Below are positions 1-49,061 of a stretch of DNA of 49,061 bases, in pieces; the stretch's first letter is position 1; each line of letters opens with the position of its first letter. Both the position numbers and the translations under genes were made by a program. This DNA comes from Intoshia linei (Eukaryota > Animalia > Orthonectida). The notes beneath the pieces were generated by a model that was not told where the DNA came from, did not search any database, and saw only the letters and a program-made list of their open reading frames with translations. The DNA is taken from NCBI GenBank assembly GCA_001642005.1, contig LWCA01000130.1:1-49061 (forward strand), read 5' to 3'.

Positions 1-353
1 TTCAACTGTCCAAAAGTATAATTTATAAAAGCTTTGAATGATTTCAAATTAGTTTTTCAAGCTTGTTTTGGCACTGTCTTAGCAATAGATTAAAAAATTG
101 AAAATTTTCGAAAGAGCTACCTGAACTTAAACATAAGAATCACACCAAAACTACATTCTGTATTTTTTCACATAGCAGATTTCTGTGACCAAAAGAATTC
201 AAGTCTTAGCTATTGGTCTGAACAAGCATCAGAGGCAGTACATGCAAATTTCAAAAAACGTGGAATAAATACTCAGTTTCTCAAGTTAATGTGGATAAAT
301 ATGGTCAGCAGCTCCTAAAATCAGTACAAGACTATGCTAGCAAGCATATCTAA
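1..353 (+). pseudogene. Degenerate C-terminal fragment of a CMC-type (Chapaev/Transib-like) DDE transposase
   Basis: Manual translation with a stop and a frameshift: FIKALNDFKLVFQACFG...ITPKLHSVFFHIADFCDQKNSSLSYWSEQASEAVH...YGQQLLKSVQDYASKHI*. The HxxxxH...SEQxxExxH pattern resembles the catalytic-E region of CMC/Transib transposases. A possible CAC-type terminus (reverse of ...caggttgtg) lies near 707. Confidence 0.6.
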
Positions 354-835
354 TAATTTTCTTCTACTAACAATAAATTTTTTAATTTTTTGCTCAATAT
401 TCACTGATACTGAGACTATATATATTAGTATATTATTATATACTATATTATACATATATGCCATTTCAAATAACTTTTACAAGATGTTTGAAGTCTTTCA
501 AAATTAAAAAAATTTGAATTCAAAAGTTTTAAGACATTGAAATCTCCATCTATTTAAATTTTTGGAGAAAAATATACATTTTTGACCTTTACTCAAAAAC
601 GGTACTAAGAATTTTTAAAATACTCCTGAAAGTGTGCCAAATGAGAAAGTGTTGAAATTTTTGATGAGTAATTTTTTTAAACTAAATTTTAGTTCAGACA
701 GGTTGTGGGTAATTATTTAAATACAGCGTAACACACAAACAAAAATCGCGTAGCATATTATATAAGTTAGGATGTAATTAAAAATTTCAGTATTATTCAA
801 ACTGGAAAAATACTGTTGTCTTATACTGTCTATAG

Positions 836-1941
836 CAGGGGTGCACAACGTGCGGCCGTGAGACCGTTTATGTGCGGCCGTGGGCAATACATCTGATTAT
901 TTTACATTACATCATTTTACTTCAAATTGAAAAGTTAAAATGAGATTTTATTCAAGGTCTATTTAAAATATTTTAATCAAAAAGTTACATTCTTGACTTT
1001 GCCCCAGTTTCTTAAATGTTAGCGAATGGCAGACAAAATCAAGGCAGTCACTGATATTTTTTTTATGTCATTATTACTATTTACATATTTTTTATGTTTT
1101 CCACTCTAATGTATCAACAAATCGGTTTCAATGGAACTTTTTTATGTTGTCCAATTATTATTATTATTAATTATTTACCGAAAAATTAATGATTAATGAT
1201 TTTTCAAATTTTTTTAAAATCAGGTTTTTTTTTATGGAATCAAAAGAATTATTGATCTAAAAATTTATTAAAATGGGATTTTTCATAAAAATATTGGTAA
1301 AAGCGATTTTTTTCCTTAAGGGTTGGTAAAATTTGATTTTTTTTTTTTGGAATTAGATAGGGTAGTTTTTATTCTAAAACTTTGGTAAAAATAAATTTTT
1401 AAAAAAAAATATTGGTAAAAAGGGATTTCTTCCTTAAGGGTTGGTAAAATTTTGGTTTTTTCTCATAAGACTATTAAATTGGATGATTTTATGAACTTGT
1501 TAATTAAAAAATAATTAAAATTAATTAAAATTAAATTAAAATATGTTGAAAATTGTAGATTAGACTACAATCATCTAAATTTTCGTATTCACCCATTGGG
1601 GTTACCAGTCATCCCTATGAGAAGCATGCATTAATCCTACTACATTAATACTACTACTATTACTGTATTGCTATTTATTCCGATTCAGATAAATGACAAA
1701 TGTGGTGTTAATTTATATGAGTAAATTAAGGATTAATTTTAATTGAAAATTATTAAGAAACTTGCTGATACAATAATGTATTAAAATTTAAAGAAAACTA
1801 TTTTATTAGACCTATAATTTAGGTCCAGACTCTGAATTCCAGAGTAAACTTTCTCAATGTCAAAGTAAATTTTGTGAGGCCAAGGCACCAATGAGAAAAG
1901 TAGTATTGTGACTGAATTGGTGGAAAGGTTGTGCACCTCTG
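836..1941. mobile_element. Non-autonomous hAT element (1.1 kb)
   Basis: TIRs caggggtgcacaac / gttgtgcacctctg. Perfect 8-bp TSD gtctatag at 828-835 and 1942-1949. Internal repeats include gtgcggccgtg x2 and a duplicated ~45-nt block at about 1290 and 1410. Confidence 0.9.
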
Positions 1942-3583
1942 GTCTATAGTCTAAATAACTAAATTATACTAAGCTTTAGTTACTAAAGCTGAGTCTAAAT
2001 CTCACTCTCCAAATCTTAAATTAAGAAAATAATAAATGCGTTTAACAGATTTTATTAAACTAAGCTTTAGTTACCAAAGTTGCTCTATAGACAATTAATC
2101 TTCATAAATATAATTTTCACATTGCCTGCTGCACGCAAATTGACTAGATTTCCAATTTATATTATACACTGATATATGGTTTCTATATTAACGCCGTAAT
2201 AGAAAGTAATTATTCTCGCATGGCAATGCGTAGAAAGTAAATTGATGTTCTCATATGAACCAATGAAAATGAAGAATTCTTCTCACTAAACTGTAAAATT
2301 AGTTTATTTCGAAAAATGGTTTTAAAATTTTAATTTATATTTTAAATTAATGGTGAGTTATAGAGGGAATACTGAACAATAAAAATGAAATACATTTTGC
2401 ACATTTTACAAATTATAAATTGACCACGACTAAAAAAGGATTGTTTGTATATACAAATGTAAATAATAAACGTTTTGAAAAATATATAAATCTTGCTTTT
2501 GTATAATTGAAAATTATTTATTATTATGAATTTATATCAATAATTATTTTCGTATTTCTATTTATTATAATAAATTATAGTATAAATTAAATTAAATAAT
2601 ATATAACATTTATTTTTATACATATTAATATTTATTTATACAACGTTTATACTCTAAGAATAATCATCAATCGAGGAATTTTTAAATTTTAAATTAACTT
2701 AGTGCATTATTGTAATATTAAAATTTGAAAAGTTGTTTTTTGTAGATTCTCACATAAAAACAAACAATATGTGAATGTTAGAAGAAATATCATACAATGT
2801 AGTAGAAAATATTTATTTTTTATCGATTCAAAAAGTATATTTTGAATTTATAATTTTTTTTGTGTATGATTATCAATTTTTGAATTTTAAATCTTAATTT
2901 CTACGGGGAAAAAATAATTTTTTTTTTTGAAATTACTGGGACTGTTAGTTTTCTCAATGAATTGATTACACTCAAAGACATTCAAATATTTTCAACTTTT
3001 AATATATTCATAAGTAAACATAAATCATTTAGTTTACATTTTTCTATTTATTAATGATGAAATAAAGCAGCTGAGAAAAAAAAGAGTAGCCTGGTCAGAT
3101 TAAAATGGTAGGACTTGTTACACATTTAAAAATTTTTTGAGTTCCTCTATTCATTGTATAATCCAGCGGTTGCCAAATTTTTTTTTAACGTTACTCTGCT
3201 AGAGTCAAATTTTAAAATAAACTAATTTTCCGTATGTTACCTGAGGTTTAAAAATGAGTAGTGCTCATAGAACACATATTATTAAAAAAATTACAACTAT
3301 AATTAGTTATTAAAAGTAAAAGTCCCTAAAAAATATTAATAATATAATAAAATAACAAATTTAGTCCAGCGTCCCATAAGTTAAAAATTTTTCTACCGCC
3401 CACGTTAGGAATCACTGACATACACTGTGAGAATAATAATAAAATTATAATTTCAAAGAAATGTAATTCTATTTTAAACGATATTGCAGTTATTGTTTAA
3501 AGATGGATAATGTCAATTTAATTTTGTGAATACAAGGAATTACAAATATCTATTTAATTTTATTTAAAAATGTAATGTACATA

Positions 3584-6500
3584 TTATGCAAACATGTTTT
3601 CGTTGTCTACAGGTAATACAGCATCCTCAGAGGTTCCAAAATTTAAAAAGTGAGCAGGTCTGTGTACTTCATGATAAAAATTTTTAGGTGTACCAAGTAC
3701 GACATCATAGTGCATATTTACGTCGTGGCGAACTCCTATTTACAACATAAATATAATAGTTCATAATACATTACCCATAAAATTGTAATTCCAGGATACA
3801 TGAGTAGGTATCATGAAAAATCCCAAGAATCTATCACTAAGCAACATTTGGACACGTTCATAGTGAGTAGTCATGTAACCACGTGGATTAGCTCCTTTTT
3901 CAGTATTTGACCGACCCCATTCAAAACCACCAGGTGTAAGTTTGTAGGCAGCAAGAGAACACGACCCAGGCGTAAAACTAGAAACAATTATATACATATT
4001 AAAAACGTATACCTGCATGTCATAATAACTGACTTATCACCGTCCCATGATGGGTTATCTCGCATTATTTTAGCATGCATGGTTATGTCCTGAGGAGAAA
4101 GCTGCGGCAATTCATTCGGCTGAGTGTGAATCCAACCCAACGGTTCATAATCCTATATAAAGTTAAAAATATCCAAATAAATCAAAACCTCTAAATAAGT
4201 ATGCTTTGGTAATTGGTTGGGAACATAAACATTCTGGTGAGTTCCGATCTGAGGAACCATAACAATACATTTAATTTCTTTAACTGATTTATTATCCGGA
4301 GGACTAATTCCATACAAGTACCCACAAATCTGAACACGTAAATCTGAAATTACGATAAATTTTTTCAACAAATTTTTTGGCAATACATATGTATAACTTG
4401 TTTCCTTTAAATCTTCACTACTAACATAAATATGGTTGACTCTGAGATGCAAATTAGTTGAAGAAATTGCTCTAACTCTCCATTCGGTGCGCGAAGAAAA
4501 TATTTGAGCTTCATAATTACTAGTGGTTGTGGAAATAATAGAATCACCATGTTTATTCACGGTTTGCGTAGTAATGGCAGTTATTTGAGATTGCTCCGAA
4601 GATTGCTTTTCTATTTCTGCAATTTTTTGTCGGTCCTGGGAGGGTGCAGTGATTTCCATACCAAGTATAATGTCACGAATTTCCGATTGGGTTAGAGATG
4701 CCACATTAACATTATTTTTTTTACCATAATCAGCCAAAATTAAATCTTTTAATTGAACTTCAATTTTGACCCACTGTTCATCTGTCAAAGAAGGCCAAAC
4801 ATGGTGAGGTTCAACAGTAGTCAGTTTGTCTGGTCTCAATATCAACTTAGCTCTGTCATTATTTACATGCAACGCTCTTAATATGAGAATTAACCTGGAA
4901 AAAGCAGTATAAGAGGAAATAGATTTCAACCAATCATCATAAAGGTTGAATAGTACCATTTGAGGTTCTGTAGCTTTCAAAATTAAATCACCAAATTTTT
5001 CAACTTTCATGCATGCTTGGAAAGGAAGTTGCAATTCACTTCCTTTGATAACAATGTTTGGAAAATCGAGTAAGTGAACTTCTAACGGGTCTAACATACC
5101 TCTACGAGTGACAACAACTTGTTTAGGTTGTTCTTCTACAGGGAGTGATCTAATCAAAGCGGCAACTTCTTCTGCAGTTTTCCATTTGGCAAGTTGACTT
5201 AAACGTTTTTGTCCGGCCCATACAGATGTATGTATAATTTTTAAAAATAGTTGACCTGTCCTAGGATTAAAAATGAATATTGCGCCATTAATTGGTTTTG
5301 TTGTCAAATTACCTTCAAAAGTTTTATGGATTGTGACTCTATAGACATTTGTATCATCCACAAACCAAATTATTTGATTTGAGAAAAGTTCTCCGTAATT
5401 TTGGGATGATAAATAAGGCTCAGTCGGTTCTGATGAATATAATTGCAAACCTTTTCTAATTCTTTCTCTGAGTACATACAACGCCGGATTGGCTTTCATT
5501 ATTTTTGCCATAGCTTGCTGGATAAGAGGCTTTGTTCCGGGTATCCAATTTCCATAAGCACTGTGTAAATTGTAAGCCATGTCAACAGCAATCAATGCAC
5601 CATAAGGTGAAGGGTAGATACTCATATTATCAGTAGTATAATCCAAAAATTTAGCACGTGCATATCTCTCCACATCATGCGAATCAAAATCTCCCCACCT
5701 AAGCTGAACATCAATCCAATATTTTTGAGTGGTAGAGTTATCCATCGTATCTTTAGTGTCAAATAACAATGAAGGTCTAGAAACATTCCATTTATAAGAG
5801 GAAATTAACAAAATATCAGCACATGAGCTATTCATTTTATAAGATTTTCGAGGGTGTATAGTTTCTTTCTGTACTGTTTCTATACTAAGAGCATCTAATT
5901 CTTGGTCCAATACTTGACACAAATCCATAACTATACTTTCGTGTACTTTTTGCCATAAATGTGCACGGAAAATCTGAATTAAAGAAATTTTCAGAGTAGG
6001 AATTTTACCATGCATGAATATACCAGTTAGGTCAAGTTGTACTTGAAAACCAACATAAACATTTGCGCGATTAATTGTAGGAGACCACCATAGTGTAAAA
6101 CGTCGATTTGGTATTTGATTTAATCCAGCCCTTTGTGCATTTGTAAGTTTTTTAAATTTCATAGATTCTTCAAAGCCACTTGCTTTTTCCCAAAACAAGC
6201 CCTCCCATGTTGGAAAGTATGTTCCCTTAAACAAAGTATGCTCTAATATTCCTTCTACGCCACCAAGTGCTTGTATCATATCGGTTCGGTAATTATTTAA
6301 ATTCCACAATTTTCCGTCGTGTCGTTGGTGAGTCCACCAGAATGGATTTTGTCGTAAAACTTGATATTGTTTAAAATCTGTACGTACACGCCAACCCTTA
6401 TCATATGCCAAAGTATGTCTATCAACTTGAAACAAAGTGTTTATTCTTGGAATGCCTCTATCCCAACTGTCTTCCAAGTCTTCTAAAGTGAGACGTCTAT

Positions 6501-9500
6501 TCTGTGCATTCGCTTCTTGACGTTTCAAAGCATATTCGGCCCAAACACGCTGAGAATCAATAAACTCACTTTCCCAGGGCATGATATATCTGTACAAATT
6601 AGGAATTAATTGATCTTCATCGTGAGTCATACCTGATCTAAAATGGGTTATTCCAGTATCGGTTTGTTTAGACCACCTTAGATCCGAAGTAGGTATCAAT
6701 ACGTGACCCATACTCAACATACCAAGACCACCTAGTTCTTTAGGTGTATAAAATACAACGGGTGGAAATCTACTAGGCATTTTAGAATTGAGACCAATTT
6801 TTATTCTAGTTTGAATTTTATTTTCACATTTAACCAATAAATCTAATAATTCTTGAGTGTTTACTACAGCCTCTCTGAAATAAGTCATTAGTCCAATAAG
6901 AGAGGTATTCCATTTGTTCACAATTTTTGTAAAAGTAGTAGACCCTGATGCCATCAAAATTTGTCTTACTCTGTTATGAAATCTTTGAAGTGATTCATCA
7001 TCAACTCGCAAAAAGCATTGAGCTGTACGTTCCTTTGTTACTTCATTTTGTAAATTCCATACACCGTCCCTATGAGCAAATTCCTCATACGTCATTCTAC
7101 ATTTTGGTAATATGCGACATTCAAAGCCAGACATATTGAACAGTAAATTCGGATTGTCTTTACTATAAATTGAAACAAAATTAGAATTCCAGTTTATCGT
7201 TGTAATTGAACGTGGCAATCGGTTTTTCATATCCCAAAACACTGCTCGCCCCAAATTTACATCATGCTTCATAAGTCGCATACGAGCGTCCCGTGGCCAA
7301 CATTTCTTATTATTGTATCCAACAATATTTTCATTGTTGGGATCGGGGTGTTCAGTTAAATAGCGTTGTATCAAATCCTTAGCTTCATCTGCAGTAAATT
7401 TAAAAAGTATATGTAGTCGGTCAATATATCTGGAATAAAGACGTACGGGATGGACTTGTTCGGTTTCGATATCCTTATAAGTAAGAAAATCATTGGGCAT
7501 TTGAGGAGGACCTGCCATTTGTGAAGCACGTTGTAATCCGAGTAAAAGTAAATCTAGAACTAAACCATAATACTGAACTATAAAAGACGCGTACTGTAGA
7601 CCTCTAATTATTCCATAAGAATTAGTGTGATTCATATCCTTATAATTTATAACTATGTTATTCTTGGCAGTCATATAATCAGCTATATTGTGATCGACAA
7701 TAAGTCGCAACAATCTATTTAGAAGAGTTAAGTCAATTTTTTCCGTTACTTTTTCAAATTTTGTGTCCATCATGACAACACATTCACCATCATTAGTTTC
7801 CCAAATTTCTTGTAAATTATTAATACCCTGACACCATTTGTACACAAGCAATGGTGGAGGTTCTGAATCGGACGGTTTTATCCACGGAGGAAACAACCTT
7901 CTTTTATCAGCTTCGTACCATAAATACTGATCCAAATATGCATCAGTGATTTTTTCAAGAGGTTCTACTTCATAAATGGGTAAAAGATGGCTGTACAAAT
8001 CCATAAACTCGACGCCTATTTCTTTAAAAGCTCTCTGAGTAAGCAAATGTCGTTTGATTCTGGATAGTGCTTCATGAGGGTTGTCATATGCCTGTTCAAT
8101 TAAACCCAATTCTTCACGTTGAGCCTGATTTAATCTATTCTTAACACTATATGCTTCTTTTAACCTTTCCAAACACAAAATAAGTAACTTTGTGTCATGT
8201 TTATACGAAAGCGGAGGAAAAGGTATCGGAGAAAATCTACGACTTTCTAACCAATGCACAGTTGTAGTATATATTGCAACAGCTTCTTCTGCAGATATGT
8301 AGGGACCATCTTTTAAATAGTTGTGTTGTCTCTCTTGCTCTGCCTTTAGATATAATCTGGTGAGTCGTCCTAAATTTTTTTTACACACCGTTTTATCTAC
8401 CGTAGCTCCTCTTCGAATTCGTTCTCTGTTATAATGTGCTGTATTTGTCCACCAATCTGCTTTAGCTTTGACATATCTCAAAATAATATTTTCAATAGGA
8501 ATGGGTAGCCCAGGCACCTTCCAAGGTATATTAGCTTTCCAGCAACGCCAAGCTTCACTCAAATGCTGCAATATCGTTCTAGCTTTATTATGCTTGATAC
8601 CTTCTGGCATCATGTCCAGTATATCGTGCATTACTGCGGCTCTTAATTCTAAATCATAGTGACTTTCTACTCTTTGTTTCGTCACAGTTTTAGCAACGCC
8701 TTTGGAATGACGACCCTCGAATTGTCTGGACAATAAATTTCCTAACCATCTTTCCAATAATGGAGTGATGCCTCTCATAAAAAACAACCAAACCCTCCAC
8801 ATCGGTGCCCAAAATCCTACACCTGGTCCTTTACCAACGCTACCGGTATTAAATCTATAGTATATGACATGCTTCAAATCTTTGCACATCCTAATTTGTT
8901 TCATGAGTTTGTATTTATATCTGTACATCCCAGTTAATTGACCGACGTGAGAGAATATGTATTGAATACCATCAGCCAGCTGAAAAGCATCAACGTTACC
9001 TAACCTATACTGTACTTGGCTGTCCACAAGAAGTTTAGTCAAACGTAATATTTCACGACATAAGTGGAAAGCATTCCCAAACCTAGACTTTTTTCGTTCC
9101 TTAGTGGTCAAAGTTTTAACTGGCTTAAGGTTAAAATTGTAATCAAGATGAAGATAATTTAAATTTTTTCTATGAATAAGTAAATTCAACATATTATAGC
9201 CTTGACGACATACTTGTAAACCAGCTTCGACCCAGTCAATTTGAGTTGTTTGAAAAAATTTTGTAGATTTGAAGGATCTGAATAAGTATCTTCTTTTTTG
9301 AGATTTTGGTGGTCGTTTGTGCAAGCGATTTAGTACAAAATATTTCAAAAGTTTTTGATAGGATACACGGACTTTGACAGGCATACCTGAAGGACAATGT
9401 TCAGAGTACCAATTGTTTATCAATGGTATATCTATGGCTCTTCGAGTTCGATGAGATCGCATATTGAATGGTCTAGGTGCCCATAATAAAGCAATTCCAT

Positions 9501-12500
9501 TTGAAGTATTTTCGCTGTAGAGATTGTCATGCGACAAAAGTGTTCTAAAACCCTGAGGTAGAATAAATTCTTCATCGTCTTGCGATTCGAGAGCATCTAA
9601 TGTTCGAACGTTGTGGCGTTGGGTAATTGGATTTATCAAAGGGTCGAAATAAAATGCTGGCAAATCTGGATCTTCCGTTTTAATAAAAACAACATTTGGA
9701 GTGTGATATCTAAGAATATAAAATATATAATATACCAATCTTACTTTGATATTTGAACTTGAAAGGGTATACTATTATACAAATAGGGAAAAGCGATTCT
9801 ATATTCTGTTCTGATTGGTTGTCTAATAATTATTTTGTTTATATCATTGAATTCATTCCAATCCTCATCTCTAAAATCAGATAAATAACAAAATTAGACT
9901 AAAAATACTCCATGTTTTTCGATTTAACCAACGGTTCAAATTTTGGTCCACCAGGGATGGCCATGTTGAGAGCTTTGGCAGTAAAGAATGACTTTAAATC
10001 GAAGAGATAAAAGTAGTTGTCGTCTACCAAGTCTGTAAGGAGTTGATTTGAAAGTCGGTAAAGTGTTGAAATTTGATTTAAGGAAAGAAACCATTTTCGG
10101 TAAGAAGTTCCGTTTACATGTCTAAATATAAATAGTAATTTAGTGCACCATAAGTTATAGTTTAAATTATTTAAATTAACATATACACTGTGTAATGATA
10201 ACAATTACAACTGAATAAGGATTCTTAACCTTTTTTTACGAGCGTCTCCATTTTAAAATTAAAAAATTATTTACGACCCCACTATATTTTATTACTGACT
10301 ATATATAATTCAAATTTATTGAGTGCTGAAAAGATAAAAATCTAAATACAGGTAACCCGAGATTAGTGCAGTTAATCAATAGTAAATTAAAACCGCACTA
10401 ATCGAAGGTTACCTGCATATTATACATTTTTCAATGTCATTTTGATGTTTTTGGTGGAAATAGTTCAAAATTAGTATTTATATTGTAGACAATGGTTCTC
10501 AACGGTGAGCTAAGTGCCTCCCAGAGGAGAAATTATTTTAATTTAATTGTGTAGTGTGCAAAATATTTAACTTTAAAATAGGATTAGTGACTGTCATATA
10601 GATAATTTACAGATATGCACAAAATTATGACATAATGTATAAGTTAAAATTTAGTCATGAATGAACTGATTGGGGAGGAATTATAAAAAAGGTTGAGAAT
10701 CACTGTTGTAGACACTGCAATGGGGACTTGTTGATATAATAATAAATAATTGAATAAAATCACTTGATTTTAAAAATCTATTCGGTGAATCCAAAATGAA
10801 TCGTTTAATTTATTAACAAAATAGCATTAATTTATTTTATTTTATTAGTTATGATTTTTGCAAATTGAAAATTAAATTGGAGAATGATTTAAATCATTTA
10901 TCAATGAAAAATAAATTTCTTTTAATTAGGCTTGTATACACAAATACATGGAATATAACGAAATAAGTATATCTATGCAATATACTACGTACAATATAGC
11001 ACAAAATTCGAAAAAAACCAATGCGTATATTGGTGTCAATGATTATTAGAAATTTGAGATAAAACGTTGCAATTAGTAAGTCTGGTAAATTAACCTAATT
11101 TGCATTAAAGCAGATTTTACTAGATAAAACAAAAATAAAGCTACAATATAAAAGCAAACATTACAATTTTTACAAGATAATCAATAGTCATATGTTTACA
11201 CATAGAAAGATGATCATTACTAATGAAACTAAAATTTAACAAAGTAGTATAACAAAAAATAATTCACTCACATTAGAAATATGGGAATAAAAAGAGAACT
11301 GTTCGTAAAAAAACTAGACGAACATTTTCATTGTGGTATTTGCTTAGATGTATTCGAAAAAACCACCATATGTTGTTGTGGTCACAGCTTTTGTCAAGAA
11401 TGCATTTATAAGTGGGCCACAAAAACCGACAAAAAAGAGTACAAACTGAAAATAACGTGCCCTACGTGTAGACAATCCATATCACGTGATTTCTACCCAG
11501 TGTTAACCGTGGATAGTATAATAAATAGTCAAAATGTTCATTGTCAATATCAAAAGTTAGGATGTAAATCTATATTCAAACACTACGATTGGGACAAGCA
11601 CAATTGTACTTACACAGCTAAAAAAAATCAATTGTGTCGTAAATCTCTAAGAAAAGATTTGGACATAATAGAATCATGTATTGAACGATTGGAGGAAAAC
11701 ATTGTACTCATACGAGAGCAAATAAAAAAGACAACAGATCTTATCAAACTAAACGGAAATCAGTTACTAGTATTCAAAACACAAGTAGAACTGTCTGACA
11801 GTTAAGCAAAATAAAAAATACTTTGAATCCAATAGTGGTTTATGATGATAAAACCATTTAAAAACAGATTTATCCTCATTTTCATCCAAAGGAATTTGAA
11901 TCGCTTCTAACGGTTCAGCATCCAAAACATTATCTCCGTAATCAAGAGGTGGTTCTTCGTCATCAAAAGGTGGAAATCTCATCCTCTTAAAATGACGCCT
12001 ATCTCTTTTTTCACGTCTCATCATAATCCACATAGTTCTATAAAAATAAATTTTTAATTACAATGATTGTTACCCCCATTGTGCCAAATATACTGGTTCG
12101 ACGATCCAAGGAATTTCATTGACAAACGTTATAGCACCAGTGACATGATACAGTACGTTCACATCTCGGATTTGTTCCCATGGCATAGGCATATTCTCTA
12201 GTAATTTCATAATTGCATGTGGCATGTATTTCAGTGCACTAATTCATAATTTATAAAAATAGTATTTTTTTATACCCCAAGTAAACTCTTTTATCGTGTC
12301 TAAATTTTCGACTTGTCAAATCGCCATGATCCTTTATAATCTTTCTCACATGTTCAGGTGGCATATCTTCTTTCTGTATGTCTACATATCCAAATTTTCT
12401 TTTCTCGCTGTATTTTTGTGACTGCAATTGCTGCCATTTTTGCGCTGTATTAAAATTAGAAAAATTTATAAATTACAAACATTTTTCTTGAAGCTGAATA

Positions 12501-12517
12501 TCATTTAATTGTCTCAT
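3584..12517 (-). CDS. PRPF8: Pre-mRNA-processing-splicing factor 8 (U5 snRNP), about 2313 aa, 10 exons
   Basis: Near-identical Prp8 motifs (KWQQLQ...[56 protein letters not shown]). Exons 12517-12481, 12444-12276, 12238-12074, 12037-11822, 10121-9909, 9870-9745, 9709-4189, 4152-4013, 3977-3775, 3735-3584 sum to 6942 nt in frame. All introns are GT-AG, 35-39 nt except the 1700-nt intron 4. Confidence 0.98.
10349..10415. mobile_element. Minimal 67-bp Tigger/pogo-type MITE (almost pure TIR hairpin) in PRPF8 intron 4
   Basis: caggtaacccgagattagtgcagtt ... aaccgcactaatcgaaggttacctg: 25-bp inverted repeats with 4 mismatches, CAGG terminus and TA on the left flank. Confidence 0.7.
10490..10705. mobile_element. 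hAT (Charlie/MER5-like) MITE in PRPF8 intron 4
   Basis: Ends caatggttctcaac / ggttgagaatcactg. The 8-bp direct repeat ttgtagac occurs at both flanks (10483-10490 and 10706-10713). Confidence 0.75.
11281..11805 (+). CDS. Intronless C3HC4 RING + TRAF/Sina-type zinc finger + coiled-coil E3 ligase (RNF41/RNF151/PDZRN-like), nested antisense in PRPF8 intron 4
   Basis: 174-aa ORF with CGIC...CGHSFCQEC...CPTC RING, then VHC...GC...H.C zinc finger and a heptad-rich C-terminus. The N-terminus [18 protein letters not shown] resembles RNF41/RNF151-type starts. AATAAA at 11810-11815. Confidence 0.85.
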
Positions 12518-12657
12518 ATTATTTTAATACATGAACTGATGATTAAGTTTATATTTTCGAGTGATAAATTATAAATGTGTACTTTATTACTATGCATATT
12601 ATATGGTTACGCAAAAAAAATTTATTTAAATTGAAAATACGATACATGAAATGGACA

Positions 12658-13284
12658 TTATTTTGATTTAGGATCTCGCATCAGATTAGCAAATTCTAAA
12701 AATATTTGTAAAACTTGTAATAATATGTACCATCAAAACTAATTTTTCCGTCCCCATCCAAATCTGCTTGTTTTACCTATTTTTGGATATTAATGTTAAC
12801 ATTGTATTTACCATTTGATCTGCTTCTTCGTCTGTTATTTTGTCTCCTAATTTGTTCATTACGTATTTCAACTCTTTAGCGTTTAAATACCCGTCACCAT
12901 CTCGATCAAATAATAGAAAAGCATCTTTAATCTCTTTGTCTGAATCAGCCTGTTGCATAATTTTTGCAAGCATGTAGGTAAATTCTTCTATATCTATTTC
13001 GCCGTTACCTGTCTACGATTAGTTTAATAGGTGGTATAGTACCATCGACGTCGACCTCTGCAACCATTGTTATAAGTTCTTCTTCGCTTGGCTAAAATTA
13101 TATTTATTGTATTTTTTAGTTTTACTTTTTGTCCTAAAGCATGCATGACAATTCCTAATTCCTTTACAGTGATGGACCCGTCACCGTCTTTATCAAACAA
13201 TGCAAATGCTTCTCGTATTTCGGACAATTCTTCTTCACTAAAATCGTGCATTATTCTATTCATTTCTTCGATATCGACCGCCAT
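12658..13284 (-). CDS. Calmodulin-like four EF-hand protein (5 exons)
   Basis: The spliced product has four canonical EF loops ([48 protein letters not shown]) and ends [12 protein letters not shown]. It is too divergent for canonical calmodulin. Confidence 0.9.
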
Positions 13285-13514
13285 TTCAAAAAAAATAATT
13301 GCGTTAAATTGGATGTTGATTGTTCTTGTTTATAAATTGTTGCTCAACTTAAGATTTTATAAAAGTTATAGTTCGATTGGCCTATATATCAGTATTCAAA
13401 GAAAATGGTTCCACATTCAATTAATATTGATTGGTTTATTACAGATCAGACGTGTGTTGCGAATCCATAAAAAAAGCGCACTAAATTCAATCTTTACACG
13501 TAACATTCTTTTAT

Positions 13515-15250
13515 TCAAATGGCTAATTTACTTTTAATTATGATTTTACCTAAACTGTTATGTTGAATTACCTACTTTCACAAATTGAATGACTGCTAGC
13601 TGATATTTTCTATTGTAATCAGTTGACCCATCAACTGGAAAAAACACATTATAGACAATTATATACAGTCAAATATGTACTAGGTGAACAGGAGGGTTGC
13701 AGTTTTCTAATTTTCACATAGTACAGGATCGCATCATTTTTAATCGTGTTTAGGACCGTGATGTAAAACTTTCTATTTCTACTTTCATGATTGGGCTGTA
13801 GGATGGACATAATTTCAATATTTTTGAATTTCTGATAGGCCATGAGCCAAATTTTTTCGTTTTGATTAACAAACATATTATCCACAATCTCAACAAAATT
13901 CAAAAAGTTGATAGGGGTGCTCAAGGGTACAGCATATCAAAGTATTATTTAAACATACAGAGTAAGAATATTATATACTCATATAATCAAATTAATTATA
14001 GGAAAGCCGAATAAGGTTCAATTAATATTTTTACATTTTTAAAGTTTCTGCATGTCGGCACAACGTTATCCATCAATACAAGAGGTCTTTTGGATGTCTC
14101 ATTGTTGAAAGATATATCCATAAACTGTATGGTTTTATTCCAAAGTTTCATTAGACAACAATACGCTTTGTGATATTACAGGCCTAAACAGTATTCAAGT
14201 GGTTCCCCCAAAGCTATTTTCTGATAACGACCTGTAAACCAACAATTAATAGGTATATAGATATAAGATGAAATTACACTCTTCGATCATAATTTCTGTC
14301 CTATCCAAATTTAGGATGAAAGCTTTGAGGCAGTATATGCTTCTAGAATTGCACCTAGCATTAAATATATTGCATGGTTTCACGAAATTTATTTTTGGAG
14401 CGGAATTATATTTTCTAAGAGTTCTATAACAGTTCACCAATTCATATAATTTATTATAATCATTTATCTACTGTCCATTTATAGTAGCTTCATATTCAAT
14501 ATTAATTGTCGCAATATAATTGTTGTATAGAGAAGAATAATTATTACAAATCGTGTTAACAAAAGAATAATAAATATTAGGAGATGCAGTTCTGTATCCA
14601 AATATTTGATTGAACACATGCTTTAAAATCAAATCTAGGACATGAAACCTACATACTTCATATTCTGTGCCTTTGTGCAACAACTCCATTGATGCTTCCT
14701 GGATTTGTTGCAGTGGTATCACATATGATAAGTATAATCCTGAATAAAATATTGTATTTTATAATCTTTTTTGGAATTTTCAGAGTTCGAAGAGCTATCA
14801 TCTTAGAAAATTCATCTGATGTGAGACACACCGATAAAAACTCCACAATATTATTATCATAGCCACGACCCCTTTTTCTGTCAAATTAAAGACAGAAATC
14901 ATTCCTGAAGCTATCAATGTCTATTTTAATTTTATTGCTGCAACGTCCAATTTCTTCGTTTAATGCACTAATACAGTTTTTCTTGAAGGAATGGCATAAT
15001 TGGAGATAGTTTTTAAAATCTTTTGCATTTTCGCGTAGAAAACACAATTCTTCAGCATGATAACACATTAATTCTTCATTTGTGTGTGATATATCGAATA
15101 ATTTATCAATGATATTAATGCAATTTTCTTCACGGAGTATTTGAGACTTGGATCATCTATTTTTATTTTTTTAATACTCCATAGAGTTCGCATGCCTTTG
15201 ATTTGTTTTCTATGTTTAATCGGAATGCTAATAGTACAAATTACAAATCC
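13515..15250 (-). CDS. Uncharacterised multi-exon protein (5' end uncertain)
   Basis: Chain of minus-strand ORF segments (14886-15068, 14658-14846, 14468-14722, 14246-14440, 13649-13924) separated by short intron-like gaps. The last two exons splice in frame to ...VIQFVKVGKIIIKSKLAI* at 13515. No recognised domain. Confidence 0.55.
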
Positions 15251-15689
15251 ATAACTTTAATTACAGTTAAATCAACAATTTCAGATTATTAATAGGTTAT
15301 TAATAATAACTTATTATTAACATGAAAAAAATAAGCCTTCAATGCATATATCATTGTTGAAAAATTATAACAAGCAAATTCTTGCATAAAATAACCTATT
15401 AACCATATATTGCCTTTCGATCTTGATGGTAACATTTTAATTAAATTTTTAGATGTAAATTGATAATAAAAATATCAATTTGGCATACACATACATATGA
15501 ATGCTACAAATATAATTATTGATTGTTTTTTTTGGAAAATATTACGATAACATTTTATTATAATCATAATGTTCACCAAACTCAATTAAATTCAACTTTT
15601 AGTGTATTTCCCACCCTTGAGTACTACTATAACATTATGGTGGATTTGTAAAATTTCGTACAGTTATAGTATATTTAAAAACAGTTGTA

Positions 15690-15830
15690 TAATTTAAAAA
15701 ACCCAACTTTTAATACAGTTTTTCGTAGGGATCTATTTTTCAGTTTCCGAATTTGAGTCCTTTAGAGTAAAAAACCCAATTTACCCTTTTGTTTAAAAAT
15801 CAATAACATTGTTTAATAATATATTATACA
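15690..15830. repeat. Partial copy of the foldback element at about 38937-39575
   Basis: Shares aatttaaaaaacccaa...cagtttccgaatttgagtcctt...caattt.c.cttttgt with 38970-39085. Confidence 0.65.
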
Positions 15831-16048
15831 CATTTTTACTTGATACAAACAGCACCTAGCTCTGACGAGGGCCGACATTTTTAATTCTACCATAAAAATA
15901 AAATCTTACATAAAAAAGCTACAATTCACTATTACGAATATTTTAAAGAAATTTTTATTTTTCAACTTATTTTATTCTAGGACCATTGATGATATCAAAT
16001 TTTATTCTATATTTGTGTTACAATGATTTACATAATAATTAAATATTG

Positions 16049-18576
16049 CTAATCAGATTCTTTCATGCAATCGGTCATTTTTTCGGACATATCAGTTGAA
16101 GTTTTTTTCAAATATTTTGGAATGTCATAATAATCCATTGACATTGATCTATTTTTGCTGAAACTAGGCCGATGTCTCAACGGAGCTGATGCAACTAATC
16201 ATAATAAATATAATATACCAAAAATAGTTAATTAATTACTAAATCCTATCCCTTGTAGTAAATATTGCAATGACTCTGTCACTTTTTTAGGCTAATATTT
16301 ATGAAACATTAGTAATATATATGAAATACATATATTATATATTATGGAATACACATTGTATAATTATAATATATTATAATATACAATGTATATGTATTTA
16401 TATAAATACAATATTGATTTTAACCTGTTCACGGAGAGGGTTAGATATACCATCTAGATCCAAAAATTCTACAACAGATTTGTCGCTACTGTGCTTTAAA
16501 AGTTTAATATAAAATTTTTCTGCTTGATCATTATGTAGTGAATTCTTTCCTGTGATGAGCAGGATCGGATGTCTAAACTAAATTAAAACTTTTTTCATAA
16601 AATGTATTACGTTATTTTGTTAACTATTGCTATACTTGTCCTTCTAAAATTATTATATGTATATCAGCACATTTATGTGGTCTTACCCATCGATTTTGTG
16701 ATCGGAAACATTTTTATGGTTCATTGTACAATGTACATGTGGTAAAGTAAACTCTCGAAAAGTGACCACTTTTATGGAGGTGGTAAATTTTTTGACTAAT
16801 GTTAAAATTACAATATTACGATAGTTATGGTAATGAAATAAGAAAGAAAAAATATACAAAGTGAAAATTTATATAAAATACAAAAAAAATTTTTTTTTGG
16901 GTGAATTCGAAATTCAATTGCATCATTCTTATTTATTTTGAAAACAAATACGATCCTACCTAAGCTTAAGCGAAAATGTTATTAGGAAAAAGAATTTGAC
17001 ACCATTGTGGTCATATATACGAAGTGGTCATTTTTCGAGTGTCTACTTAGTAGACTCTACTGTATATTATGTACAATGTATTACCGCATATAAGCGTCGA
17101 TATAATGATTAATGTTTTCATCTTCAATATTTTTTCCATAATTGACTTTATATTCGTCGACTAATGGCTTTAAATCTACCGAAACTCTCTTAATATTTAA
17201 ATTATTAATATCGATATAAAAATTACTTTTCCATATCTATGCGAAACCAAATAATTCATATAATCAGATTTTTTTGGTGTAATCTGTACAAATTGAATTA
17301 TTTCATATCATTATTATTACTTTATCTTTGATATAATCTAAAAAAGAAGAACAATCTGAGTGTGCATTAATAAAACAGCAAGCGTTCACCATATTAGGAT
17401 GGCATATCTAATATGTTATATATTTTAATAATTATAATATTATAACTATATTAATATTACTATTATAATATTATAAGTACAATTATACTTATAATAATTC
17501 ATTTATAAGAAAACTGCACGAATGTAGTAAATTGGATTTCCCACAAACTTTCCTGAACATAACTTAAAATAACATATTTTTTAAATGTTATCTTAATTTT
17601 ATTTATTACCACCCGAGTTAAAATCTACTCTAATCATAGATTGACCTATACATGCGGCTCAAAGTTTCTTTTTTTCGATTTAAGGGTCAAGTGACTAATC
17701 TTTTTTAAAAATTAGTTACATATATTATTACTTCAAGAGTTGGTAAATTATATGTTAAGAAAATTCTCGTAATTTTTACAATGTAAAACATTTATTTTAT
17801 GCTCTCATAAACATAAAAAAATAATGATAAATAATTTTTTCCACCTCCGCAGACCATTCGACTTACTTACTATAAATTTTGAATATTTTTAAAAAAAATA
17901 ATGAAAACAATATTTTAATTTTAAATATAATAAACTTTTTTATTTTGAATGGAAATTTTCAGTCATTTTAGCTGAAGGGTTAACAAGTAATGATTACCAT
18001 CAATCTAGACAAAATATTTGCTCCAGCGCCTTCACCAAATAAAACCACACTTTTTATTCTATTAAATTATAAATGCAATTTAGATACTTTACAACTTTTT
18101 CATAAATATATAGTTCATACCTGAAATGTTTTAAAACGTCTATAAGTGATTCAGATAAACTGTGCAACGAAGGATATTCTCTAAGAAAAATTAATATAAA
18201 GCAGAAAAAGTCCACCTGTTCTTTATTGGTTTTGCTCCTTTTTCGTGACCTGGCATATCAACAAAAATAGTAAAAATTCTGTTAGTTATAGGACGCATCG
18301 TTCTTAGCATAAAAAAATCATGCAAGTCTTGGTGATTCGTCCCGACATCGTGAATGGCCAAAATAGTACACCCACTGCTTATTTTCCCCTAGTATATCAT
18401 TAAATATGTACTTACTGTGACTTTACCAATGTTTTGACATTAACGTTAGTCTTAATAGTTTCTGAATACACAGAGGAAACGTTAATTATTAAATCCTTGT
18501 GATACTCTTCTTCGAACTATATCTATATTAATTGTTAATCATAAATAATTACTTTTCTGTCTAAAGCTATATTCAT
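16049..18576 (-). CDS. NDRG-family alpha/beta-hydrolase-fold protein (ZK1073.1-like)
   Basis: Hand-spliced exons give ILAIHDVGTNH, FVDMPGHE, YPSLHSLSE, FGEGAGANILSRL, HPNMVNACCFIN, YLVSHRYGK, HPILLITG, LREQPKKVTESLQYLLQGIG and RSMSMDYDIP, collinear with NDRG motifs. Start ATG at 18576, stop TAG at 16049. Confidence 0.88.
16739..17062. mobile_element. TIR element (probably Tigger/pogo MITE) in an NDRG intron
   Basis: Inverted repeats aagtaaactctcgaaaagtgaccactt (about 16745) and aagtggtcatttttcgagtgtctactt (about 17022). The right end is ...ctactg followed by TA. Confidence 0.55.
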
Positions 18577-21141
18577 TTAATTTTATATTAATTTTAAAAT
18601 TGTAATAAATATTCAGCTAAGGAACAATGACAACAAAATCTAGCTTTATGATTTGTAAAAAATTCTAATATATTCAGTTCTCAATAGATGCGCAATATAT
18701 AATTAGTTTCTGTAATTGCAGTATAACGATATATTTGTTACACATGAGATTAAAACATCAATATTAGAATGGTAATAACTTAACGAAGCCAGTCTCATGT
18801 AAACTGTTCTTATTTAGATTGCTAGACAAATTACATTTCTATGTAGATTGACAGAATTTTTTGGAATTGTTACAAACTGATTATATTATATAGTGTATTC
18901 AACAAAATTGGGTCATTCTAAAGTTGGCAATATTTTTTATTTTTATGCATAACTAGAATTTATTATATTGATTATTTTGAAACAAATAATTGTATATGGA
19001 GATTATTTTACATTGGATTTTTATTTACATTACATTGTTAATAAAGATTCATACAAGTAACAGATGGAATTAAATGCACTAGCAATAAATATACATTGTC
19101 CAAAATTTTAAATTTCACCTTACAAAAAATGTATTAATAATTTATTTTTTTCTTGATAAAATATAATTATTATATAATACGACTACATAATATGAATCAT
19201 AATATTAATATTATACAGTAGCAATTTTTTAAATTTATGTTACACTGATACGACTCACGTTACTGATTTTTAATTTTTATCAAATATCAATCAATATAAA
19301 ATATAGAATATATCAATGTACACCTAGTTAATTAGATTAAAGTGATTAATAATTGTTATAATAACCCAAAATATTATATTGATATTATAATTATACACAT
19401 CGTATTAATATATTATAACCTAGATTATGTTTTAAATTTAGTGTAATTTTAATCAATTTAAATACTAAAATTTTGTAGAGTTCTGCATCGGATCGTGTTG
19501 AGGTGATATGTACGATGAAACAAAAAATTTTTGTCCGAAACACGATTCAATAAATAAAAAATGTATATAACTATATAAATAATAAAATAATAATAATGAT
19601 ATTATATGATGATGAATATGAAATTTTTAAATCTTTAAATTAATTTTAGAATTAAATCTTATAACTAAGTTTTATCTATTAATAATAACTTATCAAGGAA
19701 GTAAGGCTCGATAGGCATGCCGACAGACAATTTGGTTTCCATATTTTCATATAGTGAATGTTAAAGAAAATATTTTTATACAAGCACAGATTTACTTTTT
19801 TTACAAGCGACAAATCATGGTAACCCCTATACAATGTATATGCTAATTAGCTAATATATCATGTATATATATATACTATACATATTAAGGCTGTCGCGTT
19901 AAACTTGCGCGCCGCCGCAACTTCGTATATGTATATATACTATATTATTAAATATTCCAAAATTTATTGTTTATCGTCATTATCACACCTAAACTGCGAG
20001 AATTAATGATTATTAATTAATAATAATACTTAAAAATTATATGCACTTTAAAATTTGTAAAAATACGTGCAACTCATATCAAATTAAAATTCTAGTTTTA
20101 TCATTCGAACCTAATTTTAAAAAATCAATGTTGCACAATGGATACAAAACCATAAAAAATAATATTTCATTTTTAATAGCCAAGATCGAATTATCATAAA
20201 ATATAGACGACTAAAATATCTCATCTATAGTAAAACTGGAAATAAATAAGGGATTTCTTTCTGATATTAACAAGATAGTTAACATTATTTAAATCAGTAA
20301 TTTTGAAACATTTTTGACAGTGAATGACTTATAAAATAAAAAAAATGCGGTAACGTCGTAGGGCGTAAGACATAGGATATGGCGCATATCATTATTAGGT
20401 TATGTAATGTTTTAGGTCCTTGAAGGTCTTCTATGATTAGCAAAACGTATTCTGATAATTTCAAGACAATTCAATGTTACGATTTAATACAAAATTATAA
20501 AGTGAGCGACAACTCGCTCACTCTATAACAAAATAAACTGGTACAACACTACAGGTTATTTTGATAGCCAAGACCATAAATTTGTTAAAAACTTTTTGTA
20601 CAGTTTTTAGGATAACTTAGGGCGACCAAAATTACTTTTTTTTTTAAAAGTACATTTTTGAAATTGTGACATAAATGTACTAATAACATACTAAATAAAG
20701 TTATGAAATACAATATTAATATATTATTATAATAATATTATATAGAATTAGCATCACCACTCAATGCTCTATAAACCGGTCGTAATGTAACATAAAAAGT
20801 GATGTGGGAAATAGACCTAGTAAAATCAATTATAAACTATAAAAATAAGCAGATGTTGATTGTTTGTGAAATTTATTAACAATAACTTTGGATTATGTGT
20901 CATTATGCAGAAAATTTTATAAATTCCAGTAGATATCAAATTCACCAGGCATATCTATAAGTCAGAGTGTTTCAAAGTGTGACCCAATAAAAAACTAACT
21001 TACAACTACTGGAATCATTATAATTATATATGTAAATTAAAATATTATGTAGTGCTAATTACGATGATTCCATATTTGTGGCGTTATTGATATTTTTATT
21101 ATAAATTGGTTTTATTATACGTGTGTGGAATATATGAATAA

Positions 21142-22559
21142 TCAAAATTTAATGGGTTTAATAGGTAGGTAATTGTGTAAATAACAAGTCGTAAATATAT
21201 TTTTTTATATATAATTAATTTGTACGTTTATATTATCTACATTTCTTGTAGAAAAAAACTTTCTGATATTTTCTGAATTATTAATATTATATTATTTTTA
21301 ATTACAAATATTACGTTTATATTGCATTGTATCTCGAAATGTATAATTTTTATACAAAATTATTGAAATGGTTGAAACATTATTTTGGCCATCGAGGGAC
21401 CAAATGTGTACAGATTCAATTGTCATTATTTGTGGCACCTATTTTTGTATTAAAAAGGAGTATTTTTATATTTTTACCTCATTTTTTAATTCACTTTTTA
21501 AGTTGTTTAAATTATATCTGTCTGGTGTCTTCTGCATTAATATTCTGCACGTTTTTCCAACTAAATAATAGTATGTTTTGCTTTATAAATTAAACTTATT
21601 GGAACAGTTCCAATCATCAGTATAATCACTATAATGGAACTAAATATTTAATGTAAATTAATTTATTGTCAATTTACCTGCAGATTGGATCAAAATATTG
21701 AACCCAATCATACTCTAATTTCAACATAATAGTGGCATTGACTATAACCATTATTGAACCCATTATATCACCAATGATGTGTAACAAAACTCCTCTAATG
21801 TTTAAATTTGGATTTACTAATTAAATTTAAAAATTATAAATTTTGATAATTTTTAATTGTAATTTTAAACCTCTATAATTTTTAATAAAATTTGTATATT
21901 TTTTGCAAAAATTCTTCTTAGTTTCATGGGGTTTTGATTCTTTTATGTTTAAAATTGCATCGTTAGTTGAATTAACATATTTTGTGGGGTTGGGCAGTTT
22001 ATCCCAGTAATCTAAAAGTTACTGTATTTATTATTACGTTTAATTTACCATTGTGATTTATTACAAAAAATCCAATAATATTTATTATTAGTCCTAAAAT
22101 AGCAATCCACAAGATTGACGGGAAATCTTTTTTTTGAATGAAATAAACACGTTCCATCTCACTATTATCTTCTCCGTTATAATTTAAAATTTTATATATT
22201 GAGAATATTTTAATAAATATTTCAATCATTATCGTCCAACATAAGGTTATCATAAAAACTGCATTTGTTAGACCTCCCAATATTATCGATCTTGATCTAC
22301 CATAACTGTATTTGATACTTTTTTCTTTAGAAAACTATTTACAAAATGTAATTAATTGCAGTAATGGAAAATTATTTTATATTACCACTAATGCGAATAA
22401 TCCAATACCAAAACCAAATACGTCTCCGAACATGTGATACGCATCTGATATTAATGATATAGTGTTACTGTAATGTCCAAATACTAATTCTACCACGAAA
22501 TATGCCAACGAAAGGAAAATCATTAAAATAAATCCCCATGTTGACCTGGTGCAAAACAT
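21142..22559 (-). CDS. Cation diffusion facilitator zinc exporter, ZnT1/ZnT10 (SLC30)-like
   Basis: VELVFG, SDAYHMFGD (TM2 HxxxD), YSYGRSRSIILGGLTNAVF, NLNIRGVLLHIIGD (TM5), YFDP, ILMQKTP and VHIWSLDG in successive short-intron exons. The 3' end at 21142 is inferred. Confidence 0.85.
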
Positions 22560-24079
22560 TTTAAATCTAGTTTGAAGTATTCATATTTTTTAGTACACAA
22601 CAGATGAATAAATTTCAAAGAAATGAAACCAGCTGCACCTTTCTAATACTAGGATTTTAAACTTTTGCAGGTGTTTTATTTTATTTGAATTTTTTTCGCT
22701 TTTCTGTAGAAAATCTCTAGCTGACCATTTAACAAATGTATTTTTAGTATTCTATTTTCATTTAATATACATTTTACCACAAAGGAATGGCTATGCGAAT
22801 CTACTTTAATTGCAACTTTGAACTAAAGGTTCAATAAAATAAAGAGTAAATTAATTAATAATTAATTATAAATGCATAATACACATTATTAACGACTTTA
22901 CAATGCATTTTTATACACCGAATATTTAACAAGCCAATGCCACTCTTATTGGTATAAAATATAAAAAGACTGATAGCCACATATACAAATGTACTAACTG
23001 AACCATAAAAATGTTACGAAAAGCGCAATGTTACGCAATATGCAAAACATTTTAAAAAAGGAAATGAATAGCGAAGATTGTGGTGGATTAAAAAAGTTTA
23101 AAGCCAGTGATGGATAGATAAGGTCATTCAAACGTAAGTATGATATGTTATATAAAACGTTGTCTGGTACGAAAGCATCATTTAGTCAAAATGATATTGA
23201 TGATTTCTTTCATATTTTCAAAGATAAATTAATTGGGTATGAATTAAAGGACATTTTTAATGCCGATAAAACTGCACTATATTATAAAAAATTGCCTACG
23301 AAAAGCTACATCTTTAGTGCACAGGAATCTACTAAAAAGATTAAAGACAATAAAGATAGAATGACAATTTTACTCAACTGTAGTGCTCTTGGTGAAAAAA
23401 TCAAACCGTTATTCATTGGAAAAAGTGCCAAACCACGGTGTTTCAAGGGATTAAATATGAATGAATAACCTTTATATTATGAAAGTAATTAAACAGCTTA
23501 GATTACAAGTTGAATATTTCAAGATTATATGGATAACACTAGACAACAAAATGAAAACTTTTTTCGAGGATCAGCATGAGACCCATACAAATAAAAAGCT
23601 GAAATTTTGCTGATCAACATGATACTTCTCTTTTTAATTTTACAGTTCGCTATCAAAAGATAATGATTGACAACATCATAGCAACTAAGCTATTTCAATT
23701 AATTTTAGTTTTTTAATTTTAAATTTAATTATAGTATATAATGAGATATTTAAATTTTTTTTTCAATATATATGAAATTGATAGCGGATAATTACATGAT
23801 CACATTTAAATTAAAAAGAAATGAATATTAAACAAATTACAGGTGTACAAAAATTTAACTGATGACAGGCGCTTTAATAGGATGAAGATCTGATATGAGC
23901 TATAATCAACCTTTTAACAATACATTCTAGTGTCTAAATCCAGATTTACGGAATAGATTTAGTTCGATATTTTTAGCTATTGATATTTAAAAAAAATATA
24001 TTAATAAATTTAATTTTTTTTCATTTAATTTATCAGTATACATTGAAACAACTGTTTCTTGAGATAATAATGGCTCGGA

Positions 24080-24450
24080 TGATGAAACTAAATTATATAC
24101 TTCCATTGGAATTGGTAAAGTTGAACTTTTGGTGGCCGGATAAGAGTAAAAGCTTAATTTATTCAGGCTTTATTTTCTTCTTTTCAGAATACAGAAATAG
24201 CAGTCATTCGCACTTTCTGAATGTTTCCATATTCTAGGTGTCACAAATCTCTTTTTAAATCTCATTATAGACGAATGGCACGTTTGATATAGATTTGAAG
24301 GATTTCAAAGTTGATTCTCGTACATTAAACTGTATATTTCCATTATCAAATTTTTACATTTATCAGTTATAGTAACATTTTTTAGTGTTTGGCAAATATA
24401 TACCACATCAAAAGCAATAATATGTTTCGTTTATTTCATAGACATGCATT
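24080..24450 (-). pseudogene. N-terminal fragment of a Chapaev-like transposase inserted in the Tigger remnant
   Basis: The minus strand reads YYCF*CGIY...TPRIWKHSESANDCYFC...YSYPATKSSTLPIP, matching the recalled PxIW...DCYFC...YP...P.P motif of Chapaev3-type transposases. Confidence 0.6.
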
Positions 24451-25591
24451 TTAAATTAATAAATAAATATTCAAACTTAAAAAACTTCACCTTTTTTAAA
24501 GTAAACATTATTTTGAATGATATAATTGGTCAATTTTAGAATTGAAGTGAAACTTTGTTATATTTTTTTTAACATTAAAAGTGTTAATAAATGGGTGATA
24601 TGAATTATAACTTATAAATATATTATATCATTAAAATCAGCGCTATATTATCCACAAGATGGTATTATTTTTATGCAGATGTATTTTTCAGTGTTGTCTA
24701 GTGTAATTTAAATTATTTATTTTACAAAACTAATAGAAAGGTTCTTATTTTGATAGACAAGGCTACATGCCATTCTGAAATGAAATTATATAATGCTGAT
24801 ACAATGTTTTTACCTACCAATACAACATCTATGTTACAACTATCAAGGTGTAGTCTGGTCGTTTAAGTTTATTTATACACAGATATATATTAGAAATTTG
24901 ATTAACAAAGAAAACCTTAAAATCAAAAATATGAGAGGAATCACTATTCTTGACGACATATTATATTCCGTTGAAACTTGGAATAAAGAAACGATTCAAA
25001 ACTGTTTTAAAAAACAGATGTTATTAATGTGGAAAATTACCAATCCAACACTTAGTCAAATACGATCGTATCAGAATAGGAAATGTTGAGTCTATAGTTA
25101 ACAGAACTTAACTCGTATAACTATAATGTAACTATTTGATTTGAAAGATGCTGAACAATATAGCGATAATTACAATTTTGATGGGTTAGAATTTTTAATT
25201 GATAAAGAATTTGAATAAAATAGCCAGGAATTTACAAATATGGACGAATTATCAAGTAAAACCATTTGGAATTCGGAAGATGATATCACAAATTCTGACT
25301 ATATTAGGTATACGGTATTAATTGATCAACTAAAATCGATGATATCAAAAATATGTCCGAATAGTTTAATTAATATTTACTCGATAGAAAATGAATTTCA
25401 CGAAAAACTATCAAAGAAGAAAAGACAAATAAAAATATTTGAACATTAAGTTTTGTATAAAAAATAATAAATTTTTGTGAATTTATTAGAAATGAAATGA
25501 AAATAAAAAAAATTTATTATTTGAACGTATAGCACATTATTTATAAAAAACTTGTTAAAAACAATGTTTTTACAAAAAAATTCCTCGTTAA

Positions 25592-25801
25592 CCCTTTCAG
25601 TCTGATGCAATTTTATGTACTATCACCACACGTCTGGAATTTATTTTTTAATTTATACTTGTATTATTTTTAAATTACCTATGTGAAAATGTATGAAAAT
25701 AAAAAAATGGTCTTTCAAAATTATGCTGTGTATATCATAGAATACAGACATGTTAAGTGAAATTGCTGTGTATAGTATAGAATACACAGACAGTGAAACG
25801 G
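25592..25801. mobile_element. piggyBac-like MITE
   Basis: TTAA at 25588-25591 and 25802-25805. Ends ccctttcagtctg / cagacagtgaaacgg. Removing it restores ttcctcgttaacgaaat, an inverted copy of the Tigger TIR. Confidence 0.65.
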
Positions 25802-26408
25802 TTAACGAAATGGGATTTTTTTTCAGGACCAAAAATTTCGTTAACGAGGAATTAGCCTGTATTTATTCTACAATTTCAAAAAAAATGTGCATTGAACGTC
25901 TACACAATTTCAATGATGAAATATGGGTGAAAATCTCATAAATTGATTCCTTTGGATTTTTTGTCATTGCTCGCAATTTTTCATTTTCAAAAAGTTAATC
26001 ACTCTTAAATTAATCAATCATTCTAACATAACATAACCATAACACTATTACATTATATGAAGTTGAGCCTCTTTATAACTATCCCACTCTGTCTGAAAAT
26101 TCTGGATCCGCTACTAATCCCAATACCCATTTGGGAACCGCTGCATTATATAAATTGATGGACCAGATTCTTTATAACAATTAAGGAAATGAATAGTGAA
26201 TAATAAAAATAAAATATATTCCAACTTCTTTCAATATAAATTTGAATCAATATTAGCAGAAAACTATGTACAAAGTTAAATACGAAATTATACCTCGATA
26301 TTATTTAAATTGTAGTAAGGCATATATTTTTGAATTTAAATAAAAAGATTTATAAATTTAATAAATCTTGACAAACAGAAAATAATTAAGTTAGGTAAGG
26401 TTGGCAAT

Positions 26409-26792
26409 TTATACAGACGAAGATGATCCGTAGTCTGGATCGTTAGCATTTGTATTTTGGTGTTTAACGGGCTGAGCAGTATTATTTCGTCTGTATAAAA
26501 ATACAACAGCCAACAATAATAGCATCATTGCTCCAATAAACAATTGCATTACAGAATTAGCATTTTCGTGTAGTGATTGTGACGATGAATTACCTGAAAT
26601 TAAAATAGAATAATAAAATATATGTAATAAATAAAATAAAATTGTACTAGTAAGGCATTCATTATTGTTACATACAGTTTCAGTGGACCCAATCTAAATA
26701 TCGATGTAAAACTCTACTTAATAAATTACCATATTCATTAGACGAGCCATCGCATTTTCGTAAATCCATACACACTCACAATTATCTGACAT
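26409..26792 (-). CDS. SMIM14: Small integral membrane protein 14 (3 exons)
   Basis: Spliced MSDNCECVWIYENAMARLMNMIGSTETVCNNNECL...LFIGAMMLLLLAVVFLYRR...* matches the SMIM14 signature CECxxxxExAMxRLxN...CxxxEC plus one TM helix. Not in the ORF track. Confidence 0.85.
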
Positions 26793-27688
26793 GTGAAAAT
26801 TTTAAATTCCGACGAGTGAAGTAAACGTAATCAGGTAAACAATTGAATCTAATGTATCCAATAGAAAATAAGCACGTAATACCAAGTATCTATGTATTTA
26901 TAGTTTAATTAGAACAGCGATTTTTAAATACAAGAATTTCAATTAATTTAATAGAGCAGAATTTATGTAGCTTGGTTACAGTTCCATTCTTAAAGTGTAA
27001 CAAATGTTTACAGATATAAACTGACTACTTGTAGTAGCCTTCCTAGACAGTTGTAAATTATGCTGCCTGCTTAAATTACAATCACTCCTTTCATATCGAT
27101 TTTTTGACATTTGCATGACACGAAATTATTGAGATTAAACAAAAAAATTTTCCCTTCCCAACATTTGTTATTAAAAAGACCGAATTACGGGATTTCAAAA
27201 ATAAAATTATCGCCTGGCTATGATATAAACACTATCTACTAATGACGCCCAGTTGTTAAAATGCATAATAGTGACTAGGCAGCAGACACTCATTAAGATC
27301 AAAACATAAATTAGAATCATGTAGTGACAATCATAGGCAGACGACTTAAAACAATGACAAAAATAGACACTCAAATAAGTCTAACTTGGCTGCAACCAAT
27401 GCAGCCTATTTGTTTGTAACTAATACAATATTGTGTGACAGCTTTTATTGTTATGGATATACGTCAGCTGCCTTCAATACAAGCCACATTCTGAATTGTA
27501 TAGTTGATTTTCTCCTGTCGACAATATTTATATTTTACGATGAAAACTTGTTTTTCAAAATATATCATTGTAAGCTCACTAGTCAAAATATTAATGTTAT
27601 ATTATCCTGAATAATCCAAAACACACGTATATTCAATTTATTAACCCTTTTCTTTTAAAATTGACACCTGTGTGAAAGAAGATCATAT

Positions 27689-29497
27689 ATGATGAAATCC
27701 AATTCTAAACAAAAATCTCCTAAAAAATTTTCATTACAAACAAGCAATAGCATATCTCCAAATCCTTCATTCAATGATGCAACCCAAGCACCTTTGATCG
27801 ACGATATTGAATCACAAAGAGATTACAACCACGATACAACTGAAAATAATATTGAGTCTACTGATGCAGTGTCTATATCTAAAGAATATTTGACTAATTT
27901 TCTTAAAAATGATCCTTTGTTATCAGGTAAATATTTGTCAACAGAAAATATTAAAATTACACCATATTCATTAAACACTTTTAAATCGAAACCCCGGCAC
28001 TCCTGGGAAATCCATAGTCTGAGCGACGTGGACAGATTTAATCTGATGATGCAGAGCTTATGCTCCAATGAAACGGAAAGAATATATTTTATTTTCGGAG
28101 AGTTGTCACGCATCTCAATTGAGATTGTATGTAGTTACCACAATCTGTCTGGTACTAATTTAACAAGTTCAGATATTATAGATATTTTACGTAAACATTT
28201 TATCAATAAAAATAATCGGGGCCAAGAACGGTATAACTTTATGAACATGCGTCAAACTGATGACGACCGTGTGCAAGATTATTATGTCAAGTTACGCACA
28301 GCCGCAAATGGGTGTGAGTGGGGTGAAATCGAAGAATCATTAATTGTTGATGCTTTACTTAATACCACGAAATGTAGCTCTAAAATACCTATCGATATAT
28401 ACAACTCCAGAAAAATATCTGCAGATGAAGTTTTAGAAACATTGTCATCTCTTGAAAATAGAGAAACACCGATTGCATTGCCAAAGAGTCCCATAAATGA
28501 ATGTCCCACCAAGCCAAACTTGTCCGATCTCAACAAAAACCCTATTATAAACTCTCCTTTTTCCAGTGGCTTTGAAGTGCTATATCTATCACCCGGTTTG
28601 ATTGATAAACAGTTAAAATTACAAATTAGTATAGACAGACAATTTGCTAGTAATTCCGACTCTACGTTCGTACAGAAAGTTCCTGCCGGTATGAGTTATA
28701 GTGAATTTGTGGAACGAGAGTATATTGACGGCGGAAATGAAAAATATACTCAAAATCCTTTATTTAAACTTATTAAATTTTTGGCTCAATGTGACAATTG
28801 TTTTTGGGCAAATAGTCTATCTCAACAATATCTACCACGTATTCCAGTTAAATTTGATGAATTGGTAGAAAAATTTAAAGCCATCAATCCTCAAATATTT
28901 ATTAATTTTGATGAAAAAGATCAGCCGTCAGAAGAACTTTGTCAAGTTTGCCGCTACATTCACATGTCCATCCTTAGTAATTGTTAATATTTTATTTTTT
29001 AACATTAAAATAGTGAAACTACAGCTTCGCCATAAAGAGGCCGGATCAAATAACTTCACAGTTCAAAATGCGGCAGATGTATTATTGCTGTAATTTTTTA
29101 ATTAATGAAAAATTTAGAATGTCTCCGGTTTAAAACGGTACAACACTGAACAAATTATCTATACTCCAGATTCAAAAAAGAAAAGATTTCTTACTCGAGA
29201 TGTTTACTTGTCTATATAGTTTATATTTAAATTTAGGCTACAACTATAATGATGAAGTGGTTGAGAGAGCACAGAAATAATCCATATCCTAATGAGTACG
29301 AAAAAGAACAACTTTTACGTCAAACAGGAATTAAGAAATCACAACTAAATTATTGGTTCGTCAATGCTCGTAGAAGAATCATGAAATCCTGGTCATCTAA
29401 TGATTCAGAAAAAATAATTGAAAATGACTCTCCTCCAAAACCTACCAACACCTCATCCCCTAATTTAAAAAAAGAAACCGAACCCATTAAAACGTAA
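27689..29497 (+). CDS. TALE-class homeodomain protein with an N-terminal retrotransposon Gag-like domain and a MEIS/PADRE-like domain (567 aa, 4 exons)
   Basis: Exons 27689-28982, 29014-29078, 29118-29201 and 29237-29497 (GT-AG introns of 31, 39 and 35 nt) sum to 1704 nt in frame. TALE homeodomain KKKRFLTRDATTIMMKWLREHRNNPYPNEYEKEQLLRQTGIKKSQLNYWFVNARRRI. Gag-like segment at about aa 100-257; NPLFKLIKFLAQCD at about aa 356. Confidence 0.85.
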
Positions 29498-29528
29498 CTG
29501 TTTATATACATTAAAAATACAAATATTG

Positions 29529-30536
29529 TTAACATTTAAGCCAAGGGTGATTTTTAATAGCATTTTTTGATCTATCTCCATAATCATACATAATTTCTTC
29601 ACCTATGTCTATGTGCTTGAAACTTACAAAGTACAATCTCGGTTTTCCTTCTACTGTAATCGTTTTTGATACTACATTTTTTTTTTTTGCAGAGTGGTTG
29701 ATCAATCTACCCAATCTTTGTGACTCTTTAGTTGCATCTATGCTAACAAATATATATACAAATAAATATAAAAATACCAATATGATTTTCCACTATACTT
29801 AAAATAGTACATGTAACATCCAAATGAATCGCATTTAACATAATCGGATTCTCTCTTTTTTGCTTCTTTGACAGTTACAAGTTCTCCAGCATATTCTACT
29901 ATAAAATCTCCACGATTAAATACAACTTTAGAAACAATTCCTCTTCCTTTATTGTCAAAATGTTCAACCTAAAAAACATTGAATTGTACTTACAGTGATA
30001 CCTTTAGATTTTGTTCATCGTTCCCATCCTTTATATTTTGATATAAAATTAATTGTTTTTGTTCCTTTCATAATGAATGTAAATTAATAGATTTTATACC
30101 TGAATACTCTTTTCGGTTTTTCTGTTACTTCTCCTCACATAAAAAAAAGAAGATATTGAATTACGTTTCATATCATCCTTGTTCCCATTTTTTTTACTTT
30201 GCTTCGAAATTTTTTTCTTTTTATCAATTATGCTGTTAATTTCGACAGATGTTTCATTATCGCATAATGTCTTGTCTTTTTCATCTTGGATTTTTATTTC
30301 GGTTGTATTTATACTATTTTCAATGCTGTTGGTTAAAGTGATAACTGATAAAGCATCAGAAGCAGAGTTAGAAATTGACTTTTTACTATTACAATCATTG
30401 ATTAAACTTGCACCATCATTTAAGTTTTTATTTTTCGTTTGTTTCGCTAAAAATAAAAATAATTTTCATTTAAATTTTTACCTGATTTTTTGTTGCATTT
30501 TGGTGAAAAATAGTTTGTAATTGTTTTTAGTTTCAT
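29529..30536 (-). CDS. KMT5A: Histone H4K20 methyltransferase PR-Set7/SET8
   Basis: KGRGIVS...FNRGDFIVEYAGEL, GCYMYYF, IDATKESQRLGRLINHS, EIMYDYGDRSKNAIKNHPWLK. Degron-like SSFFYVRRSNRK. Probable start MKLKTITNYFSPK at 30536. Confidence 0.92.
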
Positions 30537-31157
30537 AGTTCAAATTTAATTAGGAATAACGTTTAGCGCCATAAATATTATCTTCATTAGGTAACTAATG
30601 AATAAATATATGTTTATTTAGTTATGGATTTACATTTTTGCCATATGCAAATCTAAATGTAAACAATACTAATAATACGACTGGTTCGTATTAACATCAT
30701 ATTTTTAAATCTTAACTTCGAAGCTTTGAAAGTAAAGTACTATAGTTATTAATATTTTTGCATTATAATATACCTATTGTAATTGTATAATAAAAATTAT
30801 ACAGATTTTCTAGCGTCCGATGTTATATTATAAAAAAAATCTAAATATGCATCATACTGATGTGGAAACTTATTTTTATAAAGTTATAAAATATATGAGA
30901 TCAAAACCCGTAGTCAATTTTAAATGTCTATAATTCTGATGTAATTTAATGTTTGATGAGTCACAAAATATGGATTCCAATTATCAGGAATTGTGTGTAG
31001 TATGTTGCTAAAATATACATGAAAATTTAAAACAATCACAAATTATGATTTCTCATTTCATTTTGTATAACCGTGGAAAACAAAATAACAGTAAATTTAC
31101 CGAAATGTCTTTGTTACTAAGAATATATAAACATTTTGTTGTATAATTAATTCAGCA

Positions 31158-33032
31158 ATGGATGTTACCAACCGCCCCTTTAAAATATCAAAGGAATTTT
31201 TGAAATATGCAGAGGAAAACAATCTATTTGATTTATTCACAGTATAAAATATTTAACTATTATCATGAATTTTAGGATTTATTTCAAAAAATCATAATAG
31301 ATAAACCGCTTGACCCTTTGTTATATATACAAGAATACATGAAAGATGATTTGAAATTGAATAGTAACGTATAAACTACATTTTACAAATCTTTGTAGTT
31401 CCAAAAATATGCATAATAGGACCACCTGCTTCTGGGAAGTGTACAGTATCAAACTTATTATCCTTTCAGTTATCTGCCATCCACATAGATAGAACTGAAA
31501 TATTAAACAATGCATCCACAGATTTTATGAAAGAAATTAACGAATATGATGCGTGGGTATAACAATTAATTATAATTAATCACATTGATATTAGGATATC
31601 CCCATCGATTTGTGGGTGCGTCTTCTTTCAGATCGTCTCAAATATAGTGATTGTGTCAATAATGGTTATGTCTTGGAAAATATACCTTCATCCTTAGAGG
31701 AATGCTTGTTAATACAAGAAAGTGGAATTATAATAAACAATTGCAGTAGATTTTATATTTTTAAATCTATATTTTGATTTTAGTTGTTTTAAATACCGAA
31801 GATAGTGTTCTGGTCGAAAGATCCATAGGAAAACGAGTCGACCCTATTACAAATGGTTAATTTGTTAAAATTCGTAGATAAATTATATTAGATATTTATC
31901 ATTTAACGTTTGACCCTCCTCGTACTATGGATGTAGCGCGTCGTTTGATACAACCAGAAAATAATGGAATTGAGAGAATCAAGGAAAGATTAGAAGAATA
32001 CAGAAAACTAGAAAAAAAATTAAAAAAATATTATAAACATATTATGAGTGAATTTAATGTAGATATGCCAAAAGAAGATATTTTTACAAAAGGTAAAAAC
32101 ATTTTGAAAATATAATTCGAATACATGATTAGTTTTAATCCACATACACACATTTAAAAAGAATATTTCTCCATTGAAACCGAGAATATTAGTTTTGGGA
32201 CCAATAGGATCTGGTAAAAAATATCAATGTGAATTATTGGCCAACAAATATGGATTTGTCAATTGTAAATATTTAAAAAATGTATTTAATGTCTAAATCA
32301 TAAATTATTTTATGTTTTTACTTTCAGATCCAATTTTTTTATGTATGTTCTAAATTATAATTATTAGTGTCCAGTGGTACATTGATAAAGGAGGAAATGT
32401 GTAAAAGAAGTGATATTGGGATAGCTTGTCAAAATTATGTAGACAATAACAAACAGAGTAATTTTAATATTTACGGGGGAATATACATAATCTACATGTT
32501 TAGTTCCCGATGTCCTCGTCAACAAAATAATGGACGAACGGTTGAGTCGAAATGATTGTATTTATAAAGGATGGGTTTTACGTGGATTTCCTAGAAATAT
32601 TGATCAAGCATTAATGCTTACGGAGAAAGGATTCAATCCGACTAGGTTTAAGCCAAAGCGCATTAAAAAATCAATAATTTAGAGTGTTTATGTTTGACAT
32701 CAGTAAAGAAAGTATATTGGAAAGATTAACATTAAAGCGAATAGATCCCTTGACAGGTAACATTAAAAATATTATTACAGTATATTTTAGGAAACAAATA
32801 TCATTTGCTTTTTAATCCACCATTGGACGAACTAGTAAATGACCGATTATTAACTCACTTATGCGACTCAAGCGAATACATATTCATGAAAATTGATAAA
32901 TATTTAAATTATATTGAAGTTTTGAAAGATTTGTACAAAAATATAATTCAACAAATAAATGCAGATCAACCAGCAAATACTATTTTTGAATTGTTAGAAA
33001 GTTGGATCATAAAGGCTATTATAAAGGATTAA
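31158..33032 (+). CDS. AK8: Adenylate kinase 8 (two AK domains, many short introns)
   Basis: N-terminus MDVTNRPFKISKEFLKYAEENNLFDLF. Two P-loops (IIGPPASGK, LGPIGSGK), KRVDPIT...YHLTFDPP, KGWVLRGFPRNIDQA, and INADQPANTIFELLESWII. Confidence 0.88.
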
Positions 33033-33276
33033 GGGAACAGTCTATTAAAATTAATTAATACATTTCAACAACAAATAAATGTTATTTATATTTTTTGTTT
33101 GTATAATTCAAAGACCATTATACTAATACATTGTTAATGATTTATCGAGTATGATAAGAGTAACCATTTTGAGAATATCGTATATATACAATAGTAAACT
33201 AGTTGAAATAGAATAATTACCACTTGTTAATGGTCACACAATATTTTAAAGAAAACCTGGTAAAAATAATAATTAA

Positions 33277-33939
33277 ATGAAAAATAAAGAAATGTACATA
33301 ACCCAGCCTAATATGTTTATACCTAGTAAGTTTATTATTCATAACAAGGCTCAATCAAATCGTATTTATAACATATACGCTGATATTCTCAGAAAAAACC
33401 ATAAAACATTGACAACTTTTGTGGATGCTTCTTCACAACCACAAAAAAATGGTAGAGTAAATATACGAAAAATAATAAAAGATAAATTTTTGTCAATATG
33501 TAAGAAAACGCTAGATCGAAAATCGCTTTTCAAAATTATGTTAATGTTAAATAAAGAATTATCTAAAAAAAATGTAAAATCAATATATGGAAAATCAAGG
33601 AACAGGCTTCGAAAAAAGAAAAATAAACGTAAAAAAATCATAGAACGAATACGAAAAATAAAGACGGCATATCTACAAAAAAAAACAACAGGAAATAATA
33701 AAGAGCAAAAAAAAAGAATACATCAAACTTGTAATTTATTTCCAATTTATGAATTATTAATTTTATTAATTTATCTAATATTAGATTTTAACAATTGTTT
33801 AAAGTTTAATAATGGAAATAAAAAAAGATTTAAAAAACTTTATCTTATTCTAAAGCTCATCAGAATATTCAATAATATTTGTGTGAATAGGTCCATAAGA
33901 CCTATCTATATAAAGGTTATACATTTACAATTCACTTAA
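33277..33939 (+). CDS. Possible lysine-rich uncharacterised protein
   Basis: 220-aa ORF, probably containing unspliced short introns. No recognised domain; composition could reflect AT bias. Confidence 0.3.
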   Translation: MKNKEMYITQPNMFIPSKFIIHNKAQSNRIYNIYADILRKNHKTLTTFVDASSQPQKNGRVNIRKIIKDKFLSICKKTLDRKSLFKIMLMLNKELSKKNVKSIYGKSRNRLRKKKNKRKKIIERIRKIKTAYLQKKTTGNNKEQKKRIHQTCNLFPIYELLILLIYLILDFNNCLKFNNGNKKRFKKLYLILKLIRIFNNICVNRSIRPIYIKVIHLQFT

Positions 33940-34089
33940 TATCATTGTCCTTATCTTAAATAAACACGAATCTCAATAAATCTGTCCAACAAAATGACAT
34001 TTTTTTCCTTTTTGAAAATATTAATTAAGAATGTCGACCTATAAACAAATTTTCATAAAAATTGTTTTCATTCCACTTAAATTAAACTA

Positions 34090-34558
34090 CAGTAAACTAT
34101 GCGTTATAAGAACAAAATAAAACAGTTGTAACGAATGTTATTGTAGCAAATTGAATATTCTACTTTTTACATTTTAACAGTCATTTTAAAACAGTTTTTA
34201 ATTGTATTTTCCTTTAATATACTCTTACATTGCGATATTGTTTGAATTGCTTCGTGTAGATTAACACTGCAATGATTAATATCAAATGTTTCATTTTCCA
34301 TATTCTTTTCTTCCATTTGAATCAATAAACGTTTGACTAAGCATTTCTGATATTTCTGTTCAAATTAATACATTTTATAATGCCAGCATCCAAGGGTTGG
34401 GTTTTATGTGTAGTATTTTTAGAAAAATAAATTAATTTAACATTAGTTAAAACTTGCTGTGAAACTGTGTACGTACTATGGAAATCAAAATTTATTACTA
34501 AGCTGTTATTATAACAAGTCTTATTATAACGAGTGTTTTTATAAAGCATAGTTTACTG
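34090..34558 (-). mobile_element. Internally deleted Tigger/pogo element
   Basis: TIRs cagtaaactatgc(g/t)ttataa(g/a)aaca at both ends with TA TSDs (34088-89, 34559-60). Retains the DDE fragment LTNVKLIYFSKNTTHKTQPLDAGIIKC on the minus strand. Confidence 0.88.
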
Positions 34559-34813
34559 TATATAATTAAATTAACCCAATATGTCAACTTGAAACGCTCT
34601 GTTTTTGTAAATATTAACAATAAAATTAGAAAATTTTGTAAATTGGATTATCGTCATCATATCATATTTAATATCATCAAAATAATTTATTTCATGTATA
34701 TCAATAGATTTAAATAAAAAATTAAATTTCGATTGTAAATCAAATTAATTATTATTTTTACAAACTTTTTCTTTGGATTTTTGTATATGCTGTTTAATTA
34801 TATTATATAGAAC

Positions 34814-37800
34814 ATGGATAAAAAACCATCTAATTTGTTTGGAGATGTATTTAGAATACAAGTACCTGAAACCCCAAAAGTAAATTCTGATAAACTCGAA
34901 ATATTCAATAGAAACCATGATGAAAGTAATTTAAATCATTACTCATATAATAATAAATTATAGATTTAATAGAAAAGTTAAAATTACTTTATTTGGTAAT
35001 AAATAATTTAATATACATTATTTATATATATTTATAGAGCAAAACATATGGAAATGCAGCCTCTACATTTTTGAAGTCAAAATCCAATTTTAAAAATTCA
35101 AGCGTAGATACATCACTATTTCAGTGTACTAAAAGATTGGGTGGACGAAAGAATGCTTTCTATCCACAATTGGATATGTATTCAAACCTATTCAATTCTT
35201 CCGCCAGTCCGGGTTTTGAGGGTAAAAATAAATTCGCAGAAGATAGTATTATATGCGATACTCTATCTTATAATGAAAGTTTACTAAACGGTTGCTTGTC
35301 TCCAATCGGATCAGAAGCTGATTCTGTTGCAGTTAAATCGCCTGTAAAAAAATCTATAGAAAACGAATCTTTCAGTAGTATTAATAGCAATGAGGACGTA
35401 AAAGTAAATAAAACATTACCCCTGCGAATTTCGGTTACTTCCGAACCAGATACTGGTAATATAACAAACACTATATATAGAGAGGAAAGTAGACCTAAAA
35501 GAAGATTAACAACATCGAAACAGCCAAATCTAATATTTTCGCATAATGATGTGGTGACGAAAAAGTCTATTGTAAAAAAATACATTGATTTGCCAATTAG
35601 AAAGTTCTCATTAAATAGAATTCCTGCTGAAATAATAAACAATAGATTCACGTTTAATAAAGACAGAGTAGCTTCATATGGAAATAGTGGCAATAAGGAA
35701 ATTATTTCGCGTTCCCCTTCTGTGTGTTTAGAAGGGGAAAAGGCTACTGTTAAAATTACACCAATAGAAAATTCCTCAAAGCCACAATATATACATTTAA
35801 ATAAATTAAAACAGCATTATCAAAAAATTCAATCAGACAAGTTAAGCTCCAGGATGTATTACCAAAATTTTAGTTCTGAAACGAATCACAATTCAATATA
35901 TACTATTAGTAGACACGTTAGTTTAGATTCAACTTTTCCAACAGCTAGAAAGGTTAAAATTGATGTTAAAATTCCTAATGAGAAAAACAATAATTTAATT
36001 CGAATATTGTAATTTTTTTTATATATATTTTTATTTTATTTTAGTTACCAACCCAAATCAAGCTCCATGGAAAAAGTATCTCAGCAGGTCAAAATATTTT
36101 AATAATTATTATATAAATATTAACTCTGACTGAAATGTAATAATAGTCAGTTTCGTCGTAGGAGTTAGCATTTACTTCATGAAAAGTTTACTTAAGATTA
36201 GCGTTCTCACTCATTTTAGACAAGCCCAACCCTATATTAGTATATATGAAAACCTACAATTTTATAAACGTACTAATAATAATACTAATATTAACAAACC
36301 TCTTCAATTAAAATAAATTAAATTAATAATATAAATAATTAATATATTATAATATTAATTTTATATACTGTGAAAAATAAGTATTTAACACGATTTCGAA
36401 GATTGGAAGTGTCATTTACACAAATATTTACCAACGTTTCGAATCTTGCACTTCAAACGCGGCGGCGGATCTAGAATTTTTAGCCAGGTGGACAAACTCA
36501 TATTAATTATAATTTAATTTATATTTTTTTCTAGTTTTCATTCTACTTAATTTTTCAACAACAAAATCGAATATTTCGGTAAGTTTTCCTTCGATTAACA
36601 ACAACATTCAGTTCGATAATTTAACTTAAATTGCTGTTAGTAGAATAACAAATAATACATATATTATGATCATTATATACATAAAACGTTAAGAATGATA
36701 ACAACCACAAATCAATAAGCCAAATATGATGGCGTATTATAATTTTTTTTCAATTTTACACTGTTAATACATAAATTAAAGTATTTTAGGATACATTTGT
36801 TACGCCAGGGAGCGCCCTGCACCCCATCTAGATCCGCTACTGGTCAAAAGGTAAAATATTTTGACGGACAGTAAAAACTAGCTATTTTAAATTAAAGTGT
36901 AAATCAGCTGTGATTATTTCTTATTTGAAATAAGCCACTCGGTGTGGGTATCAAGTATAAAACTGTTAAAATAAAAACGATTTTAAAAATATTGTTTGGA
37001 TGATTTCTAATATAATAAGTGTATAAATTATAATGTGTTTAAGTGATATAATAATAAAGATCTTAAATTAAGCTGAAAGAATGTACACAAAGTTAAACCA
37101 GTTAAAAATTATTGATCTAGGTCAGTGATGGCAGCCAACTAAAACTAGGTGTGGTTCATTTAATACTATTTTCAGAAATTTTTTTTAGTGTGTTTTTATT
37201 AAAAAAATAATTTTTACATTTATTTAGATTTAAAAAATTGATTCTATCATGAATTTTTTCAATTTAGGGAAATATTTGTAATCTTTATTTTTTATATCAT
37301 GATAAAATATTGATAGTTTATAGTCAAATGCCTTAATAATACTAAACATTACAACAATTAAACAACAATTCTTCCCGTACCCTTGAAATTTAAGGTTAAG
37401 TTCATTTAAATGCAAGGAAAGCTCAGTAAAAAACATAAGACTAACAATCCAATCGTTATTATCTAATTGAGAGTTATCTTTATATCTTAAAAATGTTTTA
37501 ATTTCTGATAAGCATTTCACAAAGCGCTCAAGAACTTTACCTCTACTGAACCTTTGATATTGATGTACATAAGCAGTCCATTACAACTTGATTTTACTTC
37601 CTTTAACATCAAAGTGAATTTTCTTTTGTGTAAGGCGCGTGCTTGGATGTAATTAATGATTTTCGTTACAGTGATAACAACCATATTTAAGTGACCAGAG
37701 CTGTTTTAGAGCAGAGTACTTCTTGGTGTATAATGCAATGAAATCCAACCAGAGGATGACCCACGAAATTTGAAAAATTGGCCATAAATCTTTGAATTTT

Positions 37801-40609
37801 ATAGATAATTTTAGATGTATTAAAATATCGTTAATTATTTTAGTAATATTTTTTATTTGAAGTCAATTTATATATTTTTTCAAGTGTGTAAAAAAAATGT
37901 CAAATGTGTATTTTTTACATGCAAACACGTACTTTTCCATCACTGATCTAGGTCTTACATTGAATTTCTATGCCTAAATGTGCCTTGTAAACATAACGAC
38001 ATTTTTTCAAAAGAAAATTATTAATTATTAATTAATTCACTTCAATTAGTAGTAACCTATTAAATCAATGCTACACAAATTTTAATGTGATAATTATCAT
38101 GCGAATAAAAATATACAATATACTTATATCATTATTTGTATTATATTAATATTATACAAACAATTTTGTATTCGAATGATAGATTAAATTTAGAAGATTT
38201 AAAAAAATAATTATAGATTAACGATGTAAGACTCGCCATACTTCAGGAATCAAAATTTCATAATGATGAAATGGAAATGATTAAAAAAATTAATTCTAGA
38301 GTAATGTTGATATCATAATATGCCGTAATTGGTTTTATTTTGCATTTAGTTTCCAAAAATAAAATTAGGAGAAACGATTGTTAAATCATTATTAAACAGA
38401 ACATCAGCTGTGTTCAAAATACCATCAAATATCAATTTAATACGCACTATAACACCAAAAAACTACTTAAGCAAATATGTCGACGTTAAAGCTCACAACA
38501 GACTCAACATTTATAAAAATGTATTCTCTGTGTATCAAGATCCATTCAAATGTTTAACTTTCAACGTAATAATACTAAATAAAATATATTTATCAGCTTT
38601 TCCAAAATGTCGAACTCCTTATATTTAAACAAAAGGTGTGCAAAATATTTGAGTTTTAAAATTTTTCTGTAATACGAAAAATTAATTATTAATTAGTGCT
38701 AATACAATAATTATATCAGTCATTCTCAACGGGTGCATGGAGGGGTCCACATCAGTTTGGGGTGGGGGTTTGGTAAAATGAAAAATTATATTTCGGCAAT
38801 TATAGTAATTATTTCTAATTAACGACATATAATTTAATATCTCTTTTCCATTACGACTAAATTTAAGTAAATACTCCATATAAACGTAAAAAAAATAATT
38901 CTATATCCTGTACTAATATAAAATTGAATGTCTATGGGTGAGTGTGTATTTAAAAAAATTGAATCATAGAATTTAAAAAAAACCCAATTTCTAATATATT
39001 ATTTTCCAGTTTCCAGATATGCATTTATTTGTCAGTTTCCGAATTTGAGTCCTTCTAGGGTCAAAACCACAATTTGCTCTTTTGTAGAAAAATAGAATCA
39101 GCCCAAAAATATAATAAAACATACATTCTAGACGCGTTTTAAAATCATTAACACTGTACTAAATTTCAGCCTCAGAAACGCACACCTTCATGGCCAAAAC
39201 TACAGATTACCCTATGTTTAATAGATGAAACATCCTAAAATTTTATAAAAAATAAATTCTGGGATAGTTATTATAATATTATAAATATATTATTATTATT
39301 TATTATAATAAATGGCAACTTCACAAAAGTCCATTTTTACGACCAAAACCATGATTGTCTTTTTTTAAAATGTAATGATAAAGTAAATGTAAAGATAATA
39401 ATTTTCAAACGCGTCCAAGAATATGTGTTTTTTTAATTTTAAGGTTGGTTTTATTTTTAAAATAAGATTTTTTACCCTGAATCACTCAATTTCGGAAAAT
39501 GATATGGCGATGCTGCATCACTTGAAAAAATGTATTACCAATTGCTTTTTTTTTTTTAATAAACACACACACTAACATTAACATTAACACACACATAACA
39601 TTTTATATATGTAAAGGATGTTATGTATATAATTTTTTTGGGTCCACAGGTTTTTTTCAATACCATCGTAAGGGTTCACAGTGAAAACAGTTGAGAATGT
39701 TTGATATATATTATGACATTTATAATGTAGTTTATTTCATCTTAATATGCATTTACTATATACCAGGGTCTTCAGGGGTGGCAATTATGCGGCCCCAATT
39801 CTGGAATGTCCTGTTTGTGTCGACAAATAATATTTTTTTGTAGTTTTTTATTAAAATTGTTAGTTTAATAATCGTTCGAGTAAACATTTTTTGATGTAAT
39901 GCCCCCATAATTTTTTTTTTTTAAAATAAAAAAATACAGTAAATTAATACTCCGATATTATATTATATATTAAATTATATTATTAAATTTATGATACAAA
40001 AATTTTTTCTTTAATTTCGTTATAATAGACCGTATATTAAAGTGCTTTTCAACCAGGGGGTCACAAAATTTATCAGGGGGTCGTGAGAATTTGAACATTT
40101 TATGAATACATTTATTTATTGTAATATATTATTGACAGTAATAATGTTACGGAAATATTTTTATTCTGAAAATTTTTGGGTCGCGAAAATTTTTTAAGTT
40201 TACAATGGGGTCGCGAACACCAAATAATTGAAAACCACTGGTGTATTATGTATTTAATATAAAATTGGTAGTTTTCATGGTTTAATTTTAGAAAACAGCC
40301 ATAGCATTAAAATATATCTATCCAAATTTAATAAACGATAATACATTCAAGGAAATAGCAGGAATTTCAGGATTAGAACAAACTCCAGTGAATTACGAAT
40401 ATTTTAAAGGAATATGTGCATTTTCAGAAAGATATTTATACAACAAAATGTAATATTAACAAATGTTTATACATGTATGAATTAGCAATGAAAATAATCC
40501 AATGGATGATCGAAAAAAAAGGGTTTCATATGAAATTCTAGATAGAAACATAGCATTAAACAGAATGCAGTACGAAGTACCCATAAGTGCAATATTAAAA
40601 CATTTGTAA
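34814..40609 (+). CDS. Uncharacterised protein: Ser-rich disordered N-half plus a helical C-terminal domain; two TE-expanded introns
   Basis: MDKKPSNLFGDVFRIQVPETPK splices in phase 0 to the exon at 35038-~36009. Further exons at about 36046, 38217, 38351, 38597, 40352 and 40486 (ITPKNYLSKYV...IYKNVF; FKGICAFSERYL). Joining of the distal exons into the same gene is inferred. Confidence 0.55.
36460..36842. mobile_element. hAT (Tip100-like) MITE
   Basis: Ends cggcggcggatctaga / tctagatccgctactg. Flanks ttcaaacg / gtcaaaag match 6 of 8. A similar end fragment occurs at about 26103. Confidence 0.65.
37123..37945 (-). mobile_element. Deleted hAT (Charlie/SPIN/GTF2IRD2-like) element with a transposase fragment
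   Basis: TIR cagtgatgg / ccatcactg, perfect 8-bp TSD atctaggt (37115-22, 37946-53). The minus strand encodes HCIIHQEVL...IINYIQARAL...SRGKVLERFVKCLSEIKTFL...HLNELNLKFQG. Confidence 0.92.
38937..39575. mobile_element. Foldback-type non-autonomous element with long inverted arms
   Basis: Inverted matches: cagtttccgaatttgagt (39033) versus actcaatttcggaaaatg (39484); cattctagacgcgttttaaaatcatt versus aataattttcaaacgcgtccaagaat; gtgtgtattt versus aataaacacac at the ends. Boundaries are approximate. Confidence 0.6.
40040..40240. mobile_element. hAT (Charlie-like) MITE
   Basis: Ends aagtgcttttcaac / ttgaaaaccactg. TSD gtatatta / gtgtatta (7 of 8). Subterminal ggggtcgcga-like repeats. Confidence 0.8.
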
Positions 40610-40623
40610 GTACATTAGTTGTA

Positions 40624-41978
40624 TTATTTTTGATTTTTACAAATATATTCATTTAACTTTTTTGGAAAATCTGTCATTATTCCTACAGGAACTTTTAAAT
40701 TGTGTATTCTATTCCAATCTTCTTCTTCATTTAATACCCAAAAATAGGTCTAAAATAAACAATGACAAATGGTAAATTGTATTTATTACGTGAATTCCGC
40801 GTCGACGTAAATAATTGACAAAAAACGAATTCACTATTAACCTAAAAAATTATCAAAAATAGCAAAGTAATACTTGTCGAAGAGTAGAACCATTATTCTT
40901 CTTATAAAGGAACAGTTGTGTAAATAATGTCCTTTCCTAACATAAATATGCACGTATATATGTAGTTATCAATACCTGAGCAACACTTTCGGGACGGGAA
41001 TTTCGCAGGAAATTTCAGTTATAGGCATGTACATGAGTAAACCCAAGTAAAAATAAATAACATATAGAACCATTTGGTTTTCAGAGAAAAAATAATGAAA
41101 ATCCCTCTACGCATATTGAAATATTATACTAATGTAGTTACTTGAGACTTGATTTTCGATGCAATTTTATCATTCCCAGACCCCAAAATGGTTAGATGTT
41201 TGCGATCGTAAACCCTTAACAATTCTTGAACCTGTATGTTTGGATATACAGTAAATTAAGTAAAACCTTTTTGATCAATGGAATGCTATCATATTTAATG
41301 TCAATATTCATCGGTATATTTGGGAAAGCGATAAATATTTCTTCCAATTGAGGGATTTGCCTATCCTCGTTTGGTTTAGATACAGTAATATGGTCTTAAA
41401 TTATGAATAAAGGAATTATATTAAATACTGGCATGATTGTCTATTGCAATTTTTGTTTTCAATAGAGGTAAATTCTAGGACCGTATAAAAAATATAATGA
41501 AATATTACTTTATATATGGTATCACTGATTTTAACTTTATGACCGGTTAAACGGTACAAATAGTTTTCATGCACTACGACTACTTTTTCATCCAAGGTTA
41601 TGTGGACGTCTAGTTCAAGCATATCCGTTCCATTCTGGATGGCACTAAACAATTCTAGGAAGATTGAAAAACCGATACCGTTTAAATGCTCCTATAGTGT
41701 TCTCAAGGGATTCGCCAGCGCCTATCGGATATAATACAATTATTTAGAAATGTACCTCCACGATGAGAAATATGTCTAGCATCAAAGGATAATTTTTTTT
41801 TCTTGTGTAAAAGTTGTGGCCACAAGAACAATATTAATGAAGATGTAAAATATATAACAAGAATATATAACAAATGTAAAAACCAAATCGAGTTATACAT
41901 AAAAGATGATGTAATATTTATATTTCCGATGTTTTCTGGAAAAAATTCGAATATATTTATTTTTTCAATAATATTCAT
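40624..41978 (-). CDS. GDPD1: Lysophospholipase D GDPD1/GDPD3 (GDE4-like)
   Basis: TM helix then ISHRGGAGESLENTIGAF, GTDMLELDVHITLDEKVVVVH, IPQLEEIFIAFPNIPMNIDIK, LTIWG, YFWVLNEEED, GIMTDFP. The start could instead be the ATG at 41900. Confidence 0.9.
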
Positions 41979-42267
41979 ACTACATGTAGATTTAAAGTAT
42001 AGTTGAATTAAGTTTGGCTAAATTTTGTACATGTAACACTGTATGTGTCTTTAATAACTACATTTATAAATGTTAAAGTAAATAAATATATGAGCTTTAA
42101 AATACCATGGAAAAGTTAAATACAATATTGATACAATTACAATTACGTATGTAGTTTATTATTAGTCTGAGTAATAACTTGATTCATACGGAATAAGACA
42201 TATCTATGAGTACATAATATTGAAATAAACTATATTTATTTACCTGTAGACGTGGATTTAAAATTAA

Positions 42268-45258
42268 ATGACTCAGTCTGAAGTTGAAGACTTTACGAAA
42301 ACCTTGTTTTCAAATAATAAGTTAAATGTTCTTCGGCATAAAATTGATGAATTCAAGTATTCATCATATTATTCAAGTAAAATATTTTTAGAAATGACAG
42401 TGTAATACTGAGTGATACTTTGAGCGGATACCTTTGGTTAGTAATGGGTGAATAATAATAACAAATATTATAGTACCAAAGCAGCTGATATTTTGGCTGT
42501 GGGTCATGTTTTATTTGATCTGTCTAAAAGCTGTCAAGATATGTGTGAAAATTTTGATTACCTTCGCAAAAACAAATGTAGCTTAAATGATTTGGATAAC
42601 CAGACGTATGTGTTATGTTTACAAAAGTAAATCATTTAGTGGAGAAGAATTTTTGCGAGATTCAGCCATGATTGGATTAACAGATTTAACTTTAAGTGTA
42701 ATTCCTGACTATATGCTGAATAATTTGTAATAGATTGATCAACATATAATCAATGGCGAATACCTCAGAGCATATGCAATAATTTTGATATATGAAAAAA
42801 TTAAAGATGAATATTATCAAGATATGGGTATTTATAATGAATTACAACAATTGTGTTATAATAAGGGTACAGATACCATTACTTCTATTGTAAGAAAATT
42901 AATGTTGTATATCATAATATATGTTTAGATTTTTGATAAAGAGGAATATCGCTGTAGAAGCATAAAGGTTTTATTTGTAAGGTTTGATATATGTTTAGAC
43001 TTTATCGGAGTTGTATATCATATCATGCAACATGCTAGATGAAAATTTTTTGGAAATCAAAGTTAAAAATCTTATTGTATAAAAATTACTTTTATCGTTT
43101 ATATACATATATAGGGATATTGTATATATTTAATGAAAAAAGATGATTTAGTCAATATATTTTTGCTATTGAGTAATGAACTAAAAAAACTTATTGCATT
43201 AAATGAAATTGAAAATGGTTATAAATTAATTGAAAATAACAATTTAATTATTTAGAAGAAAATTTCGGAAATACTTTCAACAGATTAAAAAAAAATTTAG
43301 ATTATGGTTGGTTTGTATATTCAAAAAAATATTAATTTTAGATATGGATAATATTCAAGTGAATTGTATAGATAAAATTGCCACAAACAAACATTTTAAT
43401 AGAGGTAACTTTAATTATGATTGTATTGTAATTAAAGACTTTCTCTATTTTGAAGAAATGTTAAAATATATTGAATATTATAGAACAGCTTTTTGAAACG
43501 GGTTACATTTTAATAAAATAATTTTCGCTGACATCATGTAAAAATCATTGTCAAACTATTTGTCAAACGCTCTTATACTTTACATTAATCTTTAGATGTT
43601 TCAATTAAATGCATACATTATGCAGATCTCAAAGTGGAATTGAAAAAGAATACAAATGTTATTGAACAAGCTTTGGAAAAACTTTTCTGTAATATAATGG
43701 ACCTTAACGAATTGATCAAAATTTATGTACAAATTAAGCTGAATATCGAATACAAAATAGTACACCTTATCGACGGGATTATTAGTTTTACTTTAAAAAG
43801 ACTCGAAGCAATATGCACAGTATTTTAATTTTTGTTTTTTTCTCACGAATCATAGCAAACATTTGCAAAAATGACTGCTAAATCTCTAGTTATTTTGGAG
43901 GATAGTTATACGTCAATCGCCAACTCAGATGTTAAACAAGAAACAGATATAATTACAACCGTAGAAAAGGACTTATTAAAATCGCATGATATGTATTACG
44001 CCAATAATGAATTTATTATAAAATGGTATCAATTTTTATTATAAAATACAATTTTAGCTTTGAAAAATTTTACAAATATATAGATTATTGCATAGAATGT
44101 ATTACAGAGTCTTATCAAATAAATTTTGATATGCCCCAAAAGTTAGGGAACACGTTTGTGGAGAATATTGTTAGTAAAGTTTCAAGGTATATATTGTAAA
44201 TTATAAAATTATATATTTAGTTGGATATGTTCTACTAAGGATAATATTGAATTTAAATTTAGAGAGTATGGTTAATAAGTGATTAAATTATTTTAGATTA
44301 TTTATATTTTCAAAATTTATCAATTTGTTTCACCATCCATTGATGAATTTACCAGATAAGTATTATTTTTAATTTAGGCATCAATCAGCATGCTGGGAAA
44401 ATTAAAATCTTTAAATTCATTTGAGAAAGTACAAATAGTTTCCCTAGCATGGTGGTCAACTTTTGCTGTTCATAATAATAATGTAATGATTAGATTAATG
44501 ACATGCCATTCAAATGATCAGAATATTATTGAAGATTTTTCACATACAATTAAAACTATTATGAATGAAATCAACTCAAATCTTAATTCACATATATTTT
44601 TAAGCACTCCATTCAATATATATTTCAAAAATGTAAGAATATTTTAATATGATAATTTTTTTGAGGATTATCAATCTGGCGCTACACCTATAAGTGTATT
44701 AATATTAAAAATATTGGCTTTATTGTTTATTTAGATTTCACAATCTCTTTCTAAGTATATGAAAAATGTTTCTCGTATGCTATTGAAATCTAATTTATTT
44801 ACAAAGTAAATATTATGGAACATAATACAATAATTATAATTAGTTTTCCAATTAACAAAGAAGTATTACACCATTTAACATGTGTCTACAGTACAAAAAA
44901 TACTCAGAATTTATTCGATCTCTTATTTATTCGGGAAATTTGTAAAAATTTAAAAGACACTGAAGTAAATATAATGTAAGTTTAACAATATAAAATATCA
45001 GGAATACAATAATCTCCAAAAACTTGTGGAATCGTACTCAGAGGAAACGTTTGATGTTAAAGAAATACATACATTGGTGTGTCAATATTTATTATATACA
45101 CAGGTGTGAACAATTTACACTTTAATATAATATATTAGGGATTATATGCAGCAATTCCACAACAAGCAGAATTTTACAATAATAATGATTTTGATACGAT
45201 TGTACCTAATATAGTCTCGTTTGATAAATACATATCTAAAATTCCCATTTTAAAATAA
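42268..45258 (+). CDS. Uncharacterised helical protein with many micro-exons, possibly a divergent COG1/Vps51-type tethering subunit
   Basis: Hand-spliced start MTQSEVEDFTKTLFSNNKLNVLRHKIDEFKNDSVILSDTLSGYLCTKAADILAVGHVLFDLSKSC...IDQHIINGEYLRAYAIIL. Regular alternation of exons and ~35-nt introns to ...ISKIPILK* at 45258. Family call is weak and the 5' end may extend to about 42107. Confidence 0.55.
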
Positions 45259-45278
45259 ATTTAATAAATTACAAACGT

Positions 45279-47211
45279 TTATTTTCTTTTTTTTTCAGAT
45301 TTGTTTGAAATCTTGGCCAATTTACTACATTTAAATAACATTTAGAGAATGGATAAGGGTTTTCAAATTTACTCACTACCCGAAACGGTGGATTCGAAAT
45401 TTTAGTCGTGACGGTAAATAAATGGCGAGAGAAAGATTAATTTATAAAATTAAATATTTCTAAATGTCTTATCAAAGGAGGAATGAAAAACGTCCACTTC
45501 AACATATTACAATATTTCATTTCAAAATTCTAAGCTGTAAAAAATAATTATTTTATTTTATTAAGCTGACTGAATTCTTTTAAATGAATCAATATGTACT
45601 TAAAAATAGACAGATCTGTGGATCATGTAACATTAAAAACTTTTTCATAAATTACCGTAATAATTTCTTCTTCTGTTTGTATGTAAGTCCTTTAAGAAAT
45701 TCAGTTTCATCACTACTATCGTCAGATAAGTACAATTTCTAATATATAATGTAACTATTAATACTATTATTATTTACTACTTTAATTATTATTGATTTAT
45801 TGTCATTAAAATTCAATTTTTTTAATTATAATTTATTCAGTAAAATTACGGGGATCTATGGACTGAATCATACACAAGATTGATACAAATTGAACATTAA
45901 AAAAATATATTCATGAATATCAACTATTTTGTGCTAAATTCAAAATTTTAAGTCAAGAGCCTTGGAGAGGTGGCTAGGTGTATGTGACACTACGCATTGT
46001 GATCGAATTTTTTATTTTTAGGGGTGACATCGAGATTGGTAGGTTCTTCTCTGGCAACACGGTTCAGAGTTCGTTTTCGATGTGTTGAAAAATTTTTAAA
46101 GTTCGTGTATTAAGAGTTAGTTGTCAACTTTGACATGAATCTTTTTCAAGATAACCTTCGTAAAAAATAATCATGGCTCGAGTATAATAACGTCTCTATG
46201 AGAGTAATTATTTAAAATATCAATCCTAGATTTGAAACTCTGTGGCAAAAACACCTCAAATATTCCAAATTGTGATATATTTCGATTTTTATCACCTGAA
46301 CAAGTACACTTTTCAGAAAAATTAGTTATGGTGCGGGTCGCGTGACAAAGGTAAAAAATCTATGAAATATTTAATCATTTCTTTCTTTTATTGTGTACTA
46401 AAAAATAAATTCTTTTACCCTTACAGTTAATCAAATTTAAAATAACCTTAAGAACCTAAATTTGACAAACCATGTAATAATTAAGTTTTCAACAGGCATA
46501 GCAAAAATTGACCAAAAGTTAATATAACCCATCAATAAATTACATCAAAAGTTTTTATTTTAGCTTGAATTTCCAGTCCACCTTCTAATTTATCTTTCTT
46601 AATTTTTTCGTCGGCTAATTAAATTTAAGCGATTAATATAATAAAATTACGAAAAATTGGCTCGGCAGTTAAGTTTTCTCCAAAAAATGGACATGTTCTT
46701 GACGTATTAACGTGTCCCCATTGTCGACATTTGACACATCTTACATTTTTAACTTCAATACCAAAAGGTTGGTCCAAAATCGTATCATCATTTTTTAAAT
46801 ATCTGAGTATAAATTACGAAATAAATGCAATTACGTTTCACGTGGTGCCGTATATTTTCTTTGCCATTCGAATTTTATTTCCTTTACAGCTTTCTAAATG
46901 GTTAAAATATATACATAATATTTCTTACATCTTCACGTTCTATACCGGGAGGAGCATCATACATGAATGATAATCCCAATTTTGCCTTTTCATCACCTAA
47001 CAATGCTTTATTTCCTATTAATTCTTGTTCCTTCTGATATTGGTTCATCATTTCATCTTGTTTTTTTTTATCATAACTAGCTTTTTGTCTTGCCATCCAG
47101 ACCTACATATATCTAGTTTACGTACAAATCAGAAATTACTCTTTTAATGTTGTCTTTGTTTCCGGGATGAAAGAACTTTTTTGACATAAAGTTTTTATAA
47201 CCTTTTCCCAT
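45279..47211 (-). CDS. CIR1: Corepressor interacting with RBPJ 1
   Basis: [51 protein letters not shown]...[59 protein letters not shown]. The last exon is ambiguous (stop at 45279 or 45600). Confidence 0.92.
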
Positions 47212-47529
47212 TTTGTCGTTATTTTAAAATAGAAAATTATAATATTTAGTTGATTTATGGAATATAATCAATTTGAAGCAAATTGTAAAGTGGTGTTATA
47301 GATACCAATTATTGTTAGAAAACAAAGAAAATTATGAAATTAAGTTAATGCTAATGTTAATGTTAACATGTATGTAAATTATTTATTAATTTTATTCTTA
47401 TTGTAAGTAATTAATACAATAGCCAAATTTAAGTTTATTTTCGTATTTTTCTTAATTTTTTTATACAAAAACATAAATTCCTGCTTCGTTTATAAAGAAA
47501 AATTAAAAATTTTTGTACATTTTAATTAA

Positions 47530-48226
47530 TCATGTTTAGCTGCATCTATGCCACTTTGTATAACACTAATATGTGTCATAGAATACTAGATATTTGACTC
47601 AAATTGGAATTTTATTTTTTGTAACTTTTTTTTCATATATTTCTTAACGAGCGAGGCTTACGTTAACAATTGAAGTCTGTGTAATGCTTCGAAGCTATCG
47701 GTCTGATTAAACACAATATTCCAATAAATATTTAATATTACACGTAGTACATTTATATCAACATTTGTACTACCAAGTTGGTGTTGGTTGTTGAAGTTGG
47801 TGCCACCAACTTCAATCGGTTCATAAATAAGTGAACGGTAAATATTTTACAGTAATGTATAATAAATATTTAGAAAAAATATTGCACTTGGATCAATAAT
47901 AGTTTCCGATTGTTGGGCGGCGTACAATATCATAAGTTCATTTGGGTACACTCATTTAAGGGTAAATAATCAAATAGATTACAAATATTTATGGTTACAA
48001 TTATTTAAAGGTGAACCATAAAGAAAATTACGTGGACCCCGTAACGTTGGCGCATACTAACAAAATAAAATCATTGTGATTTCTAGCCAAGAGAAGTATT
48101 GTAATTTGTATAATTGTTATATATTTTTTAGGAAACAAAAAGGAATGTGGAACTTCAAGAAATTTATTGAGGTTATATTTAGCGGAATTTGCATGGAGAA
48201 GGCGATTTAGAATTACATACATTCAT
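47530..48226 (-). CDS. Possible small multi-exon gene, unidentified
   Basis: ORF 48028-48222 plus alternating GC-richer blocks and short AT-rich intron-like gaps. No firm splice model. Confidence 0.25.
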
Positions 48227-49061
48227 ATAAATAAATAATAGAATTCACCAAGATACATCATTTAAATATATCATTGAACATATTTGTAAATAATACCCTC
48301 AATAAATATTTTTATATATCGCATTAATGTAATTAATCACTTGATGCATATATTCTTAATTGAGTAATTATTCATATTATAATGTTCTAATGAAATTGAA
48401 GAACTTAAAGAATAGACTTATTTACATAAGTTACATATTTTTTTAAAATTAAATAAAATTCAATTATAAAAGTTTATTCTACAAAAGGCCCACCTTTTTT
48501 TGTAAAATTAAAATACACCTTTTATTGAGTAAAATAAATGCAATCGATTGAAAAAGAGTTAATTTTTTATTTAAAAGAAAAGATATTAAATTTAAAACTC
48601 ATAATATGAAATTCACATTTGAATATAATTACACCAAACGAAACGAAATTAGTTAAAATAATACTAAAATTAAACGACAAGAAATAATGATACACATCAA
48701 GTATCATCAGTCAAAACAACAATATCAAATACAACTATACAATCACATTGATTGGACGTTAATATAAAATATATAGTGTACTTGACAGATTTCACGTCAG
48801 TTTATCAGTTAGTTTACTATATTACACATTTAACTTTGTATTATTGGATGAAATCCAAACATATGCATTAACAAATAAATAATCATACACAAATAAACAT
48901 AAACAACACACAGTATTCATTGAATTCATTATTGGAAAAATTTTATACAAGTTGCATTAAAAAAATTTCACATTTATAAAACATTAAAAATTTAAATAAA
49001 AGGATAAAAATGAATAATAATCAAGAAAAATCATTATACCATGAATTAACCAGTAGTAATG

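What the first reader, a model, noticed from the sequence alone, without database searches (positions are those of the whole stretch)
27689..29497. Retrotransposon Gag capsid-like domain fused in frame to a TALE homeodomain transcription factor
Seen in sequence: aa ~100-257 of the 432-aa ORF (nt ~27986-28459) read ...DIIDILRKHFINKNNRGQERYNFMNMRQTDDDRVQDYYVKLRTAANGCEWGEIEESLIVDALL...ISADEVLETLSSLE. Three canonical 31-39 nt introns join this ORF in frame to a PYP/WFxNARRR TALE homeodomain (567 aa total). Established knowledge: the segment follows the Ty3/gypsy Gag capsid pattern (L..HF......ER..F..R.Q...E....Y...LR..A..C.FG...I.D), including the major-homology-region-like Q...E...Y..L motif. I see no zinc knuckle, protease, RT, integrase or LTR nearby, and the frame is intact whereas every other TE in the window is broken. 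Inference: a domesticated capsid domain captured by a homeobox gene, analogous to SCAN (capsid-derived dimerisation domain on zinc fingers) or Arc/PNMA/PEG10. It might oligomerise the factor or form particles. I do not know of a described Gag-TALE fusion.
Basis: partly seen in the sequence, partly recalled or inferred. Interest (0 to 1): 0.92.

Follow-up and report, generated by a model that had tools for sequence, protein, structure and literature searches.

The report
Retrotransposon capsid inside a homeobox gene
In the parasitic worm Intoshia linei, an apparently unannotated MEIS/PREP-type homeobox gene carries a complete retrotransposon capsid domain in frame within its main coding exon, but whether the capsid part is expressed or useful has not been tested.

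Summary
The window is the whole contig LWCA01000130.1 of the orthonectid Intoshia linei.

**Capsid part.**
- ORF 27689-28987 (432 aa) is real.
- Residues ~91-260 are homologous to Ty3/gypsy Gag (phmmer E down to 4e-12; 43 Gag or Gag-Pol hits).
- With an alignment they fold confidently (pLDDT 89) into a two-lobed, all-helical domain.
- The leading structural matches are retroelement capsids: PNMA2, Copia, MLV, dArc1/2, HIV CA, PEG10.
- There is no zinc knuckle and no LTR. tblastn with Ty3/gypsy polyproteins found no protease, RT or integrase, and no second copy in the window.

**Host context.**
- The capsid block is flanked on both sides by sequence shared with a Gag-less paralogue in the same genome (OAF65286.1). 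It therefore sits inside a host coding exon.
- Three introns of 37 (or 31), 39 and 35 nt match the 34-39 nt class seen in ten of twelve introns of the contig's PRP8 model. They link the ORF in frame to a TALE homeodomain closest to PKNOX1/MEIS.

**Limits.**
- There is no transcript evidence and no orthologue, so no dN/dS. Genome-wide copy number could not be checked.
- The locus appears unannotated.
- GC3 of the block is raised, which hints at a fairly recent arrival.

**Verdict.** A genuine in-frame Gag-capsid/TALE chimera, analogous to SCAN zinc fingers. Domestication is plausible but not shown.

The parts
27689..28976 (+). Exon 1 of the proposed gene. This is ORF1, which reads on to a stop at 28985-28987 if unspliced.
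   Evidence: donor choice
27758..27958 (+). N-terminal host segment (aa 24-90), weakly but colinearly similar to aa 29-96 of the I. linei paralogue P0001
   Evidence: E 0.02; Smith-Waterman score 63 against a shuffle mean of 40 +/- 6; 1 of 500 shuffles reached it
27959..28468 (+). Ty3/gypsy Gag-derived capsid block (aa 91-260). Nine predicted helices at ORF aa 111-259 form two lobes. The family-invariant L202 and C209 and the near-invariant N176, R181, F184 and Q189 are kept.
28469..28591 (+). Linker (aa 261-301). Proline, asparagine and serine are common, there is no CCHC knuckle, and GC3 is 0.41. It may be a remnant of the Gag CA-NC spacer.
   Evidence: P0004 tblastn alignment reaches 28576
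28592..28975 (+). Pre-homeodomain region (aa 302-429), 36% identical to the C-terminal 126 aa of paralogue P0001. By eye it resembles the MEIS/PREP HM domain, but Pfam does not detect it.
28977..29013 (+). Intron 1, 37 nt, GTAATT..AAATAG, phase 1. The paralogue has GTATGT at the homologous codon.
29014..29078 (+). Exon 2 (65 nt: two bases of a split codon plus 21 codons)
29079..29117 (+). Intron 2, 39 nt, GTATTA..ATTTAG, with in-frame stops
29118..29201 (+). Exon 3 (28 codons). Its end (KKKRFLTRD, from 29175) supplies the basic N-terminal arm of the homeodomain.
29202..29236 (+). Intron 3, 35 nt, GTTTAC..ATTTAG. It splits the homeodomain.
29237..29497 (+). Exon 4: the rest of the TALE homeodomain (to 29386, with the PYP loop and WFVNARRR), a short Ser/Pro/Lys tail, and the stop codon
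29529..29780 (-). Last exon of a convergent SET-domain gene. It bounds the 3' end of the TALE gene, with 31 nt between the two stop codons. It is not part of the feature.

Best explanation
**What it is.** The locus is a lineage-specific paralogue of a MEIS/PREP-type TALE homeobox gene of Intoshia linei. The variable middle of its large first exon has been replaced by, or filled with, a fragment of a Ty3/gypsy gag gene. The fragment runs from a few residues after the Gag start to the end of the capsid, and stops before the zinc knuckle.

**Predicted product.** About 565 aa, in this order:
- host N-terminal segment
- two-lobed capsid domain
- linker
- conserved pre-homeodomain region
- TALE homeodomain

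**What is shown.**
- The capsid homology and predicted fold.
- Its position in one open frame between two host-derived segments.
- The homeodomain class.
- The fit of the three introns to the genome's 34-39 nt intron class.

**What is inferred.**
- The four exons are spliced as proposed. I put the architecture at about 0.8.
- The protein is made.
- The capsid part serves as a self-association module that dimerises or oligomerises the factor, as the capsid-derived SCAN domain does for vertebrate zinc-finger factors. I put this function at about 0.35.
For: **Capsid identity.**
- phmmer E 4e-12 to 1e-3 against 43 proteins; those scanned with Pfam include Gag and Gag-Pol proteins.
- The family profile hits dArc1 and PNMA2 capsid chains.
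- AF2 pLDDT 89.1. The leading Foldseek PDB matches are retroelement capsids at probability up to 1.00, including the PEG10 CTD (TM 0.69). The viral library gives mostly Gag and caulimovirus coat proteins.
- 18 of 29 family-conserved columns are identical, and most of the rest are conservative changes.

**One open frame.** 432 codons with no stop, against 0 of 20,000 shuffles.

**Host sequence on both sides.**
- aa 302-429 are 36% identical to I. linei OAF65286.1 (E 1e-22).
- aa 24-90 are colinear with its aa 29-96 (1 of 500 shuffles reached the score).
- The capsid part has no counterpart in that protein or in its locus.

**Not a transposon copy.** No LTR, no polyprotein match other than Gag, and no second copy in the window.

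**Homeodomain.** Homeobox_KN E 1.2e-18. The best solved relatives are PKNOX1 and MEIS1/2 (3e-13), ahead of TGIF and PBX. Exon 4 starts at about residue 5-9 of the MEIS homeodomain constructs, so exon 3 is needed to complete the domain.

**Introns.** Ten of twelve introns of the annotated PRP8 model on this contig are 34-39 nt, and one uses a GTT donor. The intron 1 position is shared with the paralogue.
Against: - There is no transcript evidence of any kind.
- No protein holding ORF1 or the homeodomain exon is in the searched collections, although other I. linei proteins are. The genome's annotators apparently did not call this gene.
- The only homologue of the host part is a paralogue without the capsid. 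No conservation of the fusion across species is shown, and dN/dS is impossible.
- GC3 of the block is 0.35, against 0.25 in the flanks (p 0.009) and 0.27 in PRP8 (p 0.015). The step at aa ~91 is sharp, as expected of sequence that has not yet drifted to host composition.
- Several strongly conserved family positions are changed: G140S, P173N, L238Y, L245A.
- Pfam does not recognise a Meis_PKNOX_N domain.
- Self-association is argued by analogy only.
Confidence: 0.55

Rival explanations
1. Tolerated passenger. A gag cDNA fragment was captured in frame in the dispensable, low-complexity middle of a redundant TALE paralogue. It may be translated but does nothing useful, or the whole paralogue is at an early stage of decay. 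The frame is open because the event is recent, not because it is selected.
For: - The raised GC3 and its sharp step at aa ~91 suggest incomplete amelioration.
- The paralogue carries about 300 aa of unrelated low-complexity sequence at the same place, so this region tolerates almost any content.
- The gene is not in the annotated protein set.
- No orthologue shows retention.
Against: - Everything else of the element is gone: knuckle, protease, RT, integrase and LTRs. The remainder is trimmed close to the domain borders.
- Key fold positions are kept and the segment models confidently.
- 211 codons of inserted block without a stop in an AT-rich genome.
Confidence: 0.3
2. The capsid block is not in the mature protein. 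It is removed as an unusually long intron, or transcription or translation starts downstream. The nearest internal Met codons upstream of the conserved region are M187 and M189, which would leave only the C-terminal capsid lobe.
For: No transcript data exist. The gene is not annotated. I did not scan for alternative GT..AG pairs around the block.
Against: - A spliced-out or untranslated 630-nt block should drift to about 25% GC and fill with stops. It has 36% GC and none.
- The N-terminal segment upstream of the block is shared with the paralogue, so it is coding.
- Ten of twelve introns in the contig's PRP8 model are 34-39 nt, and the published genome-wide median is 57 bp (PMC6543705).
Confidence: 0.1
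3. The gene model or the assembly is wrong. Either ORF1 and the homeodomain exons are separate genes, or the contig is a chimeric join of a transposon and a homeobox gene.
For: The splicing is inferred only. The paralogue's contig ends before any homeodomain, so linkage of the conserved region to a homeodomain is seen only here.
Against: - Exon 4 alone lacks the N-terminal arm of the homeodomain, which exon 3 supplies in frame.
- All three introns are in phase and of the genome's usual size.
- A convergent SET gene leaves no room for another 3' end.
- An assembly join that keeps the frame at both borders is unlikely.
Confidence: 0.05

Closest known systems
SCAN-domain zinc-finger transcription factors of tetrapods (capsid C-terminal lobe of a Gmr1-like Ty3/gypsy element fused to C2H2 fingers; PMC8321522)
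   Same: A Ty3/gypsy Gag capsid piece is captured in frame by a DNA-binding transcription factor, and the zinc knuckle and pol are lost. SCAN works as a dimerisation module, which is the function proposed here.
   Different: SCAN keeps only the C-terminal lobe, whereas here both lobes are present. The partner is a TALE homeodomain, not C2H2 fingers. This is a spiralian single-copy case, not a large conserved family. There is no Pfam SCAN match. Selection and expression are shown for SCAN but not here.
Arc / dArc1 / dArc2, PNMA2, PEG10 and RTL genes (stand-alone domesticated Ty3/gypsy gag genes)
   Same: They share the two-lobed capsid fold and are among the leading sequence-profile and structure matches. 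Pfam PNMA is a weak hit.
   Different: Those are free-standing Gag-like proteins that form capsids and are conserved across many species. Here the capsid is an internal domain of a transcription factor with host sequence on both sides, which may hinder shell assembly.
Crtg10-KELP and Crtg14-PEX14 (co-opted gag genes fused to host genes in plants and fungi; PMC8321522, read)
   Same: A gag-derived coding sequence is fused to a host gene. KELP is a transcriptional co-activator.
   Different: The kingdoms and partner domains differ, and those fusions are conserved above the family level with expression data.
MEIS / PREP (PKNOX) class TALE homeodomain proteins
   Same: The homeodomain is closest to PKNOX1 and MEIS1/2 and has the PYP loop and WFxNARRR. 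A conserved region lies upstream of the homeodomain where the HM (PBX-interaction) domain sits, and by eye it shows HM-like motifs. That comparison is from memory and is not a test.
   Different: Pfam Meis_PKNOX_N is not detected. The protein is very divergent. To my knowledge, no known MEIS/PREP protein carries a capsid domain.

Membership tests
Ty3/gypsy (Metaviridae) Gag capsid, Pfam Retrotrans_gag PF03732 | Match to the Pfam model at its gathering score | tested here: not met
   19.4-19.8 bits against a cut-off of 24.1, E about 1e-3, aa 162-221
Ty3/gypsy (Metaviridae) Gag capsid, Pfam Retrotrans_gag PF03732 | Significant sequence homology to Gag of elements with the order Gag-PR-RT-RNaseH-INT | tested here: met
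   phmmer E 4e-12 (P0002), 6e-11 (P0003, a 2520-aa polyprotein with that order), and 43 hits in all. P0002, P0003, P0005, P0007 and P0009 themselves pass PF03732.
Ty3/gypsy (Metaviridae) Gag capsid, Pfam Retrotrans_gag PF03732 | Two-lobed all-helical capsid fold | tested here: met
   AF2 pLDDT 89.1 with nine helices. Foldseek finds PNMA2, Copia, MLV, dArc1/2, HIV CA and PEG10 CTD at probability up to 1.0, but E is only 3e-3 and whole-chain TM is 0.4-0.5.
Intact or decaying LTR retrotransposon copy | CCHC knuckle, protease, RT, integrase or LTRs adjoining the gag | tested here: not met
   No knuckle after the capsid. No polyprotein match outside the capsid. No direct repeats of 25 nt or more that could be LTRs.
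MEIS/PREP class of TALE homeobox genes | 63-residue TALE homeodomain with a three-residue loop (PYP) and WFxNARRR, closest to MEIS/PKNOX | tested here: met
   Homeobox_KN E 1.2e-18. PDB best hits are PKNOX1 2.8e-13 and MEIS1/2 3e-13, against TGIF 2e-10 and PBX 2e-8. The N-terminal arm lies in exon 3. The joined domain itself was not searched.
MEIS/PREP class of TALE homeobox genes | HM / Meis_PKNOX_N domain upstream of the homeodomain | tested here: inconclusive
   No Pfam hit at E<=10 for aa 258-432, for aa 302-429, or for the paralogue's region, and no PDB hit. HM-like motifs are seen by eye only, compared with MEIS1 recalled from memory.
MEIS/PREP class of TALE homeobox genes | Orthology by phylogeny of the homeodomain | not tested
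Domesticated (co-opted) gag gene | Retention at an orthologous locus in other species under purifying selection | not testable with these tools
   The only relative of the host part in 1.84 billion proteins is a paralogue in the same genome that lacks the capsid. No other orthonectid genome could be searched.
Domesticated (co-opted) gag gene | Expression as a host transcript | not testable with these tools
   No RNA data were available. The locus is absent from the protein collections.
Domesticated (co-opted) gag gene | Single or low copy number, not a member of an active repeat family | tested here: inconclusive
   Unique within the 49-kb contig. No hit is above 41% identity, and none of the 20 hits whose sources were looked up is from I. 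linei. The I. linei assembly itself could not be scanned.
SCAN domain | Match to the SCAN profile; C-terminal capsid lobe only | tested here: not met
   SCAN is not among the Pfam hits at E<=10, and both lobes are present.

The most novel reading that the evidence does not exclude
An independent, spiralian parallel to SCAN: a complete two-lobed Ty3/gypsy capsid domain exapted inside a MEIS/PREP-type homeodomain factor. It would drive homo-oligomerisation, or even higher-order lattice-like assembly, of a developmental transcription factor in one of the most reduced animals known.
Probability: 0.3. Interest if true: 0.75.

Novelty: new variant of a known kind. Interest (0 to 1): 0.55.

Why it matters
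Capture of a Gag capsid by a DNA-binding factor is known mainly from the vertebrate SCAN zinc-finger family.

A second, independent capture would show that capsid domains are recurrent building blocks for transcription-factor self-association. This case differs in three ways: the capsid is whole, the partner is a homeodomain, and the host is a highly reduced spiralian parasite. It would also offer a simple system in which to ask what a capsid does inside a nuclear factor.

The finding also adds an apparently unannotated TALE gene to a genome reported to have one of the smallest homeobox repertoires (PMC6543705). If the capsid is instead only a tolerated insertion, the case is a modest curiosity about how coding exons absorb transposon fragments.

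Tried and rejected
- **Single-sequence AlphaFold of the whole ORF.** Useless: pLDDT 33.5.
- **Word-indexed homologue searches.** Searches with ORF1 and with the homeodomain exon found nothing.
- **Exact look-ups.** ORF1, the RING ORF and a 220-aa ORF were not on record.
- **Phage-collection search.** An irrelevant slip; no match.
- **Orthologue assumption.** I first took P0001 for an orthologue from another species.
- **Pre-homeodomain region.** Searches against Pfam and PDB gave no hit.
- **Conserved repeat.** Rfam and tRNA scans found nothing.
- **Mikhailov et al. 2016 genome paper.** Not held in the library.
- **Exact intron boundaries for PRP8.** A script meant to derive them for all introns failed on split codons. 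I relied on gap lengths and on five junctions read by eye.
- **Joined model left out.** The exons were handled one by one by reference, and the 565/567-codon total is arithmetic only.
Full report
**Source of the window.**
- The 1861-aa ORF on the minus strand (4156-9738) is PRP8. Its best match is 'Splicing factor Prp8 [Intoshia linei]' at 100% identity, on a contig of 49,061 bases, which is exactly the window length.
- The record is LWCA01000130.1 of assembly GCA_001642005.1.
- The window is therefore a whole contig of the orthonectid Intoshia linei, a highly reduced spiralian parasite. It is not human.
- The contig is AT-rich: 22-38% GC per kilobase, about 25% between genes and about 35% in exons.

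**The ORF.**
- None of 20,000 base shuffles of the ORF, or of the capsid segment alone, stayed open. The other five frames of the capsid segment carry 4-21 stops.
- An in-frame stop lies nine codons upstream of the ATG.

**The capsid domain is real.**
- *Pfam.* It gives only sub-threshold hits: Retrotrans_gag at 19.4-19.8 bits against a cut-off of 24.1, and PNMA.
- *Exhaustive search.* phmmer against 1.84 billion representative proteins returned 44 proteins at E<1e-3, and 43 of them align to aa ~92-282. Of the ten scanned with Pfam, several are Gag or Gag-Pol proteins. P0003 has the order Gag, protease, RT, RNase H, integrase, which is the Ty3/gypsy order.
- *Origin of the hits.* Those with names come from beetles, a pseudoscorpion, a nemertean, amphibians, sea urchins and a myxozoan. 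Identities are 20-41%. None of the 20 whose sources were looked up is from I. linei.
- *Extent of the match.* The alignment runs from the conserved tryptophan near the Gag N-terminus (W106) to the end of the capsid at about aa 260. The relatives go on into CCHC knuckles that the window protein lacks.
- *Conserved positions.* Of 29 columns conserved in at least 60% of the family, 18 are identical here and most others are conservative changes. Four strongly conserved positions are altered: G140S, P173N, L238Y and L245A.
- *Predicted fold.* With a 36-sequence alignment, AlphaFold2 models aa 95-265 at mean pLDDT 89.1 as nine helices in two lobes.
- *Structural matches.* The leading Foldseek matches in the PDB are retroelement capsids: PNMA2, Copia, MLV, dArc1, dArc2, HIV-1 CA, RSV and the PEG10 C-terminal lobe (TM 0.69 over 86 residues). 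Probabilities reach 1.00, but E-values are modest (best 3e-3) and whole-chain TM is 0.4-0.5, which I attribute to a flexible hinge between the lobes. The viral library gives mostly retroviral Gag, caulimovirus coat and metavirus ORF1, with an occasional unrelated hit.
- *Sequence profile.* The family profile also finds dArc1 (1e-5; lobes only 1e-4), dArc2 and PNMA2 chains by sequence.

**It is not a transposon copy.**
- tblastn of all hits against the window, including five polyproteins of 1270-2520 aa, matches only 27794-28576.
- ORF1 has no second copy in the window.
- No direct repeats that could be LTRs flank the gene.

**Host sequence lies on both sides.** The one non-Gag hit, P0001 (E 5e-16), is OAF65286.1, a partial hypothetical protein of I. 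linei on contig LWCA01001362.1. It is therefore a paralogue in the same genome, not an orthologue.
- Its last 126 residues align to ORF1 aa 302-429 at 36% identity (E 1e-22).
- Its aa 29-96 align colinearly with ORF1 aa 24-90. The score is 63 against shuffles of 40 +/- 6, and 1 of 500 shuffles reached it.
- Between these two segments the paralogue has about 300 residues of low-complexity sequence with no similarity to the capsid (z = -0.1). Its locus holds no Gag.
- The Gag N-terminal motif begins right after the shared segment, at about aa 91.
- Third-position GC steps there from 0.13-0.27 to 0.50. Over aa 91-301, GC3 is 0.351 against 0.246 in the flanks and later exons (Fisher p 0.009), and against 0.270 in PRP8 (p 0.015).
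- I read this as a gag fragment captured in frame into, or in place of, the variable middle of a host coding exon, with composition not yet fully ameliorated.

**Link to the homeodomain.**
- Exon 4 (29237-29497) scores Homeobox_KN at E 1.2e-18 and carries PYP and WFVNARRR.
- Its closest solved relatives are PKNOX1 (2.8e-13) and MEIS1/2 (about 3e-13), ahead of TGIF (2e-10) and PBX (2e-8). The match starts at about residue 5-9 of the MEIS homeodomain constructs, so the basic N-terminal arm must come from upstream.
- Exon 3 ends with that arm, in frame.
- The three introns are GT..AG, 37 (or 31), 39 and 35 nt long, and contain stops.
- As an internal control, the annotated PRP8 model on this contig has twelve introns, ten of them 34-39 nt. 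Five junctions read directly have AT-rich donors, one of them GTTTTG.
- The published median intron for the species is 57 bp, with most introns above 30 bp (PMC6543705).
Both are phase 1, but 28977 is at the codon homologous to the paralogue's GTATGT donor. In both genes the putative acceptor is followed by TG, so the split codon would read ATG.
- A convergent SET-domain gene ends 31 nt beyond the TALE stop codon, which fixes the 3' end.
- The 565 (or 567) codon total is arithmetic.

**Class of the host gene.** The homeodomain points to MEIS/PREP.
- The conserved region at aa 302-429 sits where the HM domain would be. By eye it shows two HM-like motifs in the right order, but that comparison is with MEIS1 recalled from memory.
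- Pfam finds no Meis_PKNOX_N domain in it or in the paralogue, and the PDB holds nothing similar.
- I treat membership of that domain family as open.

**What is missing.**
- No protein containing ORF1 or the homeodomain exon is in the collections that do hold other I. linei proteins. The locus seems to be unannotated.
- I had no access to RNA data, to the rest of the I. linei assembly, or to any other orthonectid genome. Expression, genome-wide copy number, conservation and dN/dS are all untested.

**Interpretation.**
- I hold the architecture to be right at about 0.8: a capsid inside a TALE gene, in one reading frame.
- A function for the capsid part, most plausibly self-association by analogy with SCAN, is inferred at about 0.35.
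- The main rival is a recent, tolerated in-frame insertion in a redundant paralogue. The GC3 step and the Gag-less paralogue favour that rival. The clean loss of every other element part, the domain-level trimming and the well-kept fold core argue against it.
- Removal of the block by splicing or by a downstream start is unlikely, given its coding-like composition and open frame.
- Mis-joining or assembly error is unlikely, given the split homeodomain and the in-phase introns.

**Literature.**
- Two full-text searches combining TALE homeobox or homeodomain with gag terms returned only unrelated papers.
- A survey of co-opted gag genes across 2,011 eukaryotes lists Arc, dArc, RTL, PNMA, SCAN and eight new cases. 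Host fusions appear only with KELP and PEX14, and the paper does not mention homeobox genes (PMC8321522).
- The case is best filed as a new variant of a known kind, namely Gag-capsid capture by a transcription factor.

Noticed in passing
window 3587-13284 (-), with 11281-11805 (+): The GenBank PRP8 model (2430 aa) carries EF-hand domains and two odd introns of 349 and 1700 nt, while its other ten introns are 34-39 nt. An intact RING-finger ORF on the opposite strand lies inside the 1700-nt 'intron'. The model probably fuses an upstream EF-hand gene to PRP8.
   Followed up: partly
window 449-716; L001 3384-3644 and 2051-2223: An interspersed repeat of about 270 nt is about 95% identical between this contig and two inverted copies on another I. 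linei contig. There is no Rfam or tRNA match. It may be a MITE- or SINE-like element.
   Followed up: partly
window ~23145-25450 (+): Fragmented ORFs resemble a pogo/Tigger-type DDE transposase (DDE_1, E 1.5e-3, below gathering). This is a broken DNA-transposon remnant, and the assembly's annotation calls a 176-aa gene starting near 23028.
   Followed up: partly
window 29529-29780 (-): Last exon of a SET-domain gene (SET E 4.8e-9; KMT5A/SET8-like by eye), convergent with the TALE gene. Only 31 nt separate the two stop codons.
   Followed up: partly
window 32174-33032 (+): A string of short exons has weak, below-gathering AAA_17 and adenylate-kinase (ADK) matches (E 6e-3 and 1e-3).
   Followed up: no
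L001 9157-9483 (I. linei contig LWCA01001362.1): The paralogue's gene model ends at 9155, just before a GTATGT donor. A possible 33-nt intron and a short exon follow, and then the contig ends. Whether that paralogue also has a homeodomain is unknown.
   Followed up: partly
window 28787-28798 and 28940-28951 (ORF1 aa 367-370 and 418-421): Two CxxC pairs lie in the pre-homeodomain region. They are not conserved in the paralogue, so they are probably not a metal site.
   Followed up: no
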